This document shows, in pieces, positions 1 through 64,000 of a stretch of 64,000 nt of DNA. Within the stretch, counting starts at the first letter, position 1. Each line of letters begins with the position of its first letter. Origin of the DNA: Vermamoeba vermiformis (taxonomy: Eukaryota); the NCBI GenBank assembly GCA_045837725.1, contig JBEWZL010000076.1:186001-250000 (forward strand), in the 5' to 3' direction. Position numbers and translations under genes: made by a program. A model generated the notes under the pieces. The model saw only the letters and a program-made list of their open reading frames with translations. It had not been told where the DNA came from and did not search any database.

Positions 1-670
1 TTATTTTCATGAACGTGATGAGAATTGTGTACTGACCTACTTGCGACTAAAGGAAACCATTAAAGTTCGTAGATCTAAGGCTGGAGATGTTATAGGCTTG
101 CTTATTGATATGCAAGAGAAAATGCTGACTTTGTTCGTCAACGGATCTCCTGAACAAGAAGCTAGTTTTGCCAACAAACACGAATGGGGAACAGTAAGGA
201 ATCGCCTTTCACTTATACATAAATCTAATATTATATAGGCTGATCCGATAGTCAATCCGATATTCCCTTTCTTCTGCATTCACGGCGATCTCGAGCTACA
301 GATCTCACCGGTGTGCCAAGTAGAAAAATATAAAGCGATTAATTGGGCTCATGGAGATAAACAGCAGTTACCTACATCTAATAGGTTCGTAATAATATAT
401 TCAATACGGTTGTATTAATAATGATAACAGAAAAATGTCTCAAGCTACAGAATTCTTCGATGAATTGGGTCTATCGAAGTATCGCTCGTATTTAGACAAA
501 GAAGTCGATTTGAAGACAATAACAGAGGCTGATTTGAAGAAATTGAATATTCCTCTTGTCCCTCGAAAACGAATTTTGGATGCGTTAGAAAAAGATAAAG
601 GTACGTAGTGCCGACGTGGACACTATTAATAATACTAACATATTATAATTGTGTAGAAACGAAGAATTAA
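1..670 (+). CDS. 3' part of a SPRY-domain + C-terminal SAM-domain protein (5' end lies outside the window)
   Basis: SPRY-like GDVIGLLIDMQEKMLTLFVNG...IFPFFCI, then SAM-like FFDELGLSKYRSYLDKEVDLKTITEADLKELNIPLVPRKRILDAL across GT-AG introns; stop TAA at 668-670. Confidence 0.7.
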
Positions 671-783
671 CAACACAGAAATTACAAAAATGAATTAAAG
701 TCAATTGTACAATCTGTATATAAAATATGTATTTTTATTTTACTCGCAATACAAAAACAAAGAGATTCGATTACATAGCAATA

Positions 784-2411
784 TTAAGGCTTGTTGGTAG
801 TATAAGGCTTAAGCTTGTCTTGATAATCTTGAAGGAAATCCAACAACATTGAGTTGACTGAGGGACCAAAGTAGATCTTGGTGTTGTTTGCAATGGATTT
901 GACCCACTCGTGCATCAAGAACTCGGTAGTCAATTGCTTTTGCATGGCCTCGGCACTCTTAACAACCTTGTAGTATTCAGCATCGGCAAGGGCCTTCTCG
1001 TGAGCAATATGAGTTGCGTCTTCGATCTCGGCCATCTTTTTCATAGCTTCTTTTTCGTTGATTTGTTGGTCCATGCGAATCTTAGAAACTTCAGCGACCT
1101 TTTCTGCTTCAATCTTGGCCTTCTTACGATCAGTTTCGGCCTCTGTACGAGAAAATTTATCAATATTATTTTTCGATGGCCAAATTAGGAAATGCTGGTA
1201 CGTTACCTTTCTCAATGACCTTTTGCGCTTGAGTAGCAATCAAAAGCTTAGTCTTTTCAGCTTCCATTTGCTCGTAGTTGCGAGAGATAGCTATTAGAAC
1301 AAAGATTAATTTTCGTGTTTCGAAACGGATGTGGATCTGTGACGTACTTTGAGGGATCTTAGGCTTAGTGATACGAATAGCAATAATTTCAATACCAGGA
1401 GCCCATTTATCGCAGTCGTTTTGCAAAGCTTGAGCCAATCTCTCGTCAACAGTGTGGAACAAATCAATGTATACTTCTTGCAATGTGTGCGACGAGCAGA
1501 ATTGATTGATCTATGAAGAAAAATATTAAAACAAAATTCTAAGAAAAATTACGCTATTTTTGAAGCTGTTCAAAGACGTACCTCGTGATGGATCTTATCG
1601 AAGATCCACATCTTGTCGTAATGAACAGTGTAGTTCTTAATAGTCTCATAGACATATTCGGGCTTCAATCTGTTCACAACTTCAACACGATCGAACCTAA
1701 AGTAAGCCAAGTATTAGTAATACAGTACATCCGGATCAAAATGAAGTTCAACGTACCAAATGAGAACACCTCCAGAAGTACCACAAGGGACTGTATTAAA
1801 TATATATATTAATATATGAGCTAATAGATCGTATTATCTGTTATTACATACTGTCGGTGACTTTGTCCGTTTGAACGGTAATTTGAACGTTCTCAGCTTG
1901 GTCCTAATTATTCGATTAGAAAGAGGTACCGAATAACATAAAAGGATAATTATATTAAGAATAGTACTATTATTCATTATGACGGCAATTTCAAAAAGAG
2001 GATCTAGAGCCACAAAACTTACGATGAAAGGGACCTTCAAGTGGTAGCCAGGCTTAGTGACTCGATCAAGAAGAGCACCTCCTCGATAATAGACTCCATA
2101 GTGACTATATAGATAGCTACGTTAGCAACGGTTACGCAGCGGATGCGCCTTTGTGGATTCATGAATGGTGCCGCCAAAATTATGAAATAATTCCAAAATT
2201 ATTTGCACTAGGCTGACTAAATAGGATATTGTGTGTATAGCATGCCAACGCCAATTAAAAATTACGGGGTGGAATTCCAAATTTTGTTGGGAATTTAGAA
2301 ATTAATTTTAGCTTGATCTAGCCACACTTACCCTTCATCGACTTTATGAATCGATAATCTGAGACCCAATAAAACGAAAAGTAAGAATACGCCAAATATA
2401 ACTGCCTTCAT
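784..2411 (-). CDS. ERLIN: Erlin (SPFH/band-7 family ER membrane protein), multi-exon
   Basis: N-terminal hydrophobic [17 protein letters not shown], then [68 protein letters not shown] and [12 protein letters not shown]. Confidence 0.93.
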
Positions 2412-2838
2412 CTTTTTCTACGTTGATCTCAACTGCTAAACACACTGTCGTTGAATGTTCTGGGCAATAATTAACAAAAATGCTAAGTTGATCGTGTAGC
2501 AGTTGTGGTGGTCTTATTTAGTGCTTAGGGAATGAATCTGGAGGCACGATTTTATTTTTTGAATTTTGGTGACGAGGCAGGGAAATCGAAATTCGGTAAA
2601 TTAAACTCACAGTGCCTCGTCATCGCCGGAATTCTATCTGAGAATAGATCAGAACCACATTGATAGAATTGAGTCATTGCTACGGAACTTTATGCCCCTA
2701 CTGCGTTGAGATCTTCTTTCTTCTTTACTGCGTTATCCAAAGGTTGATAATAGGTCATAAATATGTACTCATTAGTGCGTACGTTTAAGCGCCGATAGTC
2801 GTAAAGATAGTTGAGGGCAGGAATTTAGTTCAATCAAA

Positions 2839-5508
2839 ATGTCTGCGGATGTACAACACAAAACGCCACAAAATGAAAATAGCAACGAAGATAAAACTGA
2901 TAATGATCCGCCAGCACCGCCATTCTTAGTAACGCTGAAAAGAACGATTACGTTATGTAAAACAGAATCGTTACTGATTTTAATTGGCATCATTGCCATT
3001 ATTGGCGATATTTTGTCTACAATTGGAGAAAATGTATTAATGGGCAGAGTAATTGATGCGTTTACACGTGAAAGTACGTATAATAAGCGAAATAAATTTC
3101 AAAAATCGTAAAAAAATACCATAATTATCTTATCACTTTTACTTATAATAACCCTATTAATTAGGATTAAATTTGCGTAATATTAATTTTAGAATTTAAT
3201 TTTAGATGACATGTCGCTGTTAAAGACTCAAAGTTTGATTATGATGGCAGTCTATCTGCTGCAATCGAGCGTTGTAGCATTATCTACGTATATTTTCGCA
3301 GCAACTGGTATGTATAATGGTGCAACTCTATACGCTCGATACTCTTGGCGCCATCCGCGCATCCTCTACTTACTTTTCTTGATCTGCTTTACTAACGATA
3401 TCTTATAGTAAATAGAATAACCACTAATGTAAAAAATAAGTTATTTGCTGCTATTGTGAAACAAGGTATAATGCAATTGGATCTGACAACGATGTTAAAG
3501 TGCAACGTTGCTAACATTATTTCTCCATATAGACATTAGCTTTTTCGACGCAACTAATACTGGTGAACTTACCTCGAGACTAACTAACGATGCCGGGCAA
3601 TTGGGAGTACGTGGCACCTATTGCAACTCTTTAATGGTCCCTCAAAGTCACTAACACGCGTTACTTTTTTTCGTACAGTCAGCCCTGGAGAATATTCTGC
3701 GCGGCTTAATATTGAGCTTTTTGAAAGCTAGTATTGGCTTAGTATACCTTTTTTATATTTCTGTTAAGTTGTCTATTGCCATGATTTTATTGATGCCCAT
3801 TGTTGGTACGGAAAAAGATCTGCTACATAACTCCGAGTCTTAACCTTTTCCTTATTAGGTATAGCATTGTGGGTCCAAGGCAAAGTCAACCAAAAGACAA
3901 TGACGAAGTTAACAGCTGCTAAAGCTGAATCGCTTAAAAAGGCAACAGAAGTATTCGGCCAGATCCGAACGATCAAGACATTCGTGCAAGAGCTGCTCGA
4001 GATTAAATACTTTGCTAGTACGTAATGTAATTATTCATAAGAAGATTATTGATGTCGTCTATTTTTAGAGAATATTGATGAAGAAGCTTCATTGAACAAA
4101 AAGTTGTCTTTAATCAACTCTGTGACCTATGGTACCGTTACCTTGGCCTTCAATTTTTGTATAGTAGTTGCTATGAGTTATGGTGGAAGGTAAGTAGGCT
4201 ATTTACTTCAAATCTCCTGCCGAGATAGGATCTTGGATCCGGATTTCTTTTTACTAATAATGCTACTTTATTAGTCTGGTTATAGCCGGCGAGATAACTG
4301 GTGGAGATTTAGTCTCGTATTGTTTCTTCGCTCAAACAGTAATTGTTGAACTCGGATCACTTCCGGATTTGTTCTCTCAGTGGACCAAAATTGGTGTAGC
4401 GTCGGTTAAGGTCTTTGAAATTATCGAGAAGCAAGAAGAGATTGAAAAGAAGTTACAAAAGCAGCCTAATAAGCGCTTGAAATACATTCAGTACGTCGTT
4501 ACAAATTCATATTTTCAATTTAACTAATAATTCGTTTCAGAGGCGATATCTCCTTCAAAAATGTATCGTTTTGCTACCCAATGCGCCCAGAGAACAAAGT
4601 CCTAAAGAACTTCAGCCTCGATATTAAATCAGGCAGCACTGTTGCCATTGTAGGATTGAGCGGCGGTGGCAAGTCAACGTTGTTCGCCTTGCTCGAACGA
4701 TTTTACGACGACTATGAAGGTCAAGTACTAATTGATGGAGAGGACGTTAAGAATATTGATAGGGATTGGCTTAGGCAACAAATGGGTACGTAAACAGATC
4801 CCGATTCAAAATTTCTGCGAATTCTGACTGTCTTGCTTAGCGTTGGTTAATCAAGAACCGTTGTTATTCAATACTACTATCTATAATAATATCGAGTACG
4901 GCTTAACGCAGCGACAATCAGTTGACAAGAACGCAATCTACAAAGCAGCCGAACAAGCGAATGCAGTCTCTTTCATTGAATCAGTACGTCGTTCAGTGAA
5001 TACAAAAATACTACGGAGATATCGATTAACGTTGCTCTTAGATGCCTTTAAAGTATGAGACTAACGTTGGTGAACGAGGATTGTTACTATCAGCAGGTAC
5101 GTCGTGTAAACTGACACCCTTGCACTTGACTTTTTTTGACCGCGCGTGACAGGACAAAGACAACGCATTGCAATTGCAAGGGCTATTTTAATTAATCCAT
5201 CGATATTGCTACTCGACGAAGCTACATCCGCCCTCGACAACCAAAGTGAGCGAGAAGTTCAAAGTGCGCTAGAACATTTGATGAAAGGTCGTACGAGCAT
5301 TGTCATTGCGCATCGATTGAGCACTGTAAGAAACGCGGACATGATTTGCGTGGTACGTAAATACCTTCAATAGTGAATGACATTTAACTAATCAAATGTT
5401 TAGATGGAGAACGGCGAAGTCATTGAACGAGGCACGCATGACGAGCTACTTGCCAAAAAAGGAAAATACTTGGAATTATTGAACTTACACAAGCTCGGTG
5501 ACACATAA
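2839..5508 (+). CDS. ABC transporter, ABCB-type half transporter (TMD-NBD), multi-exon
   Basis: TMD with [14 protein letters not shown]; Walker [11 protein letters not shown]-loop VNQEP, signature [14 protein letters not shown], Walker [13 protein letters not shown]-loop IAHRLST. Confidence 0.92.
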
Positions 5509-5576
5509 ACGTCGATTAGTAGTAAAATGATGAGAGCGAAGGATTTAATGGACCTTTATAAGTATTAGAGTCGACG

Positions 5577-6676
5577 TTACTTCCAACTAATTGTGGGGAT
5601 AGCTGGATTGACCAGTCGTAACTCTAACGGTGTATTTGCACTCGTGATGACGGGAAGAACGACCTCCTGAGCCGGTTGTTCGTTAGCGCAGGCATCAGTA
5701 CATGGGTTTCATCAGGGAGAGGTTCATGATGTGGTTCGTTTTCATGCGAATTCGCACCGATGGGATACAAGCTGTGCTCTGTTAACATCGGAGCTATTAA
5801 TTAAATAAAACGTACCCGGCTTTTGCAAATGCTTGTACCCATAAAGTCCTTGGCGATGGACTTGTCCTTCTTACGGCTCTTGAACTGACCAAGGTAAGGC
5901 GTGCTTTGTATATCGTTAGTATCTAATTAAACGGTTTGAGTACTTACCAATCACCAGCAGTATTGGCTCAAAACAATCCAAAAACTGAACTCAGTTGAAG
6001 CTGCACCAATTGTAAGTATCAAATCAAATGAAAAATGGATCTCGAGGCAACGATATCTAACAAAAGAAAAAATAAGTAACAATACCATGTACTCGTTGGT
6101 ACGTGTAACAACAACTTACTTGCCAAATTTGGACGTTGTGTCGATCAACGTGGTCTGCCAGGGTTGCCAAGTTTCGTTGTTGTAGTCTTCAACATCCCAC
6201 AATGTAACGCCATAAATTCGAGGTAAAAATGTTGGATCTGAAGACCGAGGAACTAAGATGATTTGCCCTGGATCCGTTACACTGCTATTGTTATCATAGC
6301 AGTCAAAACTAAAAATCAAGGTGTTAGTCTTTTAATACGCTGGCAACAGAATATGCTCCGTATCAAAATGTAATAAACCTGCTCCAATTGGCTTATATCG
6401 TTGTACTTGTTTCTTGTATGGGAACATTTCAGAAATATTTTTTGTAACGACTGAGAAATAGCTCCGGAGACACTCTCTAGGGGTATGCGAGCGGATGCGC
6501 AAACTAACTAACAATGCGCATCAATGAGGACCCCTAGAAAGTGGCTCGAGAGGTATTTCAAAGTGATTACGAATCAAAATGACCAAAACAATCGCTATTT
6601 ATGCTGTCTGTTCTGCCATAAATAGAAAAATCCTTAGGATGAACTTTGTTACGTTACTTTACCGGATAGCTTTCAT
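5577..6676 (-). CDS. Uncharacterised multi-exon protein (5' structure uncertain)
   Basis: Open exon-like blocks bounded by GT/AG (IFSFDCYDNNSSVTDPGQIILVPR...; ...LPVITSANTPLELRLVNPAIPTISWK*); no family recognised. Confidence 0.45.
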
Positions 6677-7153
6677 GAACGAGCGATCTATCATTGACAA
6701 TCACTAATAATTCGCTATCGACAGAATTTGAGCGGATCTAAAGTTGTCTCTCGGCAACGAAAACTCCGAGCTGATCTTCGAAACAGCGCTGCGAGCCGAT
6801 GAATGATGCCGCCATTGAGCTCCGCAGTACATCTGAGCTATAATTAGAGAGATTTTTAGTCTTTGAGTCGGAGATCGATGGCGAGACCAAAAACAGTGGG
6901 AAATGACACGTGTCGCGATCCTGAATCTGCATTAATTTGGCAATGAAGATTCGCCCGTGGATTAACAGTACCTACCAAAGTTTCTTATCATCATGACTAC
7001 TTTATAATCAACGTTAGAAACAAATGACCGTCCGATGAGGATCTCTCTCGAGATCAGAATTTAAAAGTTCCAACAATTTTTAAAATTCGGAAAACTAGTG
7101 ATTTATATGCTACATGGAAAGTGCGTAATTTGTCTATTAATGGTTTATTATTC

Positions 7154-7552
7154 TTAATTCATGATGAAGTTATAAAATTCCTTGCTTGGTTTGACGTTAT
7201 GAACTTCGATGTAATGCGCGTACCCTTCAGGCCAGCGAATCTCATCGCCATTTGGAGCAATAATTTTATACTCGCAGCTGCCATTAGTTTTATTGTCGTC
7301 TTCATCTGGCTGGCAATCCTGCTGGCCGACTAATCTGCAGTAAGGCAAGCCTCTGTAGCCAATTTCTTCAGCTGTCTTCTCCTTCTCACGCAATTTCACT
7401 AGGAATTGTTCTTTTCCAGGCCAAGGAGTGTTGCTGCCAATAGGAAAAGGAAAGGTTGACTTTTCTGCGGCGGATGGAGCCCAGTATCCTTCGACCTTTG
7501 CCCCGTCATCCAAACTGATTGTCTCTCGATCAAATGATAGCCCTGAACCCAT
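7154..7552 (-). CDS. Intronless 132-aa protein with a YRG..CR..C..NGS.EY..WPEGY.HY...H.V.P..EF motif, possibly virus/phage-like
   Basis: Clean single ORF; Cys/His-rich motif; N-terminal MGSGLS fits the myristoylation consensus. Confidence 0.75.
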   Translation of the reverse strand: MGSGLSFDRETISLDDGAKVEGYWAPSAAEKSTFPFPIGSNTPWPGKEQFLVKLREKEKTAEEIGYRGLPYCRLVGQQDCQPDEDDNKTNGSCEYKIIAPNGDEIRWPEGYAHYIEVHNVKPSKEFYNFIMN

Positions 7553-7675
7553 TGTTGGCTACGTGGTCGTGCGTTAATAAAGATGAACGGATCTTTATTC
7601 AGACTTAAAGTCTTGATCAGCCCTGGCCGATTCACACGTCCATTAAAAGTTTCTCTTTCGAATGCGCCATTTTTC

Positions 7676-10600
7676 TCATCTTTCTCTTTTGTATTCTTCA
7701 AGTCGGCTTAAAATTTGGTGAATTTTCGGCTCTAAAGCGGGTTCTTCCTCCAACAGCTTTTTGTGAAGCGGGCTGATAAATGTACATTAACTATGGTCCA
7801 TAATTATTATATATGTACGTACTGCGTTGGTTCTAGGAGTTTGTAAAATACTTCTAGTATTTTACCAAGTTCACGAGCGGTATGTGCCGAATCGAAAAAT
7901 TCAGAGAGCATGAACGTTTCTACTAGTATTTTCATATGATGTAACCATAGTGATGGGTCCTCTATAAGAGCGATAACTAAAGCGTAGTTGGCTAAAATAA
8001 CCAATTAGGATGACATAATCAAAGATCCGGATCCAATCGTCCTTACGCGTTAAGGCCGCAGTGGATAGCTCAGCATTTCGCTGTTTTTCGAAGAAATTCA
8101 AGGTGTCTAAAAGCGAGTTAGTAAGCCGATCATTCAATTGTTGAAATGATTACCCGATAAATGCTCGATGACAGTCGATGGAAAATGCAGTGCAGCAGCA
8201 CCTAATTGAAATCGCATATTAGTAACTAAACGTATTAATAACTTCGTTGTAGCAGAACTCAAACTGAAATTTCATCCGAATACTCATTGTTCACTTACCA
8301 ATGAACTCGATGTACGTAGTTTCAGTACCATCGTGTAAATTGGAGACCCTTACTTTCCACACAATCTCTAATAACGGCACCTGTAATCAATTATAACGTT
8401 AAAAACTTAAATTTATTTATGATGTTGATGTAAAGCTTTGAAACGTACCAATTTTGGATTCTTAAAAGCGTCTGCTTGGAGCAAGTAGATCATATAGTTC
8501 ATCCCGCTGCGTAATTGTGCATCATCGTCCGATTTAAGCATTGTTTCTAGCTTTTGATATAGCAAGTTTGTGGGCTCAGTCGGATCTTCCGCTCGTGTAG
8601 CGAGTAATGCCCATAGCTCCATAAACTACCAGCAACTTAGTAAAATACGACAAATAATCGAATATGCGCTATACCTCTGTCATTCCTTCTTCCAGACCGC
8701 CATTTACCCAGGCTAATAATTTCGTGACTACATCCGTCGTCAAAAAATTCTTTGAGCAGGCGTTCAAAAGAATGTTAAGCGCCTTTAAAATGTTATTAAA
8801 CACCTATGTATATTCGATTTTTACTTACGTTTGAGAACGACTCTGGATCAATATTTTGTTCGTTGACAATGGTGTTACGAATCCAATCCACGACGGATGC
8901 AGCTAACGGATCGGCAATATCTGCAGTCTTAGCTTGGCTAGATAAGAAATATGATATTATTGCCTGGTAGAAGTTAGGCAATCTGAGATTGTCTATGTAG
9001 AAAAATTAGTTACAAATTTGGTCAGATATTCGGATCCTTACTGTACTCCGTCTTGAGAATGCTCAAAATTTGTGGCAGGTTCTTAATTATTTCATCGTTT
9101 GTAAGTCGAGTAGCTACCGTAGAAAGTAAGGTCAATAATTCTCTAGTTCCGTAGTCCGTTTCAAAATTCTCGCTTTCATCGGAAGAAAACTCCATTCTGT
9201 CCACATGTACGCCTTCATCGTCCATATTTTCATCATCTTCCATCTCATCGCGCGAAATTTCATCATCTTCTTCGTCATCCTCTTCGTCTTCGTCAAACGA
9301 TCCTTCTTCATCCACGGACTCCAAATCTACACTATCCTCTTCGGGGATATCTTCATTCGGATTGTTCTCAGCTCGTATTTCAGCAATTCTTTTTCCAATA
9401 ATGGAAATAATGAACGAACAAAAATTCTCGGGCAATTGTTCTTTTCGGATCATATTAATTTCTTCGCCGAATTTCAAGAGCATAATCTCGGTAGCGTCTT
9501 TAGGATCTCTCTGATACTCTTCCATTGCTGCTTTCAACAATTCTGTATTTGAGAAAGCATTCATGCCGAGTAACTCTCTGTTGGCTGGATCCGTTATTGT
9601 CGCAATGATGAGCTCCTTGTACTTTAATAAAAACGATCAATATTAATATAACCTATTTAGTATAATACCTCTGAAATTCTTTCGCATCCGATAGCGTGTT
9701 TAACGGTCCATTTGTCTGCTTGATCCTTCAACTCCGGCGAATCTTCGCCCATTTTCTTCAGCTTATCAAATAGAATTTGTTGCTGTACTTCCGTTAAAAG
9801 CAAGCAATATACATTGTCATGCAGCAAAAATTTATCCATCACTTTCGTTTTCAGCCTAAAATAAAATTCAGAACAGATCCGTTACGAAAATTTAAATCGC
9901 CGTACTTTTTGTCTAAATCGAGTAATGCCTCCAACAAGAAATCGCACGCTGCATTAATTTTGAGGTCTTCACAAGGTCTCGACTATAATAAAAGTCAGTT
10001 TTGAGCACTATTGATTTGATTCTCCTACCAAATCTGTATCTTTTATAACTTCGTAGTGATATAATATTAACGTCTTGTCTTGTGTCGATCCAGTCGGAGT
10101 TGGCAAAGCATTATACCTAAATAGGAAATTTAAGTAACTTTTAATAATCGCCAAAAAAATCGATTAAACTTACCAGTCCCGCATTTTTTCAATCTCTTCA
10201 GGTTCGTGCAATAAATTTTGCAGCAGATTTTTTAAATAAACCAAAGTCAATGCGTCGCGGGCTGTTTTAGGCGGAGAAATTGGTTTGAACCGTTCAATAA
10301 ATACGTCCATTACCGAGAAACTCTCCATTTCTATAATAATAAAATCTTTTAGTCCTCCAATTATAATTCATGATTGCCTATCTACGTACTTAACATAAAA
10401 CAAAGATTTTGGATTAAATATTCGATTTGTCTCATTGCGCTATCTTGGAAGACCTGTTACAAAAATAAATAAATAAAAAATAGCTAACTTTTATTATTAT
10501 CGCTGTTATTAATACGTACCATTTCAGCTTCGATGTTCCAAGTATTAATTGCGTGTAGAACCAGATTAATTAATTCAGGAAGCAGATCCAAACTTCTCTT

Positions 10601-11710
10601 TTCGAGTCTCTCGCGAAGCGAACTGTTATAAAATAAAGATACGACTTGGAACAGCAAATTGATCCCTTGTAACTGGTCCAAGCCCTTTTTTTCAAGTTGA
10701 TACACATATTCGCGAGCGTACCGAACAGCAGCCCTAAAAAAAATTGCGTTAGTTTTTTTAAAATAATTAATTAATTAGCCACGGCGTACCATAATAACGA
10801 GAAACTAATATTCTCTATTTCTTTTGGTCGCTCTTGAGATGCATTAATAAATCGCAGACCAAGTCCGGTTTGTTTGACGCGAGTGGCGTTGGATCGGGAG
10901 ATCATCACCAGATCCACCTTCATAAAAAATTGAATCATATTGTCTATGCACTCTGGCTCGATAGGATAATTTGTATTGACGTCTACGTCCCAAAATTTCT
11001 CTTCGATGTATTGAAGCGCAAAATTAGCCATTTGTTTGAAGTCTGTCAACGTGATCCATTCTTTTTTCGTGACTCGATCGAGTAACTTCTTAATCGTGGC
11101 TTTTTGTGATTTTTTGCCTCGCTGCAAAGGTTTTTGAGCGAATACATCGTAATATTGCTGCAAGCACTTGATTACATCAGGCCAAGTTTTTCTTCAATAA
11201 AAATTAATTTTTAATCTACAGCACCAAATCGGATAGTATTTTTTATAAATATGGAACGTTTACGTACTTAATCGCATAGACTCGTCGCCAATCAATAAGC
11301 GCATCTGGTAAAAATACAAATTAGCTTTTCGCGTAATTTTACAATTTTTTAATTAAAATCATGTTGTCCGTACCTCCGTCTTTGGTCGGAATAAGCCAGT
11401 TACGTTTGCAATCTTTTTCTTTAGGGAGTAACGACCAATTTTCAACGCATTTTTGTCTCCAAAGCTCGTTGTCTTTGCTCATCTGAAACCATTTTTTACA
11501 AACGCCTGCACACGCTCCTGAAAATCGAAGTAATTTAATTATTATTATCCATGTCATTTTTTAAAGCAATATTATTTGCTAAATAATAATATTTAATTCA
11601 AATAAATAACAGAGATTTTTATTACCAATAAACGCGAGATCTAGGTTGTTGAAAAAGGCTAATAAGACTTCTTGTGGCCAGTAATTAATATCATGTTGGT
11701 GATCTTGCAT
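7676..11710 (-). CDS. F-box protein with long helical C-terminal region and acidic tract (paralog A), multi-exon
   Basis: F-box INYWPQEVLLAFFNNLDLAFIGACAGVCKKWFQMSKDNELWRQKC; exon-by-exon colinear with 13703-18043. Confidence 0.85.
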
Positions 11711-11850
11711 CGTTCAATAATTACTGCCTTGTGTACTTCGTGTGTTGAAAATGGATGCAAACAGAGTTTTTTTTTAGCAAGTTAAATAATCAGAAAACCA
11801 ATGAAAGACAATGTACTAATTCCATATTTATTATTTATTATCTATATAAG

Positions 11851-11903
11851 TAGTTCGGCCTCCGGACTTGAAGCTGGAAATGGCAACTAAATCCACCAGT
11901 TCG
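11851..11903 (+). repeat. Duplicated copy of the Pol lambda 5' UTR and first ~8 codons (duplication junction)
   Basis: agttcggcctccggacttgaagctggaaATGGCAACTAAATCCACCAGTTC closely matches 18183-18234 agttcggcctccgaactcgaagcttggaaATGGCAACTAAATCCAACAGTTC. Confidence 0.9.
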
Positions 11904-11973
11904 TATGAACTACTTATCGATGACAATTAGCTTTGATTATGCTTTAACAATGAAACTTGATACAAAATCGCAG

Positions 11974-13045
11974 CTATTTTTTCGGGATAGAACAGTGGCC
12001 TGGAATATCGCACAAGTTTGGTGAGAAGGGCCACATCTGCAACAAGTAGATCACGTCTCCGATCTCTCGCTGAATGGCTCTATTGTTCGGATAATGATAC
12101 ATTTCTACTATATACTTCAAGCATGCACTGAAGCGGCCCAACAACCAAGGTGAAATAGATCTGCTAATAGATTCGGGGAACAACATACCAACGATCATCG
12201 TTGTCAAATCTTCAAGTACATAATACGATGCCAAACGACTGCTTTCAGTTTTTAGCAATATATGTCCTTCAAGACCAAGTTTAGCGAGCGCATCCGTCAA
12301 TCGTTGCGGCAGATCGTTTGGCGACTCCTTTTTGAACCGGTACATCATGACTCGCTTCTCACTTCTAGGTTCATATGCCTGAGTAATATTGTCAAGTAAT
12401 AGCGCCAGTTGATGTTGATGTCTCGATGAAGCAGTAATAAAGTACTTGGTCTTCGTGAACGGTGCTGCGTGGATGTGTTCTACCACTCCTCCTCGATTCA
12501 ACACACTGACAGGTATAGATATGGTTCTGTACAGAAGAGTGCATTCCATCGCTGGCCCACTCAATGGAGGTAGGTTGAATTTGATCTCCGCGTTTGGACT
12601 TTCTTGCGGATGTGGACTCTTTTTGATCACTGAGCTAATGAATACTGGTAATGGTGTTTTATCTTCTATATGAGTAACTATGATTGAATTTTGAACGAAA
12701 CCAAGGATGTTTAGAGGCTTGATCCGCGAGTTGGGTCCGTAGATGTAGATCACGAGTGCTCGTTGAGTACCATCAGCTAGTGTCTTAAGCCACACTAGTC
12801 CATTGTATTTATCGACGAACTTAGCTTGTTCAATAGCTGCTAGAATGGTTGGTAGTAACGCTCGAGAGCCTTCACTAAGCCAGATCAGACCCACAGCTCG
12901 TCGAACTTCACTGCTAGACATTAATTGACTTAACCATAAAAATCTTATATACATACTATGATTCTTCGATAATCTTTTGCACCCACTCGGCATTCATTTG
13001 TTGTCTGTTCGTCAGATCAGTCAAACTTTTTGATGTACAAGTCAT
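11974..13045 (-). CDS. Orphan protein between the two F-box paralogs; probably one 43-nt intron (12914-12956) plus one ~940-nt exon
   Basis: 339-aa ORF; splicing gtatgt...tctag gives in-frame MTCTSKSLTDLTNRQQMNAEWVQKIIEESY|SEVRR; no family recognised. Confidence 0.6.
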
Positions 13046-13702
13046 TCATGAACGAAAGGCATTCGACCAAAATCTCGCCTTAATCTCCTGTTGACCGCTG
13101 TTTGACCACGAAAGCAAAAGTCTGTATGAAGCTTAAACCATAATTCTATGAATAATAATTAACGACTATAATTTTTAATGTTAAGGTACATAGCAGCGAG
13201 TGCGATTTTTGCAGCTCACTTTACGTTCATGAAAAAGTGCAACAAAATTTGCGACACCTACTTGGTAATCAATGACACAAGTCTACTCTACTTGTTACGC
13301 CATTGCATTAGTCTGGCACCAATGATAGGAGGCCAAATCGAGTTCGAGCACAAATCACGGAGGATTGGTAAGATCTGAAACGATACGTTAAAAATAACAC
13401 AATTGCAATAAATCATTCTACGTACCTGTGGCAGCTCGCGTTTGATGTAAAATAAATTACCCACATAAGTAAATTATTCCACAACTCGAGAACTTTGCTC
13501 ATCCGAAATTTGTTATCGACCAAGACGCAAGGACCTGCATAGAAAATCAATATTATTAATAGCAGCCGTTCATCCATCAGTACCTTGAGTTCACTTGCCG
13601 ATAAGGTCGCGATCCAGATTCTAGGTTTGACCAAAAACGAAATTTCGACTCAATTTAAACGTTTACGTTTCGTTACATTACAATACCTCTTTTCGTGTTC
13701 TA

Positions 13703-16700
13703 TTATAGCAATGGCACGCCCCAATATTTGCATAAATCTTCTACTTTCTGTCCTTCTGTGGCAACGATTTTACGCAGAATGTCTTGAATGAGCGGTTTGA
13801 GCTGCGGATCTTCATGCAGCTTTTGGTGATGCGGGCTAATAGGGTATAAATATCATATTTATATCAAATGATATGAGTTTTACGTACTGTGATGGCGAAA
13901 TGAGCTTATAAAGGACAGGAAGAGCGTTGTGTATGTTTTGTTCGTTCCAGAAGAATCCTTCGACCTTGAAAGTCTTTAATAAGACATTCATATGATGAAT
14001 CCAAGTTGATGGATCTTCCACAAGATCAATAACTAACACGTAGAAGGCTAAACAGTGTTGGGTCAGTTCGAGAAGATCTCGGATTTGGATCTGGAACTTT
14101 TGCTTACGTGTCGCGGCCTCAGCTGAAAATTCGTTGCTGCAATCCTTTTCGAAGAAATTCAACGCATCTAAATATAGAAATGTTATTGCTGTTGAATTAC
14201 AGTCGTTTTCTTGTTGTTTTAAGAGTAACTTACCATCCAAATGCTTCAAAACGAATGATGGATAATGTAACGCAGCAGTACCTGATTAATATCGATATTA
14301 ATTGCTATGCAATTACCGTAAATAGCTCATTACCTATGAACTCGCTTCTTTCAATAAGAGTAACTACATTCGTTCTATCCTCAGGTTCAGCGTAATACTT
14401 GACTTTCCACGCCATCTCTAACAACGGCGCCTGTCATAATAAAATTAATAAAATTAAGTCAATGAATTTGAGAGGATATCTTTGACGCACCAGCTTTGGA
14501 TTTTGGAAAGCACCAGCCCTTAGCAAATCGCACACATATGTTATTGCCATGTACGACTGATTATCAACGTCAGATTTGAGCATTGGCTCCAACATATTAT
14601 AAAGAGTATCAGTTGGTTCGGTCGGATCTTCTGCACGGATCGCAAGTAGTCCCCATAGCTAAATGAATGTTAGAATCATATTAACCCTTAAATAACGGGG
14701 AAAGCGTGGCGTTGACAAAGTTTGACTTTCTACGAAATTTCATAAAGAATTTTTTCTCGGCTCTATCGATAAATTTTTCGAGCCAATTACCACGACTATA
14801 CTACATAGTTGTGTAAATAATATTAAAAATTAAAAATTATTGTATCGGTTGCCAAAAAATTTGATTTGACCGTCACGTTTAAAGGGTTAATTCATTATTC
14901 GTATTATTCTTACTGCCACTACGCCTTCATGAAGGGTATTATGAAGGATGTTGTTGATTGCCGCTCCGTCCTCATTACTATTAATCCAGGCTAATAGTTT
15001 CGCGACAACGTCCTTCGTCAAAAAGTTCTTCGATCCATTGTCCAACAGTGTTCTCAACGTCTATTAAGTATTATTAATGAGTCTCCTTTAAGAATGATTG
15101 CTTACCTTGTAGAAAGAATCGGTTACTACTTGACTTGATTGCAGATTAGTATGACGGAGAAAATCGACGACGGATGCCGCGATCTGATCAGCCACTTCGG
15201 CTGAGTTTGTCTGCTTTTGAGTCAGGAAACAGGCTGTCATCGCTGTGTAGAAATTAGGCAATCTGAGGTTGTCTAAATAAACGTCAAGTGTTAGCAAATA
15301 ATTATTTTCAGATATTCGGGATCCTGAATCCGTACTGTACTCTGTTTTAAGAAAATTTAAAATCTGAGGAAGGAGCTTCTTGACTTGTTCGTCATTATGC
15401 ATTCCCAACACTAATGTCGTCAGTAGATTCAACAGCTCTCGAGTTCCATATTGAGTAGGAAAATTATGCTCGCCCTCTTCGCTGTCATCATCGTCATCAG
15501 AGAATTCCATTCCATTCATTGGCATCATGCCACCTTTCATTTCTTTATCGTTATTATCATCCTCTTCCATCTCATCTTGCGACTTTTCGTCGAATTCATC
15601 GTCATCGTCTTCGTCGTCTTCTTCATCATCTTGATCCATCGAGTCAAAGTCAGACATTTCGTCCTCTTCAATATCTTCATTCGGATTGTTTTCGGCTCGT
15701 CGTTGAGCAATTCTTTTTCCAATTATGGAAATAAGCAATGAAAAGAAGTTCGGAGGAAGTTTCTTGTGCGGGATCATGTTCACTTCTTCGCCGAATTTCA
15801 ATAACAATATTTCGGTAGCTTCTTTAGGGTCTCTTTCGTACTCTTCTAGCGCCGCTTTGAGTAGTTCCGTATTTGAAAATGCATTTACACCAAGTAAAGT
15901 GCTATTGGCCGGATCTGTGATTGTAGAAATGACAAGTTCTTTGTACTATCAAATAATAACGTTAATATGGGCTTATAGCATCAATACGCATACTATATTA
16001 TATTAGAATGAAGGTTACCTCAGATACTTTTTCGCAGGCAATTGCTAGCTTGATGATCCACTTGTCCGCTTGGTCTTTTGCCGCTTTCGACTGCTCGCCC
16101 ATTTTTTTCAATTTATCGAACAGAATTTGTTGCTGTTCATCTGTTAATAGCCAAACGAACGTATTATCGTGAGTCAAAAATCTGTCCATCACTTTCACTT
16201 TCCACCTAAAAACGAATTAATAATGAGATAGTAATTTACGAATAATACGTACTTTTCTTCCAAATCGAGTAATACTTCTAACAAGAAACTGCAAGCTGCA
16301 TTCATTTTTGGATCTTCACGTGGCTTCGTCTAAAATTCAAAATAAGTATTGTTCTTATAATCAGTATAGAGCGAGAATCATACCGATTCGTCCTTAAGAA
16401 CTTCGTAATGATATAATATCAATGTTTTGTCTGTCGTTGGACCGGTTGGAGTTGGCACCGAATTCCACCTGAAAAAAATTCTTAATTGTCGCTGGAATTA
16501 TAATCAATATAACGTACCACTCAGCTAACTGTTTGACATCTGTAGGCTCGTGCAATAAATTTTGCAAATGATTCTTGAAGATGGCCAAGGTCAATGCCTC
16601 GCGGGCAGTTTTAGGCGGAGAAATTGATTTGAACGCATCCATGAACATGTCCATAATTGATGTAGTCTCCGTTTTTAATAGGACTATATATCATATCTTA

Positions 16701-18043
16701 ATATAATCGTCTTATATATAATTAATAATACGTACCTAAATAAAAACAAAGACTTTGCATAATAAATTCAAATTGTCGCACGGAGCTGTCTTTGAACACC
16801 TAAATAAGGAATAGGAAACCATATTAGACGATCATTCGCTTATTAATATATGCTACGTGCCAACTCAGTTTCTATCTTCCAAGTATTGAGTGCCCAAACT
16901 ATAAGGCTCATTACTTCGGGCACCAAAAGGTAGCTTTGCGGATCGAGCTTCTCGCTGACCGAACCGTTGTAAAATGTTGACACAACTTGAAATAGCATAG
17001 CAATTCCTTGTTGGTACGTCAATCCCTTTCTTTCTAGTTGATAGGCAAATTGATGGGCGTATCGGACAATTGACCTAAAATTTCGAGATCAGATCTGCAT
17101 CTACCGCTTCGAATTATCGTACCATAATAACGAAAATGACATATTATCCATGTCCTTTGCTCTTTCAGCAAGTCTAATAAAATTAACTCCTATTCCCACT
17201 TGTCTAATCCGAGCAGCGTTGGCCCGCGAGATCATCACCAAATCCAACTTCAAGAAAAACTCGATAGCTCCCTCCATGGCTTCTCTATCTAGAAGATAGT
17301 TCTTGCGTAACTCCTTGTCCCAATGACGCTCTTCAAAAAATTGAGCAATGATATTGGCCACCTGTTTGAAATCCGTCTGCGTAATCCATTCTTTTTTTGC
17401 GACTCGGTCAATTAATTTCTTGATGGCTGCTTTTTGTGATTTTTTTTTGGATGGATTGGAAAGACGTGTGCTTTCATAGGCATCGTGGGATACTTGCAAA
17501 CAGTCGATAACACAAGGCCAGTTTTTCCTTTTTTTGTACAAAAATTAGTTAATGGTACGTACTAGTAATATTTACTGTTAAAATTACTTACTTTATAGCG
17601 TATACTCGTTGCCAGTCAATAAGTGCATCTAATTTTAATCGTTTTAGTAATTCGCGGGCAAAATATCTTTTTGAATGCTTAAAAAACTTTGAGCTTACCT
17701 CCTTCCTTGGTGGGAATAAGCCAATTACGTTTACAATCTTTTTCTTTTGGCAAGTGAGCGAATGATTCAACGCATTTTTGTCTCCAAAGCTCGTTATCGT
17801 TGCTCATCTGAAACCATCTTTTACACACTCGTGCACAGGTGCCTAAAATAATTCAATATAATTTTAATATATTATTTAGTAATTTAATTGACGATGATTA
17901 ACAAAAATTAAGCTTTATGACCATAATTGTGTCGATCGCGATCAACAGTTCTTACCAATGAACGAAAGATCCACGTTCTTGATGAAAGCCAATAAGACCT
18001 CTTGTGGCCAGTTATTTATATCGTTCATATCAGACCCTTGCAT
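13703..18043 (-). CDS. F-box protein with long helical C-terminal region and acidic tract (paralog B), multi-exon
   Basis: F-box INNWPQEVLLAFIKNVDLSFIGTCARVCKRWFQMSNDNELWRQKC; shares blocks such as LLKFGEE and YGTRELL with paralog A. Confidence 0.85.
14685..14886. mobile_element. Non-autonomous piggyBac-like MITE (~202 bp) in an intron
   Basis: TTAA (14681-14684) CCCTT...AAGGG TTAA (14887-14890); removing it shrinks the 255-nt intron to 49 nt, matching the ~50-nt equivalent intron in paralog A. Confidence 0.75.
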
Positions 18044-18211
18044 TTTGATCCGGAATGCTTTGTGCTCTGGTTTGGTAGAAGATTACAAAATTAATGGAGG
18101 ACTTTTCTTTATCAACTTAACTAATCGGCTCACTGCAACCAGCAATGCATTAACTAACAATATTAATACTATTTATTACATAAGTTCGGCCTCCGAACTC
18201 GAAGCTTGGAA
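18044..18211. promoter_or_regulatory. Short bidirectional promoter region between F-box paralog B and Pol lambda
   Basis: 168 bp between two divergent ATGs; partly conserved in the duplicated copy at about 11711-11903. Confidence 0.6.
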
Positions 18212-21102
18212 ATGGCAACTAAATCCAACAGTTCTACAACCAAACCAAAGATTGCACCCATTTTTAATGACTTAAATATTTATATAATTAGCAAAGGTAT
18301 TGGCTCTATTCAGCTCCGAGTAATCCAAGAACAAATCCAAAAAAGAGGTAAATCTGAAATTATTTAAAATATTCAGGGATATTCTAGCGGTGGCTCCGTT
18401 GTATTCCATCTACTATTATATTATATAATACGGTCCATAATTTAATTTTCAAATTTCAAGGTGGCAAATTGGCGGCAAGACACGATCAAGCAGCAGATCT
18501 TATTATCTCCACATTAGATTATTTTAAGACGTTAGAAGCTCTTGGAAATACTAAAGTAAATACTAAATACCATAATTATAATCATATTAATGCTTTTCTA
18601 GCCACGAGCCCGAATCCACAAGTTGGCTTGGATCACGGAAAGCTTGTCCCGTGGAAAAAGAGCCGGCGATAGTGAATTCTTATTAGAAGCATATTCAGCC
18701 GAATTATCAACCAAACCAGGTGCATTACAACGAACTCAGTCGGATCTGGGAGCCACCAAGAGTTTCCTAAAAAGGAAGTTGGACGATACTAGCGGCCCTA
18801 TCTTCACTCCTCCCGCAAAAAAAGCAAAAACAACCGATCATAAGTTCGAATTGAATATAAAGAAGGGCGGATTAGCGTTGTCTTATGAATTAGATGCTGC
18901 TGATATCGAAGAATTGCCGCTCGAAAAAATCAAGAAGCCGATCGGATCTGCTGCGACAAGAAATAAGCTGCCACTTCTTCATAGTGCATCACAGCCTGTA
19001 TTATCCTTCGAGAAGAAAGATTCGTCACAATCATCGTCATCCTACGAATGCGAAGACCATTTGAAGAAATCTCAAGAGTTATCTCCGCAAGGCAAAAAAA
19101 AGCCCGATATTAATCCATTTTTGGCATTATTAAGGCAATCTTCGCAGCCTGTAAATACGAATGGATTCGAAGAATTAAATCAAACGCAAGAATCGAGTTC
19201 GGCTGGAAGCACACCGGCGACAAGTCCGACTGGCAAATTTAACAGCCCGCCAAGTAATAAGAATAATAGCAATATTAATAGAACTCCGTTTTTACGAAAT
19301 TCAACGAGCCCTGAATCACCGCCGAAAAGAGCGATGAGAATGATCAAAGGAAATTCATTCGCGAAGTTGTTGTTCGATGAAGAAAGAGATAGTGGCGAAG
19401 AATATGATACAGATGAAGAAGAAATGATTTTAGAATTGAAAGAAGAAAAGAAAAGAGGCAAAATTGCCAAAAAAGGAAATTCCGTTACAAAACTTGAAAG
19501 AACGTCTAGCGACTTGGCGAAGCTTTCAGAAATGGACGAATATATTCCTACAGACTCACAAGCGGTATTTTTCGATGAAAATTCGAATGATCCAACCACA
19601 CCACCGGCCTATTCGAAATTTCTGTACAACGTAACACCAGAAGAAAAAGAAAAACGAGATCGAAGGCGACAGTACTTTGTTTGCCAAAAGACACCGCAAC
19701 AGTTACAAACCGAGACTAACGTTAACAAATTACTGACTGATCAGTTACAGGTAAGTTACTGAGCTTCGAGCAGCCTTGCCAGATCCGCTACACAAAAACC
19801 CAAATTTTTTTTGACTCAAAATAATTCATCCGCTTAATTTTAATAGATATTACTATATACCTAATGCTGTTATTATAATTAGATATTGGAACAGAACTGT
19901 CAGACTAAAGGCGATAAATGGCGCAGTTACGCGTACAGAAAAGCCATTGCGGTGCTTAAAGCGACTAAATTCGAGATTAAAACTGCTGAACAGGCCAAAA
20001 AACTTCGTGGTATCGGCGCTAAGATTGCAGATAAGGTAAATATATTTGTACAAGTAGAATGCTAGAACCGTTCTAATTATCTTCAGATCGGTGAAATTCT
20101 AAGTACTGGTACACTTCGAAGAATTAAATCTGAAGCAGAAGATGAGATGACAAAGACATTAGTCATGTTCTCAAAAGTTTTTGGTACGTCAGATCTGCCC
20201 TGAAACCCACATGACTTAATTTCTTTTGTTCGGTTAGGTGCTGGTCCAGAGACCGCAAAAAAGTGGTATGCAAAAGGCTATCGTACTATAGAAGATTTGA
20301 AAAAGTCAGACAAATTGACTGCACAGCAAAAAGTTGGTGTCAAGTACTACGAAGAATTTCAAAAACGAATCCCACGCGAAGAAGTCGATACCTTGTCGGG
20401 GATTGTATACAAACATGCGCTTGATATCGATCCTGAATTTATTATGGAAGTTTGTGGTAAGTCAGACCGAGCAACGGATGTGGATCCGGCGTCGCTAATT
20501 ACGATCCATTATTCCCTGTAGGATCGTATCGAAGAGGCAAAAAAGATTGCGGAGACATCGATGTTCTTTTGACCCACAAGACCAACAGACCTATCGATGG
20601 TGCAATGGAAAAGTTGATCGACGCACTGACGGAGATCGGGTTCTTAACGGACCACTTGACAGATCCACACAAATCGAAAGAAAACGACAAATATATGGGT
20701 AAGCTACAATGAATCTAAATTCGTGGTATTTGCTAATCTTTCTATTTGCGCAGGTGTTTGTCAATGGGGTGATTTGCCACACCGTCGGATCGACATTAAA
20801 ATTGTCCCGAAAGAAGAATGGTGGCTAGCACTGCTTTATTTTACAGGCTCGGATCATTTTAATAGGTAAGTAGTCCCTATACTAACTGGACTTATCCTCA
20901 AACACGAAACTTAATGTGCGCGTTACCCGTCAGATCCATGCGCTTGTGGGCACGAAGGCACGGCTACCAATTAACTGAGAAACATATCGTGAAGAGGTAC
21001 GCAGAAGAGGTGCTTGGAGAACCCATTCCTGTCAACTCCGAGCAAGATGTATTTGCTGTGTTGGGCTTGGAATATCGACCACCGAACGAACGAGAAGTGT
21101 GA
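18212..21102 (+). CDS. POLL: Family X DNA polymerase, lambda-like (BRCT + Ser/Pro-rich linker + 8-kDa/lyase + polymerase core), multi-exon
   Basis: BRCT-like WITESL; Hh[10 protein letters not shown] and [59 protein letters not shown]. Confidence 0.9.
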
Positions 21103-21577
21103 ACTTTATTCCGCTAACTCTAACAGACATAGAAGATGGAGTTTGACTACAATCTCTTCTATTAGCTCAACCAATGCGCTATTGGTCAATACGCCCATTC
21201 CTATAATAACAACTGCTGACTAACAGTGCGTCATGACACGCGTTTGGATGCACAAGAAAGAGCAATTGATCAAGAAATAAACTGCGTCATATTTACTTCA
21301 TATATTGGAAGCGATTATACGTAGCGTTTGAATTCTCGAATTTTGCTGGTAACTGCCAAGAATTACGAAGTTTGCCGGAAGATCTGCGCGTGTACTAACT
21401 CAATACGATATACATTACCAAAACAAAGTTAATCGGATTCTAACTACCTGCAAAGCTCAAAAGAAACTTCGAAGTTTGTAGGTGGGAGGCTAAATCCGGC
21501 GTCAACCAGGGTTGGTAAACAAAGGTAAATTCGAGCTCCGTTCTTTTTATTCACTCACCTCGTCCACACTACACACA

Positions 21578-22784
21578 ATGTCAGACAGAACTTACAGAAT
21601 TTACGTTGGCCGCTTGTCCAACCGCGTTCGTGAACGCGATTTGGATGAGGTTTTCGGAAAGTTCGGTAAAATCAGAAAGATTGAAATGAAGATGGGCTAC
21701 GCCTTTGTTGTAAGTATTTTTTAGTGACTTATTCCATTTTTTCGAATTTTCCTAGTGAGCTGTAAGGTTTTTATTAATTTTTTTCTTTTTTCAGGATTAC
21801 ACCGACAGACGAGATGCCGAAGATGCTATTCACGATTTGGACGGTCGTGAAATGGACGGTCAACGCATTGTCGTAGAAATGTCGCGTTTCAGCGGTGGTG
21901 ACCGCAAAGACGATCGCCGACGTGACGATCGCGGTCGTGGCCGCTCTCGTTCTCGCTCCAGATCTCGCTCTCGCTCACGCTCTAGAGGCAGAGGAGGCCG
22001 AGGCGGTGACCGTCGTAACGGAGGTGATCGTTGCTTCAACTGTGGTGATATGGGCCATTGGTCCCGAGATTGCCCAAAACCCGGTGCCGGGTAAGTCTTT
22101 GTATTTCATATTAATAGTAGCAATAGCAGTAGATACTTCATATATATTATATAGTATTGGATTGGTGTTCTAAAAATTATGGCTAATTATTGGTGTGGCT
22201 GCCCATTTTCGCTCGTGCTCTCTTGAGATGGCGTGGCGGATCTCTTTTGGCAAATTTAATTTCTTTAGCGTTTGATGTACCTTATATTATTCGAGTGATG
22301 TATAGTCAGTACGCATTCGAATATGTACGGTGAATCAAACGCGAAATTTTTGCATTTTTTTTGGCTGGATGCTCTTTGGGTCTGAATTAGTGCTAGCTCG
22401 GGAATATGGCGTTTATATTAATATGGGTCACCCTTTATATGTAGCACAATAATAGTCCTCATATGTCATTGCTTACTAATAATTTTTCAGAGGTTGCTTC
22501 AACTGCGGATCTCAAGGCCACCTTGCTCGTGAATGCAAAGAAAAGTAAGCTTAGATATACTCTATATAGTTAATAGGTGCCTAATAGTATCGATTAGGTG
22601 GGGTATCAGAAGAGAACGTGAATCTGGTCGCGGAGGTAGCAGACGCTCACGCTCCAGATCCCGCAGCAGATCTCGCTCTCCTCGCAGATCCAGAAGTCCT
22701 TCACGAGACCGTAGCCCGCAACGACGAAGCCCTTCGAGAGATCGCAGCCCTCGCAGTCCCGTTAATGGCGATGATAAGCAGTAA
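21578..22784 (+). CDS. SR splicing factor: RRM + RS tract + two CCHC zinc knuckles + RS tail (SRSF7/RS2Z-like)
   Basis: RIYVGRLS...GYAFV RRM; CFNCGDMGHWSRDC and CFNCGSQGHLAREC; RS repeats. Confidence 0.9.
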
Positions 22785-23367
22785 AGTAATGTAGATCCGG
22801 CACTGCAATATTGCCACGAGCAATAAATTTCATTGTGATTTTAGTCGTTAGTAGATCGTTTACTATGTCATTTAACGCGATCATTTGTTTAGTTACAATA
22901 GTTCTTTACGCTCGCCAAGCGGCACTGATGGCAATTTATCGAAACAGTTGGACGCGATCTCATGCTCCATGCTTCAATTGAAACTGGAGACAACAGCAAA
23001 ACTACAGTCTCTCCGGGTACTATACCTATTGAGATTATTGTGGCTCAACTTTGTACGATAGCGACGACGTGAAGATTAATCACCGCTAGTAGACTAGACC
23101 GCGTACAGTACTAGAGCAGCATCATAGACCGACAACGTGCTTGATTTCGTTCCATGGCCAAACCAGTCCACCACACGATTAAACAAAGAAGGCACGGTCG
23201 CGGGTAATTTATATCAGATCTGAGTTCAAGAATAGGTTTGCTAAGTTCTTAATGAGAATGGCTCGCTTAGGCGTACCTAAGTAGGTTATTAGATCAGCTA
23301 CGCCCAATATAGAGGAAGAGTCCTATATTACAACGCCTCGGCACCAGAAGACTAAGAGTACTCACCA

Positions 23368-23415
23368 GATCTCGCGAGATCAGTACTGATCTACCGTCGG
23401 TTATTTATTATAAAA
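23368..23415 (+). promoter_or_regulatory. Overlapping GATC palindromes followed by a TATA box upstream of the surface-protein gene
   Basis: GATCTCGCGAGATC (23368-23381), AGATCAGTACTGATCT (23377-23392), TATAAAA (23409-23415). Confidence 0.5.
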
Positions 23416-23565
23416 GGGAATCAATGATCTTGGATCTGGCCAAAAAAGGAGCTAAACATTTATTTGAATCGACTTCAATCTCCAACAATCTGCGCTTTTT
23501 TTGCCAAACTAAGCCGGATTCACTTTTACTATTGTTTTTGGAGTTCGATAACAGTACGGCAAACA

Positions 23566-25049
23566 ATGAGAGTTTATATCGCAGTATTGGTAGCCTTGTC
23601 GGCTGTGCTCGGTAGTTTCGCGTTACAAGTAAGTAGATCCGGATGTAGTACTTTAATTTTAACCAACTGAAAAAACGTACCATTTAGAAAATCGATGCTA
23701 GTAGCTTCCCCACCATTGCGCAAGAAACAGACGTCGCATTTCGCTACTCATCAGGAGGTGGAGATTTATTTGTAAAATCCTTTAATGATGGAATCAGAGT
23801 ATTTCGAGTTGATAGCTTTGGTCAAATATCGCATGTAGCGAATATCACCGCCGCAGAACAAACACCAGTATTCACCAACGGAAAATTAATTGCGTCAACA
23901 ACATCCAGCAAAGTTGATATTTGGAAATACTCTGGGGGCGTAGTTTCTCAAATGGGATCCATTACTATGTCTTCTAGTTACGACATGGGTGCAATTCTCT
24001 CGGATGATTCGATTTTACTCGTCGTCAACTCACTGACTGTCAATACATACATCTACAAAGACAACGTATGGACTCAAGTAAACATCTTCAATGCCAATAC
24101 CTCCATTTACACTACTGGTCTCACCCCAACTGTACAAATCACTGATCAATTCATCTTCGTATCTGGCGGAGTGTCCCAAGGCAGCGTAGATCGAAACCGA
24201 TTTTTCAGGATCTACACCAGAAATGCCGACTATTCTTGGACGTTAACGGATTCAGCGAACTTACAATTCCCAACTATCTATCAAGTTCCTACTCTCATGT
24301 ATAATGGCGCAGATACAGTTTTTGCTACATCCAAAGACGCGGATGTTGACGGAAGTGGCATCGTTGGAATAATCTATATTGTGACCAAGACAAATAACAA
24401 ATGGGTTTCTGCCCGAAATATCAGCGCCGTTTCACTTGGATACACCGGAGAAACAAGACTCGGCGAAATAGCTCGTATCGTTAATCAAAGAACTGCTGTG
24501 TTTAGTGCTACTACCGCGAAAAACGATCTCGGCAAGCCTAACGGAGCTGTCTTTTTGTTGAATCAAAACGCCGATGGCTCATGGAGCACTGAAGTGAGCT
24601 TCTATACCTCAGACTGGAATGTGTACTTTGGAAGAAATATCGACACTACCGCTAAGTACGTGGTGATATCTTCGCTGGCACTATACCCCGTCGATCAATT
24701 GCTACTCCAGACGTTGCCGAGTTGCCCACTATCTCCCATTGCCACCTCGTGCCCGGATGTACCCTTCAATAGCTCGGGCGCGACTTGCCAATTTGGAGAT
24801 GCCGATAAATACCAGTTTGTTACCAATCCAGAGTGTGGTGCATTCAGGGCGACTCAGTCCTCCGTTTCCACAAATGGTAATAATCTGACGTTGACCTACA
24901 CTTTTGAACGAGATCTCGTCGACCCGAAAACCTGCACTTTCAACATGGTTTGCAGCCTGCCCAAGAAGAACGGTGGATCGGCTCAATCGCTGTCGTTACT
25001 TGCTATGGTCTCCATCGTCGTTAGTGTTTTTTACGCAATTGTCATTTAA
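23566..25049 (+). CDS. Secreted/GPI- or TM-anchored beta-rich surface protein (FG-GAP/propeller-like + Cys domain), paralog 1
   Basis: Signal peptide MRVYIAVLVALSAVLGSFA, one intron after the signal exon, N-glycosylation sequons, hydrophobic C-terminus; shares VFTNGK, LSDD, NPxCGA and FERDxV with its neighbour. Confidence 0.8.
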
Positions 25050-25215
25050 ATTTTAAATAAATTAACTAAAGTAACTCCCACAGATCCAAATTAGTACATC
25101 GAAATTTTTGTTGCAGATCCGCAATACTTAACAACGAGATTAATCTCCGCGATCACGCCATTAATATCAAAATCAGCAAGCATCCAACCACCGTTTACTT
25201 TTAACTTTTGGGAAG

Positions 25216-26649
25216 ATGCTCAGATTCGGCAACTTACTTTGCTTGATTGTCATAGGCGTTCTTTTTGTTAGCGGCCAAGCTCAGGTTTGTTTTAACGGAG
25301 TAATAATTCATTTTAACAATTTAAATATACAGACAATTGGCCAGATCAAAAGAAAACTTATTGCCGACGTTTCTTACATTGACGGATTAGCAGCAGCTAA
25401 GGATGTGCTTGTTGTAAATACGCGGGCGGCCATCAACGTTTACAGAATGCTTTCAGGAAAATATCAATTCGTAGCTTTTGATAATAGCACCGATTACCAG
25501 CGCAAAGAGGTTTTCACAAACGGAAAATGGATTGGATTCATTGACTACTCCGAAGTTACTCTAATTCAACTTTTTCCTAATAATACATTATCAGCACCAG
25601 TAATTGTGCAGGCCAAAGCTATTACCTTGCTTTCGGACGACACCTTGATTGCACTCAATTCGTCTCACGTTCTCAGTTACAAATTTTCCAACAATCAATG
25701 GCAACTGATCAGCAGTTTTGCACCTGGTTTTTTGCCTTATTCAGGTACCCCCGCTCAAGACATAGACGCGAAGGAAAATTCTATCGTTTTGAAGCAACAG
25801 TTGGACGGTGTAACGGCGATCTCGATCTACAAGCGCCAACCGGATCTCTCGTATCTCAAGAGCGAGACTTTTAATATTTCTGGAAGTACTAGCAGCAATA
25901 TACTTTATAACGACGTAGACACCATATTTTACAATCTAATCTATGAACAAAATGGTAATGGTTTCGAAGGCACGATCAATATTTTCAGCAAAGTCAATGG
26001 CTCGTGGAGTTTTACCCAGAAAATTAATGGATCGAACGTGAATGGTCTGATTGCCCCTTCTAGTCTTGGCTGGAGACGCGTGCTGGTCAATCCAAACGCC
26101 GTTCTGTTTACTGCTCACAGAGAATTCGAGTCCAAGATTAAAGCCCAAGGACGTCTGTTGTTATTGACTCGCGAAAATGGAGTTTGGCAACCGAAGTTGG
26201 TTTTGTACGCCAACTCGTACAATTCTCAACTAGGTGACGCCCCAGCGGTTGCGGTCAACGATTACGACATGTTTGCGGTCTTGAACACCTTGAATTCAAA
26301 CCAATGGAATGTTTTGGGATTGAACGCATGTGCTCACGTGCCGATCAACGTGACGTGTGATGCGGGAGCCGTCCAAGTCAAAGATTGCAGCTCTGCGGTC
26401 TCTTTGGCCTCATACTATCGAATCAACAATCCTCAATGTGGTGCACTTGACGTCATGCAAAATCTAACCAAGGCAGCTGGCTCTTCCATAACGACTAGCT
26501 TCACTTTTGAACGAGACTTTGTCCCTTCTACTTCATGCTCCATTGAAGTGCAGTGTGCAAACCTTAATAAGGTGGTTAGCGGATCTAGCACTACGGCACT
26601 CTCTACCGCCGCTGCTATTCTTATGGTCGTTCTTTTGTTAGTGTTTTAA
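25216..26649 (+). CDS. Secreted/GPI- or TM-anchored beta-rich surface protein, paralog 2 (in-frame 48-nt intron 25285-25332 likely)
   Basis: Signal peptide, same conserved blocks as paralog 1, C-terminal SGSSTTALSTAAAILMVVLLLVF. Confidence 0.8.
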   Translation: MLRFGNLLCLIVIGVLFVSGQAQVCFNGVIIHFNNLNIQTIGQIKRKLIADVSYIDGLAAAKDVLVVNTRAAINVYRMLSGKYQFVAFDNSTDYQRKEVFTNGKWIGFIDYSEVTLIQLFPNNTLSAPVIVQAKAITLLSDDTLIALNSSHVLSYKFSNNQWQLISSFAPGFLPYSGTPAQDIDAKENSIVLKQQLDGVTAISIYKRQPDLSYLKSETFNISGSTSSNILYNDVDTIFYNLIYEQNGNGFEGTINIFSKVNGSWSFTQKINGSNVNGLIAPSSLGWRRVLVNPNAVLFTAHREFESKIKAQGRLLLLTRENGVWQPKLVLYANSYNSQLGDAPAVAVNDYDMFAVLNTLNSNQWNVLGLNACAHVPINVTCDAGAVQVKDCSSAVSLASYYRINNPQCGALDVMQNLTKAAGSSITTSFTFERDFVPSTSCSIEVQCANLNKVVSGSSTTALSTAAAILMVVLLLVF

Positions 26650-26786
26650 ATGAAATAAACAGAATTAGTTAAATTCAATAATGCATTGATTTTGATAAAA
26701 GATTAGTCGTTTTATTACCTTCGCAGTTCTCGACAATATTACTTGTGAGCGCTACAAAAATACAAGAATCGTTAATATGAGCTCAT

Positions 26787-28301
26787 TTAGATGCGAATTC
26801 GCTTCATAATGTCGCTGCCTCCAGGAGTATTTTGCCATAAAGTGAGCACAAACTTGAGATCTGCCGGTGTAATTTCTTTGCGCGCGTAGAGCTGAGCCAT
26901 TTTCAACGCAGATTCGACGAGTTGCGAAGTGAATTCTTCAGCGGAGGCTTGCATGGCATCAAGGGCACTCTCTTGAATAGCCCATTCATTCTCATCTTCC
27001 TCGTCGTCTTCATCACCGTCTTCTTCGTCATTTGCATCGTCTTCTTCTTCTTCGTCTTCGTCCTCTTGTGGCTCAACAACAGCGTCAGCAATGCGACGGA
27101 AAGCAACAGAATCGATCTTGAATCGCGACTCTTTGACCTCTTCTTCGTTCTCAGCCTCGTCGTTGGTCTTGTTCAGCGCGTCTTCTTCGTCTTCAGACTC
27201 GCTCTCGTCAGCTTCTTCAGCGTCATTTTCCTCATCCACATCCGCAGCGAGGTCTTCACCAAAGTTCTCATCGTCTTCGTCTTCATCTTCTTCAGGCATA
27301 TCAACCTCGCTGGGCCAGTACATGGTCACGCCGAGCAGTTTGAAGGCCTCGAGAATGTTGTGCAGCAAAACGACGCCGCGTTGTCTGTGTTGTGCGTGAA
27401 CGAGAGCAGCATCAGCAATGACTTTGATGTACTTCTCGAAGACATTGCGAAGGTAGTCTATATTAAGCATTGGTATTAGTATATGAAATGAAGGTACGAG
27501 GTGTAACGAGCTTTTCGGATCACATCCAGGACTTACCAACAGAGTCCTTAGTCAACTTGACTTCAGTGCCAGCAGCGTGGTGTTGGAAGATGCTCTCGAT
27601 ACCAGCACGAACCTTATTCTCGGTCTCTTCAATCTCCTTCGTCAACTCATCGTAGACAGATTTGGTTTGTTGATCCTAAATATGACCGTTAGAACCTTGA
27701 TTTAAATACCACCGATGTAATATCGCATCACTCCAGCTTATTATGATATTACTTACTTGGTCGATCAAAGCGCTGTAAGCAGAGATAACACCAAAAGTTT
27801 TCTTTTCGGAGTTGCCCATCTTCGAAAGAGCTTCGTCAGCGCTAGCAAGACCAAGCTCCTTAGCGAGTTGCAAGGCTTCTTGAGGCTCAGCACCATCAGT
27901 GACCTCGAAGTTGGTCTCTTCTGATTGCAAACCAAAGTCGTCAGCTTCCTCATCGACTAAAGGTGCGTTGAGATCGTCTTCGTAGAGACCAACGACCTCG
28001 TCTTCCTCTTCAATGTCATCGACCTGCTCTTGGTTCTCCTTGCCATCAAGGTCCTTCATAGCAATATCTACAGGCTTCTTTTCGAGAATTGAAGGAACAA
28101 CTTGCGCGTTGAGATCGACCGGGGCAAAAGGAATAACAGTCGGTGTAATACGCTGTTTCTTCGTAGCAGCGCCTTCGACGGCATTCTAGGTATTATATTG
28201 TTAATATTAGAAGAAGCCTTAAATGCTGAAGAACGGAAATTTGAATTGTGAATCCGTTCACTTACCTCATCGCGAACTCTCTTGCCTAAAGTAGTGCTCA
28301 T
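26787..28301 (-). CDS. Acidic fused H4-H3 histone-fold doublet protein (~424 aa; exons 28301-28266, 28185-27757, 27675-27537, 27457-26787)
   Basis: H4-like DYLRNVFEKYIKVIADAALVHAQHRQRGVVLLHNILEAFKLLGVTMY; H3-like AFRRIADAVV...AIQESALDAMQASAEEFTSQLVESALKMAQLYARKEITPADLKFVL; splice phases are consistent. Confidence 0.85.
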
Positions 28302-28595
28302 TTTGTATTCAAGGCGAATAAGATGCAGCTTGTTGTGGTACTTCGTCTAAAAATTGATGTTAAAGAAATCAGAATGCAGTTTGTAACGGATAAAATTTTG
28401 TGGCCCTACGAAATTTCAAAAAAAATGGGCGCGAAAAACTAACTTACTCCGGAGTCATTCTTGAACCATACCAACTGTTTCTTGGTATATCGCATTGCTA
28501 CGCGAATACGTAGATCTACTAATGTGACTTTTGAGGCTCATCGAAGGTAGATCGATTGAGTTGCAGTTTGGATGCGGTACACATGATTTGTGCAC

Positions 28596-29649
28596 TTAAT
28601 GTTGATCTTCTAATGGTCCAGGACAGTTATTGATAACGTCCTCTAGCGAATCATACTGCGTGCCACAAAAGTAGCAATAAAGATGCTCAGATCTAAGGTA
28701 GTTGAGCACAGTCGCCAACTTTTCTTCTTTCTAAAACAATCAATATTAGCCAATCAAATTCGGTACCATATATGATTTAAAGTCAATCAATTCTTCACTT
28801 CTATAGTAGCGTAAATAAGCTACCTTTATGAGATCTACTTACATCATCAATCGTGAGCGAACGAACCCATCCGCCAATTTTGATTTCTTCGCCGTCCTCG
28901 TTGATTTTATGAGCTTCATATTCCTTCAATACAGTATTATTCTCCAACGGAATATTCTTAGCTTCGTCTAATTGCTGCGAAATGTTTATGCAGTCGGTGA
29001 GTTGCTTTTGAAGCTTTTTATCATCGAACGCGGATCTTCTACGCTCTTTGAAACTAGTCTCAATTCTTTGGCGCTTGACTTGCGTAAATACCTCCGCTTG
29101 TTCTTGTTCCTCGAGTACTCCTAAGCCAACTCGTCCTACGAAGAAAGTTTCAGATCTACTACAAAGCCACATTAATAATCGTTAATTAATACCTTCTCGA
29201 ACTTTAACGGCTAATGGCTCAACAAGGCCTTTGTCTTTGTTTGTTTTACCAAGCGCAGTTCCTTTCCTGTCACTTCGCTTAGTACCATTTGATTTTTATT
29301 TATTAATATTATTTACTTACTGATAGCCCATACTTGCGAGTAATTTGAATCCTACGTGTCCAAAATAATAAGAAATATTGGAGAAATAAAGTAAAAATTA
29401 GTATCAATTACCAATATTCGATTCTGGGATCGGAGTAGCCAAACCCTTCTCTAATGTTTCTTTTTGTACTACTTTTTGAGGTTTTGGTGGTTCTGGATGC
29501 TTTCTTTTGCGATTGATTTTGGATCGACCTGACGCCTTGTCTTCCTCTGCTTGCCGTCTCTCAAGCTCCTTCAAGAATGACTCGGACATATAATCTTCTT
29601 CCTCGTCATCTTGGTGCTTGGGCTCGCTCGAATTCTTGTTGTGCTCCAT
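28596..29649 (-). CDS. GPATCH11: G-patch domain protein 11 (G-patch + DUF4187)
   Basis: EEEDYMSESFL; SNIGFKLLASMGY...LGK...GLVEP; C-terminal YLRSEHLYCYFCGTQYDSLEDVINNCPG. Confidence 0.88.
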
Positions 29650-29889
29650 TGCAAGATCAAAAAACGAATGACAACCAACCAGATCGAACAACCAAAAAAC
29701 AATCGTCCAATTAATTCGCTAGGGTTCCATAGGTTCGGCTATTGTATGATTTGCACTTATACTGTGTAAATAAGGTTTATTAAACTACATGAAAGATCTA
29801 ATCTGACAAAAACACAAAATTGCTGGAAGAACTGAATGCAGTACCAGGTCTAAGCCTACACTGCACTCATAATACGCCAATGAGCGCGT

Positions 29890-31675
29890 TTATTGAGAGT
29901 TCTTGTTGGTCCACAAGTAGTCACCAGGAGCAGGGCACTCGGTGGCTTCACCAACACGCCAGTAAGTCTTCTTCTCACCAACCTTCTCGACCAAGTTGTT
30001 CCAGAGACCGAGAGCAGAGTTAGCGTGACCCTTTTGAGAGAAGTGGAAGCTATAGAATAAGAAAGGATGAGTCATTTGTTGTTTTGAGAGAACGCGGATG
30101 CGGATTTGTAACGAGGTTGTTATGCGATACATACCAGTCAGGAGCGAAGTAAGAAAGATCAGCACTGCCGTCAGAGGTAGTGGGGACAGTGACGTCGCTG
30201 AAGAAAGGTTGAACGACAATAGTGAAGTCGTCAGCGTTGTTGTACTTGGGTTGATCGCGGATGGTGTAAAGACGAAGACCCATATCTTGAGCAGCAGTTC
30301 GGGTTTGACCGATTTGAGCGTCATTACCGACGGCGCACTCGCACAACCAGGGGTGCAAGAAGTCACACCACAAAGAGTTGACGGCACCCAATTCACTGAA
30401 CGAGCAAAACAGTCAGTCAACATTTCAAAAGAAAAATCTTCGTTGCACATTTTAAAACCGTATTATTTTAAAAATAGAAGCACATACGCAACTCATAGTA
30501 TTAATTATGATATATTAGCTAATATTTTGAAAAGATCTACTTACGTGACATCGACAACAGGGACCAAGTTGACGAAGACACGAGGAACATTAGCCTTGAC
30601 GTAGTCCAAAGCAGCTTCAATGCCAGCTTGAACGGCGTCAGGTCCGTTGTTAGCGGGATCAGTGCAAACGTCGCAGAGGTTGTTGGCACCAATGAACAAG
30701 GTCAACATCTTCCACGAGTTCTTAATGTCGTAGGTAGCGTCAGATTGCAAACGCTTGACGAGCTCCTTAGCTTGAGACAACAAGTCTTGAGCAATGGCAC
30801 CTAGGAGGCATAGTATTAATTGATAATCGAGTGAATTAACCGAAACTAATGTGTCTGTGTCCGCGTGTCACAATAAAAATGACACTCGATTGAGGGGTTT
30901 ACGCGGATGTGAAATGATTTTCGCCGTAATATTGTGCTTACCAGTAACAGCGACATTGAGCTTGGAGTTAGGATTGTTGGTCTTGCCAGTTCCGACAGAA
31001 AAACCTAAGAGATGGCGCCATCAGAAAAAAGTTTTCTTTACCTTGCAAGGATGAGTTTAACTTTAAGACTTACCCTTAACGTTGGGGTTGTAGTTCTTCA
31101 AGATATTGGGCAAGGTAAAAGTCTTAGCAACGGTGTTGTCGCCACCAATCGACCAAGACATGCCGCGGTACTCAGTGAAAACGCTGAAGATGCTTCCAGC
31201 GCCAGCACCGAAGGCAGCAGTCAAGCTGTCGCCCATAGCCATAACAACATCAACATCTATGGAATTTAAAATGTGAATAGATATTATTTGAAGGTTTTCT
31301 AATTTTGATCAAAAAATAATAACGAATAATTTGATTTAATTCTTTAAATTAATATTTACCTCCAGGGAGCAATTGGTGGACGCTAGTAGGCTTAGATGCG
31401 CTAGGTCCGTAAGGAGTGCAAGCAAACGAAGGATCGGCAACAGCCGATTTGAGTTTGCCTGCGGCCATAGATTTGTTAACATGGTTCATTTGGTGGATCA
31501 TAGCGTCAACAACCAAGCGCGCAGACTCGTCTGTCTTAAGTCTGGGATAAACTTCGCGTGCGCGGGTGATTAAAGCGCGTTGGATCTCGCTGGGATAATC
31601 ATCGAGCTTTTGGAAAGCACCGAATGCGGTAGCAACAAGCATACCGAGAACAAATAATGCGGTGATTTGACGCAT
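29890..31675 (-). CDS. PLB1: Secreted phospholipase B1-like GDSL/SGNH lipase
   Basis: Signal peptide; AMGDSLTAAFGA, EYRGMSWSIGGD, NVAVTGA, LTLFIGANNLC, YFAPDCFHFSQKGH. Confidence 0.9.
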
Positions 31676-32261
31676 GTTGATTCTTGTTGTTATGTGGGCA
31701 CCTTTTCAATAAACAACAAAACAGTGGGGTTGAGAAAGTTGCAATTTTTTGTTCCTTTTGAATCACAGAGCTCGAAAAGTGGGTTGAAGTTTCGAAATTT
31801 TGACCAGTACACGGCCCGCACGCGTCATGACAACGTCGAGTCATACAATCTCAAAATTAGTTGAGTTCACGCGTCGGAAATAGCGAGGTCGCATTCTTTA
31901 GGACTTAGAGACTTGATCTGTTTGAGACGCGCGTGTCAATGTGAGATGCGAAGTATTTATTACTTTCAGACAAATATCCGTAGCTATTTCCGTATGTTGG
32001 ATTGCTATTGCTCTCCAAGAGCAAGCTGAGCGGATGCAGCCTTACCTGTTTGATTTTGTAAGCTCATACCTCGGAGTAGTGCCAGTTCTTGTTTGGAGTC
32101 ATTTCATCATCTAGTGGATTTATATTACCATTCGCGCTGCCGGATCATGATTGCCAAATAAAGAAATGCTAGTGCTCTAAAATTTTGTCCGGATGGTTCT
32201 TGTTTGACGAAAAGTCGTTCTTAGGCCAAGAGTAACGCAACAAGGGTCCTTAAATACGACT

Positions 32262-33534
32262 ATGAGTAACAAGAATAATAATACGAATAACAATAGCACC
32301 AGTCAACAGTCAAAAGAAAAGGATGGTGCATCTGCGCAAGCTCCAGAATTAGTTGACCTCGAGAAGATTATATCCGCGTTAACAAGTATGTATATTAGAC
32401 GATATCTACAAACAGGAAGTCTCATTCTCTTCCAATCAGATCTTCAATTTCAAAATCGCAGAGCCGCGAAATACCAATATGCTAGGTAAGAAAGCCATAG
32501 TGAGATAGATTATAATGGTAGGCTAATATATTATATTTTAGTTATCGCGCACAGATTCAAGTAAGCAATACAAACGAGTTTGAATAATAATTTTGACAAG
32601 ATCTAATTTTAATTTTTGTAGCACCACGATAATTTAAAAAAGATCGTTATAGGCTTTAATAAGCTCACCGATGTAGTATTAGAGAGGCTCGGCGCCTCTG
32701 TTCCTAAAATTACATTGAATGAAGATGAAAGCTTGTTGGTCAAAGAGCAGTAAGTGTCGTTACACGAGCTTAGTGCTTATTCTAATTTAATATTAACAGT
32801 AGCTTTGCGGCAAGCGACGATGTGGACCTCGATATAGGCGACTTTGGATCATTTAGCGCGTCTCATAGCATGTTGGCTGGGCATCCGACCTCAAGTACGG
32901 ATTCCGCCTTGCATCGACATTTATGTTCATCTATTAACTATATATCGTAGGCTCGAGCCACGGAAGTACCTTCCATGACGTACTGATGGGATATAAAGAC
33001 GAGCCTCACTCTCCGTTCTTGCGACAAGCGATCCTCAGCATTACCGAAGACAAATTCAGGCAACTAAGAGGTAAACTTTGGCCGATATAGTATATGTTGA
33101 CTTACATTGGTGTATGCACGCAGAGTCTTCATTCGAGATCCTTCTGCCCGTGGCCATTCAGTTGCTCAAAGAGGACGGTATGGATGCGGATCTTCCACTC
33201 GTATTTTTCTTCTAACGCATGTCTAATGTTTCTAAACATAGAGCACCGCAACTTAGCCATGCTATTCATCGCTCAGGGAACAGCGACTGACGCATTGGAA
33301 GCAGTGTTTCGTTATCCAAGAAACCGCCAGCTCGTGATCGGCTGCATCAAAGGTTCGCAATTTAGCCTTATTAGAGTAATATTTAGGCACGCGTTAATTA
33401 TTATAATCATATTAGTGATTGATTCAGTACCTGAGAATGCCTACGAGCCAGAACTACTTGAGGATCTGCGTCGTCTACGACACTATCTCATCTCTGCTCT
33501 CGCTGACCCTATCGCTTCGCCTAAATTATTTTAA
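32262..33534 (+). CDS. Uncharacterised multi-exon protein (includes micro-exons)
   Basis: Continuous spliced frame across many GT-AG introns, ending ...LRHYLISALADPIASPKLF*. Confidence 0.6.
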
Positions 33535-33949
33535 ATATTAATTGTTGTATTAACAGAGGCAATATTGCTCGTGAAGAGATTGCTCTGCGCGAGAAATAAT
33601 TTTTGAATTTTGTATAGGCTTGTTTTATTTCTATAAATATCGTGTAACTATCAAAAGATAATTTGTATCATCTAAATCATATCGCTTAAGCATTCAATTC
33701 TATGGCGCTTTTCCTTGTGATAAAAAAGTGCATCTGTATTTGATTTTACCTGTGCAGGCATCCTTTGCATTGCAGCTCAGGTCTATTACGTGTTATTAGC
33801 TCACGTCACATTAAGAGCGTTAATATTGGCGTTTGTGTTTGTTACACAAGCTCAGTTCAATATTTTTTTACCGCTCGTTTTGTTCGGTGATTTTTTGACC
33901 GTTTTAAAATTTTTATTATTTATCCTTTTATTTTTTATAACGCACCACA

Positions 33950-36900
33950 ATGAGTTCTGCACAAGGGGATTCGCAAGAAGGTGCTAAGCAGCCGTTCCTC
34001 CCGGACTATCCAGAGCTAGATCAGTTTGCAGGACAGATCTTTGAAAAGCTGATAGAATCAACTAAATTAGCTAATGAACTACCGTCCTCGGATGATTTTG
34101 CATATTACAATACATTTAAGCCGTTCAAAGGCCAAGTGCAAGTCATTGGAAAGAAGATTCTCAATCTTGCTAACAAATTCTTGCGCCATCGCAAGCCTAA
34201 GGGAGAAGTTTTAGAAACTCTGGATGATGTTACAGAGTCATATGATTCAGTTGTTGATCTTATGGATGAACTAGTAGAGGATGTGGTAAGTGATCTGTCG
34301 TTTTTTTTTCTACAAAGCCTTCCAAATAATACCAATAATTTTGTTATGTCATTAACTGTACACTGTATAAAAATTTATACTATATCACGATTTTAATGGC
34401 GATTTATAATAATTATTTTCGCAAATCCAGGATTCGTTTATTGATGAGAGCACGGGCGTCAAAGAAAAATCCAAAGTGGTCGTTGCCTCGCCCAAAGTCA
34501 CTAACTTGGCCATGAAGGTACGTTAATAGCACCAGCGAATATTAGCAATAATTGGATCTCGATAAACTGCGAATAGATCCAGATCCACTTCGACCAATTT
34601 TTTTAGAATATTATTATTTAAATATATTATGACGATACGACATAGCATTCATCGTTTGATGTCACTACAACAGTTTAAATAATTCTATTTTAATAGGGCA
34701 AGCCGGATGCATACATTTTCCATGGCAGTAACATTCTACGACCGCAAGAGAACTGGAAAGATGAAATAGATAATTCATATGCCCCTTTTATTCCTAAACT
34801 TCCCGAGAAGCCGAACGCTTTAGTCCCTATGGATGACAGTACGTACCTCAAAAAAATTCAAACCAGCGATCGGATCCCGAACTAAGATTATCGGTTCATT
34901 ATTGATTTATATTAATATTATTTGCGTAGTTTTCATTCGACAAGCTATAATGTCGCCACCAAGAGGAAGCAAAATTGGAGGTGAGAAGCAGAACATGTCT
35001 AAAGAAATGGAAATGCATTTGTCGAGCTTGGGTATCACCAGCACCACTCAAAATCAAGCTTACGGAGCGTATGTATATCTAGAATAATATATATCGTATT
35101 GAAACTGAGCAACAAGCCACAAATAACGACCATTCGAATTTTATCGCCGGATCTGAATTTCATTCTAACGATTTTTAATTTCGTAGATATCCTCATCCTT
35201 ATGAATACGAACTTAACCATTTGGAGTTCCGAGAAGATACTTTGAAGCCAGTTCAACCACAAATGTACAAATCGTTAGAAGAAACTCCGTTCACTTGGGT
35301 CGATGACGCCGATAAATTGCAGGTTCTTTTGGGCAAATTAGAAAAAGCTAAAGAAATAGCTATCGATTTAGAGGTATGTACATAATTAATATCACATTTG
35401 AAACGGATATTAACAAATGTTTATTTCTAGCACCACGCTTTCAGATCGTACCAAGGTTTCACGTGTTTGATGCAAATTTCAACGCGCGAAGAAGATTTTA
35501 TCGTTGATACTTTGACTTTAAGAAAACAATTGTGGATATTGAACAGAGTCTTCACTAACCCTAACATCGTCAAAGTATTGCACGGATCTGATAGCGATTT
35601 GATGTGGCTGCAACGCGATTTTGGATTGTTTATGGTCAATATGTTTGATACCGGACAAGCTGCTAGAGTACTCGGTACGAATACTAAGAGTTACAGCGAA
35701 TATAATAGCCTAATTTATTGTTATTTTTATTAGAGTTCCCAAGCTTCGGTTTGGCATTTATTATGAAGCACTATTGCAATATTAATGCCGACAAAAAATA
35801 TCAACTTGCTGATTGGCGCATTCGTCCGTTACCCACTGAAATGGTCAAGTACGCCCGCGAAGATACGCATTACTTGTTGTATATGTACGATAGAATATGG
35901 AACGATGCGCTCAACAAGGGCAATCAGAGCAAGAACTTGTTGATGGCAATTTTGAATCGAAGCAAAGAACTATGCTACAAAAAGTACGAGAAAGAAATGT
36001 TCCAAGATGACTCGTACAGGAAACTTTACAACAAACACAACGTCGTCTTTTCGCCCGCACAGCTGCGAGTATTTGCAGGCTTATTTGGTTGGCGAGACAA
36101 AGTTGCTCGTATTGAAGACGAGAGTACTCGGTAAGTGTCGCTAATATTTCATTTTAAATCTCGGTTACATCTCAACAAAATGATGCCAAAAATATTCAAG
36201 CTCAACAGACTGAACAAAGTCATGCGGATCTATCTTCACCCTGATTTAAAATCAAAATTTCTTGTTAACAAAATACTCGTTCGAACCAATAATAACGTTA
36301 TTTTGTAGATACGTGCTGCCCAATCACATGATGTTCCGTATTGCCGAGCTCATGCCTTTGACAATGGATAACTTACTAGCGTGCTGCAATCCAGTACCGC
36401 CATTAGTTCGTGTCCACATTCAAGATATTCTGCAAGTCATTAAGGTAAGTCGTCGCAGCTATGGATATTCGCGGTTAGACTCACGTGTTGTTTAGAGTGA
36501 AAAAGACAGGACAGACTACATTCCTGACACGTACCACGATATTGATATGCCTCAAGCCAATGGTGGTAAGTTAAATTGAGCGTTGAGGTGGATTAGTCTA
36601 ACGTTACTTCGCAGCAAAACCGAGCTACTTTGTCGACACAACAGCCCCAGCTCAAACAGCTCTGACATCGAACAATAACACTCGAACAACCTCTTTGGTC
36701 AGCGAGTTAATGCTTGATGCTAGTGACCCGAACTACAAGAACCGGCTAATGGATGCAGCGGGTAAGTAAACCAGGAAAAGCTTTTATACCCGCGGAAGTG
36801 GTAGCACGTCGAAAAATCGAGGGCGCCCCTCAACGAGGGCTGCATAGTATAATGGCTATTATATCGGATTTTGATTCCGAGGATCCCGGTTCAATTCCGG

Positions 36901-38379
36901 GTGCGGCCTCTTTCTTTTTTTTGTTTTCATTTTATTTTTGTGCTGCTTACCGAACCGTTAATGATACTTTGCTTAATAATGAGCTATCCTCATTTAATGT
37001 TTTTTTTCATTTATTAACGTCTGATCTGGATCAGGTTGGGTTGAAGATCGCCATTCTGTGCAGAAGGCCTTGCTTGCAGCAGCAAACAAAGACCTCAAAA
37101 TTCGTCCCAACGACAGCTCTTTATTCGGAGATAGCGATTCAGAAGAGGAGAACGAAGCACAACGAACTGCTGCTGCCATTCGACAATCGTTCGGTACCGA
37201 CTTTTTGAACCCTGTTAAGGTAATTAATGCAGTCATAGCAAAGCTTGTAGTATAGGAGCTAACCTTTCGCGCTTAGTTTGATGAACAGAATTTCGAAGCT
37301 GAAGATCCGGCACTCCTGTACAATAAATCCTCGGATCTGATCATCAAGCCAACGCAACACCAAGATGTAGATATGGCTCAAGTACCCGAGACACCTACTA
37401 AGTTCCCCTTGGCCTCATCAGGTGCCTCAGTGCCGCCTCCATTTCCTACAGTTTCAGCGATTGACAATCCAGTCGTCAATGCTGCCGCTCCTGTTCAACC
37501 AAAAACAACGACAGTTAAAACTACTGAAGGCCTCGAGCTCGAAGGCATTCCTATGTCTATGGCTGAGATCTACAAGTTATCAAATCAAAGCCGCAAGCGA
37601 AAGAAGAAGAAGCAAAAGAAGGGCAAGGAAGAGACCGGCCAAGTCGATAATACTCCCGATTCGCCGTTTATGATGCAGGACGGGTACGCTAAATTTATTA
37701 ATATTATTTTCTTTATCTAACTGAACTCGTGTAGCGATCAAGAAATCGACATCCGCGCTAAAAAGAGACAAAAGATTAGCAACGATACTTCAGGTACTAT
37801 TAATATCCAAATATTAAGCAAATTGATGTAATTAACGTTCTTATTAGATGATAATGTGCACTTCATGAAAGAAATTGGCTGGATCGACTCGTCGAACAAT
37901 ATGTCGGTTGATACTAGCGCTAATAATAGCAGTGCTCCGTTGAGTGATTATAAGTCACCGATGACATCACCAACCAAGAAGAAATCAAAGGCTAATTTGA
38001 ATCAGAACTTCGTACCATTCGATTATAGCAAAGCTGATTTCGGTACGTTAATTAATTTCCTTATTTGGATTTGTTATAACAGGCCTAATACTCTTATTAA
38101 ATTCAGATGCACCACAACCGGCTCAACAACCACAACAACATTTCAGCCCTTATAAAGATTTCAAAGATCCGGGACGAGTACGTAGCAAGCATTATTCTGA
38201 GAATACTTTATTTCGATTAGTAATTAGAAGAAAAGGCTAATTTAATTTTAAAATTGCAGCAAGGAGGAAATAGAGGACATAAAGCAAATAAGCAGCGCTC
38301 CGGTGCTCGTAGCAGTAGTTCAGCGACTTATACCAAGAAAGGAAGTGGCGGATCTGGCGGTAATAGAAATTGGAAGTAA
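33950..38379 (+). CDS. RRP6: Exosome 3'-5' exonuclease RRP6 / EXOSC10 (PMC2NT + DEDDy exonuclease + HRDC)
   Basis: [89 protein letters not shown]. Confidence 0.95.
36176..36248 (+). ncRNA. Intronic box C/D snoRNA guiding LSU rRNA 2'-O-methylation
   Basis: Box C-like ATGATGC 36180-36186; guide TCAAGCTCAACAG 36196-36208 complementary to conserved LSU CUGUUGAGCUUGA; D' CTGA 36210-36213; D CTGA 36241-36244; lies in RRP6 intron 36131-36310. Confidence 0.8.
36838..36909 (+). tRNA. tRNA-Gln (anticodon TTG) inside RRP6 intron 36762-37034
   Basis: Acceptor stem GGCTGCA/TGCGGCC, anticodon arm TCGGA-TTTTGAT-TCCGA, T-arm CCCGG-TTCAATT-CCGGG, downstream T-run Pol III terminator. Confidence 0.95.
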
Positions 38380-38913
38380 ATAATATTACGTCCAGTTTTA
38401 ATACAAAAATATGTCATATATAGGCCAACAATAACAACGCGAAATAAATCTCAAATTTACAAATAACAATTTCTAAAAAAAAATGCGGAGATCTAGGCCA
38501 TCTATTAATCTCAACTCAAGAATATACATACGATATACTCCGTAGAAATTTACAATAACTAGAGTATAAATTCGCTATTACTAATTCAAGCGAGTGGATC
38601 CAGGATAATTGATGGAATAACTTTAGAATTCTGCCAGCGCAGAATAGAATTCAAGCCATCAAATAATCCCGTAAAATCACAATACATATATTTGTTCTAA
38701 ATATGGATCCGTTATAGTTTGGAATAACCAAATGCAGAAAACTTGGATCAGATCTTCCGCTTTCATTTTACAATTATTTATTTACAAATTCGCATATATT
38801 TACATGAACTATGCTACGATATATACACATGAAAATACATATATAAAGGAGTATTAGTATTTACAAATTCAGCGGTATATCAGCTGATCTACCGCTAGAA
38901 CTTCACGATTGAT

Positions 38914-40195
38914 TTAGTTGGTATTTGCCAAGATGAGCAATATACTAGCAAAATCAAATCGTTTGACTTGAGTCAATTTTGAGACAATCAAGTCGGGATT
39001 GGCGGATGTACCTTGCATGTTCAATTTTTCCAAGTTTTTCAATCCAACCAATACATCGATGGCCTCATCGCTGATCGATGGACAACACGATACATCTAAT
39101 GTTTGCAAGGTTTTCATTTGCGATAGGTGCTTAATGCCAGCGTCTGTAATCTTCTTGCAGTACGATAGATCTAGAATTTCCAAATTAGGAAACTGCGCAG
39201 CGATGAGCTCCAAGCCTGAAGTAGAGGCACGTAAGTCACAGTAACATTCATAGTATATTATTCAATCACACGCTAGTCGCATGGCACCACTCGATAAAAT
39301 TGCCAAATTGGAATTACAAAAGTTGCGCAAATTTTTTTCGGGGCTGAGAGAAGCTTCAAAATTGCGACATAATGATATTAGAACGTACCTTCATCAGTAA
39401 TTAATTGATGAGAGCTAGAGAGGTGGAGTTGCTTGAGTTTTGGGAGTGTTTTCAGGGATCTTATTCCATCGTTGGTAATCGATCTGCAATGAGACATGAA
39501 TAGCCGTTCTAAGCTTTGCAAGTTTGCCCAGTTCTTCAATGGTTCATCGGTGACAGTTTGGCAGAAGGAGACATCGAGTGAAGTAAGTTTTCTGAAATTT
39601 CCAATTCGCGAAAGAGCGGATGGCGAGATCTGATCACAAAGAGTCAAGACCAACTTGGATAAATACGGCCGTTCTGCGATGAGGTAGTCTACGACGGGAT
39701 CGGTAATGTTAAGGCAATGATAGAGATTGACGCAAGTCAACTTGTTCGGATTTGTTTTTGAAAACATGCGAATCACTTTCTCATTAGTTAAATGAGACCA
39801 TAAAGGACTGAAATTTAACTTCGTTTGACAAGACCATACTAATGTGCTCCATTGTTTGTCGACGGCTGATGCTCTAAGAAAGAAATTAATAACTGAGAAT
39901 TTTAATTTTCCTTTCTAATTTCGTCGATCGACGCGATCAGAATGGCAATTTCGAAGTAAACTTACTGAAACAAGTCCTTGATGGTAAGATAATTGAATAT
40001 AATCTCCAAGAGCTCTACAGGCAACGCTTCGAAGCGGTTCTTGAAAGTGTTTTGGCGGATGGCGCGTTGTTTGTCTAGAATTTCGAAAAAGCCGGAGAAC
40101 CTTTTGCGCGGACGTGCGCCAATATGCACAGTATAAGGCAATCGTCTTCTTCTTGTACTGTAGAGTAAACTTGAGACGTCGTGAGTTGTGGCCAT
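38914..40195 (-). CDS. F-box/leucine-rich-repeat protein (FBXL-type)
   Basis: F-box LPVELLEIIFNYL; cysteine-containing LRRs such as LDLSYCKKITDAGI and LDVSFCQTVTD. Confidence 0.88.
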
Positions 40196-40527
40196 CGTTT
40201 CGGGGTTTGAAAAATAATTTGCCAGTGAAAATGCAATGATGTGGACAGTCGCGTTAATCATTAATGAAAAATGGTAGATTGGTCATGGACCTATCACGTG
40301 GGATCCAATTTCAGCGACGTGCACGGAAGAATTATTGGAGTTTTCAAAGTTTTTCATTTTATATTTGTGGCTCCACTGAGTACTGTACTCATTATACGCC
40401 GTCGAACGGTCTACTTTATTACATTACTGTATTGTTTTAGGCTGGCTCTCCAAAGTACCAGAGTCCGCGGAAGTCACGTGCTTCGTGTTACTGCTTGGTT
40501 TTTTCTTTTCAAACAATATTATTTGCA

Positions 40528-41733
40528 ATGATGGAGCATGGGCACATCAAATTCGTAGTGGTTGGTGACGCACAGGTCGGCAAGGTAAGTTTTGAGGGTG
40601 ATCTGGCGAGATTCGTTTAATTTTAATAATTTGTAATTACAACAATTCTTTTAGTCGGCTTTTCTTACTACCTGGGCATTCGGTAGCTATCCGCGTATGT
40701 GAACACAAATCACAGAATTCAACATTATCGTTAATTTGATTTTTAAATTGCAGACGAATACATCACGCGCGTTTTCAGCAGTAAGTACTATACTACTTAA
40801 TTAAAAATTAAATAGAAATATTCACAATTTTTTTGAGGCTGGTCTTGTTTTTGGGAATCGAGCTCTGGCCGCGGATACACTGCGACGCCTTGGGACACTG
40901 CTGGTATGCTAATAGACTAGACTTGTCGTTAAAATATTGGGGCTGATATACTCCAATTATAGGAGGGGAAGATTATCGTAAATTGAATACACTAAGGTTG
41001 GAGATCCCGATTATTTTTGTCCTTAAGATTTATAGACAAACTATTAGTACTATATATGTCGCTATTTATAATCGAGATTTCCTTAATAATGTTTATTTAA
41101 AGCTACCCACAAACCGATCTATTCATCTACACGTACTCAGTAGCAGATCTAGCTTCCTTCGAGCACGTTACGGACGTATGTTGACTTAATAATCGGTGAA
41201 CTATCATATTAAAAAGGTTTTATTATCAGTGGGTAAAAGAGACTAGACAACATTGTCCAGATGCGCTCTGCGTCTTGTTTGCCCTAAAAAGAGATATGCG
41301 AGACAATCTTAAGCCTGGCGATAACTCGGACCATTTTGTTACATCTAATCAAGTAAGTATACAATACTAAATAAGTGTATGCTTAAAACATCACTAATAA
41401 CATTTCAATAGGGAAAAGAACTTGCCGCTATAATCGGAGCAAAAGCGTTTTTCGAGGTACTTTATAATACGCGATACATAGTGTAATGACTTGTTTGTCA
41501 TATAGCTATCAGCGTTGACGGATCCAAGTGAAACTCTTAACGATGCAATGAAACAATCGTTTACCATTGTAGCCAATCGTCTCGAGAATACGAAACCAAT
41601 AGAGGACAGTGATAACGAATTAGTTACTAATGTGCCGCAAGCAAATGAAAAGAGAGGTAAGTGCAAGTAAGGGCCGATAGGCCTATCCGGATTGACTAAC
41701 GATAGATTCTTAGAAAGGTGCTCCGTACAGTGA
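40528..41733 (+). CDS. Divergent Rho/Rac-family small GTPase, multi-exon, CaaX terminus
   Basis: IKFVVVGDAQVGKS, EYITRVFS, WDTAGGEDY..L..LSYPQTD, LKRD, ELSA, C-terminal CSVQ. Confidence 0.85.
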
Positions 41734-42184
41734 AAATTTAGTGTTCGCCACGCATTTGTACATTTGTAATAGTATTATGTAATATAACAGCCTCAAAAAC
41801 TTGGGTTCGAATTCATTTTTGCACAACAAAGTTCAATCTGAGACAACTCGACGAAACTTCTTATTTTGATGCTCGGACTACGAGCCACAATATTACGAAA
41901 TATCAGCACATGTGAATTATCTCTACATTTGTGTATTTCGAATACTGTGTAACGACTAATTGGATAGATCCATCCGGGAGACTTGATCTCGATGATTAAC
42001 GAGGTTTAGTACTTGAGCGTATTATTATTTTATTGGTGCGTACACACCGTTATGTTAAATAATAAAATTTATTTCTGTGACCGTTTCAGTTGACGTTGTT
42101 TGACGAAAAGTTGCAAAATCAAAATTCGTTTGCTAGTTTACTTTTCATTGTATCACCATACAACAACCACTATACTCTATAAAT

Positions 42185-45066
42185 ATGTCTAAGCAGACCA
42201 GAAAAGTCTACGTCATCGGTGTTGGCATGACCAAGTTCGAAAAGCCTGGCGCTCGATCTTGGGACTACCCTGATATGGCCAAGGAGGCTGGTACTAAGGC
42301 CATGCTCGATGCTGGTGTTAAGTACACTGATATTGAGCAAGCTGCTGTTGGTTACGTTTATGGTAAGCAAGATCCAGATCTTTGCCAATTCAGTTGCCGT
42401 TATTAAGAATATTCTATTAAATTATTTAACGCGATCAAATATTTCTCCTACGCACAAAATTAAACATTTTATTAAATGCTGCTTATTTCTAAATTTTGTT
42501 GCCTACACAAATTGAGATCAAAGCGGATTTTGCTTTCAAAGCTTGTACCGCTTTGCTTTCGAGCTCATAATTCGTAAAACAATATATTAGTACCGCGTCA
42601 CTAATGACAATACTTAGGTGATTCAACTTGCGGCCAAAGAGCACTTTACGAGTTGGGATTGACCGGCATCCCAGTTTACAATGTGAACAACAACTGCTCT
42701 ACTGGTTCAACTGCCTTAGTTAGTACGTAATTTACCATTAATACTAGCGATTTAAACCATTCGTTCAATTTAACGAACTCGATCACAACCTTGATCCGTA
42801 ATCCGAAGTTGTGTATTAATAGTTTTTACTTCAGTGGCCAAGCAATTTATCGAAGGTGGTCTCGCTGAATGCGTCTTGGCTTTGGGTTTTGAGAAGGTAA
42901 GTCGCCTTTATTATACGAATCACATTTATTTTTTCTAACGCGATCGAAACTTAGATGCAACGTGGTTCTTTGGTTGCTCAATATGCTGATCGTACCAACC
43001 CCTTGGGCAAGCACCTTGAAGTCATGAACAACAAGCGTGGTATCACTAAGGTAAGCCTAAAATTATTTATTGCTCTCGTGTAACGTACCGGATCTTGCTT
43101 ACTTACACATCTAATCGCACAAATATTGATTAATATTCAGAGTATAAACGATTGTATCTTATTCGCTAGTCTAATTCTTTATTTGACTAGGCTCCCTTCG
43201 CTCCTCAAATGTTCGGTAATGCCGGAGTTGAACACATGGAGAAGTACGGCACCACTCAAGAACAGCTCGCTAAAGTTGCTTGGAAGAACCACAAGCACAG
43301 CAAGAACAACCCTTACGCTCAGTTCAGGGAAGAGTACTCCATGGAACAGATCTTGAAGTCTCCTCAAGTCTTCGGTCCTTTGACTAAGTTGCAATGCTGC
43401 CCTACGGTAAGTATAATATAGAATAGCGCTATATGCACTATATTTCTATCGATATCAAATCATAAAAGCTGCGTTTTCCGTTACAAATTTCCAATGTTTT
43501 TAGTACAACTTATGCGCTAATAATACAACGATGCATAACAACCTAGTTATATTAACAATAATAATTCAATTGAATTGTGAATACAGCATTAATTCGTTTC
43601 GTGTTAGTCCGAAGGTGCTGCCGCCGCTGTTTTGGCCTCTGAAGCCTTCGTCAAGTCACACGGACTCGAGCACCAAGCTGTGGAGATTGCAGCCATGGCT
43701 CTCACCACCGACACTAACGCTAGCTTCCAAGGCTCTATGATGGACATGGTCGGCTATCAAATGTCCAAGCTCGCTGCTGACAAGTGCTACAAAGCCACTG
43801 GTTTGACTCCCAATGACGTTCAAGTTGTTGAATTGCACGACTGCTTCTCTGCCAACGAGGTATGTACTCTTCTTGCAATAACACTGCCATAATAGTTTTT
43901 TGCTTGGTGCGGATCTGTTAAACCAGATCCTGATCTTCTACTCAGGCTCATTTTCTGACCAAATGTGAATGTATTTCTAATTTATTTATAATAATAGTTG
44001 ATCAACTACGAAGCTTTGGGCTTGTGTCCTCCTGGTCAAGCTGGCAAGTTCATCGATCAGGGTCAATTCACTTACGGTGGCAAATACGTCGTTAACCCTA
44101 GCGGTGGTTTGATCTCTAAGGGTCACCCTCTCGGTGCTACTGGTCTCGCTCAATGCGCTGAGATTTGCTGGCAGGTAAGTCGCGATCCAAACTCGATCTG
44201 CATCCGATCTCGCTCAGAAAAATTCTTTAATGATTTTCTTCGGTTCAAATCATAGTGCACTATCAAATAACATTATTATAAGCGACTTAATATTTTTTCC
44301 GATTTTTTCTAATTATTTAAATTTCTCAGTTGCGCCAAATGGCCACCAATCGTCAAATCCCTAACTGCAAGGTTGGTTTGCAACACAACATTGGTCTCGG
44401 AGGTGCTGCCGTCGTTGGTATCTACAGACTTGGCTTCCCGGAGAAGTTCAAGCCGTTCCCCAAGGACAAGCCCAACCCCGCGATCGACTCTGATACTCTC
44501 AAGTTGCACGCCCCCGCGCCTGCTGCTGCTGGCAATGCAGCTGACTTGAAGAGCGCTAAAGTGTTCGAAGGCTTGAAGGCTAAAATTGCTGCTGATCCCA
44601 CATTAGTCTCCAAGGTGAACGCCGTTTACAAATTTGACGTGAAGGGTCCTAATGGCGGTATCACTTCTTGGATTGTTGACTTGAAGAACGGATCTGGCTC
44701 CGTCACTCAAGTAAGTATATAAGCATTAGCATTACTAGTATTGTTATTATTGAGTATGAAGAGAAAATGGGATTTGATAATTAATGATTTAATTGGTTTT
44801 CAACCAATCGTTACTACTGACTCATAATAATTTACCATATTACAATCATAATAAGATTTAAGTCGTGATATTAACACTCGTTTCGAAAGGGTGGCAACAC
44901 TGCTGCGGATTTGACTTTGACCATGGCAGATGACGACTTGGTTGCTTTGATGACTGGCAAGTTGGAGGCTCAAATGGCTTTTGTTCAAGGAAAGTTGAAG
45001 ATGAACGGTAACATGAAGTTCGCTATGAAGCTTGGCGATGTTATCAAGTCTGGATCCAAGCTCTAA
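42185..45066 (+). CDS. SCP2: Sterol carrier protein X (SCP2-type thiolase + SCP2 domain), peroxisomal SKL terminus
   Basis: [65 protein letters not shown]2 domain ending in SKL. Confidence 0.95.
44744..44830 (+). ncRNA. Candidate intronic box C/D snoRNA (target not identified)
   Basis: Box C variant ATGAAGA 44756-44762, D box CTGA 44817-44820, terminal stem TTATTATTGAG/CTCATAATAA; lies in the last, unusually long SCPx intron. Confidence 0.55.
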
Positions 45067-45321
45067 ATCCGCATCCGGATCTAAAACTTTTTTTGTTTGT
45101 ATTTATCTTGACAATAAACGCGATTTATTGTATGTACACGATGCGCAGCAATGATTTGCGGCAAATTTATATGTCGATTGAATGATTCAATGTTCGTTGA
45201 ACAGCCATCCGGATGGTATCTAATAATCGCTGATCCAGTCTTTCATCTTCGAGTAATTTAACAAAAACAGGAACAACAAATGAGTGCGCAAGAGCGAGCG
45301 AGGACTAGATAAGATTAAACG

Positions 45322-46345
45322 TTAATAACAGCTGGTTTTCAACTCGAGTTGATCCGTGTCCTTGGTGCACCGATTTTTCTACTAGATGCATAGTTATATG
45401 CTTACCACTACTAATCCGATGTGAGTGAGGTCTTCTTCTACATCTTCGGGGATTGCTGACTCTTTCAATGCTAAATTGAAGTTTTGCATCATTCGTACAA
45501 CCATGCTTAAGTCACCGGTGAAGTAAAAGAATCCTTGCTGCATTTTAGCTCTATAAATCTCTTATGTAAGTATGTAATGGTAATTTAATAGTATTATGGA
45601 ACTTACTTGGTAAACGGATCGATTTCTTCGATCGAATCCAAGTTGTTTAATTGATCGGTAAGAGATTGACCTGGATTGTTCTTCACATCATTTGCTTTAG
45701 ATAGAATATGCCATAATGCAACAGATTCATTGAGGAAGTCTAATTTTGAAGGATCTTCGCGCACAATACTTTGAATTAAAGGCAACGTGTGAGTGCGCAC
45801 GAGTTCAGATTCAACGAATGCGGCAACAAGCATGCCAACAAACGCGTAGTGGCAGAAATCTTGGACTGTATGATATTCTGAAGATTCTAATAACTCGTGG
45901 ATGCTATCAAACAGTTTTCTATGCTCTCCGCCTTTTTCAGGATGCGTGTAATATTTTTCGATCCAAATGAAATGCTCTAAAAATGCCAAAATTAATTTTA
46001 AAATTATTCACTCGTGTTATTATACATAATGATCGACAAAATATATCGTGAAATCACTTTGCAAAGTGAAAAATATTTACCATCCATTTTTTCCATCACT
46101 TTCGAACTTTCTTCGGACCATCCAGCGTCTTTTAAGGCATTATCATCCGAGTAGAATCGCTTTTGAATATTTTTAGACATAAATAAGGTAGTTTTAGCAT
46201 CGCAACAAAAGCTCAGCTTCGATAGCTTTGTAGATCTGTTTAAAGCAGTGACAGAGCATTTGTTGAGTACAGTAACATATGATCTTGCTTGAATGCTATT
46301 GGCAGTTCGTTTTGATACTGCTCTGAGGAGTGTTCTTGCGAGCAT
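45322..46345 (-). CDS. Uncharacterised protein with a mitochondrial-type presequence (3' end uncertain)
   Basis: Arg/Ser-rich, acid-free N-terminus MLARTLLRAVSKRTANSIQARSY; spliced exons. Confidence 0.65.
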
Positions 46346-46469
46346 TTTTGCGGTGTCAAATACTCTCGCCTGAGATCAATGACTAAAACACAAGTCATCT
46401 TATTTTTCACCAATAATTATGCTTACAAGCACTCACCTAGTAATATTTGAGTATTAACAAAATAGAAGA

Positions 46470-49268
46470 ATGGAGCGGGAATTGGGTGAAGCAATATCAA
46501 CGGACGATCTTTTATTAATTTTGAAAAATAATGCCGACAAAATTCACGGCTTAAATCTATCTGATGGTATATTAGAGGTAATTATAATAATAATATTGAT
46601 AGCGATAATTATTGAATAATTCTATTTTGTGCTAGGCTATCAAACGAGACAATTGGAACACAGCAAAAGATTTAGCAATGGTGTTTGTATTATGTCAACG
46701 TCCCGATTGGCATTGGGATAAACTTATGCAAAGCGAAGAAGTCAAAATAGCACTTGCAGGATACGAAAAGACGATCGGACCTTTTTCGTGGTTGCAGATC
46801 TTTGGTAAGTTTGGGCAATCATTATAGATAATTATTCGTATTTAACAAATTCGGTATATTTATATTAATTCTATTTAATATTTCTAAATTGCATTGATTT
46901 CCAATTCCAGTTCCACGCCGTTCTAGCGCCAAAGAAGTAGAGCTAGCCAAAGCATTGCTCGAAGCTAACAAAATAACATTTTGGGAGCTATACGAGACTT
47001 CAATTAGTGGCACGGCGTTAACTTGGCTAGAGCTGCTGCCGATCCGTCGGGAAGAGTCTATTGCAACAACAGTGTACAAGATAATAACCAACGAAAAGAT
47101 GAAAAGGCAGCACCGCATTCGATTAATGCAGTTATTAGCTGAAAAAAGCGCATTATCGTTAGCACCGATTGGTCCCGAAAATCTTTCACCACCACTTTTG
47201 TGCATCAAATACGGCATTCTATATTTGATTCCGTTCTTCAAAAATCTACCAGGGTTCGACAAAGGCAAGTATAACACGATGATAAGCGAGTCCTAATTAT
47301 ACGATGTATTAGTGCAAAGTCCTGAAGGCTACAACTTCAACATCCACCTCGGTTTGAAGTACCAAAACGACTTTTTTAGGATGAGAGATTTCACTGTCGA
47401 AGATTTTAAAGTTATTATAACGAGGTAAATTGCGTTCATGAATCGTGCATTCAATGCCGGCATTCGTTGTACAAAAAAATCATTCTTAATGCTCGTTTTA
47501 TTCGGATCTGATCAAATCGTTTTAGGTGTCAGACCAATGCTACCGCTTCACTAATGAGCATGAACATGTTTTCACACGGGACAGACGCCCGCCCGCCATG
47601 TAATTACTACGCAATTTTTCGCTGCGATCTGACCACTGACCACTCTCATTTTTAGCCAACATTTACCAAGCATTGCGTGAGCTTTATATAGAGAGAAGAC
47701 TTGATTATAGTATTATTAGAGAGCCACAAAAACTCTTGGGACCTTATGGCGCCCGGTTTTTTTATCAATTAGGCGCGTATTTTGACGAGAGCAGTGATTA
47801 TCGAAAAGCGGATGCACGTAAGTTTTTGTGCCCCTTGATATGATTTATATAGTGTATTAATATGCTGTTATACAGAGTACAAAAAACTGATAGCGAAGCA
47901 GGCTATACTGGCACACAACAAAAAATTTAATTTCGAAGAATTGCCGATAGAAATTTTAGAGTTGATAGTGGCAAAATTGGATATTTTGAGCCAGCAAAGA
48001 TTATTTTTGAGCTCAAAATATTTCCATGACGTACAGACGAAATTTTCCAGAGCATTTTACCTCACACAGATGAAAGACCAGTTTCAAGTCAACTTTAGTC
48101 TCTTGACTGCAAATGAAGCTGCTCAAAATATTGATTGGCATCAAGAATACAATAGAAATTGCAGGTAACCAATACTAATGGCTAGTATCATTTTAATAAT
48201 ATTCCTGAAGGCAATATCTTGGTTACAGTTTACATCATAAGGAGCCAAAGCAGTTAGAATACAAATCTACATCTGTCTTCGCTTTTTACCCCCGAATTTT
48301 CGATGATAATTGGCTGATGATGGATGACTTGAGTACAATGGCACTTTGGGACTCTCATAATCACAAATTGTTTGAATTTGGTGGCTACAATAGCAATCCA
48401 GCTGTTAATTTTTTGGAATCTAATGTTGGCAAGTTACCAAAGATTGTGAAGGCAACGAAGAATAAGCTGGCTGTTATGGAGTTAAATTGCAACCAAACAA
48501 TTTCAACAAAAGAAGTTGCTACGCCATGGGAAGGTGATTCTGAATATGTTGAAGTAGTTTCTTGCAATTCAATTATTGCTGGGAGTAAGTTTGTTCAAGA
48601 CATATTAAGTGCACTAAAGCACATGATTTAGAGAAATTTCTTTGTTTCTAATCGATGATTGGGATTGGGCTTGGTCGGCTGTATGAAATTTCTTTGAATT
48701 TAACAATGACCCTTTTGTGGATTTTTAATGTAATTTAATTTTACCTTATTTAGAGCAACCAGTGCAACTTCATCTTGAAACAGGCCATGTGATGCAAACG
48801 ATTGATCTTTCAGCAGTGAAAAAAGCAGTCCATAACAAACTGACACGATTGACTTTATTTGACTCGTTTAATGGCATTCAATTTGGTGTAGTTTTAATGG
48901 ATAAGAACTTCAATACTATACACCAATATGAACAGAAACAATTCATCACAAATATCAATTGGATCAATCAAGAGCTATTTATAGTTCAAGGCCATGATGG
49001 TTTTGAAGTTTTTGACATCAGAAAAATTGACAGACCAATGACACAATTCACGAAAAGTCATTTTGGCGAAACAATTTCAGTTCATAGAGGAGGATATCAT
49101 GTGATTAGTTCTTTGAATGAATTAGCGTGTGTTTGGGACTTGAGTTCTGGATCTTGGACTCGTGTCATTCATACACCATACACAATCATGGAAAATAATT
49201 CAAGGTGTAGCATTAGCTTTAAGACGCCTCCACATATTAGGTTCTGTGCGCTGGATTTCAAAATTTAG
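46470..49268 (+). CDS. Protein with helical N-terminal region, internal F-box and C-terminal WD40-like beta region; probable GC-AG intron 47265-47312
   Basis: Spliced frame runs into FEELPIEILELIVAKLDILSQQRLFLSSKYF; WD-like FEVFDIR and ACVWDL. Confidence 0.65.
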
Positions 49269-49385
49269 TATTTTCGTAGAAATAAACTCATGCGAACGAA
49301 GGCAAAAATTTTAATTTCATTTATTGATTAATTTTCTATACATTTCTATAATTACATTTATAAAGTCACATTACTAGTGAATAGC

Positions 49386-51357
49386 TTATACAGCTGGTCG
49401 AGAGTCAGTAGTAGCGCTTGATTGGGATTGAGCAGATCCGCCCAAGTTCGTCGTTGATTTGCCCTTGCCACTTGAGTTTGTCGTTGATTTTCCTTTTGAC
49501 GGAATTCCAAACGCTACAATATTGATAATGGAGATGCAATCAAGGACGAAATAGGTTGAGTACCAGCCAATAAAATAACCTGACGACGACAGATCCGTTA
49601 ATGTAATTTTGATAGCGAACGAACGCGGTTAATAAATACCTGGTGCATAATAGAACGCAGGCGTGGAGAAAATCGTTGCAATTCCTACGAGGAAAAAGAT
49701 GCAAACACCAAGTCCGATAATTTTGAACGTTGTCTGTGAACCAAAAAAATGCGAATTAGTATTTCCTTTACCGATAAATTCGATATTAATAATTCTTTCG
49801 TTGAAACTCACCGCTCGAAGGTATTTCACTTTGCGGCCTTGTTTTTGACTCAAACGAAGTCTTTTTAGCAACTTGAAACCAGTAACGCAATAAAATCCGA
49901 ACACTGGCACCATTACCGCTAGATAGAGGTACGCTAAATATAGAACGATTAATAATAGGATACCTAAATATAGTGTTTTAGTCTTTCGTACCAGTGATCA
50001 AATAGAACGTTGGAGCGCTGAAAACTCGCAACAAAATGACGACTGCTTCAGCGATTAGACCTAACGAAGCAATGCCTCCGAAAGCCAGTCTCGTCTTCAC
50101 CAAAAATGGGTGGATGACAATAGACGATCTCGTCATAATCTCGTGCCAGTACAGCGTGAAGAGCATCATCGACGAGATTGCAATTGGTGCCGATAAGTGA
50201 TGAAAAACACCTTTGGTCAACTCAGGCCAGATATTGTTGCGTCCAAATGAGTCGATCTGACCAATAATACGCACTGTAATAAAATCGCTATTAGTAACGA
50301 CGTCATCGGGATCCAAATGTGACACGTGTCACTTTGCAAGTTAAAGATCGATGGAAATTCTCTCTTTGAGTTAATACAAGTAGTATAATCGATTTGAGTG
50401 GAAAAATGGTGTCTCGAGTTTGACACGTGTCAACGAAAAACTTACGCGTGTTGGAAAGAATCTCCAAAAACAATGCTAGTTGTGATATCGAAGCTTTGAT
50501 TCCGCCAAAATAATCGATGAATAGTTTAAGTTTCCAAATAGCGAGTGCCAAGTTGGTGCCGGAAAACGCCATTAAAAAGGCTAAACGAAATAAATATTAA
50601 ACCGGATCACATTTACGGCGAAATAAAATTGATTGACGACTGCTTACCGGTAAAAATCCAATAGCCTGGAGAATTCAATACTACGTCCCATGGATTAATA
50701 GCATCTAAATATTGCAAAATTAATAAAAATAATCGTAAATAAACAACCGCGTATCAAAAATATGAATCACAGAACATACTGTCGGGAATGATAGTGACGT
50801 TCCCAATATTATCGGCTTCTAGTAATGGCCAAAGCTTTTCTGATTCCGCTTCAGTAATTTCGAATATTGGTATACGAATAGATCGAACGGCTTCCCGATC
50901 CATAAATTGATACCTCATGTATCCGCTATCAACTGCAACAAAATTTCATTAATTTCGAAATCTAGTGTATTAATATTAAAGGTTTTGAAGTGCTTACAGT
51001 ATTTGGATGCAATTTCAATTACCGCCAACGCGCCATTATTTTGTGCTTCCGCAACGATTTGGTCACCATAAAGCGTATTATGGAAGACAAATATTTTTCC
51101 AGCCACGCTTTGATTATTTATCGTTGCTTCAAGAGTTAGCGCTTCGGACATCCGCTCATTTTGACTTTCTGATAATTTTACGATCAGTAATACGTCCATA
51201 CCTATAAATTATACGCACCTAAGTATATTATTTCTACTGCCGTAACCAGCTCGAAAATATCTCCGTCTCGAGTTTGAACAATAATTTCGGATTTAGCAAC
51301 TGGCGTCAAAAAACAAATTATCGCTAAAATTGCTAGTATCCTTAATACCATCTTCAT
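49386..51357 (-). CDS. Signal peptide + PA-like domain + 7TM receptor-like protein, paralog 1
   Basis: PA-like AQNNGALAVIEI...IRIPIFEI; multiple TM segments; LYWHE motif shared with paralog 2. Confidence 0.75.
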
Positions 51358-51964
51358 TGTTGGTCTTTTCTATTACACAATTGATTGAAATAACTGTTTT
51401 GGTAGAACGAGTATCGTCTAGGTGCCGTCAATGTGATTCACCGCACTTGAAATTACATGCATCGGTCCAATTTCATTCAAAATCCATTAAATATATACCC
51501 ACCATATGAAAGATATAATATTTAAATACAGATGGTCATTTTGAGGTCGATTGAAGAAAGGTACCACAAACAAGGAACATCGGACTCACATCGCTCTAAC
51601 GTTAAAGAACTTCAATTGGTTGCAACGAAACCAACTATTTTAGGCTTTTGTTGTGATATGTTATTAATAAGAAATGAAGTAAGCCTCATTCCATGACGTT
51701 TTGCGTTGTGATCCGTTTGGAAATCTCTTTAACTCTTCATAGAATTAATTAAAGTTTAGAGCATGATCTTCCAATTCGACGCAACGGTCATTAGGTTAAA
51801 ATATATTATAACCTAAATCTAACTATATGTACCTGAATTTACGGTTGATCCGTATTGCAGAGGAAAAATTATTTGGACCATTCATTAGACTGGGCGAAAG
51901 TATCGATAGAATATATTTAAGTACGTACGCAAGTATAATACAATTGAAGAGCTCTGGCAATCTT

Positions 51965-54239
51965 CTAAATTTTTGTAGCGGATGCATCCAGCGAATCCAA
52001 CGCGGTACCTTCTTTGACAGAAACATTTCGATTCGTAGTCGAGGATGTGCTGGATTTTGAGTGTTTAGGTGTTCCAAAAGCAAGGATATTGAGCAGGGAG
52101 GTACAGTTGATAGCTGTGTACAGGCAGTACCAGCACATAAAGAAACCTATCGATAAGAAATGTTAGATCTGTCTTATAAAGGATATTAAAAGCAAAATTC
52201 CGTAGTTATAATGATATGCGAGTAATAATATTTCGTTAAGCAGCGGCGCAAAGCTTTAGGTTTGTAGATCTGCTTCGAGGAAAATTGATCGGGGCACAAA
52301 ATTGACTTACCCAGAGGAGTATACGCCACGTCCGTTAAGAATAAGACAAAGATGCACACGATAATGAAAAGGAAGCCAATGCTGCTGAGAATTTTCACCG
52401 TCGTCTGGAGCGGGAGGTCAGTACAAATTGCTATAAAATCAGATCCGGTACCAAAATACGCTATTTTCGGTTTATATGATATAATAATGATTGAAATTAC
52501 TTACTTCTTTTAGATTTCGAATTTTTCTACCGTACTTCTTGCTCGTCTTCAAGCGTAAAAGTAACTTGATGCCAGTTACCAAATAAAATACAACTAACGC
52601 CGCTGAAATAACCACTAAAACAATAGCTGCAAAAAATAATCGTTAATATTACTAAATTAATTAACTATTTAAATCGTTCTTACTTGCAACATCAACGAAT
52701 CCACGGATGTTGAAAACTCCGCACAAAATTACGGCGATCTGCAGCAGCAAAAGTGCGCCAGATAGCACGAAGAACGGAATTCGCATTTTGACTATAAATG
52801 GATGCACGACGATCGAACTTGAGGTCATAGTTTCGTGCCAGTGCAATAAGAACAGCATGATGGACGAGATCACGAATGGAAACGACAAAAAGTACATGGA
52901 CCAGAATGTCAGTTCGTGGTACACCGTGTACACGCCAAATAAGTCCACGAGTCCGATTATACGCACTACATAAAAGTGTCGTTAGTACCAGATCTGATCT
53001 TCCACCAGATCTGCCGATCGAAAAAATTTGACACGTGTCATTAACTCGTTCACTGAATAAGAATCGCAATGTAATTGCACTGCTATTGATAAATAATTCG
53101 GTGTTGCGACTTTGACACTTTGACGAATTGTAATTGCATGTCAAAAAAAGTTTGTGTTTTTTGCCTGATATGTCTAACTCTATTGATTTGGTATAAATAT
53201 TATTGGATATATTTGCATGAAAATGCGCGGAAAAATGAAAAAGTTATGGCGGACTGGATTCGGTTTCAGACTTACGCAAGTTTGAGATCACTTCCAAGCA
53301 CAAGACCAGCAGCGATATAGACAATCTAAATCCTCCATAAAAATCTAAAAATTGCTTCATCTTCCATATTGCCAAGCCGACATTAGTAGCCGAAAATGCC
53401 ATGAGAAAATCTGGTTCACAAAAACGAGTTAAAATCGAGATCCGTTAGTTTCGAATATCTAATTCACAAATAGTACGTACAAGTGAATATATAGTATCCT
53501 GGTGATAATAAGACTACGTCCCACGGGTTAGGCTCGTCTAAAAAGCGGAACAATTATTAACGCAACGCTCGTTTTGGATCGGATTTGATAGATCGAATCA
53601 AACCTACCGCTAGGAAGCAAGGTAATATTAGCAACACTATCTTGTGCTAATAGAGGCCATAATATATCTCCAGCTCTAGTCGTTACTTCGAAAACTGGAA
53701 TGTTTATAGCTTTAACGGATTCCATATACTCGTATCGATATCGAAGGAAGCCTGGGACGACTATAATAACATGATTAATATAGACTATTTAAGGATCATA
53801 TGCCTAATGAAATTTGGGTCACGTCAAACTTACCAAACGCGACTGCAATCTCGATCGCGCCTAACGCGCCTTTTTCTTGAACGGTTGCGACTACTCTATC
53901 ATTCGCATAGGTATCGTTAAATATATATAATCTTCCTTCTAAATTATCGTGACTAATCGTTGGCTCAAGGGTTACTTGTTCCGAGATCCTTTCATTATTG
54001 CTCGCTAAAAACAAACCCATAATTATTCGATTTGAAGATATCATATTAAATTATTAAAGGTAATTAACGTTATTCTAATATTGACGATCAAATTGATGCG
54101 TTGCTAACGTACCTCTGAATATTATTTCTGTAGCTGTCATTTGAAAATTTGTCCCATTTCGCAGTTGAATGATTATATCTGCGCTAGTATATTGCATATA
54201 CATATAAATAAATAATAAGAGCACTATCCTTTGAGCCAT
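51965..54239 (-). CDS. Signal peptide + PA-like domain + 7TM receptor-like protein, paralog 2
   Basis: VQEKGALGAIEI...INIPVFEV; LHWHETMTSSSIVVHPF; same exon layout as paralog 1. Confidence 0.75.
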
Positions 54240-54739
54240 TTCAATTCGCGCGTAGATCGAGCCGTTTCAGAAACTGATCAGCATAATAGACATTAGTTTC
54301 ACCTTAAAATATGCATCATATTACTTACGTGTTATTGCATGAGTGAATGTTGTAATTGCTGGTTCATATGCTTAGCATGTTCCTAAACCAAAGTCCTGTT
54401 TTAGTCTCGTCACGGGAGATTGAAAACTCCTCGTGATGAGATTTGAATTGACAAGCTGAACGAAGGCGCAAAGGATGTTTATACAGTAGAGCAATATTGT
54501 TTACGCTAATTATTTGATCTACTTATTAAAGCGCTGCGGAGCAGAAAAATTTCCAGTTTGTTTGAAAAATAAATCATGGGGATTAAATTTTACTTATAAT
54601 TATTAGAATAAAGTACAGCTTAATTCATTATGTGCGCGCAAAAGAAATTTTGGATCACGGTAGGTTCTACCAGGGTCCATTGGAGTTTTAGCGTAGAATT
54701 TGTTATTATGACATTCTGCTAATTCAAGTCACTTTTTAG

Positions 54740-55316
54740 GCAAAGTTCGTGCAACAATATTTGAATACACCCGACGTGTTCATTCCTCCTTCGCAGTACT
54801 TCAATGCTGCAAATAGAGCCTACCCCGACTTCTCTGCTGTTGGAGCGAGAATTCTCACCATTATGGTTGACACAATTACAGTGAGTTCAGGGACTGAAGC
54901 CTCAACACCCATCGCTGCAGCATTGATCTCACTGCTGAACGATGCTCGTGCACAAGTCAACAAGCCACCTCTTGGCTTCTTGAATCCAATGCTGTACAAG
55001 ATGTATGGTGACAATCCTGAAACGTTCAATGGTGAGTCTACCCGACACAAACACGAGATTGAAATACTAATAGACTCGTATAGACGTCACTGAGGGTGAT
55101 AATCATTGCACCTTTCAAGATATTTGCTGCACTTACGGTTATGGTGCCACCACGGGTTGGGATGCTGTGGTATGTTGAATGAAGCCAGCTAGCTTATAAA
55201 TCTAAAATACGACGAACGATTCTCTCGTCACACTCTAACTCGATGTCATTTAGAGTGGCCTGGGCACACCTAACTTCCGTGCAATGCGCAAGTACGTCAC
55301 TGCTAACCTGCCTTAA
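54740..55316 (+). pseudogene. 3' fragment (three exons) of an S53 sedolisin/TPP1-like peptidase, catalytic Ser replaced by Glu
   Basis: RAYPDFSAVG, SGTEASTP (canonical GTSAS), LGFLNPMLY, GWDAVSGLGTPNF; begins at a splice acceptor with no upstream exons found. Confidence 0.7.
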
Positions 55317-55631
55317 AGAACTTGGTATCAGTGTTGCTAAATAAGGATACTTTGCAAGATAATAAATAAGTTCAATTATTTATGGTCAGATAACAAACAT
55401 TTTGGGAGAATTCACTCGTTCGTGATTTGTACAAATAAGCAGCTACTGTGGGTCCAGATACTATCATACAGTAACTTCATCGCCTCGGCATTGATCGCAG
55501 TTGTGGCGCTGCTCTGTTTGCTTGTCGCTGGTTTGTTGTTTGTCAGATGTCGTGAAATTGGTTGCTGAGCGGATTTTCATCGTTTATCGGCCAGATCCGA
55601 TTTGGTTGTAGCTAGCAAAATTGAACAGGCC

Positions 55632-57041
55632 TTATTTGATAGAAAATTGTTTCGAGCCAGCAATATTAATGTACTTATTATCGTCAGTTAATACGACGCC
55701 GTTGAAATTATCGTTCAAATAGTCGATGAATTCTTCGGGTGAGCCAAATCCAAGCAGATCAGAAACGTACTGCAGTTCAATTTGTGGTCGATACCTAATT
55801 ACGATAAATTAGATTATTAGTAATGATTCATCGTTCAAATTTTATTTGATCAATACTTACGCTTTAATAATTTTTGCTACGGTTTGGTTTCGCATTGTGG
55901 TTAAATTTCCTAAAAAGGCAAAATGAGAAATATGCGATAAAAAATATTAATATATGTAATGTATGCTATATACCTGATATTTTAAGCAGAAGTCGTAAAT
56001 GTTTTGGTAATGTCTTGAAGATCTGAAAATAACGCCAATAATTGCCGTTTAAACACGCTTTGTATATATTCAATGCGTCTATAATAAGCTCTTTTGCATT
56101 CAAATCGTGATGAATTCTATGGACTAGGTCTAATAACTCTAAACAATAAAAAATTATTATTTTTTCGGATCGCGATCTAAATGTTCAATAAATTTCCAAT
56201 GTAGGTTTATAAATAATATAGAAGTATAAAATTTACCTGAGTCCGACTGATTAGTACTTAATTGCAGTATTTTCATGGCTATATGAGTGATATAAACGTT
56301 GACTAGTTTGTCCCAATCCATCGTGAAACACAGATCTGGCTGCGTCAGGAAATTATGACAGAGCTCTAATACTCGTATTAAACAGACTGAAAACTCTTGA
56401 ATATCATCCTATATATATTTGCAAATGTTAGTATTGCTTTAGATCCGAGCCGCAAAAATTTTTCAAACTTTAACGAAATTTCGGTGGACAATAATTTTGC
56501 CTAACGACCATATTTCAGCTTGATTATAGCATCAATATGATATATATGATATTTATATAATATTATAGGTACTTACATTTTCTAAAGCAATTTCAGCGTG
56601 TGTTTTGTAGACCACTAACGTGAACCAATTTTCAATACCTTGAACCTTTATTGAAAAGTTCATTAGAATTATTATTTAAATATATGTATATAATATTATT
56701 AATTCTTACAGTTAAATCTTGTCTAATTGATTTTAATTGGCTGTTCAGGTAATTATATTGCGACGGTAAATTATCACATTGACTTAAGAGAATAGGAAGC
56801 CAGCTCTTTAGTGTATCTTCAGTACGTATTAACTCAGGATTAGGTGCCTATATATTTGAAATCCTATTAATTTTGCAACAAAATCAAAATTTTTCGTGAT
56901 CCATACAGATGTCAAACGAAAATATTCTTTCTCGTGCTGTGTGTTCGTGCCTCTAATTTTAGAATCGTCTTCTTCATTTTTTTCTTCGTGGTGCTTATTA
57001 TGTGGATGATCATAATTGCTCCTATTATCAAGGATCAACAT
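55632..57041 (-). CDS. SAC3/GANP-family PCI protein (LENG8/Thp3-like); start uncertain
   Basis: [56 protein letters not shown]. Confidence 0.8.
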
Positions 57042-57401
57042 TAATGTTTTTTTTCGTAATAATTTTCAGCATTTTGCCAACGTTCTGATATGTAATTACC
57101 TTTTATTAGTCAAAGGAGGACCTTTGTAAATATTTCTATTATTTTTATAACCACTTTTGGGGTTATTGCGTCTCTCCATTTTAATTCGGATCTTATAAAA
57201 CAGGAACTAAATTGTCCGATACAGATCCTATTGGCTCAATTATTATATTCAAGCCTTTAGGAATGATATTGTATTGTGGTGCTGTGCTATCTGGCTTCGA
57301 CAACGAAATATTTTTTGTTCGTCGGTTTTTCGCTTTTGAAAGCCAGATTTTTTCTATTTTTCGGACTGATTATAGGAGAAGCATAGTCATATATATGTAC
57401 G

Positions 57402-59773
57402 ATGGATAGCAACCCGAAAGAAGTTGATAGTTTACTTGCTGCAGGTTCGCTAAGATCGATCCAGGAAATACCTGCTAGTTCAGGACGGCCTAATATGACG
57501 CTATATGCTGCGTTACTAGGTGTTTTATTTTGTTTATTATTTTCAGCATTTAATGCCACTCAAGTAAGCAATGGAACGATTTCATTTTGATTGATCAGCT
57601 AATTTTTTTAATTAATCACAAGTTTATCGATAAAATACAGCTTTTTAACGTGCATTTAATTAAATATGGATATTAATAATATTTTTAAATGTAGAATTTA
57701 CAATCAACGGTTAATGAAGAGATCGGCAATGTTTCACTCTCTGTTTTATATATTGTATTCGCTTTTTCAAACTTTTTTGCGCCTAGTATTGTTATGAAAA
57801 TAGGCGAGAAGTAAGTACACATTTAATTAGTATTTTCTGAAATATCTTAACGGAACAGGTCCCATCCGGATCTGCACCTCTTTTCCAATAATTAATTTAG
57901 GCCAAATAAATTCTTATTACTGGTATATTATAGGTGGTCTATTATTCTTGGTAGTTTGGCCTATGTCCTTTACATTGCAGCAAATATTCACCCGATGCTC
58001 GTCACGCACATTATTGCTGGTGCTTTGAACGGATTGGGCGCAGCTGTTATTTGGACTGCTCAGGGCGTACGTACATATTATGCTATTTATAATGTAATAT
58101 ATCCTTCATATCCCTTTAGAAACTGGATCGCGTAATTTTTTCTTCCGTTCAGAAATTTGATCGTTTATTTATTTACTATAAATAACTATAAATCAAATTT
58201 ATAACGAGATGACTGCTAATAATTGATTTTTTAGTCATATTTGATTAAATGTTCTAGCGAAGAAACCGTGGGAGCTTTTAGCGGCATTGTAAGTATTGAT
58301 TTTTGGAATATTAATTGCATTAATAACATACTTGTACTATTTAATCGCTTTACGGTGCAATTAAAGCCACCTTTAGCCTCTTTGTAACGACCGGATCCAA
58401 CTAACTTTTTTCGGTTTTGTAGTTCTTCGGCATCTTTCAATTCAATCAAATCATCGGAAATTTCTCTGCTGGATTTTTGTTGGACAGATTGAGTATTTCC
58501 ACCTTCTATTTGTTCATAATTTTTACTGCCGTTGGTGGATTCAGCGTACTGGCTTTCTTCTTTTTACGGTAAAACTCACTATACTACCAATACGTCTATT
58601 TAATAATTATGTGCTTCATATGCACGCATTAATATTGCTTTATATTGTACTTACAATCTTTTTTAAAGAGATCCGAAGAATTTTCCTAATGCGGAAGTCA
58701 AAGCACCAACGCCGCTCAAAGAACGCATTGTCAAATCAATTGCGGTCTTCAGTGAAGCTAGAATGTTGTTATTCGTGCTTATTATCATCTTCAGCGGTTT
58801 CTCTCAGTCGTTCTTTTTTGGCCGATTTCCAAAACTGATCGGTGACTTGTCTTACATTGGTTACGTACTGGCTTGCTTGGGCGCAGCCGATTCGTTCGGT
58901 AAGTTAGATATATGTCATGCACTAAATGCCTCTTGCGGTTACCTCAAAGCAAACACAAACGTCTGAAGAAATTTCAGATCTGCTCAAAAATTTTACTACA
59001 ATAGTGCTTTTTATACATGGTATCATTAATTGCATGAATTTAAGGCATTAAGAATGTATGATGAACTATAACATTGCATATATACTAATGCCTTCTTGTA
59101 GGTTCATTCGTGTTTGGAAAGCTCATCGATAAAATTGGTTCCAAGCTTGGTAGGCCAAATATTATAATAACAAAGTTTCGGTTATTGATCTAATATCTTA
59201 TTGCCTAATTTAGTCATGGGCTTTGGTGTGCTCGTCGTGCTCATTCAAACATCCATCTTGTTGATTGTACCACTTGAAACTTTGCGCGAACACATGTGGT
59301 CGTTCTTCGTGTTGGGCATTGGATTTGGTACGTCATATCGGTTGTATTGGTGCGATCTTGAGTTTGACACGTGTCACTTTTTTTTGACAGGGCTCGCGGA
59401 TGCTTCGTTTTACACGACGATTTACGCGACTGTTTCAGCTTTGTTTAAGGACCGAATTGAAATGGGATTTGCTGGTATGTTCACATTTATAATGAAATAA
59501 TTACGATACCTGAAATCAATCATCAATCTAAAAGATTTTTTAGGGGTGGATTAAGATCCGGATTCTAATTTTTTGTTTGTAGCCTTCCGATTCGTACAAA
59601 GTGCAGCCACCGCTCTATTATTCTTCTTGAATTCAAGAATTTCACTCGTCCCAGCAATTCTATTGTTGAACGTGCCATTAATCGTTGGTTTCTTGTCGTA
59701 CTTCTTGTTGGATCTGTGCGTGGCTCGTGTTGATAACACGGTCAAGAAATCTAAGCAATATGACAACCTTTAA
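57402..59773 (+). CDS. UNC-93-like MFS membrane protein
   Basis: LFSAFNATQNLQS, GLGAAVIWTAQGSYL, many TM segments. Confidence 0.88.
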
Positions 59774-59924
59774 ATAAATAAAAGGTATTGCTGCTCAATA
59801 GACATGCCACGGTTGCTTTTCCAATTTTTGATCTCCTTGACAAATTTTGGTTTAACTTATATTTAACTTATTTACGGAATATATAACACATATTTAGTAA
59901 TATTTGTATAATTCGTGCGGATCA

Positions 59925-62594
59925 ATGGAAGAAAATCATGATTACTTGTTGCTAGACGATCTTCCACCAGAACTTGTGGAATTAATCGTGTCGCACTTGG
60001 ATGCAGTAGGATTAGTCAAATTTGGGCGTTGTAATAAACATTTAAAGCAACTGTGCAACAGAGATTTATGGTGGCAAAGGTGCATCCACCACGGTATAAA
60101 TTCAAAATATAAGTTATACTAATACATTCATTAAAAATAACACCACTATTATCAACTATATTTCAATTCAGACATATTACCTTCTCCTTATTAACAATAT
60201 CCACAAAGAAAAACCGCCAATTTTGCTGGTGCCCACTAAATACACCAGTAAGTATAAATTACATCATCAATATATACACGCATTATTTTCCATATTTTTT
60301 TACAATTTTTGGCTGCCAGCCAAGTAAATTTTTTGAAGACTAATAAAAATCGATTTTCTTTTAGATCGCAGTGTTTATCGATCAAATGATTAAAACCACA
60401 TCCTATTAACAATTTCATAAGAATGGAAGAGTATCTATCGCCATTGCACAGCACTACAATCGGATCTTGCCTACGAATTTCAGAATCCCGACCAACGCAT
60501 TATTTTGGGCCCTCAAGTTCATACTTTCAATGGAGAATTGACTATGAACAACCACAAACAAATAACAGGCTTATACGACATTCATTGGTCCAATAAGACT
60601 TCAGATCAGAAATCAGTACTCGTTTGTAAAGGCATCAAAGTTACGCCGCACAGCGTTATACCGGTGCCACCGGATTTATCTGTTACAATATCGGTACGTA
60701 ATTTAACATAATATTCAACAAAGTTCTTAAGCAATATTGTACGACTAATGCGGAAATCATTAATTACTTGGCAAAAAAAACTGGGATTCGGATCCGACGT
60801 CAGATCGGCGCTTACTTGCATTAATCACAGTACCACCACTCAGTATTATTAATTAATATTTTTCGTAGAATTTATCGATCAAATTAGAGGACAAAAGCGC
60901 TGCGCAGTTTGGTGTTAATTTCACCAACACGAAAGCGAGTATTGTCAACTGCGAGATTGAAAATGGCGTTCATATTCGGTTAGTCTTAATAGATCTATCA
61001 TATTATATTAATCTAACCATTAACACCTCTTCAGTGATAAAAGCAACGTGACGTTGAAAAATTGTCATTTGAGTGGCGGCACGTTAAGCGGCGTGTCAGT
61101 TATGAACAGCAGCGTCACCATTGAGAAGTGTCGTAAGTAATGTTAGGCAGCACTATTATCACACACTATTCCTTGCTGATAGAGATATATAATATACAAT
61201 GTATAACATTTGAAACTTTCGTTGGATCTGGATCTTATTTTTAGCGAGTACCTCGTCTTAAGTTATTTTAAGCCTATTTATAATTAATATTATGTTTTAT
61301 GATTATATATGATAATGTAGCGTTTAGAATTAACTCGTTTATTTTTTCAGGTGTCAACAACAACGAGACAGGCATCAGTTTGCTGTCAATTGCGTACGAA
61401 GACACGTGCGTGATTAGCGACAGCACGATCGTCAACAACACGCGCGGTGTCAACGCGTCAAATGTCCAAGCGAAATTTCAACTGAAAAACAACGTAATTG
61501 AGAACAACAAACAGTTCGGCGTGGGCACTAATTGCACGCGTGCTGCATTGACGCAAAACAAGATCACGAACAATCACACGGGCGTGTTCTCGTGCGAGAT
61601 GTCGTTGATCACGTTAGAAGATAATATTATTCGCAAGAACAAGTATTGGGGCGTGTGCATCCAACACGGCAGCGCTGTTGCAAAATTCACTGGAAATCAA
61701 ATTACACACAATCATGTCGTTGGTAAGCTTTGCCAAATAACCCTTTAAAGACTACCTAATTATGCTAATACATAATTTATTCGTATGACGCACTATAGCG
61801 ATCTTTAATCAGAGTTTAAAAATTGACGGATCTGATCCGAACCTGATGTAGATCTACGTTTGAGTCTTGACTGGGCAAATATTAACGTTGTTTTTGAATG
61901 GTTTAGGCCTACAATTGCCCGAGTCGCTCAAGAGGCCACATTTGACGTCAGAAGCACTGCAGTCGAGCAACACATTCAGCGACAATGAGAGTGACATTGT
62001 GCTGTCCAATGAACGCGTCACTGATCAAGGTTTCATTGCACTGGCGCCTTTTCCTGCGTGGTCACCATTGGACTCCCCTGAAGTGTTGCGTAAGTCAAAT
62101 GGGTGTCTCAAATATACCTAAATTTCAGATCCGGATCCATTTTCTCCTCGAAATTTTTCACGTCATAATATTATAGTTAGATTTATTATTAACGGAGTAC
62201 TAATGTATATTTTGTGGCAGAGACCAAGTTAAAAATGACAATCAGACGAAAATTCTGCACGTACAATATGACTGGCACGAACCCCGTGAAGCAAGACTGG
62301 TACGTTACAATAAGGCTTAAAAATATAAATTGACCAATCACTGACGAGTATATTTTCATGAAACTACAGGTTCACTTGCTCGTCGTGTCCGATTTTTCAG
62401 AAAAAGATCTGTGCTGCGTGCATTAAGAAGTGTCATAAGGGACACAAGGTCGCACCATCGCCAGACATTGATAATTTTTATAACTACTACTGGTGAGTAA
62501 TATGTCAAAATATGAAAATTAAGTTTTAAAATTAAATTTTTAATTGTTCAGCGACTGTGGATCTGGTCAAGGTTGCAAGGCATTATGGAAGTAA
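59925..62594 (+). CDS. F-box + right-handed beta-helix + C-terminal UBR-type zinc finger (FBXO11-like architecture)
   Basis: F-box LPPELVELIVSHL; NN-x-x-G beta-helix repeats; CTYNMTG...QDWFTCSSC...ICAACIKKCHKGH...YCDCG. Confidence 0.82.
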
Positions 62595-63291
62595 TAAGTA
62601 ACTGGAAACAACATTAAATTTTAGAAAAATTTCAACGCGGACCAAATGCCCATAGTTGTAAGTTGAAAAAATGAAAATTAATTTTTCTGTTTCTTGCTTC
62701 GGATGCAGCCTCAAAAAGATTCAAACTATTGAAAGCAATTTCGTTAGTACCAAAAAAAACTCTTTCAGACCAAATTATTAACCATGACTGTTCAATTTGT
62801 GTTACAGAAGCTTCTAAATTGGGTGTGGCTTCGCATGCAAAAGATATTTTAGAACTGAAGAGAAACTTCGCGAAAAAGAATAGAAGTGCGTAATTGTGCT
62901 CCGCGAAGCCGGCAAGATTCTAAATTTCAATCTTTGCAAGCTCCGCGATCGCGGAACTGAAATTTCACGCAGAAACTTCTATAAAAGGAAACTTTGAAAA
63001 CACGGAGGCATGACCGCGAACAGAAGATTCTAAATGTTTCTAAAAATCAAAAGTATAAATACGAATGGCTCGCGAGTATTGTTCATTCAATCGAAAGAGT
63101 TTACGCTCGACAACAAAACAAATCCGAGCTAAATTTTCAAGTAAGTGCCTCAACTTGTTACGTAATACGATACCCTAATATTACAAATGAAATAATATGC
63201 ATCATTAAATTTGTTATGAATCAAATATTTAAAAGCTCTATAAACATTTTGTAACAACCTAATTAATTAATTTATTCGTAGATAATTAATA

Positions 63292-64000
63292 ATGTCCGAT
63301 CATTTTGTAATTCCTATTCCTGACAAATGGAAGAAAAGCCCTGCGACGCCTGTAGATCGAGATGAAAAAAATCTGCCTCTTCTTTTCACTCCTCTCAAGC
63401 TGAGAAGCATCGAGCTTAAGAATAGAATAGTAGTGTCTCCTATGTAAGTATAATAACGATTTATGCTTGCAACGTCTCAATTTTTAAAATTATCGGTTCT
63501 TCTTTTCGCAATGATTACTCAGAGTCACGAGATCTAATACATTTTCAAAACAGGTGCCAATACTCATCTGAAGATGGCTTATTAAATGACTGGCATTTAG
63601 TCCATCTCGGTTCTTTTGCTCGAGGAGGCGCTGGCTTGGTTTTTATCGAAGCCACTGCGGTCACACCTAAAGGCCGAATTACTCCTTGGGACTCCGGTAT
63701 TTGGGACGATAAGCATATTGCTCCGATTAAACGCATCGTCGATTTCATTCACGAACAAAAGGTAAGCAGATCCTCAACACAAATCCCGAATCTGCCTCTA
63801 ACGAACAACTTCAAAAGGCGCATGTCGCTCTTCAGATTGCTCATGCTGGTCGCAAGGCTTCTACGACGCCTCTTTACGTTCCTGCGGGCACTCCTGACGC
63901 AGTAACGGATGAAGAAGGCGGATGGACTCCCGAAGCTCCTTCAGCCATTGCTTTTTCTGAAACTTATAGAACTCCCGCTGCACTAACTGTCGAGCAGATT
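63292..64000 (+). CDS. NADH:flavin oxidoreductase / old yellow enzyme (YqjM-like), 5' part
   Basis: LKNRIVVSPMCQYS, HLVHLGSFARGGAGLVFIEATAV..GRI, QIAHAGRKAS. Confidence 0.93.

Follow-up and report, generated by a model that had tools for sequence, protein, structure and literature searches.

An acidic H4–H3 histone doublet encoded by a spliced amoebozoan gene

Until now, the fusion of H4 to H3 has been characteristic of giant viruses. The locus described here lies within a 64,000-nucleotide stretch of a Vermamoeba vermiformis assembly (GCA_045837725.1, contig JBEWZL010000076.1, positions 186,001 to 250,000; hereafter, the window). From its letters, it was predicted to encode an H4-like and an H3-like histone fold in a single, very acidic chain. 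The locus thereby raises the question of whether such a protein is truly made by the amoeba, where it comes from, and what a histone pair of this charge would do.

Gene structure and transcript evidence

In the window gene model, the coding sequence (1275 nt, minus strand, 28301..26787) consists of four exons and specifies a product of 424 aa with a predicted pI of 4.05, in which 119 acidic residues (D+E) stand against 39 basic ones (K+R). The exons and introns are as follows:

28266..28301, minus strand: exon 1, 12 codons, with the start codon at 28301
28186..28265, minus strand: intron 1, 80 nt, GTAAGT..AG
27757..28185, minus strand: exon 2, 143 codons, encoding the acidic N-terminal region, then the first three of the conserved helices
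27676..27756, minus strand: intron 2, 81 nt, GTAAGT..AG
27537..27675, minus strand: exon 3, encoding the long helix, which runs into alpha1 and loop L1 of the H4-like fold; the exon closes in codon phase 1
27458..27536, minus strand: intron 3, 79 nt, GTAAGT..AG, interrupting the H4-like fold
26787..27457, minus strand: exon 4, encoding alpha2 to alpha3 of fold 1, the acidic linker and the whole of fold 2, with the stop codon at 26787-26789

The RNA evidence consists of raw RNA-seq reads from a relative that is 90–95% alike, rather than from the window organism itself. Within these data, the joint 28185>28266 that removes intron 1 is spanned by 15 reads in X21 and 30 reads in X23, and the joint 27457>27537 that removes intron 3 is spanned by 40 and 28 reads, respectively. 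Intron 2 is skipped as 27669>27756, with five diverged letters in between (7 reads in X21 and 21 reads in X23), and one X2 contig shows exact splicing across introns 2 and 3. Read depth is 0 in the bin 28200-28263 of intron 1 and about 0 in the bin 27688-27751 of intron 2; the depth bins of intron 3 are shared with exons. Among the listed differences between the reads and the window, 32 of 40 fall at codon position 3, and 83 further differences lie beyond that list. The original prediction of four exons joining in phase to about 424 aa thus agrees both with the gene model and with the RNA of the relative, from which all three introns are spliced out. The exons are joined in RNA reads and in a spliced contig, which rules out that the fusion is an artefact of the gene model.

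Relatives of the protein point the same way. Exons 2, 3 and 4 correspond to consecutive positions of the family profile (12-136, 137-178 and 176-349, respectively). The family member P0006 (419 aa) is colinear with the window protein, with 367 of 425 alignment columns identical, and is encoded on a contig of 1375 nt, which leaves no room for introns. Identical architecture was found on transcript-sized contigs and in transcriptome proteins of five named species. The genes that neighbor the locus in the window are cellular and include one annotated with DUF4187. The gene is real, spliced, expressed and cellular.

Two histone folds in one acidic chain

Based on family alignments, profile searches and AlphaFold2 (AF2) models of two family members, the protein is laid out as follows:

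28150..28283, minus strand, spanning intron 1: residues 7-24, bipartite NLS-like basic clusters (KRVR...KKQR), a sequence pattern only
27892..28056, minus strand: residues 56-110, acidic N-terminal region, predicted to be disordered (pLDDT <50 up to residue 105 of P0006)
27757..27891, minus strand: residues 111-155, conserved N-terminal helical module of three helices (alignment A1 and AF2)
27315..27672, minus strand, including intron 3: residues 157-249, H4-like histone fold (H4 profile matches and AF2)
27129..27314, minus strand: residues 250-311, acidic linker between the folds, 62 aa, net charge -33
26790..27128, minus strand: residues 312-424, H3-like fold and C-terminal tail (A2 profile, Pfam Histone, CBFD_NFYB_HMF and AF2)
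26985..27074, minus strand: residues 330-359, acidic insert (30 aa, net charge -24) within L1 of the H3-like fold

The first fold had been assigned to H4 and the second to H3, and profile searches recovered both assignments. In a PDB sequence search, the family profile A1 matches H4 residues 46-98 at E 1.1e-8, and its best 60 rows are all H4 save two engineered Cse4-Scm3-H4 constructs and one tandem H2B. An independent 12-row alignment of fold 1 (A4) matched at E 1.9e-8, with H4 in the best 60 of 127 matches (29.8-37.3 bits). This fold comprises a long alpha1 helix, alpha2, alpha3 and a G-x-x-x-Y-W tail, and its invariant Gly and Tyr align with H4 residues 94 and 98 of the G-R-x-x-Y end motif. 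The fold-2 alignment A2 matches residues 66-130 (alpha1 to alpha3) of H3/CenH3 with 32-37 bits and E 3e-8 to 8e-7, CENP-A and Cse4 scoring about like H3, and exon 4 reaches 29.9 bits on Pfam Histone (cut-off 26.4), a domain matched by 15 of 31 family members. Individual sequences are far more divergent: taken one at a time, members match H4 at E 0.004-0.12 only, and a PDB search with exon 4 as a single sequence returned no histone below E 0.7, its best matches being viral H4–H3 doublets at E 0.7-1.3. In the HMM register, the window protein carries Ala at the equivalent of H3-83 and Leu at that of H3-113, the same residues that the original prediction had named as replacements of R83 and H113. 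Across the family, Leu, Phe or Tyr takes the place of H3-113, and many members retain Arg and Asp at the equivalents of H3-116 and H3-123, respectively. Taken together, the single chain is almost certainly a doublet in which the H4-like fold precedes the H3-like one.

Folded parts of the AF2 model of P0006 have pLDDT values of 85-95, with only about 46-55 in the helix before alpha1 of fold 2, and the model of P0019 has a mean pLDDT of 81.5 and a pTM of 0.68. Judged by secondary structure, each model contains the full histone fold (alpha1-L1-alpha2-L2-alpha3) twice within its chain, alongside the separate H4 and H3 profile matches. Because the AF2 output consisted of per-residue confidence and secondary structure only, the handshake between the folds was judged at one remove, by aligning the models to doublet chains with Foldseek. 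For each model, the matches to single-chain doublets cover both folds (146-260 columns) at target-normalised TM values of 0.58-0.74; Melbournevirus doublets rank highest, ahead of Sos, HMk and engineered H2B-H2A chains. These superpositions are in line with the intramolecular H4/H3 handshake that had been expected, and the two folds are predicted to pair within the chain as an H3-H4-like pseudodimer. A two-copy complex prediction for residues 105-419 of P0006 gave a score of 0.21 (mark 0.32), which we used neither for nor against dimerisation.

A conserved helical module precedes fold 1 (window residues 111-188) and had been overlooked by the original prediction. Its consensus in alignment A1 is EA.E.A..L.L.S...AL..VG, its AF2 helices span residues 112-123, 129-135 and 140-156 in P0006 and residues 42-52, 58-64 and 69-81 in P0019, and it has no Pfam match. 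The acidic N-terminal region ahead of this module contains a conserved D-D-F-G-x-Q-S-E-E motif. Basic clusters similar to those at residues 7-24, which do resemble a bipartite NLS, as had been noted, occur in P0006, P0056, P0039 and both Rhizamoeba proteins; no such sequence pattern was found in members of the Centramoebida-type clade. Since the clusters are present in part of the family only, they do not secure a nuclear location for the family as a whole.

Acidity pervades the family. Net charge of the whole protein ranges from -12 to -79 in 31 of 31 rows, and across these rows fold 1 carries +1 to -9 and fold 2 (after L1) +4 to -6. The linker, whose measured length and charge fit the predicted D/E linker of about 60 residues, is net negative (-4 to -38) and 11-82 aa long in 27 of 31 family rows, those that reach fold 2. 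Loop L1 contacts DNA in nucleosomes. The acidic run of about 30 residues that had been predicted within this loop is present in the window protein, but it is not a family trait: the insert is confined to the window's clade and P0011, and in the other 24 rows extending to fold 2 its place is taken by 3-4 residues. Because the run is lineage-specific, it had been given too much weight.

Basic tails are absent, as originally proposed. In place of the H4 tail, the acidic region and the helical module precede fold 1, and the H3 tail is replaced by the acidic linker. The basic contacts of H3 alpha1 are not kept, and neither is His113, a residue of the H3-H3' four-helix bundle; where H3 has its alphaN helix, the AF2 model of P0006 offers only the low-confidence helix before alpha1. 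In the profile registers, conserved Asp or Glu residues occupy the equivalents of H3-63, H3-72, H4-77 and H4-78, the latter two in loop L2, all of which we take to be DNA-contact positions. The earlier expectation of a poor fit to DNA wrapping therefore holds across the family, with both folds neutral to acidic in every row. Because the net charge of a histone is lost, acidic residues stand at DNA-contact positions and the folds are flanked by polyacidic segments, the protein very probably does not wrap DNA, judging from its sequence. By the same evidence, a histone variant that packages DNA into nucleosome-like or tetrasome-like particles, in the manner of viral doublets, is an extremely unlikely identity for the protein. 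Such a variant would suit two folds that are genuine relatives of H4 and H3, as well as the Arg and Asp kept by many members at the H3-116 and H3-123 equivalents; however, it would have to accommodate the overall charge, the acidic contact residues, the missing tails, the substitutions at the H3-113 equivalent and, in the window's clade, an acidic loop of 30 residues at a site of DNA contact.

An amoebozoan family

Sequence searches among 1.84 billion representatives identified 35 proteins (clusters) at E≤1e-3. Six named clusters represent five species, all of them Amoebozoa, and the family spans two amoebozoan phyla. In the family tree, the named Discosea are grouped apart from Tubulinea, and Rhizamoeba is set apart. 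A region search with P0013 added only P0063, a search for longer proteins with the A2 profile yielded no further family member among the 7995 candidates listed, and the same family searches found no member in Dictyostelium. The Balamuthia member carries the database name of a Golgi-organisation protein, and one family member is filed under a cyanobacterium; the present analysis corrects both labels.

The presence of introns, the cellular neighbors and the tree that tracks taxonomy point to an old host gene. The original prediction of a host-encoded protein is thus upheld by spliceosomal introns that are removed in RNA, by the gene neighborhood, by the occurrence in two amoebozoan phyla and by a tree ordered by taxonomy. 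The family is small, is so far known only from Amoebozoa, and we found no published description of it: full-text literature searches returned no account of a cellular acidic H4–H3 doublet in amoebae, and tables S3 and S4 of PMC13520046, which hold matches to an H4-H3 chimeric query, might list relatives. The conserved N-terminal module, the acidic folds in every member and the amoebozoan spread are new points beyond the original prediction.

Possible function and comparison with known systems

The explanation that we prefer, with a probability of roughly 0.45, is that the protein may be a nuclear, acidic H3-H4 mimic that binds basic chromatin proteins. An acidic disordered N-terminus, with NLS-like clusters in part of the family, would lead through the three-helix module to the H4-like fold and from there through the acidic linker to the H3-like fold. 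The two folds would pair inside the chain into an H3-H4-like pseudodimer, and the protein would act in the nucleus as a protein-binding look-alike of H3-H4. Its acidic arms and histone-fold surfaces could engage H2A-H2B or H3-H4 as free histones, or else factors by which H3-H4 is normally recognized, and its role would be that of a chaperone, buffer or adaptor. A nuclear location is suggested by the basic clusters where they occur, and the binding of histones or histone handlers is a tentative proposal. The more specific roles that were originally offered, namely an H2A-H2B chaperone, a decoy for histone chaperones or a dominant-negative against giant-virus nucleosomes, are speculation. Acidic disordered arms are common to many kinds of proteins and not to histone chaperones alone, and the N-terminal module without a known match may indicate quite a different partner.

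An alternative is that the doublet serves as the scaffold of a transcription or chromatin complex, comparable to the histone-fold pairs of TFIID and SAGA (TAF6-TAF9, Spt3), with the acidic arms acting as activation-like or interaction regions and the N-terminal helical module suited to docking. Weak Pfam matches to Bromo_TP (10 of 31 members), TFIID_20kDa (4 of 31) and TFIID-18kDa (1 of 31) would fit such a role, although these matches are generic to the histone-fold clan, and so would two SAGA chains, which we take to be Spt3, that the structure search ranked 45th and 49th (E 0.11-0.15). Both folds nevertheless match H4 and H3 far better than any TAF, TAF chains are absent from the best 60 rows, and neither a HEAT domain nor any other TAF-specific domain is present, which makes a TAF-like subunit unlikely. 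The possibility, raised at the outset, that profiles would place the protein in a known double-fold family such as Spt3 or a TAF fusion was likewise not borne out. The SPT3 or TAF11-TAF13 type was rejected by direct comparison: PF02269 is matched by 1 of 31 members, at E 0.0019, and the SAGA chains appear only at the two ranks given above. Highly improbable, in our assessment, is a fused kinetochore linker of the CENP-T/CENP-W type, in which motifs of the N-terminal arm would recruit the outer kinetochore and the histone-fold pair would serve as the anchor. CENP-T-W binds DNA, whereas the folds of the amoeba protein are acidic. The layout of a disordered arm with motifs followed by histone folds is CENP-T-like, and the ESM Atlas clusters nearest to P0006 are fungal CENP-T (0.75-0.78, below 0.8 and thus a lead only). 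Pfam CENP-T_C (PF15511) is matched by 3 of 31 members at E≤0.01 (best E 1.5e-4), but its 19.5 bits remain below the cut-off of 28.1, and the best 60 PDB rows include neither CENP-T nor CENP-W chains; membership in the CENP-T class was rejected on these two grounds. The statement in PMC9252888 that CENP-C and CENP-T-W were not identified in Dictyostelium would favor a kinetochore role, and the failure of our family searches to find a member in Dictyostelium counts against it.

The resemblance to giant-virus histones admits yet another explanation, that the protein is a tool or relic of conflict with giant viruses: an early amoeba would have captured a viral doublet, or a host doublet would have been the source of the viral ones, and the protein would now act as a decoy or dominant-negative. 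The H4-then-H3 order is shared with Marseilleviridae doublets, but it is one of only two possible orders; Melbournevirus doublets are the top structural matches, but Foldseek sees any two single-chain doublets as alike. Searches of a viral structure library returned iridovirus, pithovirus and marseillevirus doublets of the H4-H3 type at E 2e-6 to 2e-5, the best PDB matches of exon 4 are viral doublets (only at the E values of 0.7-1.3 given above), and the ESM Atlas clusters nearest to P0013 are Nucleocytoviricota histones (0.76-0.77, again below 0.8 and a lead only). On the other side, the score of fold 2 is 32-37 bits against cellular H3 but 26 bits against the Melbournevirus H3 part, viral doublets are absent from the best 60 rows of fold 1, three spliceosomal introns interrupt the gene, its neighbors are cellular, and the family tree follows amoebozoan taxonomy. 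When viral contigs were scanned with P0006, P0017 and P0027, no relative emerged, a weak result given that the method detects close relatives only. Domestication of a viral gene, one of the origins first considered, is thus left unsupported by the scores of both folds, and a role in conflict with giant viruses is improbable overall. A broader scenario, a long shot at present, would have lobose amoebae possess their own H4–H3 doublet before the Discosea-Tubulinea split and would trace it and the viral doublets to one common fusion, in either direction of transfer; the host copy would then be a charge-reversed mimic of H3-H4, titrating histone chaperones or capping histone dimers and so controlling host, and possibly viral, nucleosome assembly. 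Lobose amoebae include known hosts of histone-doublet viruses.

If the reading as a nuclear H3-H4 mimic is correct, the family would be a natural example of a histone pair shifted from a DNA binder to an apparent protein-binding mimic, and a candidate new histone-handling factor. The amoeba family is conserved, spliced, transcribed, very divergent and acidic, and it offers a cellular reference point for the origin of viral doublets. The cellular doublets treated in PMC13088155 and PMC13520046 belong to unrelated classes (Sos, ABTB2, SPT3) or are near-identical histone fusions in animal gene models.

By sequence, the two folds are most closely related to canonical H4 and H3/CenH3. These canonical histones are separate proteins with basic N-terminal tails, whereas the amoeba protein is fused and lacks basic tails; its charge is lost or reversed at the DNA-contact positions, and its H3-113 equivalent is not His. 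Melbournevirus doublets (PDB 7N8N, 9CVT and 7LV8) also place an H4-like fold before an H3-like fold, joined by a linker in one chain, and A2 aligns to their H3 part over alpha1 to alpha3. Viral doublets are basic; in contrast, the folds of the amoeba protein are neutral to acidic and its pI is far into the acidic range, at 4.05. The amoeba protein further differs from viral doublets in its conserved N-terminal helical module and polyacidic arms, and its gene has spliceosomal introns and lies among cellular genes. According to published abstracts, viral doublets form nucleosome-like particles.

Other structural matches are Sos (1Q9C), HMk (1F1E), the bacterial protein 1WWI and the two SAGA chains, all of which are intramolecular histone pseudodimers. 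The SPT3 class is TAF11/13-like. Table 1 of a 2026 review (PMC13088155) gives the cellular double-histone-fold classes as the Sos H domain, the ABTB2 type, SPT3, the HMk and Halobacteria type, the bacterial type and animal HSIH-DHF; the review describes the Sos and ABTB2 classes as H2A/H2B-like and HSIH-DHF as animal proteins with at least 60% identity to histones (section 3.4 and Table 1). The amoeba family, which is H4/H3-like, very divergent, acidic and amoebozoan, is absent from that table. Membership in HSIH-DHF was rejected based on the single-member matches to H4 and the exon 4 search described above. Nucleoplasmin and NAP1, as well as the histone-fold chaperone POLE3-POLE4, likewise carry polyacidic disordered arms beside a folded core; the likeness is a functional analogy only, and nucleoplasmin and NAP1 have no sequence or fold kinship with the amoeba protein. 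The acidic disordered regions of Npm2 and Nap1 are described in PMC10987829 as histone binders that mimic DNA, and the acidic arms of the amoeba doublet may, by analogy, act in a similar manner.

Gene structure and splicing

The doublet gene has a reading frame that runs on the minus strand from an ATG at 28301 to a TAA at 26789-26787, across four exons:

28301-28266, minus strand, exon 1
28185-27757, minus strand, exon 2
27675-27537, minus strand, exon 3
27457-26787, minus strand, exon 4

The three introns (80, 81, and 79 nt) each have the form GTAAGT...AG, and intron 3 interrupts a codon (phase 1). The spliced coding sequence of 1275 nt encodes 424 aa, with 119 Asp or Glu residues, 39 Lys or Arg residues, and a calculated pI of 4.05. 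The public family member P0006 (419 aa) is colinear with this product, with identical residues in 367 of 425 alignment columns; its source looks like a transcript, because its 1375-nt contig is too short for introns.

Evidence for splicing came from two RNA-seq runs (X21 and X23) and two contig sets over positions 26600-28500; because the raw reads are 90-95% alike to the window, they derive from a related strain or species. Reads crossed the joint at intron 1 (28185>28266; 15 in X21, 30 in X23) and the joint at intron 3 (27457>27537; 40 in X21, 28 in X23). Intron 2 was skipped as 27669>27756, the two sides being separated by five diverged letters (7 reads in X21, 21 in X23), and record 11 of the contig set X2 has introns 2 and 3 spliced out exactly. 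Read depth was about 0 (0 to 0.09) in bins inside introns 1 and 2, whereas the removal of intron 3 rests on the joints, because its depth bins overlap exons. The reads and the X2 contig thus show the removal of all three introns and a real gene, spliced as in the four-exon model of the original prediction, which had proposed RNA-seq for confirming the junctions.

Among 40 listed differences between the reads and the window (83 further differences exist), 32 fall at codon position 3, as is typical of a protein under purifying selection. The relative’s reads lose alignment in both polyacidic stretches (26984-27047 and 27233-27265), with depth falling to 0.2-3.8 in 26984-27047 and loose ends at 27049, 27233, and 27265; therefore, the acidic insert and the linker accumulate indel differences far more rapidly than the folds do.

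Identity and predicted pairing of the two folds

The exon 4 product exceeded the Pfam cut-offs for Histone (29.9 bits vs 26.4), CBFD_NFYB_HMF (28.4 bits vs 21.4), and Bromo_TP (27.5 bits vs 24.6). A single-sequence search of PDB returned seven matches at E≤10, all at chance level; the best for the second fold were the Marseillevirus and Melbournevirus H4-H3 doublets (E 0.71-1.3), and the first fold matched H4 at E 2.7. At the level of sequence, profiles settle the identity of the folds as H4-like first and H3-like second, the order originally predicted. A profile of the 31-row family alignment (A1) matched H4 residues 46-98 in PDB with an E-value of 1.1e-8; H4 filled its best 60 rows apart from two engineered Cse4-Scm3-H4 constructs and a tandem H2B chain. 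With a second fold-1 alignment (A4), made from members not used in the fold-2 alignment (A2), H4 occupied the best 60 of 127 matches (37.3 to 29.8 bits). The A2 profile (18 rows) matched H3 and CenH3 from alpha1 to alpha3 (H3 66-130) at 32-37 bits, and the Melbournevirus doublet, in its H3 part, at 26 bits. In these profile registers, fold 1 has an invariant Gly and an invariant Tyr that correspond to H4 residues 94 and 98, and the window protein has Ala and Leu at the equivalents of H3-83 and H3-113, residues that had been read correctly from the sequence.

AlphaFold2 models were made for two members, each with a family alignment. The P0006 model has a mean pLDDT of 66, with ten-residue blocks at 85-95 over most of the folds; the model of P0019, a short-linker member, has a mean pLDDT of 81.5 and a pTM of 0.68. 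In both, three short helices precede a 32-residue helix ending as alpha1; fold 1 continues with alpha2 and alpha3, and beyond the linker lie alpha1 to alpha3 of fold 2 and then a short helix at the C-terminal end. In Foldseek searches of PDB, both folds aligned simultaneously to single-chain doublets, led by Melbournevirus doublets 9CVT and 7N8N (target-normalised TM 0.64-0.74) and followed by engineered H2B-H2A chains, the Sos histone domain, and a Methanopyrus histone. Among predicted viral structures, H4-H3-type doublets of an iridovirus, a pithovirus, and marseilleviruses matched best (E 2e-6 to 2e-5). Read through these alignments, the two folds are predicted to pair inside one chain as a handshake, the result that the original prediction expected of such modelling.

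Distribution, acidity, and origin of the family

An exhaustive phmmer search of 1.84 billion representative proteins with P0006 identified 35 at E≤1e-3, 19 of them at E≤1e-10. A species name was present on 6 of the 20 family clusters looked up (Balamuthia mandrillaris, Dracoamoeba jomungandri, Luapeleamoeba hula, Pellita catalonica, and two clusters from Rhizamoeba saxonica); of these five species, all amoebozoan, four belong to Discosea and one to Tubulinea. The family is small and, among named clusters, is seen only in amoebae. Transcriptome assemblies are the source of five of the six named clusters; therefore, several species transcribe a gene of this architecture. A further NCBI record, P0007, carries the name of the cyanobacterium Brasilonema sp. 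CT11, a label that looks wrong and probably stems from eukaryotic contamination of a bacterial assembly. The Balamuthia member P0013 is annotated as “putative transport and golgi organization protein 1,” a label that looks wrong, an artefact of the acidic run.

From the N-terminal side, A1 members have in common an acidic region, the motif F-G-E-Q-S-x-E, a helical segment (consensus EA.E.A..L.L.S...AL..VG), a Y-E-x-L-T-x-E-I helix that runs into fold 1, the motif L-G-R-P-x-Y-W at the end of fold 1, an acidic linker, and fold 2; one large group also has a C-terminal tail, L-W-x-x-x-P-G...L..R. Within the 64-kb window, the family profile matched only three exons of the doublet gene, at consecutive profile positions (12-136, 137-178, and 176-349), and identified no further histone folds. 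A maximum-likelihood tree of 28 rows, with fragmentary A1 rows P0026, P0034, P0041, P0046, and P0012 left out, resolved into several groups with good support. Both Rhizamoeba proteins fall in a short-linker clade (12 rows, support 100/99), and the four named Discosea in a Centramoebida-type clade (9 rows, 99/99); the window protein and P0006 group together (100/100), apart from both. Centramoebida-type P0013-P0018, P0026, P0040, P0041, and P0063 carry an x-E-N-x-x-P motif within their first 20 residues, which reads K-E-N in P0015, P0017, and P0063; in the window protein, residues 11-13 are D-E-N and residues 61-63 are K-E-N. We take the Centramoebida-type motif to resemble a KEN-box degron, a likeness that, if true, would imply cell-cycle-controlled turnover.

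Whole-protein net charge is -12 to -79 in all 31 A1 rows, with +1 to -9 in fold 1 and +4 to -6 in fold 2 after L1. In 27 rows the alignment extends into fold 2, and there the linker carries -4 to -38 over 11-82 residues; the remaining four rows are fragments that end in or before it. The acidic insert in L1 of the H3-like fold (30 residues and net -24 in the window protein) occurs only in the window’s clade and, longer, in P0011; L1 has 3-4 residues in the other 24 rows reaching fold 2. Acidity is thus a family trait, as judged across A1, and the L1 insert is not. The original observation is thus confirmed, and its interpretation is supported in part: the structural part holds, the proposed functions stand as candidates, and the weight that it placed on the acidic L1 run was too great.

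The last exon of the upstream neighbour (28599-28730, minus strand) encodes a DUF4187 domain (PF13821; E 2.5e-19) at the protein’s end, and the stop codon lies ~295 nt upstream of the doublet start codon; we take DUF4187 to be a C-terminal domain typical of eukaryotic G-patch proteins. Downstream are two tandem intron-less ORFs (23688-25046, plus strand, 453 aa; 25165-26646, plus strand, 494 aa), paralogues with 26% identity (E 2e-28), a hydrophobic C-terminal end, and no Pfam match, which may represent a lineage-specific surface protein family. A 285-aa open frame (15091-15945, minus strand) with an acidic run has only sub-threshold Pfam matches (Nop14, DUF2457, and CDC45), probably a low-complexity effect. 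None of eight window open frames of 126-494 aa scored above a Pfam family cut-off; lineage-specific genes, or genes split by many introns, are abundant here.

We favour an old cellular gene, because three introns are removed in RNA, the neighbours are a DUF4187 gene and tandem paralogues, the tree sets the named Discosea apart from Tubulinea, and both folds score higher on cellular H4/H3 than on the viral parts; the introns, the neighbours, and the tree also bear out the earlier description of the doublet as host-encoded. Scanning viral contigs with three family members, a method that detects close relatives only, identified no relative. A shared origin with viral histone doublets, which evolve fast, would be compatible with this evidence.

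Candidate functions and known double histone folds

Asp or Glu is conserved across the family at the equivalents of H3 63 and 72 and H4 77 and 78 (A2 and A4 registers), which we take to be DNA contacts in the nucleosome; DNA wrapping by any family member therefore looks very unlikely, in line with the original expectation for this protein. NLS-like basic clusters occur, as a sequence pattern, in part of the family. The family also combines a conserved, predicted H3-H4-like pseudodimer with a loss of histone charge, long polyacidic arms, and a conserved helical add-on. Our leading reading, at a probability of about 0.4-0.45, takes the protein for a nuclear mimic of the H3-H4 dimer that would bind other proteins. 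Such a mimic would bind free histones or factors that recognise H3-H4, and would serve as chaperone, buffer, or adaptor. In known chaperones, acidic disordered arms are described as DNA-mimicking histone binders (PMC10987829).

A scaffold subunit of a transcription complex is an unlikely alternative by comparison, and a tool or relic of giant-virus conflict is about half as probable as that. Somewhat lower still we place a fused CENP-T/W-like kinetochore linker: a review reports that CENP-T-W was not found in Dictyostelium (PMC9252888), but CENP-T is not favoured by the Pfam and PDB results. Least probable, at very long odds, is a DNA-packaging variant.

Regarding classification, we do not count the family among H3 or H4 proper, SPT3, the viral doublets, or, on the Pfam and PDB evidence, CENP-T. 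A full-text literature search returned no description of a divergent acidic amoebozoan H4-H3 family. In its accessible part, a 2026 review (PMC13088155) lists as cellular double-histone-fold classes the Methanopyrus and Halobacteria type, Sos, ABTB2, SPT3, bacterial, and animal high-identity doublets. The accessible part of PMC13520046 (2026) describes H3/H4 doublets and multiplets, mostly animal, with at least 88% identity to a joined H3-H4 query in its Table 1 and at least 75% identity to one H3-H4 doublet in its tree. Neither source, in these parts, covers a divergent, acidic, amoebozoan H4-H3 family, and we file the family as a double histone fold of the H4-H3 type.
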